This document shows positions 1 through 64,000 of a stretch of DNA of 64,000 nucleotides, one piece after another. Made by a program: the position numbers and the translations under genes. The stretch lies in IMG/VR virus record IMGVR_UViG_3300027747_001027, positions 3,806 through 67,805 of that record, one strand, 5' to 3'. Each line of letters opens with the position of its first letter. Positions within the stretch are counted from its first letter, which is position 1. Under the pieces are notes generated by a model. The model had not been told where the DNA came from and did no database searches. It was given only the letters and a program-made list of their open reading frames with translations. The stretch is from a virus.

Positions 1-31
1 CAGCCTGGGCTAAGGAGAATGGATACATATT

Positions 32-436
32 ATGACTCAGAAAGAACTACTACTGGCATTCCCTAACGCATCAAAATCATTTATACAAGCCAATGCAACT
101 AAAACTAAAAGTCCTATACAGAACCCCATCGCTAAACAAGACTATGCGCCAGCACTGGGCGGTCCAATACAAGGAAAAGAACATAGCCTGGGACGCGCTA
201 CTGGGCGCATTGAAGTCCGCTTCACTCTGTTCCGAGTCCGGTGTCTTGATCCAGACAACGCCGCAGCTTCAACAAAGAATCTACTCGACGGCTTGCGACA
301 CGCTGGATTGCTACCTGAAGACAACCCGTGGACAATCAAGCTCCAAGTCGAGCAAGAAAAAGTCAAAGGATTCGACAACGAAAAAACAGAAATAGAAATT
401 AATTATCCCATTGACTATTGGGAAACAATAAAATAG
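32..436 (+). CDS. rusA: RusA-like Holliday junction resolvase
   Basis: LDPDNAAASTKNLLDGL...PEDN matches the RusA DxDN..K...D.L....DD pattern. Confidence 0.7.
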   Translation: MTQKELLLAFPNASKSFIQANATKTKSPIQNPIAKQDYAPALGGPIQGKEHSLGRATGRIEVRFTLFRVRCLDPDNAAASTKNLLDGLRHAGLLPEDNPWTIKLQVEQEKVKGFDNEKTEIEINYPIDYWETIK

Positions 437-513
437 ATTTTTGTCGCTGGGCTTTTTGGCCTATGCTTGTGTGTTCATTGTGGGGTGGAGAGGGATAAAA
501 CCTTCTCCACCTT

Positions 514-777
514 TCAATTTTTCAGTTTAAAGAATCCTGTCTTTCTAACACAACCATCAATAGTTACATCGAAATTCTTGTGTTGAAGTCCAGCTCTATC
601 CATTGCATTTTTTGCAGCGCAACGAGACTTGTTTAGTTTAGATGAGATTTCAATGACAGAAATCCATCCATCTTTCCTTAGTGACTCAATCGTGTGAGCT
701 TTGTTTTGAGCGAATAAGTCCTCCCAAGCAGAACTTATAGCGGCAACATCCAAGGGTTTGAGCGTTTTCTTTCGCAT
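514..777 (-). CDS. hypothetical protein, possible HTH (MRKKTLKPL...)
   Basis: Start trimmed to internal ATG; overlaps the end of the phosphoesterase gene. Confidence 0.55.
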   Translation of the reverse strand: MRKKTLKPLDVAAISSAWEDLFAQNKAHTIESLRKDGWISVIEISSKLNKSRCAAKNAMDRAGLQHKNFDVTIDGCVRKTGFFKLKN

Positions 778-1475
778 ATATTTATTGTGATTTGTGTGTC
801 TGTGTAATATCCGTAACCGAATCCTTGTGTCCAAGCTAACGTCTGACGTTTCGTCTTGGCATAGTCAGCACCGAATCTCATAAGCATACCAACCGAGTAT
901 CCAGTAGCGCCATCAAGCGTCCTAGCCTGCTCAATACCAGTACGATGTATATGCCCCATCACGCACGTCCCAAACGTCTCCGCATGATCCCTGATGGCAG
1001 CCACGTTGTACATGAATCCGTGGATAAAGCGTGCGCCACCAATTATTGGATGGTGCTGCATATCATATGGATATGTCCTAGCCTTGAGTGACTTAGCAGT
1101 CTTTTCAATTTCTTGTATAACTAGAGTTGCAGCATGAGCGGCTAGAGCGTTAGGTGAATTAGCCAGCCGGAACAATCTGTCCTCATGGTTGCCATATAAG
1201 ATATGATTTGGACGAAGCTCCTGCAAAAAATCAACACCCGCTGAAAGGTCTTCAGCTACCGATGCCGCCCTGTCCGAAGCATTAGGGTCATTTATTGCTC
1301 CAGAACGGGCCGCTGCTGCGTCAATGAAGTCTCCTAGATGGATGGTAGTATTTGGCTTGAAACGCTCCTTAAACCTAAGCACAGCGTCCCTAGCTTCTGG
1401 GTCAATATGATCTCCGTGTGAGCAGCTAACTGCCATCCACCTCTTCCATTGTTTATTTATTGCTGTCATGTTCAT
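735..1475 (-). CDS. calcineurin-like metallophosphoesterase
   Basis: Motifs SCSHG (in place of DxH), GDFID, GNHE, HG, GHIHR. Confidence 0.85.
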   Translation of the reverse strand: MNMTAINKQWKRWMAVSCSHGDHIDPEARDAVLRFKERFKPNTTIHLGDFIDAAAARSGAINDPNASDRAASVAEDLSAGVDFLQELRPNHILYGNHEDRLFRLANSPNALAAHAATLVIQEIEKTAKSLKARTYPYDMQHHPIIGGARFIHGFMYNVAAIRDHAETFGTCVMGHIHRTGIEQARTLDGATGYSVGMLMRFGADYAKTKRQTLAWTQGFGYGYYTDTQITINICERKRSNPWMLPL

Positions 1476-1695
1476 TTATGAGTTGAATTTTGGGACACGG
1501 AAAATCATCCATGCTAAACATTGGCTCTCCGGTTTCTTTTAAATGAGGGAAGTGACGGAGGCAACTATATGCTCTTGCCTTTAGTTCAGAAACTTTCTTA
1601 GGCCGACTTTCTGTGAATAGAAGGTCACGAAGAAACTTCTGTGTTTTAACTAAAGAATTATATTGTTCGTATTTTAAGCTGATAGAGTTACCCAT
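1453..1695 (-). CDS. small conserved phage protein
   Basis: In operon; ARAYSCLRHFP motif. Confidence 0.6.
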   Translation of the reverse strand: MGNSISLKYEQYNSLVKTQKFLRDLLFTESRPKKVSELKARAYSCLRHFPHLKETGEPMFSMDDFPCPKIQLINEHDSNK

Positions 1696-1701
1696 CCTTT
1701 C

Positions 1702-1989
1702 TTAAGACTCATATAGAAGTTCGTTTGGGAACTTATTTAGCAACTGCATCAGCGCCTCTTCTCCGGCGATAATTGCATCCTCGTTAAGCTGTGGGAATAC
1801 AGCATGAAGAACTTCGTGAATTGAAGTTCCGAGTACATGGTCTGGATCTGGCGTTACGAATATCTTTTTCTCTTCAGAAACGCAAAGGCCAATGTCGTCT
1901 TCCTCAATTCCAATGTAATCGTTGGGAGACGGTTTCTTGAAAAGAACTTTCCACTTTGCTCCGTCAATTTTTATGAAGATTCGCTTCAT
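1702..1989 (-). CDS. small HExxH zincin-like protein
   Basis: IGLC...IFV...TSIHEVLHA. Confidence 0.7.
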   Translation of the reverse strand: MKRIFIKIDGAKWKVLFKKPSPNDYIGIEEDDIGLCVSEEKKIFVTPDPDHVLGTSIHEVLHAVFPQLNEDAIIAGEEALMQLLNKFPNELLYES

Positions 1990-1998
1990 GTTGATAGG

Positions 1999-2026
1999 AT
2001 GCTAACAATAAATGTGAACAAGTCAA
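1999..2026 (-). promoter_or_regulatory. sigma70-type promoter TTGACT-N16-TAGCAT
   Basis: -10 box ends 9 nt upstream of the ATG at 1989. Confidence 0.55.
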
Positions 2027-2057
2027 AAAGAATTTTAATGAGATTGCGTAAGTAACT

Positions 2058-2342
2058 CTACCACTTAACTTTATTTGCCCAATACGCAGCAGATGTTTTA
2101 CCTTTAGCTATATTCTTTGCATGACGAGCTTTGAATGATGCCCTCCGCTTACGATCTGCCTCAGACTCTCCTTCGCGCTTTGGAGATCCAGATACACCCT
2201 GTTGCCCAAACCTAATCGTTCTTGGTTTTCCGTTATCACTCACAAGAACTACATGTGACTTTGCTGCTCCAGGCGTTCGTTTAGGCTTATTGACACCTGA
2301 CACACCAAGCCTTTTCATTGCCGCCTTAATTGCATCACTCAT
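2058..2342 (-). CDS. basic conserved phage protein
   Basis: IRFGQQG...RRASFKARH...SAAYWA.KVKW, a family I recognise from aquatic phages. Confidence 0.75.
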   Translation of the reverse strand: MSDAIKAAMKRLGVSGVNKPKRTPGAAKSHVVLVSDNGKPRTIRFGQQGVSGSPKREGESEADRKRRASFKARHAKNIAKGKTSAAYWANKVKW

Positions 2343-2515
2343 AGCCTTGACAGGTTATCTAAGTAGCTTGAGCGTGTTTTGACTTGAGCAACTTCCTTCT
2401 TAACCTCAACAACCTCGATCTTAGGTTGATCTTGGACAGCCTGCTGTTCAGAAACGTTAGGCTTGCTATCTTTCTTGATCAGAAATACACGTCTTTGAGT
2501 TGATTCTTTATTCAT
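2339..2515 (-). CDS. small hypothetical protein (MNKESTQRR..., 58 aa)
   Basis: Hand-translated; ATGA overlap with the next gene. Confidence 0.5.
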   Translation of the reverse strand: MNKESTQRRVFLIKKDSKPNVSEQQAVQDQPKIEVVEVKKEVAQVKTRSSYLDNLSRL

Positions 2516-2516
2516 A

Positions 2517-2669
2517 TTAAATTTCCTTTGTAAGTGCTTCTCGGATGATTTGTTTCACATGGGCAATTTGCCTAGCCTTGAGGCACTGCCTTAGAATATC
2601 TTTTAGCTTTAAGTTTTCTTTTTGTAAATAGAGAACGTCTCCATCTTGATTGTTATTTTTATCTGTCAT
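2517..2669 (-). CDS. small coiled-coil protein (MTDKNNNQ..., 50 aa)
   Basis: Hand-translated; fills the gap after the endolysin. Confidence 0.5.
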   Translation of the reverse strand: MTDKNNNQDGDVLYLQKENLKLKDILRQCLKARQIAHVKQIIREALTKEI

Positions 2670-2674
2670 AATTG

Positions 2675-3229
2675 TTAAACAATAAACTCCTTGCTAAACT
2701 TCAGCGCATTGTCCCATCTGTTCTGAAGACCAGTCCAGAACTGCTTTCTAGCTCCAACTGGAGGGGCAATACGGATCTCGTATGTCTCTCTGGCTTTACG
2801 AAGTTTCTCTAATAGTTCTGCTGGAGTCCCCCTGCCCATAGCCGCCTGAGTAATTGGCCCCCACTTGCCATCGTCAGGAACACCAAGCGCAATCTGCAAT
2901 ACTCTGAGCGCACCTTTAGCTCCGCGATTAAACACAGTGTCACGAAGGAATGCCTCAACAGCAGGGTTACGTGTCCAGTTAGCAACAACGTCCGTGTAGT
3001 CCATTAGATAGGCTTTAGCGTACTCTTCGGCTTCCCAGTACTTACCATCAGAGATAAGGTTTTTAAGCTTCCTAGCAGCCTCTGGGTGATAGCGATCATT
3101 GATTCCGGCAACCTCGTACGACCCCCCGCCATCAGCGGCAGGTAGATCATAGACCTTTAGGTTACCTTGCTTGTCCCTTCTGGCTTCTGAGTCCAAGATG
3201 AACTTAGCCATGTCGATTTTTTGTGGCAT
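2675..3229 (-). CDS. endolysin, glycoside hydrolase 108-like with peptidoglycan-binding motif
   Basis: DGGGSYEVAGI, DTVFNRG, LQIALGVPDDGKWGPIT, FWTGLQNR. Confidence 0.85.
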   Translation of the reverse strand: MPQKIDMAKFILDSEARRDKQGNLKVYDLPAADGGGSYEVAGINDRYHPEAARKLKNLISDGKYWEAEEYAKAYLMDYTDVVANWTRNPAVEAFLRDTVFNRGAKGALRVLQIALGVPDDGKWGPITQAAMGRGTPAELLEKLRKARETYEIRIAPPVGARKQFWTGLQNRWDNALKFSKEFIV

Positions 3230-3231
3230 AA

Positions 3232-3693
3232 TTAGAATTCAGCGTATCCCCTAATTTCTCCCTTGATTGGAATTAATACAAAACTGCACTTTAAACTATC
3301 AATCAACCTAACAATAAATGGTCGATAATCTATTTGATCAGTAAAGCGAATTGGATTCTCATACCAAACATTAGATGGATAGACTTGCCCATACGAGCAG
3401 GCAACCATCATCAAAAGCAAACCAAATATCTTATTCCTCACAGGAGACGCTTTACGCACTTGGGCGTTTGGATTGAACGAACCACCAGGTATTGTCCTGC
3501 GAAGCGTTTTACGAGCCTTTACGCGCCCGTAAACAGCAAGTCCTGCGCCGATGGCTTCCATAGAAATAGTAACGATGTCCGTTAACTCTTCATTCACTAT
3601 GTCAACGTGCATACGTTTTAACACTTGAGCCAGCAACATAACGACGATTCCAATAATCGTCCGACTTTTCCACCATATCTTCTCTTCGTTCAT
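3232..3693 (-). CDS. holin-like membrane protein
   Basis: WWKSRTIIG..., two TM segments ending LAVYGRVKA, next to endolysin. Confidence 0.65.
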   Translation of the reverse strand: MNEEKIWWKSRTIIGIVVMLLAQVLKRMHVDIVNEELTDIVTISMEAIGAGLAVYGRVKARKTLRRTIPGGSFNPNAQVRKASPVRNKIFGLLLMMVACSYGQVYPSNVWYENPIRFTDQIDYRPFIVRLIDSLKCSFVLIPIKGEIRGYAEF

Positions 3694-3980
3694 TCCTCAA
3701 TACGAGAAAGCGCTAACTCAATAGCAAGATTTACTGCACTTGAAGATGCTTCAATGCCATTGCTGAATGCGGTTTTTTTAATTTGATTGATAGCCAGCCT
3801 GCGTTTTTGATCACCAGTCTTAGATGAATCACGTAATGACAAAACAACCTCTAGAGCAATTGGTAGAATGTCTTTAATAGCATTAGCTGTGCTATTTTTT
3901 AAAATGGGAATAATGAACTCCAGTACAGACTTGGATGTTCCAGTTAAAAGCGATAATGTTTTAACAATAATTGATTTCAT
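3690..3980 (-). CDS. lysis-module protein (LL-H holin-like C-terminus)
   Basis: TGDQKRRLA...VNLAIELAL. Confidence 0.5.
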   Translation of the reverse strand: MKSIIVKTLSLLTGTSKSVLEFIIPILKNSTANAIKDILPIALEVVLSLRDSSKTGDQKRRLAINQIKKTAFSNGIEASSSAVNLAIELALSRIEE

Positions 3981-4010
3981 ATAAATAATATATCAACGTC
4001 TTATTGAATA

Positions 4011-4193
4011 TCAATTTTTATTCTTGCGCCAATTTTTAACAATAACAGCTAGAGATGCAACGCCGACAACAATACCGATACAGAGTGAACCCACTCTAAG
4101 CCAAGCCTCAATCTCAGGGAGCAGAGAGATTCCCACCGATGCGGCGGTTGCCATGATTCCAGTTATTCCAGCGTTAAAAGAGTTAGTATCCAT
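4011..4193 (-). CDS. small two-TM holin-like protein
   Basis: Two hydrophobic segments and a basic C-terminus. Confidence 0.6.
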   Translation of the reverse strand: MDTNSFNAGITGIMATAASVGISLLPEIEAWLRVGSLCIGIVVGVASLAVIVKNWRKNKN

Positions 4194-4209
4194 ATTATTA
4201 CATATATTA

Positions 4210-4578
4210 TTAATTGTTTAAAAATTGTGAACTTACGAGTTTAGTATCAGTTGTACACCACTTCAACCATTCTTTTGCTACAGAGTCAGAATTATCCCAC
4301 CACGCTCTGAGGTTCATGCTTTTCCAATATGAGTCCCAAACCCAAAGTTTATTTTTACCAACTGGATATAGATAGCACGTCAATGCGTGACTGAATTTAG
4401 GTGTGTTGACGATAAGAACTTTGGCTTGAATCCCGCTTTGCTTCAGCGCTTGCGTCATGGCGATTGCCTCTGGTAAACAAGCGTTCTTATACTTTCCAAC
4501 AAACTCAGGTTGATCTATTGGAGGACTTGAAGTGCATCCAGCAATAGCAATTAGAATTATTGGAATTAAGTGTTTCAT
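4210..4578 (-). CDS. lipoprotein with transglutaminase-like Cys/His/Asp motifs
   Basis: Lipobox IAG-C; NACLPEA, SHAL, WVWDS. Confidence 0.55.
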   Translation of the reverse strand: MKHLIPIILIAIAGCTSSPPIDQPEFVGKYKNACLPEAIAMTQALKQSGIQAKVLIVNTPKFSHALTCYLYPVGKNKLWVWDSYWKSMNLRAWWDNSDSVAKEWLKWCTTDTKLVSSQFLNN

Positions 4579-4820
4579 TCCTCTACCCAAGTATAAACCC
4601 CATTGACAACCTTGAGAACAAACGTCCCTTGATCGCTGGGAGGAGTTGGCATGCGCTCGGCAACGAGAACTGGGTCTTCGTCAACGCGAACGTAAATTTT
4701 GCCGTCTGTAACATTGATCGCTATCTCTCTTTCAATCCACTGCGCTGTGCTTGGTTTAGCACCAGGGATTAAGCTCTGCAATGGGAGGATTCGTGATGGG
4801 ATTTCAGTTACAGACGGCAT
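4575..4820 (-). CDS. small fibre-associated virion protein
   Basis: EREIAINVTDGKIYV resembles fibre N-terminal attachment modules. Confidence 0.55.
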   Translation of the reverse strand: MPSVTEIPSRILPLQSLIPGAKPSTAQWIEREIAINVTDGKIYVRVDEDPVLVAERMPTPPSDQGTFVLKVVNGVYTWVEE

Positions 4821-4825
4821 TTTAT

Positions 4826-5515
4826 TTAGACTCCAAATTTAACGTTTCCGAAAAACTTAACAGGAGCTTGCAATTTGACAAGCGTTGGAGGAGGAGGAGT
4901 TGGAACCCATGCTCCATTTACGATTTCTCCACCATAACCATTATTGTTCAACTCGATTGCTTCCGTTCCACTTAACGCACGATTCCAAATACCAAAAGAA
5001 TCAATTTGCATATTGGATGGTTGCATTTCTCCAGAAGTTCCAATTTTAATCCCATTTATAACAAGAGTAAAGTCGTTGAAATTCAAATCTGGACATGGAA
5101 AAATTGCTCCATTTTTGTAAATTGTCGCGTTTGAATTACTAGCAGAAATAACAAAGTGATTCCACTCGTTTACTACCGCATTCGTTTGGTGGGAGAATCC
5201 AAACGGCCTCAAATCCAACCCTTCAACATAACCAATTGGCATATTGTTTGGGCCAAAAATGTCCATCTGATAGATAATATTCGGGTACATTTCAGCAGTA
5301 ACCTTTGCCCAGAAACTGAGTGAAAATTCATTCCAACTTGATCCGTCAAATTCTGCTGTTAAATATCCACCTGGGCCTGCTGCTTGAAAACAATTGCCTG
5401 TTTTTCCAGTAACAAATGAAACATCACCATTGGGAGTTAGATGTCTATTGTTGCCAGACGAGTCGGTGAGGTCTGAAAGTCCGTAAAAAGCGATAAGATT
5501 GTCTGTAAGTGCCAT
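4826..5515 (-). CDS. LamG/concanavalin A-like virion protein
   Basis: FSLSFW, NEWNHFVI, IYKNG, IDSFGIWNRALS. Confidence 0.85.
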   Translation of the reverse strand: MALTDNLIAFYGLSDLTDSSGNNRHLTPNGDVSFVTGKTGNCFQAAGPGGYLTAEFDGSSWNEFSLSFWAKVTAEMYPNIIYQMDIFGPNNMPIGYVEGLDLRPFGFSHQTNAVVNEWNHFVISASNSNATIYKNGAIFPCPDLNFNDFTLVINGIKIGTSGEMQPSNMQIDSFGIWNRALSGTEAIELNNNGYGGEIVNGAWVPTPPPPTLVKLQAPVKFFGNVKFGV

Positions 5516-5546
5516 AATATATTTTTTAAAAAAGGTTGTTAAAATA

Positions 5547-5582
5547 ACCCCCTGCCACTGCGTTGTGCAATGACAGGGGGAT
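5547..5582 (-). terminator. intrinsic terminator-like hairpin
   Basis: CCCCCTG...CAGGGGG stem with T-rich tail on the minus strand. Confidence 0.6.
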
Positions 5583-5601
5583 TGATTTTTAGTAGTTCAA
5601 A

Positions 5602-7395
5602 TTAGAACGTTCCACCACCGAGGATGAACCCAGTAAGTGTGCTAGTTCCAGAACCGACGATGTTTTGCGAAACAGTCACCGAGCCAACAACGTCGAGCGC
5701 AGTTGCAGGAGACTCAGTTCCGATACCAACAGAACCAGCAGAACCGACGTAGAGGGCAGTAGAACCTGCACCGCTGATCTCCATGCTGGAAGCTTGGAGG
5801 CTAACACCGCTGATGCTACCACCAGTGATGTTTACGTTGTTCGAGTTTTGAACCGACATGGTTCCAAGGCCAGCAATCGTGCTTTCAGCAGAATTAAGAC
5901 GACCTTCATGGTTGTCGGTAACGTCACGAACGCTCTGAACGTCTGCCGTGCGGTTTGAAACCTCATCAGCAAGATCACTTGTCAACTGAGCTTCGGCTGC
6001 TTCAGCGCGGCTAACTTCATTGTCAAGCTCGGTTTGGAGCGCAGAGATCGCAGCGGAACGTGCGGAAACTTCGTCTGCAATATCACTAGCGATTTCAGAT
6101 GCGAGATCGGAGATAGCTGTTTGACGTGCAGAAACTTCGTTGTCGATTGCAGTCTGGAGAGCGGACTCAGCGGCTTCAGCGCGTGTTTTCTCAGCAAGAA
6201 CAGCAGCAGCAGAGCTAGCAGTCAAGTTTGTGATCGTGTCCGTGATGGAACCATCAGCCGATTGAAAGGCATTGACAACCTCCGTCAAGGAATCGAGGGC
6301 AGCTGGATCAATGTTGCTCAGTACTGAATCAACTCGGCTGTTGACAGCAGAGATAGCTGACTCACGCGCAGTCGTCTCAGCAGAGATGGCGGCGGCGCGT
6401 GCAGTTTGTTCCGCAGAAATAGCGGCTTGACGTGCAGTAACTTCCGCAGAAACAGCAGCTTCACGGGCCGAAGTTTCGCTAGCGATGTCGTCAGCAAGAG
6501 CGGACTCAGCAGACTCAGCGCGGGATTGCTCAGAGCTAATATCGGACTGAAGCGAGGACACTGCATCAGTGAGATCGCTGGCTAGGTCGGCTTCAGCGGC
6601 TTGAGCGCGGCTAACCTCGTCAGCAAGGTCGCTTGCGAGTTCAGCCTCTGCATTTTCAGCGCGGCTAACTTCACTAGCAAGGTCGCTCTCAAGTGTGCTA
6701 ACACGACCAGTCAAGGTAGTAGCAGCGTTCTCAATCGCAACGATGTCGCTTTCAGCTACACTAACACGTCCCTCAAGGGCGCTTGCGGCAGTCTCAATAG
6801 CAGTGCTGCGAGTGTCGTTAGTGTTGGCGCGGCTTGTGAGGGTAGCAATGTCGCTGGCGAGTAGGTCGTCAGCAGCAATACGAGCGGCTTCTTCGTCGGA
6901 AATATCCGAAGCAAGAGCGGCTTCAGCGGCTTCGGCGCGTGTGCGCTCTGCACCAATGGCAGAAGTTGCCGATGTGCCAAGAGCAGAAATCATTCCGCTT
7001 AGGTCACCGTCAGCAGCTTGAAAAGCGGTAACAATTTCCGAAAGAGAGTCGAGGGCCGCTGCATCCGTGTTGGATACAATCGCGTCCACTCGTCCTGTAA
7101 GGCTATTTATAGCTGCTTCACGCGCAGTAACTTCTGCGTCAAGTGAAGACTGAACTCCACCAGTCAAAGACTCGGCGTAAGTACGTGTCGAGAAATGACC
7201 TTCACCAGCAATTGGGATGATGGCGGTAGCATTACCAGCTCCGTCATTACCAGTTCCGATATAGAGGATTGAGTCATTTTCGTTGTGTGCCAACTCAGCA
7301 GTAAGTGCTGTTGTTGGTGCTCCAGATCCTGCTGGATCACCGAGGAGACGATGGCGGTTAGAGAAACGTGTGCGATTGATGTCGTTATTAGGCAT
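5602..7395 (-). CDS. coiled-coil tail/head fibre protein
   Basis: ExxRAxAAE heptads, two ALDSLxEIVxAF repeats, C-terminal GIGTESPATALDVVG. Confidence 0.8.
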   Translation of the reverse strand: MPNNDINRTRFSNRHRLLGDPAGSGAPTTALTAELAHNENDSILYIGTGNDGAGNATAIIPIAGEGHFSTRTYAESLTGGVQSSLDAEVTAREAAINSLTGRVDAIVSNTDAAALDSLSEIVTAFQAADGDLSGMISALGTSATSAIGAERTRAEAAEAALASDISDEEAARIAADDLLASDIATLTSRANTNDTRSTAIETAASALEGRVSVAESDIVAIENAATTLTGRVSTLESDLASEVSRAENAEAELASDLADEVSRAQAAEADLASDLTDAVSSLQSDISSEQSRAESAESALADDIASETSAREAAVSAEVTARQAAISAEQTARAAAISAETTARESAISAVNSRVDSVLSNIDPAALDSLTEVVNAFQSADGSITDTITNLTASSAAAVLAEKTRAEAAESALQTAIDNEVSARQTAISDLASEIASDIADEVSARSAAISALQTELDNEVSRAEAAEAQLTSDLADEVSNRTADVQSVRDVTDNHEGRLNSAESTIAGLGTMSVQNSNNVNITGGSISGVSLQASSMEISGAGSTALYVGSAGSVGIGTESPATALDVVGSVTVSQNIVGSGTSTLTGFILGGGTF

Positions 7396-7478
7396 AATTA
7401 TTTTATTCTATTTTGTTTAGTTTTGTTTTGTATTGCGTGTTTTCTTGTACCACTATTGATTTTCATCAACAATGAAAG

Positions 7479-7691
7479 TTAATACGATCCGGCGACTTCA
7501 ATGTCAAGGAAGTTTTCAACTGGATCATTTAAAATATTGGGATGTTCCGGAAGCAAAGAAAGATTTACTTCTCTTTCTAATTTAACAAAATTACCAGATG
7601 GTGGTTGCCATGTATTAATATTTCCATCCCAAAGAATTGTATTTTCTAGCCATCCACCTTCTGAGTTTAAAACCGCATATCGTTGTATCAT
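7479..7691 (-). CDS. small fibre-associated protein
   Basis: YAVL...ENTILWDG...WQPP, typical follower of glycine-rich fibres. Confidence 0.6.
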   Translation of the reverse strand: MIQRYAVLNSEGGWLENTILWDGNINTWQPPSGNFVKLEREVNLSLLPEHPNILNDPVENFLDIEVAGSY

Positions 7692-7693
7692 AA

Positions 7694-11194
<3,501 letters not shown>

Positions 11195-11211
11195 ATAATT
11201 TTAAATTCTAA

Positions 11212-11364
11212 TTAAGATTGATTTGTTAATTCGTAAGTTTTCTCAGCAATCTTGTAAAGTAAAACTTGTTTTGAATCATTATTGTTAACAACAACTCCAA
11301 AATTCTCAGCTATCTTTAATAAAAGATTATGCTCAGAATCTCCATGTTCTGGGGCTTGCGCCAT
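11212..11364 (-). CDS. 50-aa protein paralogous to the fibre N-terminus
   Basis: Hand-translated MAQAPEHGDSEHNLLLKIAENFG...DSKQVLLYKIAEKTY. Confidence 0.7.
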   Translation of the reverse strand: MAQAPEHGDSEHNLLLKIAENFGVVVNNNDSKQVLLYKIAEKTYELTNQS

Positions 11365-11366
11365 AA

Positions 11367-11732
11367 TTATGCCAATCCTGCGCGTGATTTAAGTTTTTGA
11401 GCATATGACTCTTCTTGCTTCATATCATCACTCATTCCCTCATTCATCTCATGCTCGGAACCTTGCGGCATTTCTTCTTCTTCTGGAATTCCAATTGGAT
11501 ATCCGTCTATGGAAATTAATTCAAACTCTCCATTGCCGTAATATTTAACTTTAGCGAGAATTTCTTTCTCGTCACCTTTTTTCATCTCTGAAACGTCCAT
11601 TCCCTCTGGCGCTTTGAACATTACTTCTTCAGAGCATTTATCCATGCCTTCATCCATTCCATTTCCCATACCTTCACCATTACCACCCATACCAATCATA
11701 ACTGCAAGACCGCCTTTTTTACCTTCGTGCAT
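11367..11732 (-). CDS. acidic hypothetical protein
   Basis: ORF downstream of the capsid gene. Confidence 0.6.
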   Translation of the reverse strand: MHEGKKGGLAVMIGMGGNGEGMGNGMDEGMDKCSEEVMFKAPEGMDVSEMKKGDEKEILAKVKYYGNGEFELISIDGYPIGIPEEEEMPQGSEHEMNEGMSDDMKQEESYAQKLKSRAGLA

Positions 11733-11766
11733 AATTAATCTTTCTTTAAAGTTACAAAAATAGATT

Positions 11767-11798
11767 AGTGTGGAGAGGGTTAGAACCTCCCCACACTT
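11767..11798 (-). terminator. hairpin after the major capsid gene
   Basis: AGTGTGGAGAGG...CCTCCCCACACT. Confidence 0.6.
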
Positions 11799-11811
11799 GA
11801 TCCGTTAGCTC

Positions 11812-12999
11812 TTACGAGCAGGTTTGATACAGCGTAGCTGGGCTGCAACGGAGATGCATGATTGCATAACCCCATTCAGTGCGCTTTGGCTGGGAACCCT
11901 GCATGAACAGAGCGTAAAAGTAACCATTAACACCAAGGATGTTGTTGGCGTTATCTTTGTTGTTAATCCACATGAACTCACCACGATAGTTGACAGGATC
12001 AAATTTCAGGCCGGAACCTGGGCTTGTGATCACTTGAGCAACACGTGAGGTATAGACGTGTGGGTTGTAGATGAAGCTGACTTCATAAGCGGCAGAGCGG
12101 TATGCTGGGTTCACAACAGCCTTGTTGCCAGTGTTAGCTGGGGCAGTAGTGAAGAATGGCACACGGACAAACTCACCACCAACGAAGTTGTAGCGAGGAG
12201 CCTGACGATCAACCAAGTGGACGTATCCGCTGTAGCTGAATGCAGCGCCGAATGGCTTGATAAGCTCGTCAACCTGTGAGGAGAAGCGGAGATCCTGACG
12301 GATATCGGCATTCTGTTTCTTTAGGTAGTTGCTTGTTTCTGGCGAGCAGATTAAACCATACTGTGGCTCACCGTCAACCATTGCATAATGACCCTCAGCC
12401 GCATCACGGGAGAGATCAAGATAGAACTGATCAAGGATACCTTGGTCAAGAGCGTATGCAGGAGCTGCCGCTGGGAAGGCTTGGTTTGATCCACTTGTGG
12501 ACATAGCCAAAGTGTCGTTAACGTCTGTGACAACTTTGTTGCCAGCGAGACGAGAGAACTCATCACGATAACGGTTGCTCCAGAACCATTGGCTGTTCTC
12601 TTTGAGAACTTTGACTTCACCTGCGAGCTGCTCTTCAGCTTTCCATGCAGTACGAAGATCGTTCACGCAGAAACCTGGGGAACGGATAGCCGACTGTTGG
12701 AGGTTGTAGCTCTTAAGGGTACGTGCAAACTCAACAACTTGTGGAGTTGGGTTACAAGTGTTGCCGGTCCCATCGTTAGTTCCAACGTCTTCCCACGCAG
12801 TCGATGATGCGTTAGGAACGGTTGTGCGCTCTTGGATGAGGGTCTGGATGGATTCGCCCATTCCAGCAGGGAATGTGTCTTGTTTGACGAGACGATTCCA
12901 AGGGTCAGTTGCGATAAGTTTTGCGGAGATCATTTCACCGATACGTCCGGCTTCTTGTTGGAGCTGATTGTTAACATCAGCGAGATTATATTGTGACAT
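11812..12999 (-). CDS. major capsid protein
   Basis: 395 aa after portal and scaffold; FPAGMG, CVNDLR, GLICSPET; biased codon usage; followed by a hairpin. Confidence 0.8.
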   Translation of the reverse strand: MSQYNLADVNNQLQQEAGRIGEMISAKLIATDPWNRLVKQDTFPAGMGESIQTLIQERTTVPNASSTAWEDVGTNDGTGNTCNPTPQVVEFARTLKSYNLQQSAIRSPGFCVNDLRTAWKAEEQLAGEVKVLKENSQWFWSNRYRDEFSRLAGNKVVTDVNDTLAMSTSGSNQAFPAAAPAYALDQGILDQFYLDLSRDAAEGHYAMVDGEPQYGLICSPETSNYLKKQNADIRQDLRFSSQVDELIKPFGAAFSYSGYVHLVDRQAPRYNFVGGEFVRVPFFTTAPANTGNKAVVNPAYRSAAYEVSFIYNPHVYTSRVAQVITSPGSGLKFDPVNYRGEFMWINNKDNANNILGVNGYFYALFMQGSQPKRTEWGYAIMHLRCSPATLYQTCS

Positions 13000-13242
13000 A
13001 ATTTATATTTTTAAATTTGATTTAGTTTATGAACTACAAAAGCGTTTAAGTTGCCAACTATAGTTCGGTTCATTTTTTCTTTGGTGAGCCACATCAAAGA
13101 CCTTTCGGATTTATAAGCTCGGTTTGTTTACTAATGTTAAGGAATCAGCGATCCGTGTAAGATTTTTAAACAAGTCCTACAACTTGCACTTCGACAAATA
13201 CGTTACATTATTTAAGTATGCAAGAATTATTTTTAACAATAA

Positions 13243-13281
13243 TAAAAAAAATAGGACGGGGTTTTTAATCCCGCCCTATTC
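13243..13281 (-). terminator. intrinsic terminator after the scaffold gene
   Basis: AATAGGGCGGGA...CCCCGTCCTATT followed by a T-run on the minus strand. Confidence 0.65.
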
Positions 13282-13302
13282 ACTCTACACACAAATGCAA
13301 CG

Positions 13303-14463
13303 CTATCCGGAAATCCTACTTACAAGACCTTTAACAAAATCATCTGTATCTACTTTAGTATAGTCAACTGACTTTGCTGTCTCAGTTGGAGTTTTGGGAG
13401 AATTTCCACCAGCAGCAGCAGGAGTGCCGCCGCGAAGCTTGACGTTATTCTCTTTTGTTTCACTCAACTCTTTCTGCAATGAAGAGATTTGATCAACCAA
13501 GTCTGGAAGAACAGTTGCTCCAAGGATGCCATAAACCTTAAGGTTCTCAGGCCACTCATCGTAACCCATGATTTCTTTTTGAAGCTTATTAATGTCTGGA
13601 CGCTTGTCTTCCGGCAATAAATTAAATACTTTCTCGCTAATCTTTGGCAAAACTTCGCTCACAGCAGTTTCACGTTGAGCAATATATTGCTGATACTGCT
13701 CTTGTTGTTCCTTGCTATTGCGCTCCATTGATGCCTCATACGCAGCTTTAGAGTTAGACTCAAGCTCAGACTTGCGCTTCTCGATCTGCAAAAGATTATC
13801 GGCTAATGCCCATACCTTTGTCTTGTCACGCTCAGACCAATCTGCAATTACCGATTCCAGTTTAGCCGGATCACCGTTGCTGTCAGCTTGAAGCGCGTCA
13901 ATTAAATCACCAGTATCAGTCTGATTCCGTTTAGAAAAGAACTCGGCGTCTTGGATGATTTGATTTAACGGTTCAGTAATATACTGCTTCCACTCGCGTG
14001 TTGACTGAACCCTAGACATATACAGCTCGCCATCGAGCTCTTCACGCTCTTGCTGAATTGCTTCAAGCTGCTCTTTAAGTTCAGCTACTTCTTTAGCCGA
14101 TTGCTGATACTCATCTCCTTTAGCTTTTAATTCAGCCAGTTCACGCTGTGCGTTTTTTAAATCATACTCAGCTTGCTTAAGTTCCTTCCAGCGAATCTTC
14201 GCCTTATCTTCAGATGGCTCTACTTCGGACTGAACATCTTTACTAACAACTTCAGCTTTATGCTTCTCTCCTCCTCCTTCAGACTGAGCTTGTGGTTCTT
14301 GCTTGGCTTCCGTTGTTGTAGCAGCTTGAGTAGGCTCAATAGGCTTGCTTTCTTTAGGCGGCTGGACTGATAGGTCATTGTTTGCAATTGATGTTAGCGC
14401 ACTCCTAAGATTGGAAATTGCTGAATCTGTTGTTGCTGGTGCTTCTTGTGCTTGTTCGGACAT
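13303..14463 (-). CDS. putative capsid scaffolding protein
   Basis: Acidic coiled coil directly upstream of the capsid gene. Confidence 0.65.
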   Translation of the reverse strand: MSEQAQEAPATTDSAISNLRSALTSIANNDLSVQPPKESKPIEPTQAATTTEAKQEPQAQSEGGGEKHKAEVVSKDVQSEVEPSEDKAKIRWKELKQAEYDLKNAQRELAELKAKGDEYQQSAKEVAELKEQLEAIQQEREELDGELYMSRVQSTREWKQYITEPLNQIIQDAEFFSKRNQTDTGDLIDALQADSNGDPAKLESVIADWSERDKTKVWALADNLLQIEKRKSELESNSKAAYEASMERNSKEQQEQYQQYIAQRETAVSEVLPKISEKVFNLLPEDKRPDINKLQKEIMGYDEWPENLKVYGILGATVLPDLVDQISSLQKELSETKENNVKLRGGTPAAAGGNSPKTPTETAKSVDYTKVDTDDFVKGLVSRISG

Positions 14464-14468
14464 ATGTT

Positions 14469-14600
14469 TTATTTCTTGATACCTACACGATGACGATCTC
14501 CCCAAGATTTATTCTTGGTTGAAACGCTCGTCTTTTTACCCATAGTTGACGTTGTTTTGGTTGCCATTGGTTTAGCTGACATTTCTTTTTCTTTCATCAT
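14469..14600 (-). CDS. small basic protein
   Basis: Fills the gap; SWGDRHRVGIKK. Confidence 0.4.
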   Translation of the reverse strand: MMKEKEMSAKPMATKTTSTMGKKTSVSTKNKSWGDRHRVGIKK

Positions 14601-14604
14601 AATA

Positions 14605-14943
14605 TTACTCCGATTGATTGTTTGTTTCCATTGATAGGCGTTCTGCCTCCAATATTTCATCCTCCGTATATAATCCGGTGGACAAAAGTTTTCTGCGAGC
14701 TTGGACTATATACTCTTTGTCCAAATCATTCAATCTCTTTTGATTAACTTTAGTAAGAAGAACAAGTTTATTAAAGAACTCTTCAGCTCCAATTGTCTTT
14801 GCTGCCTCAATATCAGTAGGGGCTTTAGGTGAGCATTCTTGCCTTACGATAGTAATTGCTTCTTTTAATACTGGTGTCTCTAAGATTGATTCTAGCTTTG
14901 ATACTTTGTCAGAGTTTAATTGAAATAGTTGTCGTTGTGTCAT
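14605..14943 (-). CDS. hypothetical protein after portal
   Basis: ATGA overlap with the portal stop. Confidence 0.65.
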   Translation of the reverse strand: MTQRQLFQLNSDKVSKLESILETPVLKEAITIVRQECSPKAPTDIEAAKTIGAEEFFNKLVLLTKVNQKRLNDLDKEYIVQARRKLLSTGLYTEDEILEAERLSMETNNQSE

Positions 14944-17243
14944 GCTCTTATGCCTTGTGTTTGAATTTTGCTCGCTACCTCTGCGTCACGTAATGCTAGT
15001 TTTTGAGAAGCTTCTTGTTGTCTCATAACCATTTTTTGTTGGTGAGTTTGCATATCCATTTCAAGCTTTGCCTGACGGACTGCTCGCTCCGAATCAATTT
15101 TAGCCAAAACAGCCGGATCAATTTGTGGTTGCTGCTCTTGCTGATCTTGCCCTTGCATCATTGCTTGACGTTGCTGTTCTCCCATTAACTTCTGAACCTT
15201 CAAAGTTCCATTGTGTAGAATCTCATCTGCGTTCTGAAGAACCTGACGGAACATTGCAGACTCACTACGCATCTGTGGGTCTTGAGACAGCAATTCAACG
15301 TGCTGTGCAACGTGTGCGTTAAGCGCATTGATTCCACCAAGCATAGGAGCCAACTGCATTGGATCAAGTTCAAGCAATTCTTGAGCTTGCGATACCAGCG
15401 GATTAAGTGCTTCCGTATGAATCTTTGCGTGAACAAGGTTGTTCTGACCATCGATGACTTGTATATTGCTGCCTGCAATTAGTTGATTGTTTTCAATTTG
15501 TGCAATTGATGCATCAACGGTTGGGCGATCAGACTCTCCAGGCTGCGTTGCATAACGTGCGGCATTCTCATAACCAGCAGTCTCAGATGCAATATCCCAA
15601 ATAAGGTTTTGTTTACCAAAGTCTGGAAGACTACCAAAGATACCCATGAGTCGATCAAATGAAACCATACGAGCAGCCTCTGATCCCGCGCCAACTGGTT
15701 TGGTAATGCGAAGCCTATCAACATCAAGATTGAAGAATGCTTCGAGATACCTATCCTTGGCTCCAAATGATTCTGAACCTCTACGCAATAGACGCTTGTG
15801 AAGTTCTACGACATACTTGCCACCAGGTTCACGTGCATCGTAGTCTTTACGCTTCATCCTACGAACCATCTCACGCATAAGTGATTCCCACGGGTCAAAG
15901 AATAAGTTCAAACTTGACACACTCATTTTAGCAATATTGCTAAGTTCAGCGCGTACTTGTGTTGCTGACTTCTCAATGGATGTATTAACTAGCGACTCGG
16001 TATTATAGCTTGATGTGCGCTCACGGAACAACTGAGTAAATGCACTGACGATTGGAAGCGTTCCACTTGATACATTGGGAACTATAGTATCCTTAATCAC
16101 GTCAATTCCTGGTGAAAGCAAATTATAGATTCCATTTGGAATGAACTGCATCTCTTGCAAAGCAGTCTCATCTTTCGGCTGGAACGTAGGGGCAGAACCA
16201 AATGATGCAATCTCCAGCAACGAGCAGTATGCGCGATTCAACGCGCCATTGATTGCAAAGACATCGTACCCTTGCCCGCGAACCCCATGATAGTATCCAT
16301 TAGTTCCAACTCCATATGTGAATACGGTATAGGCTTGATAGCTATTCTCAAACCGACCTACTTTCTTGTATAGGAAATCTTGAACCGAATTGTCGTCATT
16401 GATCATGTAATGTGATACACGATTATCAAACTCAGTAACCCAAAGGTGAACAACGCGAATTGATTGTTGATTAGCAGCCTGAGTTGTGAAGAACAAATCA
16501 TTGTTCCTCAATTCCATTTCTAGCTTTTCCCAGTCGTATTGCCTAAAGTTATAATAATTGTTGTTATTATTTACAGACTGGATGATAGCCCTACGACAAA
16601 CCTCAATGTTAAATCCATGAATCTTTGCAGTCTCCTCATCTTTAATCAACTGATAAAGCTGTGTGGGGCTATAGAAACGCAAGCAAGCGGCAACGTCGAT
16701 GTTGTCTTGACCAATCTCAGTCTTACGAGGAATCTTAAAGTCGGACATATCCGTAGACTTCCAGCGCCAATCCCACTCATCATTGAACATTACAACTCCA
16801 ACACCATGTTTGATAAAGCTATTGCAAAGCCTTAAATATGTTGGAAAGAAGTTTCTCCAAGAGCGGATTGCTGCTGTAACCTCTTGCGCTACAACTTGAG
16901 AAAGTTCATCTTGCTCAGTCTGTGATCCGTAAAGTGTAGGGCATGAAAAGAATGTTTGCGGCGCATTAATAATATCCGTATATCCCGCCATCGCAGTATC
17001 AAGGACTTGCTTTGCAAATCCCCAAGATACGTTTACTCGATATGATTGTCCGGCATTAATCAATGCCCTCTCGTCGTATGGTCGTTCATTGTCATACGCA
17101 GCATCAATCTTGCTGCGATCAAAAGCAGAAACGGCATCCGCTCGTCGTAGTGTCTCCCAAATCTCATAGGCTGACTTAGCATCTTTAATACGCGAAACAG
17201 GAGGCGTTCCGTTATTGGAAAGTGTTTCTAATACATCGCTCAT
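14940..17243 (-). CDS. portal protein
   Basis: 767 aa; FIKHGVGV, GYYHGVRG, KSATQV and a Gln-rich C-terminal coil; position before scaffold and capsid. Confidence 0.8.
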   Translation of the reverse strand: MSDVLETLSNNGTPPVSRIKDAKSAYEIWETLRRADAVSAFDRSKIDAAYDNERPYDERALINAGQSYRVNVSWGFAKQVLDTAMAGYTDIINAPQTFFSCPTLYGSQTEQDELSQVVAQEVTAAIRSWRNFFPTYLRLCNSFIKHGVGVVMFNDEWDWRWKSTDMSDFKIPRKTEIGQDNIDVAACLRFYSPTQLYQLIKDEETAKIHGFNIEVCRRAIIQSVNNNNNYYNFRQYDWEKLEMELRNNDLFFTTQAANQQSIRVVHLWVTEFDNRVSHYMINDDNSVQDFLYKKVGRFENSYQAYTVFTYGVGTNGYYHGVRGQGYDVFAINGALNRAYCSLLEIASFGSAPTFQPKDETALQEMQFIPNGIYNLLSPGIDVIKDTIVPNVSSGTLPIVSAFTQLFRERTSSYNTESLVNTSIEKSATQVRAELSNIAKMSVSSLNLFFDPWESLMREMVRRMKRKDYDAREPGGKYVVELHKRLLRRGSESFGAKDRYLEAFFNLDVDRLRITKPVGAGSEAARMVSFDRLMGIFGSLPDFGKQNLIWDIASETAGYENAARYATQPGESDRPTVDASIAQIENNQLIAGSNIQVIDGQNNLVHAKIHTEALNPLVSQAQELLELDPMQLAPMLGGINALNAHVAQHVELLSQDPQMRSESAMFRQVLQNADEILHNGTLKVQKLMGEQQRQAMMQGQDQQEQQPQIDPAVLAKIDSERAVRQAKLEMDMQTHQQKMVMRQQEASQKLALRDAEVASKIQTQGIRA

Positions 17244-18181
17244 TCTTCAGTTTCCTTTTGTTTTTTCTTTGAAGACTTATTACGTTGTTTATATGATTTA
17301 GATTGCGGCTCTGAATCAGAGTATGTCGCATCTTCGATATCTTCCATAATGTCTTCAGCGTCTTCAACTGAAAGGTTTTTTATCATTTTCATATCATCAT
17401 TACTATTGTCCAACAATAACTTAAATAAAGAACTATCTTTGCAACCATGCACAAGAACAGCACTTTTATCCACTGGTTTATTCCAATGAATATCCCAAGC
17501 TAAATTGGCATCTGAATCACATACAATGTTTTCACCTTCATGGCGATAGTTTTTTGTACGCCAATTATTTTGAATTAAATTTGAGTCATTTAATTGCTTA
17601 ACAACATACCACTGGATGATATGAGTCCAATGCCTATTGGACATTGACATTGAGTTCAGTACAGGTGAAAGACAGATTTCCTTAGAATACACTCCAATTG
17701 GAGCCATGCGTTGACCAGCAAGAGATTCTGGTAGAAGCTCTCCGTTCTTTCCCTCGTACACGCGCTCTTTAGCACCTAGATAAATACGGGGACTGCGCTT
17801 TTCTTTAACGGCCTTTGTTGTATCTGCATAGTATTCAGCGGATATAATATCAAGCCAATTGTTCTTTAGGATTGTTGTATCAAGTTCAAACCACATGAAT
17901 GCATCAGCATCTTTCTTTCCGGCAATATGACGGCATAGTTGCTGGAAATAGAAGTTGCACGACATAGGCCAGCCAAGCATCGTGTCATCAATAATTAGAG
18001 TCTCAGATGCGTCAAACAAATGTTTAATCTTCTTATCAAGCTCAAGTACATCTTGCTCAACTTCACGTGATCCAAATATAATTACTTCATGGTCTGACCC
18101 AGGCTTAAATGATTCAAGTGATTTAACAAGGTTAGGGATCAAGTGACGATCATGCCTCGATACTGGTATTGTAATCTTCAT
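17240..18181 (-). CDS. GT-A fold glycosyltransferase-like protein
   Basis: ITIPVS, GWPMSCN, FMWFELDTTIL (ExD), LVHGCKD. Confidence 0.6.
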   Translation of the reverse strand: MKITIPVSRHDRHLIPNLVKSLESFKPGSDHEVIIFGSREVEQDVLELDKKIKHLFDASETLIIDDTMLGWPMSCNFYFQQLCRHIAGKKDADAFMWFELDTTILKNNWLDIISAEYYADTTKAVKEKRSPRIYLGAKERVYEGKNGELLPESLAGQRMAPIGVYSKEICLSPVLNSMSMSNRHWTHIIQWYVVKQLNDSNLIQNNWRTKNYRHEGENIVCDSDANLAWDIHWNKPVDKSAVLVHGCKDSSLFKLLLDNSNDDMKMIKNLSVEDAEDIMEDIEDATYSDSEPQSKSYKQRNKSSKKKQKETEE

Positions 18182-18182
18182 A

Positions 18183-18539
18183 TTAAAATAGCATTGAAAA
18201 TGTTGCCTTGAACCTTATTGGAGACGCTGGATGCCTGTCATCAACGAATTCTTGGCAGTTCACCTTCCTCCACACCCGCCGAGGCATAAAGAAACCATAC
18301 TCATAAATGCCGCGAGAAATAATGATAACTTTAAAGCCTGCCCTATCAAGCACGAATCCGCTTCCTCCAATCGCCCGTGATACCGCAAGAGCAAGTGGAG
18401 ACTTTGTAGGGTTGTGTTTAATTCCGTTAACATAATCTTCTGGTTTAACAATAATTTCAAAATCTACATCTTGACGCTTCTCGTCAATAAAAATTTCAGA
18501 CTTTGTTTTCCTAAACCCAAGTTCCTGTAATAGTGTCAT
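18183..18539 (-). CDS. hypothetical protein
   Basis: First gene of the leftward operon. Confidence 0.55.
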   Translation of the reverse strand: MTLLQELGFRKTKSEIFIDEKRQDVDFEIIVKPEDYVNGIKHNPTKSPLALAVSRAIGGSGFVLDRAGFKVIIISRGIYEYGFFMPRRVWRKVNCQEFVDDRHPASPIRFKATFSMLF

Positions 18540-18619
18540 TGCGAATATAAAATTAACACACTTACATTTTATTGCAATAACTAATTGCGATAATTTTTAT
18601 TTATTGTAATATTTTTTCA

Positions 18620-20413
18620 ATGAATTTTGCTCCTATTTTTGGCGACCCAATGGAAGGCTACTTGCACCAATATGGGTTTAACTGGCGTAAGGGAACTCAC
18701 CAAATAGCTATTGAGTTGGCTATGTTCCGAGAAAAGATAACTCAAAGAATTCCCAAAGACACTGGAGATGTTGATACGTTCTTTCACTTCCAAAGGATAG
18801 CGAGGGCATTTTGGCCTGAGCGTGATAACAAGGCTGCTGTTAACTTTATCTGGCATCCTTGGGCTGAACGGATGATCCGCGCTGCCTGCGACCATGAATA
18901 TCTTGCAATAGCTGGCTCAGGCGGTTGTGGTAAGTCGGAAGCATATGCAATCTGGGCGATCATCAACTACCTTGCAGATCCAGAGAACACTACGGTTCTT
19001 GCAACGTCCACTACGATTAAGGCATCTAAGCAGCGCATTTGGGGTAAGATAACAAGATACTGGGGTGTGTGCGAACAGCTTTCACTTCCTGGTCATCTCG
19101 TTGATTCTGAAAACAAGATTAGCTTTGTTGGTGCTGGAGGTAAAAGATCAGACCTTTCCGGCATTGTCCTTATTCCAGGCGAAAAGAAGAAGGAACGTGA
19201 CGCTACTGGTAAGATGCAGGGTATTCACAATAAGAACGTAATATTTGTAGCTGACGAGCTTTCTGAGCTATCTGAGGCTATTACTGAAGTTGCATTCTTC
19301 AACTTGTCCAAAGGTTGTGAACGGTTCCAGTTTATCGGAATTTCTAACCCTGCTTCGTATGTAGATGCTTTTGGTAAGTTTGCTAAACCTAAGGATGGAT
19401 GGGATTCAATTGACGTAGATGACGAAGAGTGGAAGACAGATCGCGGAGTGTGCTTGCACTTTGATGGGTTAAAGAATCCTAACATGGTTGCGAGAAAGAA
19501 GATTTACTCATGGATGGAAGGACCGCAAGACTTTGATAAGATTCCAGAAGATGCCAAGAATACTTCTTCGTTCTGGCGAATGTATCGTGGATTCTGGTGT
19601 CCTGCCGGTATCACAGATCAGATATACTCGGAAGTTGAGATACTTAACTCTAATGCTACTGACAAGGCGATATGGCTTGATAACGACAAGGTTAAGGTAG
19701 CGTTCCTTGATCCATCATTCACTAACGGAGGAGATAGAACTGTTTTATACTTTGGCACTGTTGGAAAGCTTGCTGAACCGCATGGCTATCGTGGACTGCA
19801 ATACGACGAGTACCTTGTATTCAGTGAAGATGTTACCGACAAATCCATGACAAGATCACAGCAAGTTGTGCAGTGGTTCCGTAATGAGTGCTTGGCTAGA
19901 GGGGTTCAGCCCAAGAATGCTGGATACGATAAGTCTGGAGCTGGTGGTCCGTTAGGAGACTTTATCTCGGTAGCATGGTCAAAAGAAGTGTATGGTCTTC
20001 AGTTTGGCGGGAGAGCCTCCGATAATCCGGTGTCAGCCTACGACCCAACACCATCACATGAAAGGTACGTTAACTCGGTATCTGAGATTTGGTATTCAGC
20101 TAAGGAGTATATGCGAACTGGTCAGATCAAAGGGATTGGCGATGACCTGTTACGTGAGATGTGCATGAGAAAGCTCGACCCTAATGGAGAGAAGAACCTA
20201 GCTCTCCGTATCAAAGTTCTGCCTAAGTCTGAAATGAAATCAAGGTTTGGAATATCACCCGACATTGCTGACGCTGGAATGGGCCTATTAGCTCTCGCAA
20301 GGGAGAGGTTGAACCTAGACAGCACACAAGCAACAAAAGCGTTAAATACGAACAATAAGACGGCAAGCTCTGGATGGAAGCAAGCGTTCAGTAAATTTCG
20401 TTCTATTTACTAA
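18620..20413 (+). CDS. terL: terminase large subunit
   Basis: Walker A GSGGCGKS, Walker B FVADELS, GISNP, RNase H-like AFLDPS...GGDRT, SPDIADA. Confidence 0.9.
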   Translation: MNFAPIFGDPMEGYLHQYGFNWRKGTHQIAIELAMFREKITQRIPKDTGDVDTFFHFQRIARAFWPERDNKAAVNFIWHPWAERMIRAACDHEYLAIAGSGGCGKSEAYAIWAIINYLADPENTTVLATSTTIKASKQRIWGKITRYWGVCEQLSLPGHLVDSENKISFVGAGGKRSDLSGIVLIPGEKKKERDATGKMQGIHNKNVIFVADELSELSEAITEVAFFNLSKGCERFQFIGISNPASYVDAFGKFAKPKDGWDSIDVDDEEWKTDRGVCLHFDGLKNPNMVARKKIYSWMEGPQDFDKIPEDAKNTSSFWRMYRGFWCPAGITDQIYSEVEILNSNATDKAIWLDNDKVKVAFLDPSFTNGGDRTVLYFGTVGKLAEPHGYRGLQYDEYLVFSEDVTDKSMTRSQQVVQWFRNECLARGVQPKNAGYDKSGAGGPLGDFISVAWSKEVYGLQFGGRASDNPVSAYDPTPSHERYVNSVSEIWYSAKEYMRTGQIKGIGDDLLREMCMRKLDPNGEKNLALRIKVLPKSEMKSRFGISPDIADAGMGLLALARERLNLDSTQATKALNTNNKTASSGWKQAFSKFRSIY

Positions 20414-20992
20414 TTAAATTTTGCATAAAACCATTTCAATAAATGCCTCAACTCTATTTGATTCCTCAAAAGTCTGATCTACATTTGCAGGAACACTGTA
20501 GTTATAGTTATTGTCTATCAGCATTACCCTCTTAGCGTAGCAGTATGGAGATAGTATTCCCAAGAATTGATAGATATTCACATGATGTCTTGATGGACTC
20601 TGCTCAAATGTAAAACTCCATGTACTTTTATGATCTGGATTATAGCGAGAAGGCCATACTCTTCCCTCATACAGCGTCCAATCTGGTATTGATATAATCG
20701 CATGCCCACCTGTCTTAACAATTTTTAGCCACTCTACCATTGCAGCACATGGGTCATGCATGTGTTCCAAGCATTGTGATGCGTGTAGGTAATCAAACTT
20801 ATCTGAGAAGTATTCGGATATTTTATTTGCGTCACCTTGCTCTTGATCAAATGCCATGCAGTTATTGTCCCACACCTTATCCGGCCCACACCCAACATCA
20901 ATTCCCTTTCCGCTTATAATCTGGTTCCAGTTGAATATCCCAAGCTCATCTTCAATCATCCTACGACGCATTGCCTTACTTGTCTCGTTCAT
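20414..20992 (-). CDS. class I SAM-dependent methyltransferase
   Basis: GIDVGCG, FDYLHASQCLEH, KTGG...IPD. Confidence 0.85.
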   Translation of the reverse strand: MNETSKAMRRRMIEDELGIFNWNQIISGKGIDVGCGPDKVWDNNCMAFDQEQGDANKISEYFSDKFDYLHASQCLEHMHDPCAAMVEWLKIVKTGGHAIISIPDWTLYEGRVWPSRYNPDHKSTWSFTFEQSPSRHHVNIYQFLGILSPYCYAKRVMLIDNNYNYSVPANVDQTFEESNRVEAFIEMVLCKI

Positions 20993-21939
20993 ATATTTTC
21001 AAGCAATTCTTTTACGCGATTAATGTCATTTGCAAACCTATCCATGATTGGGTCAGGATTCTTATTAGCAATTGTTTCAGCAACTATCATGTCCTCAATT
21101 TCCAGTTTCTTGCCTGTAACTCCATTATTCCTTGCATGGTTTACAACAACGTCGAGTGCATAGCTATTAAATAGCTTCCCGTTTATTGTTAGATTCCAAC
21201 CACCAGGAGGCGACTCTTGCTTGTTTACTTTACCCATTGGTCGTTCTATATGAATCTTAGCTCCAGCTATCTCTGTATCAATAGTTCCGTTGTAGCAGAA
21301 TGTAGCGTTGTATCGTTTATAGATACAGTCTGGTTGCCACAAGCAAACCTCTTGGATGCTGCGGTGCTTTAGTCCTTCTGCTACGCAATTCGCTGAACTC
21401 TGGTTTCCGATAAAACAATCAGAGCTATTGATCGCGGTTGCAAGATGAAGATAGTCTTTAATCACAAGCCTCTTAACCTTGCCGAACCTGCGGCAAAACA
21501 ATTCATACTCATGGTCGTGCCCAACAAACAGAATTCTGTCTCCAAGAGTTTTAACAATATATATCCAAGGGAATAGCGGATTCGCATATCGCTCTGTCTT
21601 GTTAACAATAATCGTCCCGTTGTATTTAGATTCTTTAGGAGCGGATAACCATTGTTGTGAGAAATCTGTTTTCTGATTAACCCATGTTGCGTGATGATAT
21701 GCAAGCGGAACTCCCCACGGAAGTCCTTGCTTCCTAAAGTCAACGAATGATTTGTCAATATCCTGCGATTTAAAGCTGTCGCATTTATTAATATACGGTT
21801 GAAACTCAATAAGCGGAGCCAGCAATTTGACTGCCTTCGGATTGTTTTGAATGTAGTAATTCGCATTGTCAGCAGCAGACTTAACTACCGCCAAGCTTAA
21901 AACAATATCACCAAAATCTCGTTCATGTAAGAAGTTCAT
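20989..21939 (-). CDS. GT9 (heptosyltransferase-like) glycosyltransferase with C-terminal extension
   Basis: DFGDIVLSL, FIGNQSSANCVAEGL. Confidence 0.7.
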   Translation of the reverse strand: MNFLHERDFGDIVLSLAVVKSAADNANYYIQNNPKAVKLLAPLIEFQPYINKCDSFKSQDIDKSFVDFRKQGLPWGVPLAYHHATWVNQKTDFSQQWLSAPKESKYNGTIIVNKTERYANPLFPWIYIVKTLGDRILFVGHDHEYELFCRRFGKVKRLVIKDYLHLATAINSSDCFIGNQSSANCVAEGLKHRSIQEVCLWQPDCIYKRYNATFCYNGTIDTEIAGAKIHIERPMGKVNKQESPPGGWNLTINGKLFNSYALDVVVNHARNNGVTGKKLEIEDMIVAETIANKNPDPIMDRFANDINRVKELLENI

Positions 21940-22568
21940 TTTTCTATTCGTTTCCAGCAGTATTTAATGTTGTCAAACTCTTGGTTTATTTCGTCCGTTA
22001 ATCCTTCGCGCTGTATTTCAATTGGAACGTGAACAGCAGCCTTTAGAGAGCAGCTACACACAAGGCAAGCCCCCAAATCTTTATCTTGCTCTGTCTTTCT
22101 GTTCCCAATAATGGAACTCATTAAAGTAATAACAGCACCCATACAAGCCCCACATGAGAATTGTAACGTAACATTCATTGGGCAGTTAGCGCAAATAGAA
22201 GCCCTTCTTTCAGCCTCTGCTTGCGTTACAAATGCACTCTTGCCGGATAATGTAGATTGCGCCCATGCTTTCATCATTCCCAAAAAAGACAGAACTGAAG
22301 TTAACGAAAGTCTTCTCCTGTGTATTTTCTTCATATCAGCCCTCATACATGATCTGCCCCAGTGAGTATTCTGTTTGCACATTTCAGAGATAAACTCTTC
22401 TTCCCAAGTTGGCGTAAGGAATATCCCATTAGCGGCACAATGATTCTTGTATGCGTTGCAAATGGACTTGTAATCGTAGTGCTTGAATTCAATGCCTGTC
22501 TGTGGAACTTTAATCTTCCATCCACCATTAGGCGATGTTGACTTATCAATGTACTCGTATTCAATCAT
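21936..22568 (-). CDS. Cys-rich protein
   Basis: RASICANCPMN, CGAC, CLVCSCSLKA, CW. Confidence 0.7.
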   Translation of the reverse strand: MIEYEYIDKSTSPNGGWKIKVPQTGIEFKHYDYKSICNAYKNHCAANGIFLTPTWEEEFISEMCKQNTHWGRSCMRADMKKIHRRRLSLTSVLSFLGMMKAWAQSTLSGKSAFVTQAEAERRASICANCPMNVTLQFSCGACMGAVITLMSSIIGNRKTEQDKDLGACLVCSCSLKAAVHVPIEIQREGLTDEINQEFDNIKYCWKRIEK

Positions 22569-32955: not shown

Positions 32956-33504
32956 TTACTTCCTCCCAAATACAGAGTTCTTACGAAGCATTTTCTTGCG
33001 AGACTCAAGCTGCTCTGGACTATAGCTTGAACGATTCCCACCAACGCGGATTGTAGATGGTTTACCAGCCTTCTCAAATCCAGCAATATACTTAGGCTTC
33101 TCCTCTTTAGGCTCCTTAGCTTTCTTAGTAATAGTAATCGTGGAAGTATCGTCTTTCTCTCCGAGTGATTCACTCATCCTGCGCTGCATACGCTCAACGC
33201 CATCACTTGGTTTTTTAACCGCAGGTTTAGGCTTTGACTTTACATCTGGCTCTGGAAGCTGATCCTCTTCTTCGGTATATTCTTGCTTGTATTTATTTTT
33301 GTCCTCAAGCTCTTTATCAAGCAATTCTTTGTCACGATACTTGTCAACACGCTCACGGATTGTTTCATCAACTGCGCGTTTAGGATAACTTGATCCGGCT
33401 TCAGGTGGGCGTTTCTCACGATTGCGTTCACGTTCCATCATGTAACGCTTGTATTCGCTTTGCAGTGGTTGGAACTTGCCGAATTTTTCTAATGCTGTAG
33501 CCAT
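32956..33504 (-). CDS. hypothetical charged protein
   Basis: ORF in operon. Confidence 0.55.
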   Translation of the reverse strand: MATALEKFGKFQPLQSEYKRYMMERERNREKRPPEAGSSYPKRAVDETIRERVDKYRDKELLDKELEDKNKYKQEYTEEEDQLPEPDVKSKPKPAVKKPSDGVERMQRRMSESLGEKDDTSTITITKKAKEPKEEKPKYIAGFEKAGKPSTIRVGGNRSSYSPEQLESRKKMLRKNSVFGRK

Positions 33505-33569
33505 AACTTTATTGTTTAACGATTATTGATTGATATATAGCACTATTTAGATGGATTGCTATCTAAAAT

Positions 33570-36584
<3,015 letters not shown>

Positions 36585-36587
36585 AAT

Positions 36588-37583
36588 TTATCTTCCTGGC
36601 CAAAGATTTTCAAATTGGAAAGATGCTCTGTCAATGTTTAATTTCCATTGCGATCCACCGCGAATTTCTCGGCTTTCTCCGTTTAATAGTTGTAGCGCTT
36701 TCATAAAGAACATTTCAGACCTATCCAAGTCTGCCTCGTCCTCAAATCGAAGTGATGTAAGCATATTTTTCAATGCTCCAAGATTTGAAACAATTACTTC
36801 ATCTGTATCATATACGCACGGAACAAACCTAATCTTGCACAAGACATCAAGATAGTTGATTGTGGGCTCGTTTGGCACAGCGTAGCGATGGTAGCTTGCT
36901 GTTGTCTCAGTAGACTCGTATGCTCCTATCTTCTCCTCATCTACATTATTTACAGCATATAGATTTATCCCGCCGTTTGTAATTGGTTTTTGGAAAAATG
37001 TGATACTTGAGAATACTTGGTTAACAATAATGTCTGGATCAACAAGAGTAACATTCATTGTTACATCATTATTATCTTGGTCTTTACCTTTAATAACAAC
37101 TTGATTCATTGCATCGCTTGCATTTTCAATTTCAAGTTTAATCGTAAATGTAGAAAATGTTGGATTGGCAAAAGTAACAAAACCATCACCAAGGTCATCA
37201 AAGAACGTCTCGTTATATCCATACCTTGGCCAATATGAAGCAGTCCACAAATCAGAGATTGGAGTTAAATATGTAAACCATCCATTTCGTATTTTGATTG
37301 GTCCAGTAGCAGTTCCGTTTCCGGTATCCTTGCTCCACTTAGCAGCAAGGGCTGAAGTAAACCGTCTAGGCAAAGTAATGATTCCGCTTGGAGAATAAAA
37401 CCTAACAGGGAGGATTGTGCCATTCCACTTCCCGCTATTAATCAGTCTTTCTTGTGCAAGGTTAAGGTATGAGTTAAAGCGATCTATATTCGCTTGGTTA
37501 TCAAGCGAAGGAACAATTGAGGCGTAAAGTTGTTGCCTCGCTTCTCCTAGTGTTATTCTCATTATATTGTAAATGAACCCCAA
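36588..37583 (-). CDS. putative tail adaptor/tubular protein
   Basis: YLNLAQERLIN...GIITLPR; position in the tail module. Confidence 0.6.
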   Translation of the reverse strand: MGFIYNIMRITLGEARQQLYASIVPSLDNQANIDRFNSYLNLAQERLINSGKWNGTILPVRFYSPSGIITLPRRFTSALAAKWSKDTGNGTATGPIKIRNGWFTYLTPISDLWTASYWPRYGYNETFFDDLGDGFVTFANPTFSTFTIKLEIENASDAMNQVVIKGKDQDNNDVTMNVTLVDPDIIVNQVFSSITFFQKPITNGGINLYAVNNVDEEKIGAYESTETTASYHRYAVPNEPTINYLDVLCKIRFVPCVYDTDEVIVSNLGALKNMLTSLRFEDEADLDRSEMFFMKALQLLNGESREIRGGSQWKLNIDRASFQFENLWPGR

Positions 37584-38308
37584 GTACTACTAAATGTTCC
37601 CTTTTGACCAGATGCTAATGCTTTTTTATATGCATCTTCTTTTTCTCTTTGATTTTTCAAGTCTTGTTGCATTTGTTGCGGTGAAGAATATCCTGAGGAT
37701 TGAGCTGTCTGCATACCTCTTAGTCCATATTCTTGACCAATCAATCCGCCTTTTAAACCATATTCTTGATTAAGCAATCCGCCTTTTAGACCATATTCTT
37801 TAGCTGTTGAAATATCTCTTAGCCCATATTCATTGGCTGTTTCTCCACGCTTAAGACCTGATCCATATCCAGCTTCTGCCATTGATCGTTGTGACGCTGC
37901 ATTTGCCAATCTCATAGACGCGCCTTCAAGTCCAGACATAGAACCATAAAATCCATTTTTCCCAGGTTGTTCTGTAAATTGGTTAGTACTTGGCAACATC
38001 CCTGTATATTTAGAAATATCGGGTTCATATTGACCAATCATTTTATTATATGAATCGCCTATAGACGACTGATTTAGTTGATTTGCTGCGGCTTGCTTAT
38101 CTTTTTCAACAAATTCTTTTAACCTAATCTTCATGTTTCCCTGGTCTAAATTTCCATATTGATCCGTTGCATAATCAATTAATTTATTACCAGTGCTTTC
38201 CTCATATTGTGCTGGTGTCATTGCTGTTGGTTTTGATTGTTGTGACCCACCAGTCATAATATTTCCCGCTGTTGATCCACCTCGTGATTTTGCAAATGTT
38301 CTAGCCAT
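37562..38308 (-). CDS. putative internal virion protein with EYGLxG repeats
   Basis: Gln/Gly-rich; four 11-aa repeats. Confidence 0.55.
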   Translation of the reverse strand: MARTFAKSRGGSTAGNIMTGGSQQSKPTAMTPAQYEESTGNKLIDYATDQYGNLDQGNMKIRLKEFVEKDKQAAANQLNQSSIGDSYNKMIGQYEPDISKYTGMLPSTNQFTEQPGKNGFYGSMSGLEGASMRLANAASQRSMAEAGYGSGLKRGETANEYGLRDISTAKEYGLKGGLLNQEYGLKGGLIGQEYGLRGMQTAQSSGYSSPQQMQQDLKNQREKEDAYKKALASGQKGTFSSTWGSFTI

Positions 38309-38357
38309 AATATTTTTTATAATTCTTTTATATAATATATTTATTTAATCAAGTAAA

Positions 38358-38594
38358 TTAATCACAACCTTCAGTTGGTATCCATTGTATTGATCCGTTG
38401 ATTGATCCTAATACGTATGTTCCATATGATGGGGCTTTTGAAAAGTCTGGTATTGCCGGAATACTTCTTCCATTTACATCTGTTTGTTTTCCTATTGGAA
38501 TATATTGTCCACCAGACTCAAATAATGATGGCATTTTTATCTGCATGTTTTCAACACTGGATACTTGTTGATTTTGAGTAACTGAATTATCCAT
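38358..38594 (-). CDS. small virion protein
   Basis: GTYVLGSINGSIQW resembles the C-terminus of 4575..4820. Confidence 0.5.
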   Translation of the reverse strand: MDNSVTQNQQVSSVENMQIKMPSLFESGGQYIPIGKQTDVNGRSIPAIPDFSKAPSYGTYVLGSINGSIQWIPTEGCD

Positions 38595-41515
38595 TATATT
38601 TCTCTTGATGATATTGTTGCTGTGACTGCTGTAACTTTAACAAATCCCCATTTATAAAGTTCTACATCAGCAGACATTAAGAATTGACCAGTTGGAAATA
38701 TTGATGGTTTCGTGGCTTTTAATAAAGGAGGATTAACTGATAATGCTGGTTTTAAAATCCCCTTACTATCTGATACAGTATTAATTTCTTTAATATTTAT
38801 TGAAATATCTGAATGCATTGTTTGCGGAACAAGTATTGAGTTTGCATTTACATTAACATCAAAAGATTTTCCTTCTCCAGTAGAAGAAGCAAAGCCATTA
38901 ATACCAACTGATTCAGATTTTGATTTAGAATTTGATAATGACCTACCGCCTGTAATCAAAACAATATTTTCTGTTTTTGTTTTAATATATGGCCATTTTA
39001 AGTATGTTTCAGTACGAACAACCTCTTCGCCTTCTACTGGAGAAGTAATTGGTCCTGTTCCAAATTGAGCAAATATATTTAAACGGTTTAATATTGATTC
39101 AGATTTAATTTGACCATTTACCATTTGAATGAAAAAAATGTGTTTAAATCCTTCTACTTCTCCATCAAATCCATTTTCTATTTCAAAGTAAATATCTCCA
39201 CCAATTGACCATGACGATTTAGATGAACCGGAATTGCTCATGTTATATGATCCAGTATTAGCTCCTTCAGATATATTAAAATCAGTTCCAGCGCCATAAC
39301 TATTTGCAACGTAGCAAGTTGTTGATAAAAGTTTATCTGGTAGTTTTACTCTTACCTGTATTGGAACTTTATAATATTGATTTAATAGCGCTTCCTTTAC
39401 TTTGTCTATATTAATTTTTTTCTTAACGCTTTTCCATTGGTCTATTGCTTTATACTCTGTATTTTGTAACTTAATCCATGATGGTGTATCTTTATATTCA
39501 GTAGGTGATACAATCGTTTCTTCATAATAAATTCCTATTCCTAATTGATCATCGTAATCAACGCTAACATTTTCAGGCCACTCGTTTACCCTAACCAACT
39601 CTCTTTCCGATTTAGTTTGATCTAGTCTGTTTATTGAATCTTTAACTATATTTAAACCTAAATTTACATCGCTTGTTGGCCCTGTATCTGAATCAACTAT
39701 TGACTTTTCAACGCTTGCCTCAACCAGTCCAAGTTGTGATTCAATAAGAGTATTAGAAGATAATTTAATTGGACCATATGATTGTACTGTTGTTTTTTTT
39801 GCTTTTGTTGCAGAAATTGGCTCAACAGATGATTCAATAATTCCGATATTTCCATCCCATGTTAAACTATCTGGACTTGCTGGATATGCTACAATTGAGT
39901 CCGTAACTAAAGTCCTTCCAAGCAACCCAGACGATGCTTTTCCTCCAGAAAGAATAGCCCTCGCAGGAACTGTAATTGTTGTTTTTTTAGACTTTGCTAT
40001 ATCAATTGGTTCTACTTCACTTGATATTGTATTTACAGAATCTGCATCTGGAGAAGAATTAGCGGGAACAATACTTTCATTAACTGTTTCAATTTCCCCC
40101 CTTTGATTTATTCTTCTTCCAGAAAGAGTTGTTGGCCCACTTGAGGAAATTGTTGTTTTTTTACTTTTGGCTGAATCAATTGGAGTTATTAAAGAAGAAA
40201 CAATTGTGTGAGAAAGATTGTCTGGATTAGTCCCAACTGGAACGATTTCTTCAATAACATTAGTCTGTCCAAGTAATCCATCTTTATTCTGACCTCCTAA
40301 TAATGATGATGGTCCGGTTGATGTTACCGTAACCTTCCTGCTCCTTACCGAGTCTATTGGATCAACTTGAGATGAGATAACTGATAATGACAATGCATCG
40401 GCAGAAGCGCCAGCGGCAACAATTCTTTCTGTTGTTGACTTAATTCCAAGTAAACCTTGTTCATTTTGATTTCCAGATAAAGTCGGAGTGCTATTTAAAA
40501 CAACATTAGTTTTAACAGCCTTACCAGAATCAACTTGATTAACTTCACTTGAAAGAATTGTTGAACTTGGTGAATCTGGATTGGTATTTGGAGCAACGAT
40601 ACTTTGCGTTGAAATAACATCACCGAGCAGCTTCCCATCTTTTGACTTTTTAGAAAGACTAGAGGGTCCAGTAGATGTAGTTGTTCTTTTTATAGCCTTT
40701 GTTGCTGATGTTTGTTGAACAATTGAAGCAACAACGGATTCGGATAATGCATCAGGTTCAGTTGATGGGACTACAATATCATCAGTTGTAATTGTTTCTC
40801 CAAGTAGCCCTTCTTTTTTTTCTTTTGTAGAAAGAGTTGAATGCTTTTCAACAGATGATGTTGTTTTTACACCCTTACTTACATCTTCTTGAATTACCTG
40901 TGATCCTGTAATAAAAAGTCCGTCAGGAGTTGGCTCGGTTCTTGGATAAACAGTTTGAGTGTTTATACTCTCCAAATCTCCACGTTGATTATATCTTTGC
41001 GAAGGAACAATTGGTCCAGGCAATGTTTCAAAAACCCTTGTTACGGTGATATACTTTGAATCTAATGCGCCTTCATTGCGAGTTGTAGCTTCATCTGTAA
41101 GAAATGCATTGGGAAACATTGTATCTGGAGTAAGGTAAACAAATGGGGAGTATGTTTCTCTGGGTACAATATATGTCCTTGTGTAGATTGGATGCTTCTG
41201 AGATCCGGAGCTATACTTGATAGCATAGTTGTAGCTGTCTTGGTTTACTCTATCATTCGCCCAGATACGTTTCACCCACTGCCCATCCTCGCTCGAAACT
41301 TGTTGGAATACTAGCTTATGCTCTGGGAAGCTACCTTGCTGTGATCCGTGCGGTACACTATCCCACATTGTTCCATAATCTAGCTTCTTGTAATCTCCCT
41401 TCCACGCATTCACCACTTCAGTAATGATGACATCATCTATTACCGGAGTTGGTAGTGATTGAATCCCCTTTGCTGGGGCTGGATTCATTGCGTTAGTTGT
41501 TTTAATTGGCTGCAT
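38594..41515 (-). CDS. tail-associated protein with ~60-aa Ser/Thr-rich repeats
   Basis: Repeated GLLG...IV....PD.LS..I.SS.V.PIDS.KSKK.T. Confidence 0.7.
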   Translation of the reverse strand: MQPIKTTNAMNPAPAKGIQSLPTPVIDDVIITEVVNAWKGDYKKLDYGTMWDSVPHGSQQGSFPEHKLVFQQVSSEDGQWVKRIWANDRVNQDSYNYAIKYSSGSQKHPIYTRTYIVPRETYSPFVYLTPDTMFPNAFLTDEATTRNEGALDSKYITVTRVFETLPGPIVPSQRYNQRGDLESINTQTVYPRTEPTPDGLFITGSQVIQEDVSKGVKTTSSVEKHSTLSTKEKKEGLLGETITTDDIVVPSTEPDALSESVVASIVQQTSATKAIKRTTTSTGPSSLSKKSKDGKLLGDVISTQSIVAPNTNPDSPSSTILSSEVNQVDSGKAVKTNVVLNSTPTLSGNQNEQGLLGIKSTTERIVAAGASADALSLSVISSQVDPIDSVRSRKVTVTSTGPSSLLGGQNKDGLLGQTNVIEEIVPVGTNPDNLSHTIVSSLITPIDSAKSKKTTISSSGPTTLSGRRINQRGEIETVNESIVPANSSPDADSVNTISSEVEPIDIAKSKKTTITVPARAILSGGKASSGLLGRTLVTDSIVAYPASPDSLTWDGNIGIIESSVEPISATKAKKTTVQSYGPIKLSSNTLIESQLGLVEASVEKSIVDSDTGPTSDVNLGLNIVKDSINRLDQTKSERELVRVNEWPENVSVDYDDQLGIGIYYEETIVSPTEYKDTPSWIKLQNTEYKAIDQWKSVKKKINIDKVKEALLNQYYKVPIQVRVKLPDKLLSTTCYVANSYGAGTDFNISEGANTGSYNMSNSGSSKSSWSIGGDIYFEIENGFDGEVEGFKHIFFIQMVNGQIKSESILNRLNIFAQFGTGPITSPVEGEEVVRTETYLKWPYIKTKTENIVLITGGRSLSNSKSKSESVGINGFASSTGEGKSFDVNVNANSILVPQTMHSDISINIKEINTVSDSKGILKPALSVNPPLLKATKPSIFPTGQFLMSADVELYKWGFVKVTAVTATISSREI

Positions 41516-41549
41516 AAAGTATGAAATATATTGTTAACAATTACTTTAT

Positions 41550-41765
41550 TCAAGTGTAATTTTTAGCTGAGTCACAACACCCACTCACATTACTTGCTGT
41601 TTCTGGATGCGATTTTTCAAACTTTGTTTTAAGTTGTAATGCAAACTCTCGCGTGTTTTCTTTATGGGAAACACAAAGTTCGCACATTTTAAATGATGGC
41701 ATTCCACCATACATACCCAAAGTACACACGGGATGTATTTTTTCGTTTCTAAAATTACATTTCAT
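41550..41765 (-). CDS. small Cys-rich protein
   Basis: CTLGMYGGMPS..MCELC...GCCD. Confidence 0.6.
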   Translation of the reverse strand: MKCNFRNEKIHPVCTLGMYGGMPSFKMCELCVSHKENTREFALQLKTKFEKSHPETASNVSGCCDSAKNYT

Positions 41766-42462
41766 TTTTTGGTATAAATGTTGCTGATATTTTTGAAAAA
41801 TATTCTCCCCTATAGTTTTCTTTTGTCCAGTAAAGAGACTCTCCACGATGTCCAAATGCTATTAATTTATTCCCGTCCATTGAAAAATCAACATTTTGAA
41901 CTAATATATTATATGGTTTATATTCCGGTACACGAGGTTTTTTAAATTCAGAACTAGCATTAAATGGTCCATTTATTACATATTTTGCATAAAATTTATT
42001 ATTTTCATAATGTAATAATAAAAAAATCTGAGAAGTATAAAAATCATTTGTTTCAGTAAAAACTCTTTTTGGGTCGAATCTTACATTTCCAAAATCCGCA
42101 CACTCTCCAGTATAATATGTTGTATATGAAATACTCGGTCTAAAATCGTGTTCACAACCACTTAAGAAGTCAGATTCAAAAGATTCACTTGCGCTTGATT
42201 TCCTAGAACAATAAATTTTATCTAAGACATGCTGGTCTTCATAAGAATTCCATTCTATTTCTACTCTCCAGACCCCACCCGCTTTATATTTATCATGTTC
42301 TTGTTTTGTTATTTGAAATACATTTTGACCATTTATATCAAAACCCAATCTTTGAAAGCAAAAACAACATTCGCAACTTATTTTGTTTTTTTTCAATATT
42401 ATTTTATAATTGCTTGGATCTGCTAATCCACCATTAAACCCATTAACTTTAATTGCTTTCAT
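41755..42462 (-). CDS. hypothetical AT-rich virion-associated protein
   Basis: KISCECC N-terminal motif. Confidence 0.55.
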   Translation of the reverse strand: MKAIKVNGFNGGLADPSNYKIILKKNKISCECCFCFQRLGFDINGQNVFQITKQEHDKYKAGGVWRVEIEWNSYEDQHVLDKIYCSRKSSASESFESDFLSGCEHDFRPSISYTTYYTGECADFGNVRFDPKRVFTETNDFYTSQIFLLLHYENNKFYAKYVINGPFNASSEFKKPRVPEYKPYNILVQNVDFSMDGNKLIAFGHRGESLYWTKENYRGEYFSKISATFIPKNEM

Positions 42463-43343
42463 TAATATCTTTCTACAAGTTGAGTAAGTTGATCTACGCT
42501 ATACTTTAGTTTTCGTAAATAGCAGTCCGCTCTAGCCAATGCAATGCAAATATGCTCATCTTTAGCATGAAGAGTTTTCCCTTCTATTTTGATCATGTAT
42601 CCAGACAATGGCTTTTTGTCAGAAACTTGTATGCTTTTTTCTGAGAAAGAAAACTTCAACCTACCATCATGGCAGTATGTTGCATTGTCTCGTTCGTATA
42701 TGCAATCAAATGCATATAGACATGTTTCAACTATGCTGGGAACTCGTAATGCGTTTGCAATGGCATTAGGTGAGCTTTGATTGCCAATGAATATGGATGA
42801 TGCTGCTATAGCTTCCGCGACATCGTATAGGTCTATTGTGTGCAAATGCTCAACTCTTCCGAACTTTTTACAAAAGTCTTCGTGCTCTTCTTTATGCCCA
42901 ACGAACATTATGTCATCCGCGAATGCATTCACGATCTCCAGCCAAGGAAAAAATTCTCCATGCCACCTTGCACCTCGGCTTACGACTATCTTTCCAGAAG
43001 CATAGTTGTTTTTTCCAGACTTGATCCACGGTTTGCTCAGATCAATCTTAGCACCAACCCACCTTGCTACTCGGTTAGCAATATTGTCACCATAGACCAT
43101 CCCTCCATTCCGGTATGTGGAAAGATCGACATCTATCTTCTGTCCTTCGTGTTTACTCACAGAAATTCCTTGCGCCTCTATCAGCCTCGCAAAAGATCCA
43201 ATGCGATTCACGATTGGTTTAGTCCATGACCTATCACCGACATAAAGTGTGGTAACACCTAGTGCCTGCATAGTTGGAATTGAATAGATAATATCTCCGA
43301 TGCAGCCGGAATGAAATGCGTTCATGCTTTTATTGTTAAACAA
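42462..43343 (-). CDS. GT9-like glycosyltransferase (paralog of 20989..21939)
   Basis: HSGCIGDIIYSIP, FIGNQSSPNAIANAL. Confidence 0.7.
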   Translation of the reverse strand: MFNNKSMNAFHSGCIGDIIYSIPTMQALGVTTLYVGDRSWTKPIVNRIGSFARLIEAQGISVSKHEGQKIDVDLSTYRNGGMVYGDNIANRVARWVGAKIDLSKPWIKSGKNNYASGKIVVSRGARWHGEFFPWLEIVNAFADDIMFVGHKEEHEDFCKKFGRVEHLHTIDLYDVAEAIAASSIFIGNQSSPNAIANALRVPSIVETCLYAFDCIYERDNATYCHDGRLKFSFSEKSIQVSDKKPLSGYMIKIEGKTLHAKDEHICIALARADCYLRKLKYSVDQLTQLVERY

Positions 43344-43385
43344 TACTGGAAGAAATTCAAGGTGATTTTTCTTTCAAGAAATAAT

Positions 43386-43421
43386 TTGACTTGTTGAAAA
43401 TAGTGTATAATATTTTCAACA
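43386..43421 (+). promoter_or_regulatory. promoter TTGACT-N16-TAATAT overlapped by an 11-bp inverted repeat
   Basis: TGTTGAAAATA-N8-TATTTTCAACA. Confidence 0.55.
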
Positions 43422-43428
43422 TCTTATT

Positions 43429-43510
43429 TGAGTTGTCAGAAAACTCATAATGGTAATTTTCCTCATGGTCAAAACCCGTCTTGATATTCTGACTATCAAG
43501 GCGGGTTTTT
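43429..43510 (+). promoter_or_regulatory. two hairpins with complementary loops; the second is terminator-like
   Basis: Loops GTCAGAA and TTCTGAC; 16-bp stem followed by T-run. Confidence 0.65.
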
Positions 43511-43958
43511 CTTTTAGTATGAAGCCTAACGGCAGTTCCCTCAAAAGAGCCTGTAAGATGAGCGTAGCACGGCGGGGTTCTATCCCCTGACTATGGAGAA
43601 TACCTGTAAAGGACTCCCGTGTGAAGGAGAGGGGTTGGGAGGGTTAAAAGACTACCAACTTAAAACGCTGTTTCCGCAGGGAGGCAGACTGCGAATCAAG
43701 CTGGCTCTCACTGAAAGGTGTAAACTAAAGTAAGCCTCGGTTAAGGACGACCTCTGGGCGAGTGATTCTAAAAATGCATACGATGGCTCCATACGAGGAA
43801 GTAATGTGTTTAGCAGTTTCTTTCCATAGGAACTGCTATGCTCCGATCTCACCACCAAAGAAGCATTGTATTATATACCCTATCAAACCCAATAACCACT
43901 ATATCCTACTAAGATATACCTTGTCGGATATAAGAAACATGATACAATTTAACGAACA

Positions 43959-45080
43959 ATGAAACACCGATTCCACGTATTGTCACTTCCTCACACCGTA
44001 ACTAGCAAGGAGTTTAACGCTTGCGCGTACACGCAAAAAGTATTAAAATTCTCAAAAATGATGACCGAGCGAGGTCACGAAGTTATACACTACGGACATG
44101 AAGACTCTGATCTACAATGTAGCGAACACGTCACCGTACTTACCAATAACGACTTTCGAGAGAGCTATGGGTCACATGACTGGCGCAAGACCTTTTTTAA
44201 GTTCAATACCAACGACCATGCGTATCGTAAGTTTTACGACAATGCTATCCGTGAAATATCCGTACGGAAACGGAGTCACGACTTTATCCTGCCCTTCTGG
44301 GGTTCTGGCGTACGTCACATCTGTGATGCCCATCAAGACTTGATTTGCGTTGAACCAGGCATTGGATATGCTGGTGGACACTGGGCTAGGTGGAAAGTTT
44401 GGGAGAGCTATGCAATCTACCATGCTTATTGTGGGCTTAAGAATGTTGGTCAGTGCAATCAAGATTGGTATGACGTTGTTATTCCAAACTATTTCGATGT
44501 CGAAGATTTTGACTTCAATTCTGCCAAAGAAGATTACTTTCTCTATCTTGGCCGAGTATATAACGGAAAAGGAGTTGATATTGCCATCCAAGCTACTGAA
44601 CGAGCAGGCGTGAAGCTGGTCATTGCCGGACAGAAAGAAGAAGGATACAAGCTTCCTAACCACGTTGAATATGTAGGCTACGCAGACGTTCCAACGAGAA
44701 AGAAACTGATGTCTAATGCCAAGGCATCGTTCCTACCAAGTATGTATGTAGAGCCATTCGGTGGAGTCCAGATCGAGAACCTACTATCCGGCACTCCTAC
44801 GATTACTACAGACTGGGGTAGCTTCGCGGAAAACAATCTACATGGAATCACTGGCTATCGCTGTAGAACGATGGGCGACTTCGTGGATGCTATCAAAAAC
44901 ATTTACCGGATAAACCCATACGATTGCCGTAAGTTTGGCGAGAACTTCACATTGGAAAAAGTAGCTCCAATGTATGAAAAGTATTTCAATGATGTCATGG
45001 ACGTGTATACTGGTAAGGGCTGGTATGCAGATGGACATAACATTGACGCAATGACACGATTCTACCCCAGCATTCACTAA
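43959..45080 (+). CDS. glycosyltransferase family 4
   Basis: YLGRVYNGKG, EPFGGVQIENLLSGTPTITTDWG. Confidence 0.9.
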   Translation: MKHRFHVLSLPHTVTSKEFNACAYTQKVLKFSKMMTERGHEVIHYGHEDSDLQCSEHVTVLTNNDFRESYGSHDWRKTFFKFNTNDHAYRKFYDNAIREISVRKRSHDFILPFWGSGVRHICDAHQDLICVEPGIGYAGGHWARWKVWESYAIYHAYCGLKNVGQCNQDWYDVVIPNYFDVEDFDFNSAKEDYFLYLGRVYNGKGVDIAIQATERAGVKLVIAGQKEEGYKLPNHVEYVGYADVPTRKKLMSNAKASFLPSMYVEPFGGVQIENLLSGTPTITTDWGSFAENNLHGITGYRCRTMGDFVDAIKNIYRINPYDCRKFGENFTLEKVAPMYEKYFNDVMDVYTGKGWYADGHNIDAMTRFYPSIH

Positions 45081-45086
45081 CACAAT

Positions 45087-45551
45087 ATGAGCAACACAAC
45101 ACAATATCAACAATTCGTAAATTCACTCGTTAAGCCTGGCGCAGAGATCGTCAGGCAATTAACCCCACACCAAGCACACCTACTCCACATGGCAGTTGGC
45201 GTGTCCGGCGAGTCTGGAGAGCTTCTGGACGCAATTAAAAAGCATTGCGTGTATCAGAAGCAAATCAACATGGACAACGTGATTGAGGAAGCTGGGGACA
45301 TCTTGTTCTACCTAACCGGACTTCTCAATGATCTGAACATATCTCTTGAAGACTGCATTAAGGCAAACATAAACAAACTATCAAAACGCTATCCTAACGG
45401 ATATAGCAACGCAGCAGCTATTGCGCGAGCAGATAAGTATGCTATCCAAGATGAAGTGAAGACATTGCCAAACATTGAAGATGATTTCGGCGATGTGAAG
45501 ATTGAGACTGTCGCCTGTCTTATTGGAGATGAGTGCGAATCATGTCAATGA
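45087..45551 (+). CDS. mazG: MazG-like NTP pyrophosphohydrolase
   Basis: GESGELLDAIKK, EEAGDILFY, NINKLSKRYP. Confidence 0.85.
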   Translation: MSNTTQYQQFVNSLVKPGAEIVRQLTPHQAHLLHMAVGVSGESGELLDAIKKHCVYQKQINMDNVIEEAGDILFYLTGLLNDLNISLEDCIKANINKLSKRYPNGYSNAAAIARADKYAIQDEVKTLPNIEDDFGDVKIETVACLIGDECESCQ

Positions 45552-46024
45552 ACTGGGATGAATATGCAATTGGAATTGCAGAAGCAGTTTCATACAAGAG
45601 CAAAGATCCGTGGAATAAAGTTGGTGCAGTAATTCTACGGGAAGATCACTCAATCGCATCTGTTGGATACAATGGATTCCCGCAGGGCGTTGAGGAAGAC
45701 TGGTCAAATCGAGATGAGCGCAGGAAGTATGTAATCCACGCAGAGCAGAACGCACTGAGATATATTAAACCAGAAGAAGGCGAGGTTATATACTCAACTC
45801 TTATGCCGTGCAGCGACTGCATAAAAGCCATAGCTGCATACAAAATAAAGAAAGTTGTCTACAAAACCATGTACGCTAACGACTATTCCGCAATTCAATT
45901 TGCTGAAAAGATGGGAATTAATCTTATTCAGTTTAAGAAGCCATTTATGTTTATTGTTAAACAAGAGCAATCCCAAGTACATTTAGGAACATATCCAAAC
46001 GGAAAGAAGATAATAGAAATATGA
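45548..46024 (+). CDS. dCMP deaminase
   Basis: SKDP, GYNG, HAEQNA, PCSDC. Confidence 0.9.
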   Translation: MNWDEYAIGIAEAVSYKSKDPWNKVGAVILREDHSIASVGYNGFPQGVEEDWSNRDERRKYVIHAEQNALRYIKPEEGEVIYSTLMPCSDCIKAIAAYKIKKVVYKTMYANDYSAIQFAEKMGINLIQFKKPFMFIVKQEQSQVHLGTYPNGKKIIEI

Positions 46025-46104
46025 ACGAACAAGTAGTAGCCATAATACTTGTATTGGTGCTTATGATGCTTTGCGCATTCGTTGAAATGCGAACAAGGAG
46101 ATAA

Positions 46105-46461
46105 TTACACTATCCTTAAATATGAATTAGCGATAGATGGCGCTGATACAGCTCCGCGCATATTGCTCATATTTTGCGGTAGCATTTTGTTTTCTCGAAA
46201 TTTTTTACCAAATGAAGACTGCATTAAGCGTATTTTTTCTTCTAAAGGAATATCATTTTCAATGTCATATTGACTTCTCGGAATGCCAGCGGAATTATTT
46301 TGAGTTTTAGGCTGTGAGTATGAATTATATTGATTCATGTACTCCTCATCACCCATTTTATTATCAAGTAATGGTTGCTGACCCCTAGATTCACGGCGCG
46401 AATTTACTTTCGCCATCTGCTGTGGGCTAAATCCGTAGTTTCCAACGTAAGGTTTTTTCAT
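46105..46461 (-). CDS. hypothetical protein
   Basis: Three-gene minus-strand islet. Confidence 0.5.
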   Translation of the reverse strand: MKKPYVGNYGFSPQQMAKVNSRRESRGQQPLLDNKMGDEEYMNQYNSYSQPKTQNNSAGIPRSQYDIENDIPLEEKIRLMQSSFGKKFRENKMLPQNMSNMRGAVSAPSIANSYLRIV

Positions 46462-46462
46462 A

Positions 46463-46615
46463 TCAATAATTTAGTTTACCCATTGCGCTTGGCTTAACCT
46501 TGCCAGTTTCGCGATTTTTAGTGAAACCTTTCTTCCCCTGCTGCTGACCCTTGGTAATTTGCTTTCCGTCTTTAGGTTGGTTATAGAACGCTTGAAGTGA
46601 GTTGTATTTTTTCAT
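46463..46615 (-). CDS. small basic protein (MKKYNSLQAFY...)
   Basis: Hand-translated, 50 aa. Confidence 0.45.
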   Translation of the reverse strand: MKKYNSLQAFYNQPKDGKQITKGQQQGKKGFTKNRETGKVKPSAMGKLNY

Positions 46616-46629
46616 AAATTATTTTTTAA

Positions 46630-46998
46630 TCAATATGATGTATAATCTGAATATGGCTGCCCGAATGCTCTAGCGATTTGCTCATCCTGCATTTTTCCAC
46701 CTTTTTTTTGATGAAGGTTATAGGCTGCATCTGCTGCCAAATAATCAGTGAATCCCATTGCTGTTGGCGCAAATTTTTTGCTATACGCCCCCCTTCCCTG
46801 GACTTCTCCTCTACGAGCCCTTTGCATGAAATCATCAAAGTTTTTTTTAGCAACATCTTCTAATTCTTGTTGCGGGTCGTAACCTCTATCACCCATAATT
46901 TTAGAATATGCAGATGTGATAGACTCGGAATTTGGCATGTATGATTCCGATAATCCTTGCGGTGTAAAACCACCAACTGCTTGCCTTTGTCTTGCCAT
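46630..46998 (-). CDS. hypothetical protein
   Basis: ORF in the same islet. Confidence 0.5.
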   Translation of the reverse strand: MARQRQAVGGFTPQGLSESYMPNSESITSAYSKIMGDRGYDPQQELEDVAKKNFDDFMQRARRGEVQGRGAYSKKFAPTAMGFTDYLAADAAYNLHQKKGGKMQDEQIARAFGQPYSDYTSY

Positions 46999-47046
46999 AA
47001 TATTTGTAGTTGTTTATTTTTAAGATACAATTACAATATTATATAC

Positions 47047-47292
47047 ATGAGTAAAGAGAAATTATTTGAATATTACCTAATTAAAAATCCATCTCTTGTT
47101 AATCAGCTTGTAGATGGAAAGGTTGTAATGTCTGCAAATGGATTCAAGAAGTTCTTTGATACGACATATGATGTGGCGTATAAGGAAGGAATACACGATG
47201 AGTCGTATACAAACGAACTCCCGCCTAATAGGACAACGACTCAAGACTCACAGGGTTTAAAGGATCTTTTAAATCTTTTTGGAATGCATTGA
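47047..47292 (+). CDS. hypothetical protein (MSKEKLFEYY...)
   Basis: ATG start; ends LLNLFGMH. Confidence 0.55.
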   Translation: MSKEKLFEYYLIKNPSLVNQLVDGKVVMSANGFKKFFDTTYDVAYKEGIHDESYTNELPPNRTTTQDSQGLKDLLNLFGMH

Positions 47293-47316
47293 CATCATTT
47301 CAAGTTCCTCTATAAT
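47289..47316 (+). promoter_or_regulatory. sigma70 promoter TTGACA-N16-TATAAT
   Basis: Perfect hexamers, 11 nt upstream of the dnaB ATG. Confidence 0.75.
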
Positions 47317-47327
47317 CGAACTCGACT

Positions 47328-48599
47328 ATGGAAAAACAACTACCATCCGATATGGGTGCGGAGCAAGGCTTGCTTTGTTCCTGCATACAAGACACGCGAA
47401 TCATTGGCAAGATAGCCGATATTATTACCCTGGAGCACTTTAATACTCCAGCACACCAAGACATCTGGGCAACTATGCTCAATATGTACTTTGAGAAAAA
47501 ACCTATAGACTTGTTAACAATAACCTCGGAATTGTGCGCATCCAAACTCCTTGATGGAATTGGTGGCGAGCATTACATCACGCATGTCTGTACTGTTGTC
47601 TATTCATCTGCAAACTGGGATGAGTACTTGAAGACGATCTGTGATTGTTATCTCCGTAGAAAGATACATTTTGCTGCAAAGCGTATGGCTATTGACGCTC
47701 TTGATAGGTCAATTGATCCAGAAGAGTTAAAGGAAGAGGCTAGCCGCGAGATAACCGGAATGATGACAACCAAGACCGAATCCGTCCATATAGCTGAAGT
47801 ATTCAATAAGCGCATTACTGCATGGGAAGAAGCAGCGAGAAGCGGTGGCGCTATCAATCGCGGACATGACTCATGTTTCCACAAGTGGAATATGTCAACG
47901 CGAGGATTCCGACCACAGACAGTTCATATCATCGCTGGACGTGCCAAGCAGGGGAAGACAACAGCCGCACTCCAGATGGTAACGACTCCGGCTATCGACA
48001 AGAATGTTCCAATTGGCATTATCTCGCTTGAGATGGGCGCTGGTGAGTTGGTAGATAAGATCACATCCTGCCATGCTCAGATTGGAATGAACGACCTTAG
48101 AGACGGTAAGCTAAATCGCGCTGACTTTGCCAAGGTATCTAACTTCATGGCGCAAGGAATGAAGGCTCCGATCCACATTGTTGATGAAGCATCGATGACT
48201 GTGAACCAATTCAGAGCCAGGGCCAGAAGGCTGGTAGTAGAGAATAAGTGCGAGATCATTATGCTCGACTACGCCCAGCTTGTAACTCCAAGCAATATGA
48301 AGGAAAGCAGGGAGCGTCAGGTAGCTGAGATCAGCCGCATGACGAAGATTATATCTAAAGAGTTGAATGTGTGCGTAGTTCTTCTCGCTCAACTCAACGA
48401 AGACAACATGATCCGTGAGAGCCGGACGTTTGAGATGGACTGCGATAGCCTAACAAAAATTATGCCAGTCGAGGAATCTGATGATCCATACGCATACGTG
48501 CTACACGTTACACACAATAGGAATGGCACTACTCCAATTATTCCGCTTAAATTCCACAAGCATATGGCACGTCTGGAAGAATCGATTGTAGAGCAATAG
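47328..48599 (+). CDS. dnaB: DnaB-like replicative helicase
   Basis: AEQGLL N-domain, AGRAKQGKT, SLEM, LDYAQL, LAQLN, RES. Confidence 0.92.
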   Translation: MEKQLPSDMGAEQGLLCSCIQDTRIIGKIADIITLEHFNTPAHQDIWATMLNMYFEKKPIDLLTITSELCASKLLDGIGGEHYITHVCTVVYSSANWDEYLKTICDCYLRRKIHFAAKRMAIDALDRSIDPEELKEEASREITGMMTTKTESVHIAEVFNKRITAWEEAARSGGAINRGHDSCFHKWNMSTRGFRPQTVHIIAGRAKQGKTTAALQMVTTPAIDKNVPIGIISLEMGAGELVDKITSCHAQIGMNDLRDGKLNRADFAKVSNFMAQGMKAPIHIVDEASMTVNQFRARARRLVVENKCEIIMLDYAQLVTPSNMKESRERQVAEISRMTKIISKELNVCVVLLAQLNEDNMIRESRTFEMDCDSLTKIMPVEESDDPYAYVLHVTHNRNGTTPIIPLKFHKHMARLEESIVEQ

Positions 48600-48760
48600 T
48601 CTTTACTTTCACTAGATATAATCTACACTTGGACATGACTTGAGAATCCAATTTAGTATGTGAGAATCACATTCCATAAGTCGGTGAACGACCACCTAGT
48701 AGCCAACGGCTGAGTCGAGACAGGCTGGAGAGACAGCTACAATTTTGATCTTTGAAACTA

Positions 48761-48833
<73 letters not shown>

Positions 48834-49095
48834 TATTAAACTACTTCCGGTTACCGCTCTGTCAGTCCCATTCCTGACATCGCCCGAATCTGAATCAACA
48901 GATGAGACTATAGGACGCTATAGTTGAGGAGACTAATTTAGCAGGCAGGTGGACTATACGATTAGTTGGGCCTCTTGGAAACAATGCATACTTCAACTGG
49001 TAGGATGGGCGGCCTATGTTGGCCCTAGACTCCTGAAAGCCCACATCTGAAAAGGAGATGCATATCCGTTCCTGCGAAACTTTAAACAAACCACA

Positions 49096-49242
49096 ATGAA
49101 ATTAAAAAACAATGATGATAGGAAAGCGCGGATCAACGAGCTGAAATCAAGGCCAGTTGGTGCTGGTAAAGGTGATAGGCCAAGGCCGATTACAAGCAAG
49201 TATTGGGACAACTACGGAGAAATTGACTGGAAGAAAAAATAA
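49096..49242 (+). CDS. small phage protein (GKGDRPRP motif)
   Basis: Hand-translated; GAGKGDRPRP...YWDNYGEIDW. Confidence 0.7.
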   Translation: MKLKNNDDRKARINELKSRPVGAGKGDRPRPITSKYWDNYGEIDWKKK

Positions 49243-49311
49243 TATGAATTGCATTGTTTTCAATACTAGGTTAAATTTCTAACGCAATTATCACAAGCAA
49301 CACAAAATAAT

Positions 49312-49467
49312 ATGAACAAAAAACCACAAGGGCTTTATGCCGCAATTCACGCAAAGCAAAATCGTATCGCTGCTGGTAGTGGCGAAAAGATGAGGAAGCC
49401 AGGCAGCAAGGGCGCTCCTACAGCACAAGCATTCAAGCAGTCAGCTAAAACTGCGAAGAAGAAGTAA
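49312..49467 (+). CDS. small basic phage protein
   Basis: Hand-translated; GLYAAIHAK...GSGEKMRKPGSKGAPT. Confidence 0.75.
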   Translation: MNKKPQGLYAAIHAKQNRIAAGSGEKMRKPGSKGAPTAQAFKQSAKTAKKK

Positions 49468-49514
49468 GTTGAACTTGCATACAAAATAATCAATAGGTCA
49501 AGCCACGCTTGATA

Positions 49515-49709
49515 ATGAAAGGTAAAATTACGATTAACATCTTCGGATGGTTTTCGCAGATGCTCACAATTGTATTCATCACGTTAAAGCTAACGGGAGT
49601 TATTAACTGGGGGTGGATGCTTGTATTGTCACCAATGCTGGTTAATTTTGCTATACTATTGTTCTTAATTGTGTGCGTTATTATCATAAGTATAATTACT
49701 GCTAAATGA
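49515..49709 (+). CDS. membrane protein
   Basis: LTIVFITLKLTGVINWGW..VLSP. Confidence 0.7.
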   Translation: MKGKITINIFGWFSQMLTIVFITLKLTGVINWGWMLVLSPMLVNFAILLFLIVCVIIISIITAK

Positions 49710-50143
49710 ACAACACACCAGATACTAATGAGATGAAGTGTTTATCACTTATTGAAGTTATGGAATTACCAAGGGAAAGAAGGAGAATTGCTTTAGGCGT
49801 ATTGCAAGCGATTAAAGAGCGCGACGAGGCAATAGCAGAGCTTTCACTAAAGCAGCAAACTGTGACAATCGCGGAAGGAACAATTTCCGACCTACTCAAA
49901 AAAAGCGAGCGACTTGAACGTGAGCGCGACAAAGCGATGAAAGATGCAGCACAACTTTCGGATAGGTTATCTGGTCTTGAACTCCGCACAACTGAGGAAT
50001 TGGCAAGACTTGAGCGCGAGCGCGACGAGGCGCACAAAATTGCGCGGTGGGCAATTGATGACCTAGGATGGTTTAACGAGACGAATGCACAGAGACTCCG
50101 CGCTGAACTCGATCGACTTAACCAGGAGGCTAGAAATGAATGA
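49706..50143 (+). CDS. coiled-coil protein with ERERDEA repeats
   Basis: NTPDT N-terminus and repeats. Confidence 0.65.
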   Translation: MNNTPDTNEMKCLSLIEVMELPRERRRIALGVLQAIKERDEAIAELSLKQQTVTIAEGTISDLLKKSERLERERDKAMKDAAQLSDRLSGLELRTTEELARLERERDEAHKIARWAIDDLGWFNETNAQRLRAELDRLNQEARNE

Positions 50144-50621
50144 CACGCCAGATACGGATGCGGCCATCAAAGATCAATCAAAGTGGATGCGGCCATTTGT
50201 CTCCACTACTTTCGATGGAATCACATACGACTCCCCAGTGGCTTCGTTGTGCCGCAAACTGGAGCGCGAACGCGACGAGGCGAGGGAGCTGGCACAGCAG
50301 ATGTCAGAGAGCAACCAAGTTCTACAGGCTGAAGTTAGAGATTACCGCAAGACAGCCGATAACACGTCTCTTTCCAACAACGAAATGCACATCAATCTTG
50401 TTCTGCAAGAAGTCGCAGAATTAGCAAAAACTTTGAAGCGAGAGCGCGACGAGGCGCAATACAATTTGGAAAATGCAAGGCAATCGCTGGAAGTAGCTAT
50501 AGAGGAAATTAATGGCATGAAGAAAGCAATATTGGAAACACTAGAACAAAACCGGAATTTAGCAGATGGTGATGACTGCACTCTATACAAGCTAAAGTCA
50601 GTAATAGAATTCTGGGAGTAG
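50136..50621 (+). CDS. coiled-coil protein with ERERDEA repeats
   Basis: DTPDTDA; LADGDDCTL. Confidence 0.65.
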   Translation: MNDTPDTDAAIKDQSKWMRPFVSTTFDGITYDSPVASLCRKLERERDEARELAQQMSESNQVLQAEVRDYRKTADNTSLSNNEMHINLVLQEVAELAKTLKRERDEAQYNLENARQSLEVAIEEINGMKKAILETLEQNRNLADGDDCTLYKLKSVIEFWE

Positions 50622-50627
50622 AGAACC

Positions 50628-50918
50628 ATGACACCAAATCCGGTAATGGTAGAGATAGACAATGCAATCAATGCACTCGCGTCAGGTAAGTCCAGTCCAG
50701 AGCAAATTGCAGAAGCATTAACCAGCGGGATACATTTCATGTCAAATGTCATCGATAGTCTGAAAGAACAGAATGCCGAACTCACTGAGGACGTAGAAAA
50801 CCTCCTAAGCAAAATAGACGAACTTGAAACAGACCAAGCGATCATTTTAAACTTCCTCCAAGGTCAGGGAATCGACATCACATACACGATCAAGAAAGAG
50901 GAAATAGAGGGCAAGTGA
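50628..50918 (+). CDS. hypothetical coiled-coil protein
   Basis: Last ORF before the non-coding gap. Confidence 0.55.
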   Translation: MTPNPVMVEIDNAINALASGKSSPEQIAEALTSGIHFMSNVIDSLKEQNAELTEDVENLLSKIDELETDQAIILNFLQGQGIDITYTIKKEEIEGK

Positions 50919-51463
50919 GGGGATACCTCTGATGGTGTCGTTTTTGATTTATACCCACATTCAAAAATATATGTTGTAATCTTTATGACATATATCTCAT
51001 GCGTAATAAGATAACGTACATTGCTTGATGTATAAGTCATCTGTCGCAATTTAACGCGCAACATATACGACATTACGTTAGTTAATGCGTAGTGAATATT
51101 ACATAAGCGTAAATTATGAGTTGCAAGAACTGCACACACATTATAGGGAAATTGCGCTAGAATCGTTTATACGTTCGTTTAGTATGGCTTCCGCTATGTA
51201 TCCATTGGCGAGATATAAAAACGCGATACAGGGCAACGTGGCGCAATTAAGCGATATTGTTGGGTTGAGCGAGATTGAGGATAGAGGGAGGAGAGATATT
51301 TTTATTTTTATATTTTTATATTTTTATCTGGGGCAATGTTTTACGTAGGAGACTCGGCCCGCGCCCCCCACCCACCCCGACCCCTGCCGCCCCTCCGGCT
51401 CTACGCCGCTCCCCACGCTCCCCACGCCCCACGTACCACGTACTAGGCGGCTCTACGCTCTAC

Positions 51464-51495
51464 GCTGTCTGGCTGTCTGGCTGTCCGGCTGTCTG
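51464..51495 (+). repeat. tandem 8-mer GCTGTC(T/C)G x4
   Basis: Directly visible. Confidence 0.85.
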
Positions 51496-52189
51496 GCTCT
51501 GTTACATTGCCTGGCTGCCGTCATGTCACGTTATACGTCATGTCTCGTCACGTTGTATTACGTTGCATTGCAATACGTTATGTCCATAACCTCTGATAAC
51601 AATTGTAGTAGATAGTGGATGTCATCCAGTTTATTGCAATCGGATTGCATTAAGATTGCGCGACGTTGGCTCTAGATTCGTTTTGTTTGCACGTGCGCTA
51701 TGTTACCATTACCGGAAAAATGCGAGCTCGCCACGGACGTTATATGTCGCCGGATGCGATGACTTATTGCCACGGATGCTTTGCCAGCCTAGCCCAGACG
51801 ATGCCAAGCATATATCGATGTATAGCGATATAACGAAATAGCGATGCAATCTTTTTTGGCTGTCTGTTATTTTAGGCTTGACGTGTCTTGAAAAACCGTG
51901 CTTAAAATTATCTCCGACGAGCATCTCACGTCCGCTCGTTTGTTTGTCCATAGTCGGTCGCTCCCATTCGCTGTCTCGCCTCCGCACGTCCATAGCCTCT
52001 CTCTCAAATAGTTGGCATACTTCATGCTCATGCGACATTGAAAACTTGGCATACTTTATGCTTTCGCCGCCTCAGGCATTTTTTTCCTACCATAGGCAAA
52101 TTTTACATTACTAGGCAAAAAGTGCCATGTTCTAGAAAAATAGTCTCATTTTTTATATGTTTTTCGATGTTTTTCGTTGTTTCTGCAGT

Positions 52190-52205
52190 TGGCACAGCCT
52201 TTGCT
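52190..52205 (+). promoter_or_regulatory. sigma54-type -24/-12 site TGGCAC-N5-TTGCT
   Basis: Exact consensus, 33 nt upstream of the ATG at 52239. Confidence 0.6.
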
Positions 52206-52238
52206 ATGTCATGAGATGCCGATAATGGCACTCAAAAA

Positions 52239-52970
52239 ATGAAATACCATCTCACCCATATCTCCTCAAATATAAAAACCGGACCTATCCCCGTTACAAC
52301 CTCAGACGCTGCGACGTGTCCCGACGTTTGTCCTTTCAAAAAATCGGGCTGTTATGCCGATAGCGGACCGCTTGCGATACATTGGAGCAAAGTCTCCTCA
52401 GGAGATCGCGGCGACTCTCTCGAAATACTCGCACGTCAAATCCGCTCTTTTCCTAGCGGCCAGGTATGGCGGCACAACCAAGCCGGTGATCTTCCAGGCA
52501 TTGGCAATGCTATCGATTCCGATAGCCTAAAAACTCTTGTCGACGCAAACCGAGGCCGCCGTGGTTTCAGCTATACTCACAAACCGCTCGAAGGTGACGA
52601 CAATCTTGAAACCGGAAACCGTGCATCTGTGCGTTATGCAAACCGCGAGGGGCTGACAATCAACCTAAGCGCCAATAATACGGCGCACGCTGACCGCCTA
52701 GTCAAGCTACAAGCGGGCCCAGTGGTTTGCGTTGTGCCGGAATCAACCGAGAATACGTTTTTCACGCCCGAGGGCCGCAAAGGCATTGTTTGCCCAGCCC
52801 AGCAAAGGGAAGACATAACGTGCGCAAATTGCCAGCTATGCACCAAACGGGATCGCTCGGTGATTATTGGATTCCGCGCTCACGGAACATCAAAGCGAAA
52901 AGCCGAGGCTATCGCATCATGCCCCGAACCAGCGAAAAACTGCGAACCTGCCGATTATATCAAAGCGTAA
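52239..52970 (+). CDS. Gp88-like Cys-cluster (radical-SAM-like) phage protein
   Basis: NIKTG, TCPDVCP..SGCYA, RHNQAGD, YTH, CPAQ..TCANCQLC, FRAHG. Confidence 0.65.
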   Translation: MKYHLTHISSNIKTGPIPVTTSDAATCPDVCPFKKSGCYADSGPLAIHWSKVSSGDRGDSLEILARQIRSFPSGQVWRHNQAGDLPGIGNAIDSDSLKTLVDANRGRRGFSYTHKPLEGDDNLETGNRASVRYANREGLTINLSANNTAHADRLVKLQAGPVVCVVPESTENTFFTPEGRKGIVCPAQQREDITCANCQLCTKRDRSVIIGFRAHGTSKRKAEAIASCPEPAKNCEPADYIKA

Positions 52971-53030
52971 GGCGAAACGGGAGCTTCTCCCGTCCTGTGG
53001 ACTGGCATTCCACAGCTGATGAGCTTGCCG
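52969..53030 (+). ncRNA. type II hammerhead ribozyme
   Basis: GGC-GAAAC-GGGAG/CTCCC-GTC^-CTGTGGA/TCCACAG-CTGATGA-GCT; intact core. Confidence 0.88.
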
Positions 53031-53050
53031 CAATTAAACACATTAAACAT

Positions 53051-53308
53051 ATGACAGACACTAACCCACCCAAACCACGTACCATATCAGCCATCGCTCG
53101 TGATATCCGCGACGATTGGCAAAAAGTAAACTACGCCGCAGCACCATACCTCCAGGCGATGCTCACCCTCCATTCATTGGACACCGATTTCGGCCATGAT
53201 TCCGGCGAGAATATCGTGAGGTATTTCCTATGTAACGCATCAAGCTATCGAGGCGAAAAGGCAAAGGCATTAAAAGCCGAACTAAAAACACTCTGCGGAA
53301 TGAAATAA
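53051..53308 (+). CDS. early phage protein
   Basis: IARDIRDDW..V.YAAAPYLQAM...YFLCNASSYRG. Confidence 0.7.
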   Translation: MTDTNPPKPRTISAIARDIRDDWQKVNYAAAPYLQAMLTLHSLDTDFGHDSGENIVRYFLCNASSYRGEKAKALKAELKTLCGMK

Positions 53309-53413
53309 CATGAATAAACTACACTCTCACAAGCAAAAAACTCAGGCGCAAGACAGATTTTTTTTCCTATTTCTCACTCTCTTACTCATTATATCAACAC
53401 TAGTTTTCATCCT

Positions 53414-53671
53414 ATGTTAATCCGCACAAAAATAATACCAGCCACAAACACGACCGGAACCAAAGTCCGCGCATCCTTCGGCGGTCGAATAAAAACAATA
53501 CCCTACCCGCACGACCTATCCGGCGAGGATGTTTACAAAAAAGCAGCATGGAAATGGGTTGCGAAACACATGAGCAGGCATGGATGGGATGAAATCTTGC
53601 GGTTCAAGCTCACAACACACTATTCGGACAAGCGCGGCTATTCTTTCGAGGTTAACAGCAAACAAAATTAA
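53414..53671 (+). CDS. early phage protein
   Basis: IRTKIIPATNTTGTKVRA motif. Confidence 0.65.
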   Translation: MLIRTKIIPATNTTGTKVRASFGGRIKTIPYPHDLSGEDVYKKAAWKWVAKHMSRHGWDEILRFKLTTHYSDKRGYSFEVNSKQN

Positions 53672-53675
53672 ACAC

Positions 53676-53996
53676 ATGACAAAACACGATGAAATACAGG
53701 CGCTCATGGAATTGGCGCATAAACTAGGTGGAAAATCATACTGCGGGCCATGGCTTGAAAGTCAAATCCCCTACATTGAACATGACATGAGGTGCGATAT
53801 CATGCCCACCGCTTCATGGAGTGAAACGCGCAAACTCCATGACGGCATGCTCGACACTGCAAAGCAGCAAGCGGAATATCTGCTTAAGGCCGCCACGGAA
53901 AAGTCCGACAAAATCATGCGCGATGCGGAGAAGCAGGCGGAGAACACACGCAAAACACTAGCAAGGGATATCCAAAAGGCGCTCGACTCGATTTGA
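53676..53996 (+). CDS. early hypothetical protein
   Basis: ATG after AAACAC leader. Confidence 0.6.
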   Translation: MTKHDEIQALMELAHKLGGKSYCGPWLESQIPYIEHDMRCDIMPTASWSETRKLHDGMLDTAKQQAEYLLKAATEKSDKIMRDAEKQAENTRKTLARDIQKALDSI

Positions 53997-54070
53997 TAAT
54001 TCCAACCCCGCGCATTCCGGTGCGCGGCATGGAGTGATCAAATCACGCCACAACACAACAACACAACACA

Positions 54071-54331
54071 ATGAACAAATACACAACGCACGGATGCCGT
54101 GCAGTCACAGCAGAAAACATGAGCGAGGCCGCCGGATATTTTGCAGACCGACTCGCCCGAAAATCATACGGAAAATCAGGATACGCCCGCACTTGCAACC
54201 TGGAATCTTGGAGCCAGGACAACACGCTAGGAGAATACAACGCATTCGTAGGCTATACTCCAGCTGGAAAGCACAACATCGGAACAACAGTTGGAAGCAA
54301 CATTCGATTTTCCGTTTACAGAGTAGGATAA
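54071..54331 (+). CDS. early hypothetical protein
   Basis: (ACAAC)n leader. Confidence 0.65.
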   Translation: MNKYTTHGCRAVTAENMSEAAGYFADRLARKSYGKSGYARTCNLESWSQDNTLGEYNAFVGYTPAGKHNIGTTVGSNIRFSVYRVG

Positions 54332-54335
54332 CACT

Positions 54336-54557
54336 ATGCAAAAAGTAATATTCGACGGTGGAGTATTCGCTCCAAAATCATTCGCGCTGCACATGATAAC
54401 ATCCCCGCTATGGAGCGGAAGGTGCTCTGCATGGTATCTCGCAGATGGAACACTCACGGACGCTGAACACATTCGCGTAGATTACCAAACAAGAAATGTC
54501 CGGCACGGAAAGGCTATGTGGAATGAACTGGAACGTATAGGAAGGGCATGGAAATGA
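54336..54557 (+). CDS. early hypothetical protein
   Basis: In operon. Confidence 0.55.
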   Translation: MQKVIFDGGVFAPKSFALHMITSPLWSGRCSAWYLADGTLTDAEHIRVDYQTRNVRHGKAMWNELERIGRAWK

Positions 54558-54760
54558 ACGAAAAAATAACAACCGCAGTCCACTTTGGACTTCATAAAAA
54601 CCTCCTCAGATGCGCCGCACTGCGACTTGCATTGGGCGAGATGCAACTGTTGCCCAACGCTAGGGATATGGTGAAAATACGCCGTATTCTTGAGCGATTC
54701 AAATTACACGATGCATTCGCATTTTATGCAACTAAGCCGGAAATGTTCGGTATAATGTAG
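54548..54760 (+). CDS. early hypothetical protein
   Basis: In operon. Confidence 0.45.
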   Translation: MEMNEKITTAVHFGLHKNLLRCAALRLALGEMQLLPNARDMVKIRRILERFKLHDAFAFYATKPEMFGIM

Positions 54761-54838
54761 TCAGACACCCCGCATCTTCCACGGAGGGTGTGGCAGTCTG
54801 GCAATCACGCCGGAAACACAACACAACACAACACAAAA

Positions 54839-55069
54839 ATGAAAATCAAACACAACAAAATCGAACTCAATGTCTCAGGCGATGCCTTTGCAACTGGAGG
54901 GGGTTTCCAGGTCGACGGCAAAACATACAGTGGGAATTGGTATGAGTCTAAAGCTACCGACAACGATGGTAAAGAACACAGAGTGATTTGGACGGATGTA
55001 AATTGGGACGTGGAAGATGGTTCCGATGCCTGCGATTGGGAAAACCCCGACTACATTTTACAAGCATGA
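54839..55069 (+). CDS. early acidic protein (DACDWENP)
   Basis: (ACAAC)n leader. Confidence 0.65.
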   Translation: MKIKHNKIELNVSGDAFATGGGFQVDGKTYSGNWYESKATDNDGKEHRVIWTDVNWDVEDGSDACDWENPDYILQA

Positions 55070-55100
55070 GATTCGCCGACCAAACCAAAAAACAAAACAT

Positions 55101-55331
55101 ATGAAAATGAACAACACTATATTATTCAATGGTGAACGTACATCAATGTCATCCTCCGGCAATACGGAATGGTTCGAGTTTATCGTAACCACAACAAAAC
55201 GAATCACTCAGTCCGGCGCTCGGTCAGTTGGCCAGATTCACGGCATGGGAGGGCAAGATTTCTCATGCGAAGAATCAACACAAGACGGCCTGCACATCTA
55301 TAAATGCAAAGCAACCTGCTATTCAGACTAG
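55101..55331 (+). CDS. early hypothetical protein
   Basis: A/C-rich leader. Confidence 0.55.
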   Translation: MKMNNTILFNGERTSMSSSGNTEWFEFIVTTTKRITQSGARSVGQIHGMGGQDFSCEESTQDGLHIYKCKATCYSD

Positions 55332-55631
55332 ATATGAAAATACCATACGAAATACAATACACTCTTGAGGTTTCCATGCGTATCGCAATAAAAAAACATT
55401 GGGAATGGCGCAAAGAAGCATACTGGAGGAGTCTTCTAAAACGCGAAATTGCAGCACTCAAATACATAATAAAATGAAACAAATACCAAGCAAAACAACT
55501 AACGGAAGCCATTGTCTCCCTCCAGAGGCTTATATGCGCCTTTGGCAAACATCCTCAAAGTCACAAGAGATGCCAAAGTTCAAGTCAACCATCTACCCTG
55601 ATAAAAAGATAACTTCTATCCCATTCAAGAA

Positions 55632-55997
55632 ATGAAAATCAACGGCATTCAATACGAAACGACACCAAGGGAAACCAAACTTTTGGAAACCGCATTAAAT
55701 GATTGCATCAACATCAAGATAATTCCAAATGAAGGATTCGAGGGATTGATTGCAAGCCATGAATGGCAGGGCTACGATTACATTTTTGCATCAATTTATT
55801 TTAATCCCAAAAATGGAATGTGGGATTTGTATAAAGTCGTAAACAATTTTGATGATGAGAAAAAAATATCTTCATCAATAGATCATTTCCAAGCTATAAA
55901 TAGTTTAAGAAAGCTACAAGATGAAATATGGGCAGATGCTTACAGAAATCCTGTAATTGATTCTTCTGAAGGTGTAATGCTAAGGCAAACAAACTGA
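55632..55997 (+). CDS. hypothetical protein
   Basis: ORF in the early cluster. Confidence 0.55.
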   Translation: MKINGIQYETTPRETKLLETALNDCINIKIIPNEGFEGLIASHEWQGYDYIFASIYFNPKNGMWDLYKVVNNFDDEKKISSSIDHFQAINSLRKLQDEIWADAYRNPVIDSSEGVMLRQTN

Positions 55998-56393
55998 TTT
56001 AGTTCCCCCCAGAACTAAACAACAACCAATAATAAATAAATGAGCATCATACAACAATTAGCTGAAATTGAGTCAAAAGCACTCAAGTATAAACAACAGG
56101 ATACCGTGTATATTTACACTCAGCGTCCACGCGCATGCAAGGCAGCACTTGCGAAGGCCAAGAGGAGCAACGGATCATGGTAATTCTCTCCACCACTCAC
56201 CGAAACATCGCATTCGATAGCCTAAGAATGGCCGAACTACACGGGATTGAACACATTACGGACAACGTGTGTGTTCTTTCTGAATGCGGAAAGGTGCTGT
56301 CATTCAAGCGTAAGGGCCAAGATGACTTCACGCGCATTGCAAAGTCAACAATCTGCGAAACGCCACTAAGCCAACCAACTTGTTAACAATAAT

Positions 56394-56681
56394 ATGACTG
56401 GCGAACAACTAAGAGACTATGGCATCTCAAAAGTGGATTCAAACACTCCAGAAGCCTGGAGGAATGACTGCGACTATATTATTGGCTGGCTCGCTCGAAA
56501 TGGAGCTGAGTTCACCGCTGAAGATGTCCGGCAGTGGATACCAGAGCCACCACATCCCAACGCAATGGGAGGCAGATTCATCGCAGCACTGAAGGCAAAG
56601 AAGATAATCCGGCTGGAATATCGGAAGGCAACTCGCCCATCAGCTCACGCTAGGGTGCTTGCGGTTTACAGGGGAATATAA
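56394..56681 (+). CDS. winged-helix-like phage protein
   Basis: FTAEDVR..PPHPNAMGG.F...RPSAHAR. Confidence 0.7.
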   Translation: MTGEQLRDYGISKVDSNTPEAWRNDCDYIIGWLARNGAEFTAEDVRQWIPEPPHPNAMGGRFIAALKAKKIIRLEYRKATRPSAHARVLAVYRGI

Positions 56682-56693
56682 GAAACACTCAGC

Positions 56694-56730
56694 AAAATAG
56701 GCCGCTCTTTAACCGGAGCGGCTTTTTTGT
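56694..56730. terminator. bidirectional terminator between convergent units
   Basis: AAAATAG-GCCGCTC-N8-GAGCGGC-TTTTTT. Confidence 0.75.
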
Positions 56731-57222
56731 TTACTCTTCTAATTCTTTCGCAGATGGAATCTCCAGGCGATCATTCACCAACTGAATCGCAATTTGCGTT
56801 CTGGAATCATTCTCCTGCGATAGCTCTCCAGATATGCGAGCATCAAGCTCAATGGCCTTGAGCTTATCAGATACCTTCGGACCCTGAATCGATCTATTGC
56901 CGTCACCATCAATGCTAATGGACGCAACGGAGGATTCTTCGTTAATATCCTGCGGCTTGGCCCTAGCGATCTCAGCCATAAGAGAACGCTTCTCAGCGAT
57001 ACTCATTACATTAGACAACCAGTTAGCGTCTCGCAACTCAGCAATATACTTGGCACAATTTGGCCTTGCACTGATCGCTGATCCCTTTTGTGAAGCGTAC
57101 TTGTTATTCGTAGCCTTGTATCCAGCTTGGAAAAACGCCTTGTACACAGGCATCCCTGTTGAAACGAACCTGCAAAACTCACGCTCTTTTGGCGTTAAAT
57201 CTACTCCCTTTGCTCTTGCCAT
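56731..57222 (-). CDS. terS: terminase small subunit
   Basis: LTPKEREFC...AFFQAGY...DKLKAIELDARISG. Confidence 0.8.
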   Translation of the reverse strand: MARAKGVDLTPKEREFCRFVSTGMPVYKAFFQAGYKATNNKYASQKGSAISARPNCAKYIAELRDANWLSNVMSIAEKRSLMAEIARAKPQDINEESSVASISIDGDGNRSIQGPKVSDKLKAIELDARISGELSQENDSRTQIAIQLVNDRLEIPSAKELEE

Positions 57223-57223
57223 A

Positions 57224-57835
57224 TCATTCAGTAAATTCGGTATCGTGCGGATTGTCAAGATGTTGTTGCTCGCAGTGCCAAGTAACATCTGCCATTACCT
57301 TGTATTGCGGGATCTCGCCTTGTACAAAAGATGGATCATGCCATTTGATTCTGTTATTTGGCATTGCTGCAATCTGTCCTGACCCATCATTACATTTCAG
57401 TAAGTGAAAGCATTTGTGCTGTGTTGGAGATAGACTAAACCCATTGTCGGTATGATCAAGCGTAAACCAGTATTGAGCCGGAACATCCTTTCCATCCCTG
57501 TTTCTAAAAACGCAGGACATTTCTCGGAAATAAGTGTATTGTACTACACTAAACTCTAGACCCATACAATCCCACATCTGGAGGTCGTAAACCTCATAGG
57601 GGGGCTCTTGGTTGCAACACGGCAGTTTGTGGAAGAGGCAATGAATCGGAATCCTAGCCCATTGTGCGCCGCTCTCACAGAGAATAGAGAAGTGAATCGC
57701 TCGCCCTGGTATTGATGTGACTCCCGTGATTACACATGGCTCGTATCCTTTAACATCATCAAGGCCGAATAGGATGCGCTTCTCAACGTATCCGTAGATG
57801 TGTTGCGGGACTGGAGCGTTTAGTGCGTAGTGCAT
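57224..57835 (-). CDS. conserved phage protein
   Basis: SIPGRA..F...SGAQWARIPI, LQMWDC, HK, PNNRI. Confidence 0.7.
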   Translation of the reverse strand: MHYALNAPVPQHIYGYVEKRILFGLDDVKGYEPCVITGVTSIPGRAIHFSILCESGAQWARIPIHCLFHKLPCCNQEPPYEVYDLQMWDCMGLEFSVVQYTYFREMSCVFRNRDGKDVPAQYWFTLDHTDNGFSLSPTQHKCFHLLKCNDGSGQIAAMPNNRIKWHDPSFVQGEIPQYKVMADVTWHCEQQHLDNPHDTEFTE

Positions 57836-58074
57836 TAGTCCATCAATAGTTGAGTTCCAGTGAGCTTGCCGGACATCATTCGTTCTAGTACTGCCTCGAC
57901 ATCCCACGGATATGGTCCATCAACATACTGCGTCTGGATTCCATATAGTTCATGGTATTGTTCCAGATCAAGCCCGTCGTTAAGCAAACACTCATGCAAA
58001 TTAGCTCGCTTGATATGCGCTACTGGTTCTTGAATGATAGTCACGCCTATCTGTTCGCATCGTGGATAGTTCAT
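57835..58074 (-). CDS. hypothetical protein
   Basis: In operon. Confidence 0.55.
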   Translation of the reverse strand: MNYPRCEQIGVTIIQEPVAHIKRANLHECLLNDGLDLEQYHELYGIQTQYVDGPYPWDVEAVLERMMSGKLTGTQLLMD

Positions 58075-59141
58075 TCGAATGTATTCATTGAAATCTTTAG
58101 CAAATCTTGAATCGTATCTTCGTCAAACAATCCAGGCTTCCCGCCATCTTCAAGTGATGCGTGTTCTTTAATGCGATCATTTACGATCAAGCGAATTGCT
58201 CCCTGTGCATTTTCAGACAGACGATGGAAAATTTTAGCCAACTTCCCGATAAAATGGAACTGATCAAGTTCTCCAGCGCCGCCACCAATTGACCATCGGC
58301 AAGCTATAACAAGAAGGTCTTCGTTTCCACCAAACTCTTGAACCCACGATAGCTTGACTGGCTTCTCCACTGATCCACCTTTCTCGGCCCTCACATGAGA
58401 TCGAGCTTCTTGGCAAGACCACTTCTCTTTCCTCGCTTGATCAACGAGTTGCAACACTTTACGATTGTTCTCTTGCTCATCGTTGGAGAACTTAGCAGTA
58501 GCAATTTCCACTGCTACGGTTGGACTGATCTCATTCCGAAGGTGTGCCGGAATCCTAGCGGCTGCTCGATGCCAGTTGCTTACATGGCTATACGACATCT
58601 TTAAGCTCGCTGCAATTTGTGTCAGAACATTCTCGTGTCCAGTAGCATAAAGGTAACGGATGCCATCACCTGCAAGCCACATTCCTTTGGATGACATATC
58701 AACACCCATTCCAATGGCAGCAGCGTAATCCTCCGGCGTTGGAATGATACCTTCCTTTGGCTTGAACTGAGTCATAAACTCACCAAAGTCATAGCGTTCC
58801 GATAGCTTGCTGTATCCATTGTCAAGGCGTGTATTCAGTGCTGCCTCAAGGATTGATTCCTCAGTTCCAATTTCGATTTCTTGTTTAACAATAGTCATCT
58901 TAAGTTCTTTTGCGTCAATCTCTCCGCGATCAAACGCAATGATAGCACAGGCTTCTTCAAGCAGTGCAAAGTGGTTATTCGGAGAGTCTTCGTCCAGTTC
59001 ATCCTCTCGTTCACAGATTGAGATCAGCTTTAATGCTGTCTTGATGTCTGTCTTATATTTCCCAGCAAGCATTTCAGCAAGTTGCTGGCGTGTGATTGTT
59101 CCCTTTGGGGTAGAGAACTGACCCTTGAGTTGTGTGTTCAT
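58071..59141 (-). CDS. putative DNA-binding protein (LmbU-like central motif)
   Basis: MWLAGD...SYSHVSNW...IP..LR..IS. Confidence 0.5.
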   Translation of the reverse strand: MNTQLKGQFSTPKGTITRQQLAEMLAGKYKTDIKTALKLISICEREDELDEDSPNNHFALLEEACAIIAFDRGEIDAKELKMTIVKQEIEIGTEESILEAALNTRLDNGYSKLSERYDFGEFMTQFKPKEGIIPTPEDYAAAIGMGVDMSSKGMWLAGDGIRYLYATGHENVLTQIAASLKMSYSHVSNWHRAAARIPAHLRNEISPTVAVEIATAKFSNDEQENNRKVLQLVDQARKEKWSCQEARSHVRAEKGGSVEKPVKLSWVQEFGGNEDLLVIACRWSIGGGAGELDQFHFIGKLAKIFHRLSENAQGAIRLIVNDRIKEHASLEDGGKPGLFDEDTIQDLLKISMNTFE

Positions 59142-59148
59142 GCAACAA

Positions 59149-59295
59149 CTATTCAGCAATTTCTATGCCAAGTTCTTTCGCAATAATACGAGCAGCCTCT
59201 GTGGACATCGAACGTCCATTTTTTGTGGAGCGTTTCTTTAATTCCTTTTTTACTTTGTCAGGAAGGATAACCCCAAGAACTGGATATTTTTTCAT
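59149..59295 (-). CDS. Arc-like ribbon-helix-helix protein
   Basis: Hand-translated LGVILPDKVKKELKKRSTKNGRSMSTEAARII. Confidence 0.7.
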   Translation of the reverse strand: MKKYPVLGVILPDKVKKELKKRSTKNGRSMSTEAARIIAKELGIEIAE

Positions 59296-59343
59296 AAAAG
59301 TTAGAGGCGGCAAGGAACCATAACCTCACCGCCTCAACCCCCA

Positions 59344-59565
59344 TTAGAATTCGTCTTGCTCTGGCTTGAATGTTTCCTTAACGAAAGGAACGGATACCTT
59401 CAGCGAGAGGAACTGCTTGCCCGCCTTGCTAGTGCGGTTCCATGCCGCAATATCCCATTCTTTACCATCGACATTGATTGATCCTTTAAAGTCTGGATGT
59501 TTTTCGCCTTTCTTTACGTTAGTAAATAATGCGCCGGAGTTTGTGTTGTCAAATTGCTGTGACAT
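59344..59565 (-). CDS. small SSB-like protein (DUF736-like)
   Basis: GALF.N.K..KHPDFKG...AAW...GKQFLSL; acidic tail. Confidence 0.75.
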   Translation of the reverse strand: MSQQFDNTNSGALFTNVKKGEKHPDFKGSINVDGKEWDIAAWNRTSKAGKQFLSLKVSVPFVKETFKPEQDEF

Positions 59566-59574
59566 ATTGTTTTA

Positions 59575-60297
59575 TTAGGGTTTGTAGAGTGCGATCCATT
59601 CACGAACCACACCGATTGTTGTTGTTAGTTCGCCCAAGAATTTTTGGGCAGTTGCTTCCTTCATTAAGAAGAAATCTGTTGCTTGTGCAGGGATTGTTCC
59701 AGCATGACGAAGTGCCGCCATGAAGTCATCTTGCGTGACACCAGCTTCCATTAGCTTCTGGAAGAGTTGTTGGTGTCCCTCGCCATTGAACTTGGACTTC
59801 TCCTCGGTTTCCTTGGATGGCTCTGTAGCCTTCACTGCCTTTGCTTTGGGTGTCTCTGCCTTTGCTACCAGCTTCGACGCTTCTACTGGCTTCTGCGGCG
59901 CAGTACGACCCATTGCAGCTTCTCCGTCATCGTCGTCTGGACAGGCCATTACCATTGCCTGCAAAGCATATCGACGAGCGTATGAAATTAAACTGCCAAT
60001 TCCCTGCGGGTCTTCCTTGGCAGGTTTCATGTAAGTTGTGCTGCGAATCCATTGTCCGCTGCTGTGTAGCAACTGGGTTTGGACGAAGTATCCACGCTCG
60101 TCAGAACCTGGCATCTGCACGACGCTAAGTCCGTTCTTTGTGAGAGCTGGCTTTACCGCTTCCCATACTGTTGAGAGTCCAGCGAATTTTGAGCGGAAGT
60201 AAGGATTGTCTTGATCCTTGTGAACCGCTCCCATTTCCGACTGCGCTTTGGCAAGCGAAGCCGCGAGGTCTGCAATGTTATCTGATTGTGTGTTCAT
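59575..60297 (-). CDS. erf: ERF ssDNA-annealing protein
   Basis: NPYFRSKFA, HSSGQW, QGIGSLISYARRYAL, DDDG. Confidence 0.92.
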   Translation of the reverse strand: MNTQSDNIADLAASLAKAQSEMGAVHKDQDNPYFRSKFAGLSTVWEAVKPALTKNGLSVVQMPGSDERGYFVQTQLLHSSGQWIRSTTYMKPAKEDPQGIGSLISYARRYALQAMVMACPDDDDGEAAMGRTAPQKPVEASKLVAKAETPKAKAVKATEPSKETEEKSKFNGEGHQQLFQKLMEAGVTQDDFMAALRHAGTIPAQATDFFLMKEATAQKFLGELTTTIGVVREWIALYKP

Positions 60298-60306
60298 GCG
60301 GTCTTT

Positions 60307-60334
60307 ATTCTACTTGGTTTTTACCTATGGTCAA
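60307..60334 (-). promoter_or_regulatory. promoter TTGACC-N16-TAGAAT
   Basis: 9 nt upstream of the erf ATG. Confidence 0.65.
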
Positions 60335-60354
60335 TAAAAAGTTTTTTATTTTTT

Positions 60355-61119
60355 TCAGAATGATCCGCTCGGAGGAACGTAATTGTTAGCAAACTGCCAG
60401 TACTTACAAACATAAGTAAACGCATTGTAATTTTCCGTCAGCGTTTTCTCGTCGTACCATGCTTCACCGATACGGCCAGGCTCTGTTGTGCTGATGTAGA
60501 GGTTAACTCCACGGGTTGCTTTAGCAACATGGGCATAAGCTGCGATCTGCATTGGCTCCTTGCTCCAGGGCTTGACTTCGTATTCCGGCTTGGTTTTCCG
60601 CGATTTATAATCAAGCACATACAACACACCATCCTTCTCGATAAGCGCATCAGTAGTTCCGGCGTATCCAACCTCTTGGTTGACCAAACGTAGTTCGTGT
60701 TGAAGGAACTTAACTCGATTGTGATCAACCCACTTCTTTACCGGAGCGACATAATCCTCCATGATTGGATCATACGGCATTCCCTGGAAGTGATTCTCAA
60801 GCGCCTTGTGGATGCTTGTTCCGAGGTCAGCAGCGTCTGACACCTGCTTGAATGCGTCTTCCATAATGCGCGAGCAGTAGTCCTCGTCACTCTCTTTTGG
60901 GTTTCGAGGAAGGGTTAGGCTCGCCATGAGAACCTGCTGTTGTTTCCAGCGATCAAGCTCTGGTGCAGCTAGAACCTTGAAGATTGTAGTTACACTTGGA
61001 TATAGCTGTAAATTCTTACAGTCTTTTAGTGTTGTTGGGCGCATACCGCCCTTTGATTTGTTTGGAACTTCAAAGACTGCTTTTCCATTCCTATCGTAGT
61101 AGTGTCCTGATTCTTTCAT
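60355..61119 (-). CDS. PD-(D/E)XK exonuclease
   Basis: PSVTTI, GTSIH, YAGTTD, LDYKS, QIAAY. Confidence 0.85.
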   Translation of the reverse strand: MKESGHYYDRNGKAVFEVPNKSKGGMRPTTLKDCKNLQLYPSVTTIFKVLAAPELDRWKQQQVLMASLTLPRNPKESDEDYCSRIMEDAFKQVSDAADLGTSIHKALENHFQGMPYDPIMEDYVAPVKKWVDHNRVKFLQHELRLVNQEVGYAGTTDALIEKDGVLYVLDYKSRKTKPEYEVKPWSKEPMQIAAYAHVAKATRGVNLYISTTEPGRIGEAWYDEKTLTENYNAFTYVCKYWQFANNYVPPSGSF

Positions 61120-61376
61120 TGTGTGTGTTTATTGTGTGTGTTGGTTGCAGAGTGGGCAGATTGTGTAGTCCAGTTGGCTTGCCCGTTTCCAAACGGAAAT
61201 TGTGAAGATGAATAGCAATGCGATTGCTGTCATTAGAAGGAACTCTTTCATTTGTAAAGTAAGCTAAGAACTAAAATCTTGAATTCATTCCAGACTAGCT
61301 GGCAGATGTAGTATTCGCGCTTTATGTAAAGCCATGCAAGTTTTAGGTGTCTCATGTGTTGGGTTTGATTGTATCA

Positions 61377-62447
61377 CTAAAATTCTATTGGACTATTATT
61401 ATTTGATTCGCATGGAGTGTTGTTATTAGATTCGCGCATATTGTTGTATTCCACCCACCATCTGACATCCATTGAGGGTAGGTATTCACACCATTCATCC
61501 GGTCTATTCTCTGTAACCCAAGTTTTGAATGATTGTTTGTCTCCACGTTCTTCACAGACATCGTACCATTGCCTCTTTCTTTGCGCGAGGTTGGCGTTAA
61601 ACTGCGTTTTATAGGCGGTCTGCTGTGATGGTATTGATTTAGTAGTTAGATCATCCTCCCAGCGTCTTCCGTTGATCCATGTGGCGGGATGTGGAATAAA
61701 CTGAGGATCTGTCCAGAGCTTCATTTGTTTCTGAAGTGATGGCATGACTTCTGAGAGAACACACTTTTGTTTCTTCCATGCTTTCTCTGAGTTTGCTTTA
61801 GAAACCTTGCGAGGGTAGGTGGAGTAGAAAGTTTCAAAGTCTGAATCTGAATTTCCACTATACGACTTTTCCGTGGGGTGGACTTGTTCGCTGCTGTTGC
61901 CTGCATCTTCAGAATTGTTTTTAGAACATTCACTACTCTCTGCATGAGTCTCTGTATGATTCTTTGTTATATTAGAAACAATAGACACGCGTGCGGATCG
62001 TCCATTTTTTGCCACATGGTCTGGCAAATCTTGGAGCATGGCATCTGGCAAATCTTGGAGCATGCCCCCCCATGTGGAAGAATCTTCCAGATGGGTAAAT
62101 TTGTCACTTGAGAGAACACTTTGAGCTATCTGACTAACAGTATAATACTTCATAGCCTTGCCTTCCTTGATGTCCAATTGCGATGATTTTACAAGCCCCA
62201 TTGATTCCAGCGCACGTAATACATCAGCTATAGTTCTTTCGCTCCAGAATGGAAAAAACTCTTCACGCCACCCCTTGTAGCTATTGTATATCCACCTTTC
62301 ATCATCCAATAATCTTCCGCATCTTTTGTTTCCGCAAAGGTAATGTAACGTCTGGAGCGCGATAGCTTCGTTCAGTCCAATTATTTTGGCTAGGCTTGGC
62401 TGAAACACCATTGGCGTTTCATCAATTAATAAATTTGATTTACTCAT
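61377..62447 (-). CDS. replication initiator protein
   Basis: LAKIIGLNEAI.LQ wHTH; FETFYSTYPRK...FIPHPATWINGRRWED. Confidence 0.85.
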   Translation of the reverse strand: MSKSNLLIDETPMVFQPSLAKIIGLNEAIALQTLHYLCGNKRCGRLLDDERWIYNSYKGWREEFFPFWSERTIADVLRALESMGLVKSSQLDIKEGKAMKYYTVSQIAQSVLSSDKFTHLEDSSTWGGMLQDLPDAMLQDLPDHVAKNGRSARVSIVSNITKNHTETHAESSECSKNNSEDAGNSSEQVHPTEKSYSGNSDSDFETFYSTYPRKVSKANSEKAWKKQKCVLSEVMPSLQKQMKLWTDPQFIPHPATWINGRRWEDDLTTKSIPSQQTAYKTQFNANLAQRKRQWYDVCEERGDKQSFKTWVTENRPDEWCEYLPSMDVRWWVEYNNMRESNNNTPCESNNNSPIEF

Positions 62448-62463
62448 AATATGAGGGGCCGCC

Positions 62464-62635
62464 GCCTCTCCCCGCAGAAAGACCGATAGAATGTCGGGTG
62501 AAGAATTACGGAGAGAGGCAAGCGATATGTTTATGTTTTAGTTCTGATTTAATCTTTCTTACACGTCTGTTCTTCACGCAGACGGCTGTATCTCTACAGC
62601 GGATTGAACACTACACTGCCTGAGTGCAGAGTCAA
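62464..62635 (-). promoter_or_regulatory. promoter plus two hairpins with complementary loops upstream of the initiator
   Basis: TTGACT-N16-TAGTGT; loops GTGAAGAA and TTCTTCAC. Confidence 0.65.
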
Positions 62636-63143
62636 CTATTGTTTAACAATATTTCAATCTTTGGAACAATCTTCCCGCACTTCTTGCACACGGCATTGTT
62701 AGTTCCGAATAGAAACTGGCACTTGTGCGTTCCCCCAATCTTAGCGGTAAAGCCAACCCTTCCTACGCCCCTAAGACTGCCAAGTGATCTGGCTCCTATT
62801 GCTCCTGATCCAATGTTAAAGGATCGATGTGTATTGCTTGTACTCATAGTGTGTATTTGAGAGTTCCCGATTTTATGTGATTACGGGAATGGATATCTGT
62901 TGACCAGAGATTGCTTGCCAAGGCAACACCCCCCGCCACAATACCACGTTATTGCTCTCAAAATTAGTTAAAGCTCGTATCCTCCGTCCTCACGCAGCAG
63001 TGCGTAGGCTTCCATTAACTTCTTAGTAGCTTGATCTACCCAGTCCATGCAAGCCGTGCGATCCGGCTTCTTGTAGTCGGTGATTGCTAAAATAATGTCG
63101 GTCTTGGCTGACTGAAGTGCAAGCCATACTTTTTGTTCGTTGT

Positions 63144-64000
63144 TCATTTTAGTTTCTCCAATAGGGTTAGAAAAGCTCTGGTTGCTGTTGCGGGGACGAC
63201 TCCATTGCCGAGCAGTCGGAGTTCATCTGTTCTGTTTCCAATTGAGGTAGCTTCCATATAGCACCCCCTCTCCCATACCGCTTGGTCAAGAGAGGATCGC
63301 CATACTTTTTCCATCTCTGGTAATGCTTCAGACAAAGCCCATGACCTTTCGCTGGCTTCTCGCACACCTTGCACGATGCTCTTTTTTTCCACGGCATCTT
63401 GCCCTCTTTCCAATGCAATTTCGTATGACAACTGGCACATAGCGTAACCAAGTTCTCTTTGGAATTGTTCAGTGGGTTTCTGTCCTTGTGATGAATCCCC
63501 AAAAGTTTCGTAGACCCACATTCCGCGCAATCCCCAGCCTTTAACTTCGTGGCTCGTTTGTATGCACCAGACAAAGTAACAGATTCTTTGAGTAAATGAG
63601 TCCAACTGCATTCCCGACTGCAATATTTTCTCCGCAAGAAAACATTGTAATCCTCTATTCGTCCATTGAATCTCTTGCGCGATAGCTTCTTTCCACACGC
63701 TAAACAGAACTTCTCTGGCTCTAATTTTCTTGGATATATTCTCATGGGCATACACATTATGCCCATAGGGATTCAATGTCAAGGTTTGACCCAAAAAACT
63801 GGAATATTCATTAGAGTGCAAACCCACCTGGCATTCAATTTCGCCGAACTCGGAGGCATTGAACCTTTCACTTTCTCGTTTTCGTGTAGCACTTGGCTCT
63901 GAATCGGCTTGTGTAGGTTCACTCCCTTCTCCGTCTGTTGGTATTCTGCTCTTTTCGTCCATTGCTCCGTGTTCTCCGGTGGCTGGAAACAAAAGCTGTT
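63144..64000 (-). CDS. C5 cytosine DNA methyltransferase alpha chain, C-terminal part (begins outside window)
   Basis: Motif X: RTDELRLLGNGVVP. Confidence 0.75.
   Translation of the reverse strand, partial: QLLFPATGEHGAMDEKSRIPTDGEGSEPTQADSEPSATRKRESERFNASEFGEIECQVGLHSNEYSSFLGQTLTLNPYGHNVYAHENISKKIRAREVLFSVWKEAIAQEIQWTNRGLQCFLAEKILQSGMQLDSFTQRICYFVWCIQTSHEVKGWGLRGMWVYETFGDSSQGQKPTEQFQRELGYAMCQLSYEIALERGQDAVEKKSIVQGVREASERSWALSEALPEMEKVWRSSLDQAVWERGCYMEATSIGNRTDELRLLGNGVVPATATRAFLTLLEKLK
63167..63751 (-). CDS. HNH endonuclease nested in an alternative frame
   Basis: CLACGK...KYCSREC; CAECG...IHHKDRNPLNNSKENLVTLCASCHTKLH; GLCLKHYQRW. Confidence 0.85.
   Translation of the reverse strand: MPMRIYPRKLEPEKFCLACGKKLSRKRFNGRIEDYNVFLRRKYCSRECSWTHLLKESVTLSGAYKRATKLKAGDCAECGSTKLLGIHHKDRNPLNNSKENLVTLCASCHTKLHWKEGKMPWKKRASCKVCEKPAKGHGLCLKHYQRWKKYGDPLLTKRYGRGGAIWKLPQLETEQMNSDCSAMESSPQQQPELF
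63779..63991 (-). CDS. methyltransferase beta chain (motif IX) in an alternative frame, partial
   Basis: Hand-translated ...GVNLHKPIQSQV...KLNARWVCTLMNIPVFWVKP*. Confidence 0.65.
   Translation of the reverse strand, partial: CFQPPENTEQWTKRAEYQQTEKGVNLHKPIQSQVLHENEKVKGSMPPSSAKLNARWVCTLMNIPVFWVKP

Follow-up and report, generated by a model that had tools for sequence, protein, structure and literature searches.

A conserved structured RNA of about 155 nt most likely forms the leader of a phage replication-initiator gene, and comparison across 44 distinct leaders gives good support to a fold with two pseudoknots and six covarying helices. It is also well supported that this leader is a new structured RNA, outside the catalogued Rfam families and attached to phage replication initiators. 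The stretch of DNA analyzed here (the window, 64,000 nt) comprises bases 3806-67805 of a virus record of 67.8 kb that is estimated to be 99% complete. The leader lies on its minus strand, directly 5' of a gene encoding a 356-aa replication initiator (61377-62447, minus; ATG at 62445-62447). An earlier note on this DNA had named a promoter, two small hairpins, a long stem, an 8-nt complement and the ATG on the minus strand, and all of these are present.

Relatives and nested fold of the leader

Relatives were gathered in two ways. A protein-seeded search gave 14 viral loci, 13 of which have sequence upstream of the gene, and the same leader was borne by 11 of these 13. The other two, L008 and L011, are related initiator genes that directly follow another ORF and have no leader, so the leader is dispensable for some relatives. 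Ten protein-seeded leaders made up alignment A1, from which the covariance model R1 was built; RNAalifold on A1 returned the hairpins H1 and H2, the helix P3 and the inner hairpin P4, with 12 of 32 pairs showing compensatory changes. Further members came from a search pattern that took P4 and the linker as anchors and retrieved 33 viral, 41 metagenome and 4 genome stretches. R1 accepted 69 of 79 sources, rejecting all 4 genome stretches and 6 metagenome stretches, and the accepted sources correspond to 44 distinct leaders from phage and metagenome contigs. A shorter pattern with 15 specified bases was discarded as too unspecific, its matches being mostly due to chance. The pattern that was used fixes P4, UCUU and UUAAAU, the conservation of which is partly by construction; the variable positions of the long-range helices PK1 and PK2 lie outside it. 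An R1 search of the window gave no second copy (the next best scores were 11 and 6.6 bits), and no match was obtained in 151 cyanobacterial genomes and one further genome, a search that was run without a positive control and carries little weight.

A 171-nt stretch of the window containing the leader folds at -51.5 kcal/mol, compared to -38.4 +/- 4.2 kcal/mol for shuffled sequences (z -3.16; 1 of 200 shuffles as good). Its first element, H1 (62585-62600, minus), is a 6-bp hairpin, GCUGUA-GAGA-UACAGC, closed by a GNRA tetraloop (GAGA, 62591-62594). All six H1 pairs change on both sides among the relatives, with 98.8% of cells paired, and the loop is of the GNRA type in 42 of the 44 distinct leaders, as read by eye from the listed sequences. 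H2 (62564-62584, minus) is a second 6-bp hairpin, CGUCUG/CAGACG, that reads CGTCTG[CGTGAAGAA]CAGACG on the minus strand and CGUCUG[CGUGAAGAA]CAGACG as RNA; compensatory changes occur in four of its six pairs, and 100% of cells are paired. Downstream of H2, the region 62526-62552 (minus) holds a UUAAAUC motif (62546-62552) followed by an A-rich, variable, single-stranded linker. TTAAAT was required by the search pattern, and its conservation is independent only in the 10 leaders of A1.

The remaining nested helices lie between the linker and the start codon. P3 is the long closing helix of about 16 bp, in which the 5' strand at 62507-62525 (minus) pairs with a G-rich 3' strand at 62459-62475 (minus), and both-side changes were observed in 14 of its 16 modelled pairs. 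P4 (CCGA-CAUUCUA-UCGG; 62483-62497, minus) is a small hairpin inside the internal loop of P3; most of it is fixed by the pattern, and one pair flips from A-U to U-A in three distinct leaders. In some classes of leader the P4 loop (UUC...) complements the linker (...GAA) and could make a third contact, but this is not so in the CAAUCAA class. Conserved pairing with the start-codon region was not found, and a CUCAU/AUGAG hairpin is limited to one initiator type.

Across the 44 distinct leaders, 98.8% of 1393 cells in the nested helices are paired, compared to 31-46% in slid controls. Both-side changes occur in 25 of 32 pairs, a count reached by 0 of 500 shuffles. Kinship among the leaders and an alignment that had been fitted to the model make such shuffle controls overstate independence. 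U-G pairs are frequent, being present in 40 of 44 leaders at one pair, at the base of P3, and in 16 of 44 at another. The opposite strand would have A-C mismatches at such places, so the folded molecule is RNA in the sense of the gene.

Two long-range helices

The 9-nt loop of H2 consists of a C followed by GUGAAGAA, and the leader contains an 8-nt complement to this segment (GUGAAGAA/UUCUUCAC). The 5' strand of the resulting helix, PK1, is segment a (62570-62577, minus), which is the H2 loop minus its first base; the 3' strand, a', is UUCUUCAC at 62498-62505 (minus), where the distal element reads TTCTTCAC on the minus strand. Positions 1-7 of PK1 are canonical in 44 of 44 distinct leaders, in spite of variation that gives six main variants (GUGAAGAA/UUCUUCAC, GUAGAAA/UUUCUAC, GUGGAAA/UUUCCAC, GUGAGAA/UUCUCAC, GUGAAACC/GGUUUCAC and GUGAAGC/GCUUCAC). 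The mean contiguous Watson-Crick run of 7.18 exceeds the maximum of 4.95 found in 2000 permutations of the partners. The pairing of loop and distal segment proposed in the earlier note is therefore retained by compensatory changes in the relatives, which places it beyond chance and makes it a conserved interaction at the RNA level. The distal segment had been placed in the loop of the long stem. It does lie within that stem, but in the internal loop directly 5' of P4 and not in a terminal loop.

PK2 is a second long-range helix, which the earlier note had missed, and it covaries. Segment b (AGAAAGA; 62553-62559, minus) starts 4 nt after H2 and ends just before UUAAAUC, and its partner b' (UCUUUCU; 62476-62482, minus) lies directly 3' of P4 and runs into the 3' strand of P3, so that P3 encloses a', P4 and b'. 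Across the leaders, 7 nt ending in AAGA pair with 7 nt starting with UCUU. Positions 1-6 are canonical in 43-44 of 44 leaders, with L261 as the clear exception, and positions 5 and 6 show at least three pair types each. The mean contiguous run is 6.27, compared to a maximum of 5.05 among partner permutations.

An automatic count over both helices, affected by 8 rows that are out of register in the alignment, gave 95.4% paired cells compared to 84.1% in shuffled alignments and 42-58% in slid controls. Cells changed on both sides numbered 95 against 30.1 in shuffles and were reached by 0 of 500. The number of pairs changed on both sides was marginal, as 13 of 500 shuffles reached it; for further pair types there was no excess, with 15 found compared to 16.8 in shuffles (reached by 494 of 500). 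The duplex energies of the two long-range pairings are modest, at -8.5 and -5.7 kcal/mol.

In an H-type pseudoknot, the first loop is short, there is no second loop and the two helices stack coaxially. The predicted layout of PK1 fits this classical form, with one free base before a, while a abuts the 3' strand of H2 and a' abuts P4 with no spacer. Loops of one and zero bases argue for intramolecular pairing in PK1.

Read as DNA, the same region could be an origin, an operator array or a cruciform, or its hairpins could be due to chance and have no function as RNA. Operator-like palindromes do occur in the region, and the pattern in the window is by itself within chance. A simple descriptor, which asks for a 5-bp hairpin, 6-12 nt in its loop and a complement of 8 nt or more at a downstream distance of 20-150 nt, gave 10 entries in the window compared to 4.3 +/- 2.7 in 20 dinucleotide shuffles. 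It is the covariation in the relatives that settles the matter. The compensatory changes in six helices among 44 distinct sequences and the strand-specific G-U pairs make an explanation by DNA or chance highly improbable. In addition, two iteron-like 21-nt direct repeats, a possible mark of an origin, sit inside the initiator gene instead (62020-62064).

The variation of the long-range helices also bears on a possible role in trans. Here the 5' domain (H1-H2-b), freed by cleavage of the linker or supplied by a co-resident genome, would use a and b as address segments against a' and b' on other copies of the initiator mRNA. It would set immunity or incompatibility groups in the way of c4 of P1/P7 and CI of P4, or of the loop specificities of RNAI in I-complex plasmids. 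Two short complementary segments do vary among the relatives, with 9 a/a', 18 b/b' and 16 joint classes, and cross-pairing between most PK1 classes falls to 2-5 contiguous pairs. The leaders L295 and L278 share the same P3 and P4, and their 3' halves differ in a' and b' only. A single loop change alters compatibility in I-complex plasmids, as described in the available text of PMC10724649. On the opposing side, the variable sites of PK1 evolve at the rate of an ordinary stem: in pairs of leaders with 80-90% identity, differences per site are 0.142 for these sites, 0.143 for the H2 stem and 0.148 for P3, and in the closest pairs of leaders the PK1 sites differ at 0.002 per site. The one-base and zero-base loops suit the geometry of an H-type pseudoknot formed within one molecule. 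The targets do not cover the AUG, which they precede by 30-50 nt, and no terminator or conserved processing signal was found after b. The Rfam C4 model gave no match, and no conserved antisense promoter was found among the leaders and none in the window. We therefore regard a trans-acting specificity RNA as unlikely. The related proposal of a two-part RNA address code is doubtful to the same degree. In it, the 5' domain would recognise the 3' domain (a'-P4-b' inside P3) by means of two independent short helices, and each of the 16 joint a/b' combinations would stand for a specificity class with a function in trans. If true, it would provide incompatibility or immunity by RNA only, in that co-infecting or resident phages could control the synthesis of each other's initiator or evade such control.

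The earlier note had seen the same design twice in the window and had suggested a class of orthogonal RNA switches controlling replication. The other instance, leader 1 (43386-43515, plus strand), consists of a TTGACT-N-TATAAT promoter, a hairpin GAGUU[GUCAGAA]AACUC and an intrinsic terminator, the loop of which (UUCUGAC) is the complement of the hairpin loop GUCAGAA. These loops are indeed complementary and covary in three relatives (GUCAGAA/UUCUGAC, GUCACAA/UUGUGAC, GUCGGA/UCCGAC and AUCACAG/CUGUGAU), and to this extent the observation stands. The architecture, however, is not the same, as leader 1 pairs a hairpin with the loop of an intrinsic terminator, whereas the initiator leader is a double pseudoknot without a terminator. 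Nor does a replication gene follow leader 1. Behind it is an ORF-free stretch of 443 nt (fold z -0.69; Rfam matches below threshold only) and then a glycosyltransferase gene. Complementarity between the leader-1 RNA and the initiator leader was equalled by 36-45 of 200 shuffles in the window and three relatives. The kissing positions of the initiator leader change no faster than its stems, as would be given by structure-preserving drift, and kissing class is not tied to initiator type. On these comparisons, the idea of orthogonal switches is weakly supported.

Promoter, operon and start region

A sigma-70-like promoter is predicted at 62608-62635 (minus), with TTGACT at 62630-62635, a 16-nt spacer and TAGTGT at 62608-62613. 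The spacer contains an imperfect inverted repeat, CTGCAC-N7-GTGTAG. A consensus promoter scan does not call this promoter, the -10 of which matches at only 3 of 6 positions. The arrangement is nevertheless common among the relatives: 42 of 44 related leaders have a TTGAC-type -35, a spacer of 16-18 nt and a TAnnnT element. The -10 ends 6-9 nt before H1, so the structured RNA is essentially the whole 5' UTR, and we infer a transcription start near the 5' end of H1. Just upstream of the -35 lies a palindrome, TATTGTT-A-AACAATA (62637-62651, minus), which is a candidate operator. The same 15-mer precedes the leader-1 promoter (43331-43345), and with up to 2 mismatches the palindrome gives 19 matches (11 sites) in the window compared to 0.25 expected. 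It is also kept before the promoter in several relatives.

The protein encoded behind the leader matches phrog_270 (replication initiation protein) at 1.2e-24 and phrog_6493 (DnaD-like) at 2.6e-21, and a Pfam search of its 356 residues gave no match. Next on this strand come genes for a PD-(D/E)XK nuclease, an ERF recombinase and an SSB, and the leader stands at the head of this early operon. Among the relatives, at least ten N-terminal types can be told apart in the proteins encoded downstream. Matches to initiator families (replication-initiator, O-like or DnaD-like) were found for the window and for 8 of 10 other representatives, L096 and L256 being without. The location directly upstream of a replication initiator, as originally claimed, is thus borne out by family matches in the window and in 8 of the 10 other types, and the same leader precedes initiators with unrelated N-terminal domains.

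Isolated phages contained no DNA similar to 61300-63200, and protein searches among them identified distant relatives only, with at most about 30% identity. The glycosyltransferase of the phage is about 70% identical to counterparts in Synechococcus phages, which account for 51 of 52 matching records, and for this reason the host is probably a picocyanobacterium, one that does not depend on Shine-Dalgarno (SD) pairing. Phages carrying the leader appear to infect cyanobacteria. Of 61 crude ORFs in the window, only 15 are preceded by any SD-like 4-mer.

Between P3 and the start codon (62448-62458, minus) are CCCC (62455-62458) and a short A/U-rich spacer, and this segment contains no SD sequence. 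All 44 tails have a C-rich start (CC, CCC or CCCC) and are then A/U-rich. In all 44 distinct leaders, 9-15 nt separate the fold from the aligned start position, and an ATG follows in 43 of 44. Sequestration of an SD by the G-rich strand of P3 was considered as a candidate and rejected, given a spacing of 14-17 nt and the lack of an SD in most genes.

Since the distance from the fold to the adjoining start codon is conserved, and since the gene behind it is always of the initiator type, we take the leader to be cis-acting. The chances seem to us evenly balanced that it sets the translation of the initiator, possibly in answer to a factor or ligand. In such a scheme, 62445-62635 (minus) would comprise an early, operator-flanked promoter together with the complete structured leader of the initiator mRNA, about 155 nt in length. 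The folded RNA would act in cis by setting how readily ribosomes start at the AUG, which abuts a very stable, pseudoknot-locked helix in a host that apparently does not rely on SD pairing. The element may in addition respond to a cellular factor or small molecule in the manner of a riboswitch. A riboswitch combines a conserved, ligand-binding aptamer with an expression platform that uses alternative pairing. The leader has a conserved compact fold beside the AUG, and no alternative (switching) pairing was found in it.

The position at the 5' end of an early transcript would also suit an element directed at RNA polymerase or at mRNA decay, either by factor-independent antitermination or by protection of the mRNA 5' end from nucleases. 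Factor-independent antitermination is mediated by the put RNAs of phage HK022, which likewise follow early promoters closely. The RNA described here starts at or beside the 5' end of the transcript and heads an early operon (initiator, nuclease, ERF recombinase and SSB), and the other early promoter also precedes a structured RNA, leader 1. However, the fold stops 9-15 nt short of the start codon in 44 of 44 leaders, an indication that the initiation region is involved. A search of 61300-64000 gave no terminator-like site, and a simple 5' hairpin would be enough for stability. We consider a role of this kind not very likely, and continue with the setting of initiator translation as the preferred reading.

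Known systems and meaning of the leader

A search of the whole window against Rfam 15 at gathering scores returned only a tRNA (48761-48833), and the region 62380-62700 gave 0 matches at E<=10. The C4 model (RF01695) likewise gave 0 matches in the genome of the window at E<=10. The sole match of the Pistol model (RF02679) in this genome (G000) scored 13.7 bits compared to a cut-off of 34.5 and lies at 40162-40218, not at the leader. No description of the element was found in literature searches. The IMG/VR catalogue of 8495 automatically predicted "DNAVirus_X" motifs, as presented in the available text of PMC10690425, contains covarying intergenic RNAs, some of them within 25 nt upstream of genes, and draws on the same source collection as the window. 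The pipeline described there handles nested structures of up to 151 nt, whereas the phage leader is about 155 nt long with pseudoknots. The main text of that paper, so far as available, names no initiator-associated motif; individual motifs are listed in its supplements, and a prior listing is possible.

The nearest functional analogue is the rep-leader pseudoknot of I-complex plasmids, one of the four defining features of which is found in the phage leader. In the rep leaders of these plasmids (ColIb-P9 repZ, IncB, and IncL/M repA), a pseudoknot between a loop and a distal segment controls translation of the initiator, according to the available part of PMC4705826. The shared feature is a leader hairpin loop that pairs with a distal sequence upstream of the initiator start, in the form of PK1 in 44 of 44 leaders. 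In the plasmids, the distal CGCC adjoins the SD and is buried in an inhibitory stem (PMC4705826, available part), whereas a' of the phage leader, left unpaired by the nested fold in an internal loop, precedes the AUG by 40-50 nt, and no SD is present. Translation of a leader peptide exposes the distal partner in the plasmid system as described there; the phage leader has no conserved uORF. Nine of 44 leaders have no frame of at least 5 codons, the frames of the others differ in place and length, and the 23-codon GUG frame of the window leader is not conserved. The plasmid loop is also the target of a competing antisense RNA (Inc RNA or RNAI) in the same description, unlike the phage leader, which has no conserved antisense promoter: promoter-like sites on the antisense strand are absent from the window leader and are weak, non-consensus matches in other leaders. 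The phage leader adds a second long-range helix, and its pairing extends over 7-8 bp compared to 4 in the I-complex plasmids, as far as the available source goes.

Phages offer further points of comparison. The c4 RNA of P1 and P7 and the CI RNA of P4 are same-strand antisense immunity RNAs in early-operon leaders; their segments complement downstream segments of the same transcript and covary between heteroimmune relatives. The leader described here resembles them as an early-operon leader with short segments complementary to downstream segments of its own transcript. It differs in that its targets miss the ribosome-binding site, its geometry is intramolecular and no processing signals were seen. 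The pseudoknot of T4 gene 32 likewise lies in the 5' leader of a gene for phage DNA replication and acts on its translation (PMC10690425, available text). In this case of translational autoregulation, a simple pseudoknot nucleates the binding of the gene's own product. However, the leader described here is shared by initiators whose N-terminal domains are unrelated, and this speaks against its recognition by the product of the gene.

Similarity to the self-cleaving Pistol ribozyme and to the H-type pseudoknot aptamers of the SAM-II and preQ1 riboswitches is topological. It consists in a helix between a hairpin loop and the 5' strand of an internal loop that has a helix on either side, and in a pseudoknot with a one-base first loop, coaxial stacking and a position next to a start codon. 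The phage leader is three times larger and without an Rfam match, and the strand that is cleaved in pistol is base-paired in it. This topology invites the reading of the leader as a self-cleaving ribozyme or processing site, either pistol-like or with the nested double pseudoknots of the HDV type, and small ribozymes are common in phage genomes. In accordance with such a reading, the H2 loop and the 5' side of the internal loop form a helix, the helices a-a' and b-b' cross, and a GNRA tetraloop together with two tertiary helices suggests a compact globular fold. On the other hand, the Rfam Pistol model does not match at the leader, and the 3' side of the internal loop, the place of cleavage in pistol, is fully paired as PK2. 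HDV-like ribozymes have a spacer that holds the catalytic base, and no such spacer is present between P4 and b'. Self-cleavage is accordingly an improbable role, and translational control in cis is again the reading that we prefer.

The amount of initiator decides when and how often a phage or plasmid origin fires. Control of the initiator at the level of RNA is classical for plasmids and little described for phages. The initiators served by the leader have DNA-binding domains that are interchangeable, and the host seems to do without SD pairing. The leader is well suited to probing, reporter assays and structure determination, and its two short, variable helices lend themselves naturally to engineering. 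Should its role be merely to throttle translation, the leader would be a compact example of how a start codon is controlled where an SD is lacking. Should it respond to a factor or ligand, the replication of phage DNA would thereby be linked to a signal from the host.

Leader 1 and the stretch that follows it

The other kissing-loop leader to which the earlier note alludes, leader 1, was located at window positions 43386-43515 on the plus strand, where a strong promoter (TTGACT...TATAAT) is accompanied by a hairpin, GAGUU[GUCAGAA]AACUC (43430-43446, plus strand), and an intrinsic terminator (43472-43515, plus strand). The terminator loop, UUCUGAC, can base-pair with the loop of the hairpin, and relatives show covariation between them, with the pairs GUCACAA/UUGUGAC, GUCGGA/UCCGAC and AUCACAG/CUGUGAU; the fold z-score of the leader is -4.06. 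Possible roles for leader 1 are those of an attenuator or a small RNA. The 443 nt between its terminator and the glycosyltransferase gene (43516-43958, plus strand) contain no long ORF and are 78-90% conserved among related phages; the fold z-score of this stretch is only -0.69, and no Rfam match above threshold was found within it.

Promoters, candidate operators and translation signals

The palindrome TATTGTT-A-AACAATA lies directly upstream of both early promoters, that of leader 1 (palindrome at 43331-43345) and that of the initiator (palindrome at 62637-62651), and recurs at about 9 further places. Allowing up to two mismatches, the window contains 11 sites (19 strand-matches) versus 0.25 expected, and the palindrome is a candidate binding site for a phage regulator. 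The spacer of the initiator promoter (62614-62629, minus strand) also carries an inverted repeat, and comparison of the equivalent place in relatives identified differing repeats, for example, CTACAC-N7-GTGTAG, TGTCAC-N8-GTGATA and CCATCTGATATGG. This variation suggests differing repressor specificities ahead of one common RNA leader.

Upstream of this promoter region, a conserved structured stretch (62850-62965, minus strand; fold z-score -2.91) comprises a closing helix, UUGAGAG/CUCUCAA, and a hairpin, UCCCG-N14-CGGGA, for which relatives have the compensatory variants CCUCG/CGAGG and CUCCG/CGGAG. This structure is separated from the operator, in the window, by a 71-aa ORF that belongs to no known family.

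At 47289-47330 on the plus strand, a consensus promoter, TTGACA-N16-TATAAT, precedes the DnaB-like helicase gene and ends 11 nt before its ATG; the helicase mRNA would be almost leaderless. Shine-Dalgarno sequences are absent from most genes, with an SD-like 4-mer of any kind preceding 15 of the 61 crude ORFs in the whole window. The glycosyltransferase (43959-45080, plus strand) shows ~70% identity to its counterparts in Synechococcus phages S-CAM7 and ACG-2014f, and the host is probably a picocyanobacterium.

Repeats in the initiator and unrelated N-termini behind one leader

The initiator gene contains a 21-nt direct repeat in two exact copies with 24-nt spacing (62020-62064), which encode the repeated peptide MLQDLPD; relative L003 harbors four copies. 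These iteron-like repeats suggest that the origin is located within the gene itself, an arrangement known from lambda O. Comparison of the gene (61377-62447) with eight related loci (L098, L068, L258, L081, L114, L289, L293 and L290) placed at least 10 unrelated initiator N-terminal domains behind one and the same leader, with the junction between leader and initiator exactly at the ATG. This arrangement points to a modular swapping of origin-binding domains, with the regulatory RNA ahead of them staying fixed.

What the first reader, a model, noticed from the sequence alone, without database searches (positions are those of the whole stretch)
63144..64000. Two-frame C5 methyltransferase invaded by an HNH gene that keeps the alpha frame open
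Seen: one frame ends in motif X (LGNGVVP). The +1 frame carries a motif IX-like KLNARWVCTLMNIPVFW and stops at 63779. That same frame then restarts as a full zinc-finger HNH ORF, preceded by TTGACA-N17-TAATGT (63782-63754). The alpha frame has no stop across the ~580-bp HNH. Known: M.EcoHK31I encodes motif IX on a beta chain in an alternative frame inside alpha. Inference: an intron-less homing endonuclease avoids killing its host gene by overprinting rather than splicing.
Basis: partly seen in the sequence, partly recalled or inferred. Interest (0 to 1): 0.78.

Follow-up and report, generated by a model that had tools for sequence, protein, structure and literature searches.

The report
Hidden HNH gene inside two-frame methylase
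A freshwater phage's DNA cytosine methylase gene is read in two overlapping frames, and one allele also carries a selfish HNH nuclease gene placed so that the main methylase frame can still be read straight through it; this is a clear new example of a trick that was published for other phages in 2025.

Summary

- **What is there (minus strand).** The alpha frame (63144-63998) ends in motif X. The +1 beta frame carries motif IX and stops at 63779. An intact zinc-finger HNH ORF (63167-63766) follows in the beta frame.
- **Alpha stays open.** Alpha has 0 stops across the HNH, against about 10.5 expected (0 of 3000 shuffles).
- **HNH-free allele.** The other end of the same virus record holds a 96-97% identical allele without the HNH (alpha 463 aa, beta 458 aa).
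- **Both alleles coexist.** Both occur in two coded sequencing runs.
- **Relatives.** The host frame is open through the HNH in all 7 closest relatives examined and in 44 of 80 profile-found loci. The other 36 loci have 4-177 stops there.
- **No splicing signs.** No intron or intein signature was found.
- **Precedents.** The "ShiLan domain" paper (PMC11855218, 2025) describes out-of-frame HNH genes in phage methylases with a stop-free host frame. M.EcoHK31I is the two-frame precedent.
- **Earlier scan notes.** This scan had already found the same combination on other genomes.

It is a new variant of a known kind, and is useful because both alleles occur in one sample.

The parts
63144..63998 (-). 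Alpha frame: the last 284 codons plus the stop of the catalytic chain of the C5 methyltransferase. It reads without a stop through the whole HNH cassette.
   Evidence: ORF open at the window end. (0 stops against 10.5 expected). (alignment with five other HNH-positive alpha chains; the motif X block is invariant).
63779..64000 (-). Beta frame (+1 relative to alpha): the C-terminal 73 codons of the recognition chain, ending at TGA 63779-63781. A second in-frame TGA follows one codon later.
   Evidence: The full beta of the HNH-free allele is L003:231-1607. PHROG 1008 'DNA methyltransferase' scores E 1.4e-13 for that beta.
63791..63841 (-). Motif IX-like segment of beta, KLNARWVCTLMNIPVFW. This is the cassette's own recoded version of the host's KLNARWVEMLMNLPLGW.
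   Evidence: There are 13 mismatches in 63800-63830, with synonymous changes in the ARWV codons of the beta frame. The same ...VCTLMN[IV]PVFWVKP* end is seen in L004, L005, L006 and L048.
63167..63766 (-). HNH homing-endonuclease ORF in the beta frame. The longest form is 199 codons; the probable start is ATG 63745 (MRIYPRK) or 63751. Its last ~25 codons run over the host's motif X region.
   Evidence: The 18 invariant Cys/His/Asn columns of 20 homologues are all present. ATG-.GA is conserved in 4 of 4 alleles, and L007 has GGAGG 8 nt upstream. In L048, stops upstream leave only MPMR as a start.
63425..63493 (-). HNH catalytic core, HHKDRNPLNNSKENLVTLCASCH.
63237..63830 (.). The segment that differs from the HNH-free allele (the cassette). 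About 594 nt here stand in place of about 111 nt there.
   Evidence: alignment A1. (mismatch map). (run X1: a contig joins 63236 to 63831 with 111 other letters, depth 8.4, beside a 693-nt contig identical to 63168-63860, depth 5.9).
63198..63236 (-). 3' flank with raised divergence: 5 mismatches in 39 nt, against 4 in the next 248 nt. By my reading of alignment A1, most of these are synonymous in the alpha frame (NRTDELRLLG). It looks like a co-conversion tract.
63192..63215 (-). Motif X (LLGNGVVP) of alpha.
   Evidence: G443-P448 are invariant in 23 alpha chains. It contacts beta motif IX in the complex model.
63754..63782 (-). Not supported as such.
   Evidence: Present. Not listed by the consensus scan. 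TTGACA is invariant in 4 of 4 alleles, but it also encodes beta's Pro-stop and alpha's TLT.

Best explanation
The region is the 3' end of a phage C5 cytosine methyltransferase gene that is read in two overlapping frames.

**The two chains.**
- Alpha carries motifs I-VIII, a conserved WPSRPG..Q..WEPPRVV element and motif X.
- Beta, in the +1 frame and starting a few bases upstream of alpha, carries the W-P-T-P type recognition modules and motif IX.
- Alpha and beta most likely assemble into one enzyme, as in M.EcoHK31I.

**The cassette.** In the window's allele a mobile cassette has replaced the stretch between motif IX and motif X. It brings four things:
- its own recoded end of motif IX, plus a stop for beta;
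- an intact zinc-finger HNH endonuclease gene in the beta frame;
- its own version of the residues before motif X;
- a stop-free reading in the alpha frame.

Alpha is therefore translated through the nuclease gene as an insert of roughly 160 extra residues, and still ends in motif X. No splicing is needed.

**How it spreads and is expressed.** The nuclease presumably cuts HNH-free alleles near the IX/X junction and is copied in by repair; the recoded flanks protect the invaded allele. The HNH is probably translated by internal initiation at the conserved ATG (63745/63751), 9-11 codons after beta's stop, possibly helped by ribosomes terminating on beta.

**Shown here:**
- the anatomy;
- the replacement, and the coexistence of both alleles;
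- non-random openness of alpha here and in relatives;
- purifying selection on the HNH frame.

**Inferred:**
- translation of all three products;
- activity of the methylase with the insert;
- cleavage and homing.
For: **Two frames.**
- In the HNH-free allele, alpha (463 aa) and beta (458 aa) are both open over about 1.39 kb, while the third frame has 19 stops.
- Alpha has 0 stops over beta's recognition part, against 8.25 expected (0 of 3000 shuffles).
- 31 of 33 related viral loci have no beta-frame stop until the last 45 codons or fewer of alpha, while the third frame has 7-52 stops.
- Beta matches PHROG 1008 'DNA methyltransferase'.
- The complex model of alpha with beta 170-425 scores 0.86 against a best control of 0.23. 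That mark was reached by 58 of 80 solved complexes and 2 of 110 mismatched pairs. The runs agree in at least 37% of contacts, and the partner's pLDDT is at least 47.
- In that model the interface is beta 394-425 (motif IX) against alpha motif X, motif I and 253-273. This pass may owe much to likeness with solved one-chain methylases.

**Cassette and alleles.**
- The alignment of the two alleles is A1.
- Both branches are present in run X1 (depths 5.9 and 8.4) and in run X3 (4.4 and 3.8).
- A cassette with 46-47 other letters sits in other contigs in X2 and X4; in X4 the flanks are unlike.

**Alpha kept open.**
- There are 0 host-frame stops in the window and in 6 of the 7 closest relatives, with 0 of 2000 shuffles reaching this in each. 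L047 has 1 stop (4 of 2000).
- The other frame has 3-12 stops, as expected.
- 44 of 80 profile-found HNH loci have 0 host-frame stops and a host ORF of 219-957 aa through the HNH. The other 36 have 4-177 stops.
- 52 cluster representatives out of 1.84 billion proteins contain the alpha-frame peptide. Of 10 long ones scanned, 8 are PF00145 methylases.

**HNH alive.**
- All invariant Cys/His/Asn residues are present.
- Changes that are synonymous for HNH and non-synonymous for alpha are enriched about 2-3 fold over doubly non-synonymous ones in 4 of 4 pairs.

**No splicing signs.**

**Published precedent for the principle.** PMC11855218.
Against: - No RNA or protein data exist. No RNA holder was listed, so non-splicing and translation of alpha, beta and HNH are inferred.
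- The upstream part of this very allele lies beyond the record's end. It is inferred from shared flanking contigs and from relatives.
- The alpha-frame insert folds poorly in silico: mean pLDDT is 45.8, with only residues 85-155 of the fragment at about 70-83.
- Selection on the insert's amino-acid sequence is weak and inconsistent. The ratio of alpha-synonymous to doubly non-synonymous changes, relative to opportunity, is about 1.7, 1.4, 1.1 and 0.95 in four pairs.
- The invaded beta loses the last ~10 residues of the predicted interface. It also has Phe where 23 of 23 HNH-free betas have Gly411.
- No Shine-Dalgarno sequence or scan-supported promoter precedes the HNH in this allele.
- The HNH-free allele is somewhat deeper than the invaded one in run X1 (8.4 against 5.9). 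X1 is probably the source sample.
Confidence: 0.75

Rival explanations
1. The invaded allele is a methylase on its way out. On this reading the stop-free alpha reading is a property the cassette inherited from earlier hosts. Alpha with the insert, or the shortened beta, no longer works in this phage, which tolerates the loss because the methylase is dispensable.
For: - The insert is modelled with low confidence.
- Constraint on its residues is weak and inconsistent.
- Beta is shortened and has Gly411 replaced.
- Both alleles persist side by side.
- PMC11855218 notes that close relatives of ShiLan lack the methylase altogether.
Against: - The host frame is open in every HNH-positive methylase examined, at 34-75% HNH identity and 35-61% GC. 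This needs continued selection after insertion.
- The cassette's ...VCTLMN.PVFWVKP end and its motif X block stay conserved across alleles.
- Alpha and beta upstream are intact in the full-length HNH-positive loci.
Confidence: 0.12
2. The insert is removed after all, either as an unrecognised intron at the RNA level or as an atypical intein at the protein level. The open alpha frame would then be needed only for an intein-like route, or would be incidental.
For: - HNH genes commonly ride in group I introns and inteins (general knowledge).
- No RNA data exclude splicing.
Against: - A permissive Rfam scan of 62000-64000 found nothing up to E 10.
- The alpha fragment has no Hint or intein domain in Pfam up to E 1.
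- An intron would not require an open host frame, yet that frame is open in 44 of 80 loci against about 10 stops expected.
- The authors of PMC11855218 likewise found no intron or intein features in their cases.
Confidence: 0.05
3. There are not two chains. On this reading the methylase is one polypeptide made by two programmed frameshifts, alpha to beta after motif VIII and back to alpha after motif IX. The HNH cassette would then simply sit at the second shift site.
For: - The motif order VIII, recognition modules, IX, X equals that of one-chain enzymes such as L045 and L008.
- In L032, L034 and L035 motifs IX and X are in one frame and alpha ends early.
Against: - Frameshifting would not require beta to be open from alpha's start, or alpha to be open across the recognition part. 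Yet 31 of 33 loci keep both open.
- Alpha carries an invariant alpha-frame element (WPSRPG...EPPRVV) in the middle of the beta-coding part.
- Motif VIII of alpha and the first W-P module of beta share the same nucleotides (my reading).
- The start codons of the two frames lie 5-8 nt apart.
- With the HNH present, a return shift would have to skip about 590 nt.
Confidence: 0.08

Closest known systems
ShiLan domain and Pacc40 insertion: hidden out-of-frame HNH endonucleases in actinobacteriophage DNA methylase genes (Arsenault, Gosselin and Gogarten 2025, PMC11855218; I read the abstract, Results and Discussion)
   Same: - An HNH gene of about 195 codons, with zinc fingers on both sides of the HNH core, lies out of frame inside a phage methylase gene.
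- The host frame has no stop across it.
- There are no intron or intein features.
- The distribution among close relatives is patchy.
- How the nuclease is translated is left open.
   Different: - The host here is a two-frame (alpha/beta) C5 methylase of an uncultured freshwater phage. The nuclease therefore lies in the frame of a second host gene, just after that gene's stop.
- tblastn with this HNH and with its relative L008 found no mycobacteriophage match covering more than 20% of the query. It is therefore probably a different HNH lineage.
[quoted passage not shown] I could not check whether their numbering starts on a codon boundary.
- Their tables, GitHub files and supplements were not seen. 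I cannot say whether their survey already includes this clade or two-frame hosts.
M.EcoHK31I, the alpha/beta C5 methyltransferase of E. coli HK31 (as described in PMC2836561; passages read)
   Same: - Two polypeptides come from one stretch of DNA in two frames.
[quoted passage not shown]
   Different: - In EcoHK31I, beta is small, lies entirely inside alpha, and alpha keeps the TRD.
- Here beta is as long as alpha and starts 8 nt upstream of alpha's ATG.
- Beta carries the repeated W-P-T-P recognition-like modules.
- No homing nuclease is reported for EcoHK31I in the passages read.
Intron-borne and free-standing HNH homing endonucleases of phages (I-HmuI type and intron-less homing in T-even phages; recalled, not checked here)
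   Same: - An HNH nuclease is tied to one site in a conserved gene.
- The flanks look co-converted.
- Presence or absence varies between close genomes.
   Different: - There is no intron.
- The gene does not sit between genes.
- It is overprinted on a host reading frame that is kept open.
Inteins with a homing endonuclease domain
   Same: The host ORF is continuous through the mobile element.
   Different: - There is no Hint or splicing domain in the host-frame reading.
- The nuclease is in another frame.
- The insert presumably stays in the mature protein.

Membership tests
Hidden out-of-frame HNH insertion in a phage methylase (ShiLan-domain kind, PMC11855218) | The HNH ORF lies inside the methylase gene in another frame. 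| tested here: met
   HNH lies at 63167-63766, in the +1 frame relative to alpha.
Hidden out-of-frame HNH insertion in a phage methylase (ShiLan-domain kind, PMC11855218) | The host frame has no stop across the insertion. | tested here: met
   0 stops against 10.5 expected, with 0 of 3000 shuffles reaching 0. The same holds in 6 of the 7 closest relatives, with 1 stop in L047, and in 44 of 80 profile-found loci.
Hidden out-of-frame HNH insertion in a phage methylase (ShiLan-domain kind, PMC11855218) | No recognisable self-splicing intron or intein. | tested here: met
   Rfam found no match up to E 10 in 62000-64000. Pfam found no Hint or intein hit in the alpha fragment up to E 1. This is by computation only; there are no RNA data.
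Hidden out-of-frame HNH insertion in a phage methylase (ShiLan-domain kind, PMC11855218) | Patchy presence among near-identical host genes. | tested here: met
   An HNH-free allele, 96-97% identical in the flanks, lies in the same record. Both forms occur in runs X1 and X3.
Hidden out-of-frame HNH insertion in a phage methylase (ShiLan-domain kind, PMC11855218) | Sequence relationship to the ShiLan or Pacc40 nuclease itself. | tested here: not met
   tblastn against 50,697 GenBank phage records found 5 records for this HNH and 14 for L008's. The only mycobacteriophage match (phage Jung, two records of one phage) covered 20% of the query. This instance is the same kind, but shows no relationship to that lineage.
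EcoHK31I-type two-polypeptide C5 methyltransferase | Alpha carries motifs I-VIII and X. | tested here: met
   Pfam PF00145 scores E 1.9e-27 on residues 11-187. Invariant columns cover motif I to motif VIII and the motif X block in 23 chains.
EcoHK31I-type two-polypeptide C5 methyltransferase | Beta is encoded in another frame of the same DNA and supplies motif IX. | tested here: met
   Beta is L003:231-1607. L397, N398, W401, L405, G411 and W412 are invariant. It docks on motifs X and I in the model, scoring 0.86 against a control of 0.23. The motif names are my own assignment by likeness to one-frame relatives.
EcoHK31I-type two-polypeptide C5 methyltransferase | Alpha retains the target-recognition domain, and beta is small and lies wholly inside alpha. 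| tested here: not met
   Beta is 458 aa and starts 8 nt upstream of alpha. The repeated W-P modules are in beta.
EcoHK31I-type two-polypeptide C5 methyltransferase | Both polypeptides are made, and both are needed for activity. | not testable with these tools
   This needs expression and methylation assays.
Homing endonuclease (functional sense) | Cuts the empty allele and is copied in by repair. | not testable with these tools
   The evidence is indirect only: the catalytic residues are intact, the HNH frame is under purifying selection, and the flanks are recoded with a divergence gradient.

The most novel reading that the evidence does not exclude
One HNH clade has made stop-free overprinting its general way of living inside genes, as a third route beside introns and inteins.

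- The nuclease frame and a 'transparent' host frame travel together in a fixed phase: the host frame lies 2 nt downstream of the HNH frame.
- In this phase the cassette enters C5 methylases, both one-frame and two-frame, and also DNA polymerase A genes.
- It even enters the interior of terminase inteins, so that the intein's nuclease is encoded out of frame.
- In two-frame methylases the nuclease lands in the beta frame right after beta's stop. Ribosomes finishing beta could then restart on it, tying nuclease synthesis to methylase synthesis.
Probability: 0.4. Interest if true: 0.65.

Novelty: new variant of a known kind. Interest (0 to 1): 0.45.

Why it matters
This locus shows three protein-coding readings in two frames of one 0.6-kb stretch.

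The invaded and empty alleles occur side by side in the same environmental samples. The insertion site, the replaced segment and the co-converted flanks can therefore be read directly.

It extends a phenomenon published in 2025 for actinophage methylases to an unrelated freshwater phage, to a different HNH lineage and to a host gene that is itself dual-coded.

It also suggests an answer to that paper's open question of how the hidden nuclease gets translated.

For annotation it matters in practice. Gene callers record one long 'methyltransferase' and miss both beta and the nuclease. Database methylase sequences therefore contain a stretch that is the off-frame reading of an HNH gene.

Tried and rejected
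**Negative or inconclusive tests**
- **Group I/II intron.** The Rfam permissive scan found nothing.
- **Intein.** No Hint domain was found in the alpha fragment.
- **Chance.** Rejected by the shuffles.
- **Promoter.** TTGACA-N17-TAATGT was not listed by the scan. An alternative -10, CATAAT, gives a 15-nt spacer by my own reading, so I do not claim a promoter.
- **Stop-codon read-through making a beta-HNH fusion.** Rejected, because the window has two in-frame stops and L048 has three between beta and the HNH.
- **Fold of the alpha-frame insert.** The model is mostly low-confidence and shows nothing firm.
- **Solved structures.** Only weak HNH-core matches appeared (IscB, E 1.4e-4).
- **Expression.** No RNA holder was listed, so nothing can be said about expression or splicing.
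- **Free-standing close homologues as a control.** None was found among the closest relatives. The 36 of 80 loci with host-frame stops serve as the control, but they are more distant.

**Literature**
- Five of my searches bear on the literature.
- Searches gave no paper on full-length two-frame phage C5 methylases.
- The listing for PMC9957025 was seen only as title and abstract start.
- Supplements and the GitHub files of PMC11855218 were not seen.
Full report
**What is in the window.** All features lie on the minus strand of the last 857 bases.
- The alpha frame is open from the window end to 63144 and ends in the motif X block NRTDELRLLGNGVVP....
- The +1 frame, beta, reads ...KLNARWVCTLMNIPVFWVKP and stops at 63779-63781.
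- The beta frame then reopens as a 199-codon ORF, 63167-63766. It hits Pfam HNH (E 1.4e-4, just above the curated cut-off) and PHROG 1271 'HNH endonuclease' (E 1.2e-16).
- That ORF keeps all 18 columns that are invariant among 20 homologues. These form an N-terminal CxxC...CxxxC, the CxxC-HH-N-CxxCH-H core and a C-terminal CxxC...C pattern.
- The alpha frame has no stop across this ORF. Shuffling synonymous codons of the HNH ORF gives 10.5 stops on average and never fewer than 3 in 3000 trials. The third frame has the expected 10.

**The window ends where the record ends, and the other end holds the empty allele.**
- The window is bases 3806-67805 of a 67,805-base virus record.
- The first 581 bases of that record match the window's last kilobase at 96-97% identity, but without the HNH.
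- There the whole gene can be read. Alpha is 463 aa, with Pfam C5 DNA_methylase on residues 11-187 and motif X at the end. Beta is 458 aa, in the +1 frame, and its ATG lies 8 nt upstream of alpha's.
- Beta's ATG overlaps the stop of an upstream HNH_3/HTH gene.
- Both frames are open over about 1.39 kb, while the third frame has 19 stops.

**Mapping the event.**
- Aligning the two alleles shows about 594 nt (63237-63830) in place of about 111 nt.
- On the 5' side, 13 of 31 positions differ (63800-63830). The beta residues A-R-W-V are nevertheless kept through synonymous changes.
- On the 3' side, 5 of 39 positions differ (63198-63236). By my reading of the alignment these are mostly synonymous in the alpha frame.
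- Further out the alleles differ at only 1.6-1.8% of positions.
- This is what a cassette brought in from a diverged donor with short co-converted flanks would look like.

**Both alleles coexist in nature.** All four runs laid were contigs.
- The best-holding run, X1, is probably the source sample and so is not independent. It has one 693-nt contig identical to 63168-63860 (depth 5.9). It has another that joins 63236 to 63831 with 111 other letters (depth 8.4). Both sit between shared flanks.
- Run X3, from another study code but the same year and habitat, also has both branches (4.4 and 3.8). Its loose end reads the empty allele's sequence.
- Runs X2 and X4 hold the cassette with 46-47 other letters in other contigs. 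In X4 the flanks are unlike and the depth is 355.
- No RNA run was listed.

**The two-frame gene is a family trait.**
- A search with alpha found 33 viral loci at 38-100% identity.
- In 31 of the 33, the beta frame has no stop until the last 45 codons or fewer of alpha, while the third frame has 7-52 stops.
- The two exceptions are L040, an HNH-positive allele, and L045, a distant ordinary one-frame enzyme.
- In L032, L034 and L035, alpha stops after WPSRPGQPQHGWEPPRVC and the beta frame carries motifs IX and X together.
- Within alpha, WPSRP...Q...EPPRVV is invariant in 23 chains although it lies in the beta-coding part. Within beta, the motif IX residues are invariant.
- Beta belongs to a PHROG annotated as DNA methyltransferase.
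- The complex model puts beta's motif IX against alpha's motif X and motif I. The score is 0.86 against a best control of 0.23. That mark was reached by 58 of 80 solved complexes and 2 of 110 mismatched pairs. The runs agree in at least 37% of contacts, and the partner's pLDDT is at least 47.
- Because one-chain methylases are solved, this pass shows likeness to them. It is not proof that the two chains bind.
- The layout resembles M.EcoHK31I as described in PMC2836561. Here, however, beta is full-length and holds the recognition-like modules.

**The host frame is kept open wherever this HNH sits.**
- Relatives of the HNH at 73-75% identity (L004, L005, L006, L048) and 63% identity (L007) are in the same two-frame family. 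They share the beta end ...VCTLMN.PVFWVKP* (L007: VCTLMGLPVMWAEP*) and have alpha open throughout.
- Relatives at 34-46% identity sit in ordinary one-frame C5 methylases. These are a high-GC viral contig (L008), Staphylococcus phage CUB-EPI_14 gp45, annotated simply as DNA-cytosine methyltransferase (L046), and Komagataeibacter phage phiKX1 (L047). In all of them the methylase frame runs through the HNH.
- In the window and in 6 of these 7 relatives, the frame 2 nt downstream of the HNH frame has 0 stops, and 0 of 2000 shuffles reach this. L047 has 1 stop. The other frame has 3-12 stops.
- A profile search kept 80 loci. In 44 of them that frame has 0 stops and a host ORF of 219-957 aa passes through the HNH. 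The other 36 have 4-177 stops and serve as a natural control.
- The alpha-frame peptide itself finds 52 cluster representatives among 1.84 billion proteins. Of 10 long ones scanned, 8 are PF00145 methylases.

**Which frame is selected.**
- Among the close alleles, changes that are silent for HNH but change alpha are about 2-3 times enriched over changes that alter both, in 4 of 4 pairs. The nuclease is therefore under purifying selection.
- For alpha the same ratio is 1.7, 1.4, 1.1 and 0.95. The amino-acid sequence of the insert is at most weakly constrained.
- Two other measures point the same way. Identity in the alpha frame (0.70) exceeds that of the control frame (0.57), and the codon-position pattern is unusual.
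- At long range only the HNH sequence is conserved, and the host frame is merely open.
- The fold of the insert is uncertain. Mean pLDDT is 45.8, with three helices at about 70-83.

**Translation of the nuclease.**
- An ATG followed by .GA (M-R) is conserved in 4 of 4 aligned alleles.
- L007 has GGAGG 8 nt upstream of it.
- L048 has stops that exclude the upstream ATGs.
- The likely start here is therefore 63745 or 63751, 9-11 codons after beta's stop.
- Internal initiation, perhaps by ribosomes that have just finished beta, is my inference.

**Comparison with what is known.**
- PMC11855218 describes the 'ShiLan domain' of actinophage methylases as an out-of-frame HNH of 195 aa with flanking zinc fingers. 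I read its abstract, Results and Discussion.
- In that case the host frame has no stops, no intron or intein features are found, and the translation route is unknown. A second case is described in phage Pacc40.
- This nuclease shows no detectable relationship to mycobacteriophage sequences by tblastn. The host is also different in kind, being dual-coded.
- Earlier notes of this scan report the same combination on other genomes, and one of them gave me the lead to the paper.
- My two searches for a paper on full-length two-frame phage methylases found none.

**Verdict.** This is a real, well-supported instance of a recently described phenomenon. It adds a two-frame host and a natural pair of alleles. 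It is a new variant of a known kind, of moderate interest.

Noticed in passing
L085:1583-2053 and L102:2444-2845 (hosts L085:1-2790 and L102:577-3447): Relatives of this HNH lie out of frame inside DNA polymerase A genes (Pfam DNA_pol_A plus 3'-5' exonuclease). The polymerase frame is open through them.
   Followed up: partly
L087:1697-2746, L108:2267-3271, L110:990-1919, L117:1086-1964, L127:581-1633: Large zinc-finger HNH ORFs of 290-350 aa lie out of frame inside the intein of large-terminase genes. The host frame has Intein_splicing/Hint and terminase domains and no stop. This would make them inteins whose nuclease is encoded in another frame.
   Followed up: partly
L025:2411-4885 and L017:2411-4705 (close relatives; the L025 contig is 67,811 b): Alpha is 825 and 765 aa and beta 766 and 706 aa, all open. 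In L025, the one whose sequence I printed, beta contains an in-frame HNH_3-like block (..NHIDGNKLNN..NLEYVT..). That is a different nuclease, fused into beta while alpha stays open.
   Followed up: no
L003:1604-2026 (record bases 1604-2026, outside the window): A second, unrelated HNH_3 plus HTH endonuclease gene sits directly upstream of the methylase. Its stop overlaps beta's ATG (ATGA). The same neighbour is seen in L013-L015, L017, L018, L025 and L027.
   Followed up: no
L007:3635-3721 (the same as L040:4060-4146): A second copy of the motif X segment (LRLLGNGVVPATAERA) lies out of frame, about 25 codons downstream of the cassette's own motif X. It looks like the leftover of the host's original copy.
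   Followed up: no
L032, L034, L035 (for example L034:1127-3032): In this variant of the family, alpha ends right after WPSRPGQPQHGWEPPRVC (282-aa open stretch). The beta frame carries the recognition modules, motif IX and motif X in one chain of 630 aa.
   Followed up: no
window 62632-62857: In run X3, one contig skips 224 nt here and has 21 other letters instead. That removes most of the 71-codon ORF at 62632-62847, so this is another presence/absence difference in the population.
   Followed up: no
record ends: window 62950-64000 against record bases 1-620: The record's two ends overlap but carry different alleles. The 'linear' record is therefore probably a complete circular or terminally redundant genome that the assembler could not close because of the HNH bubble.
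   Followed up: partly
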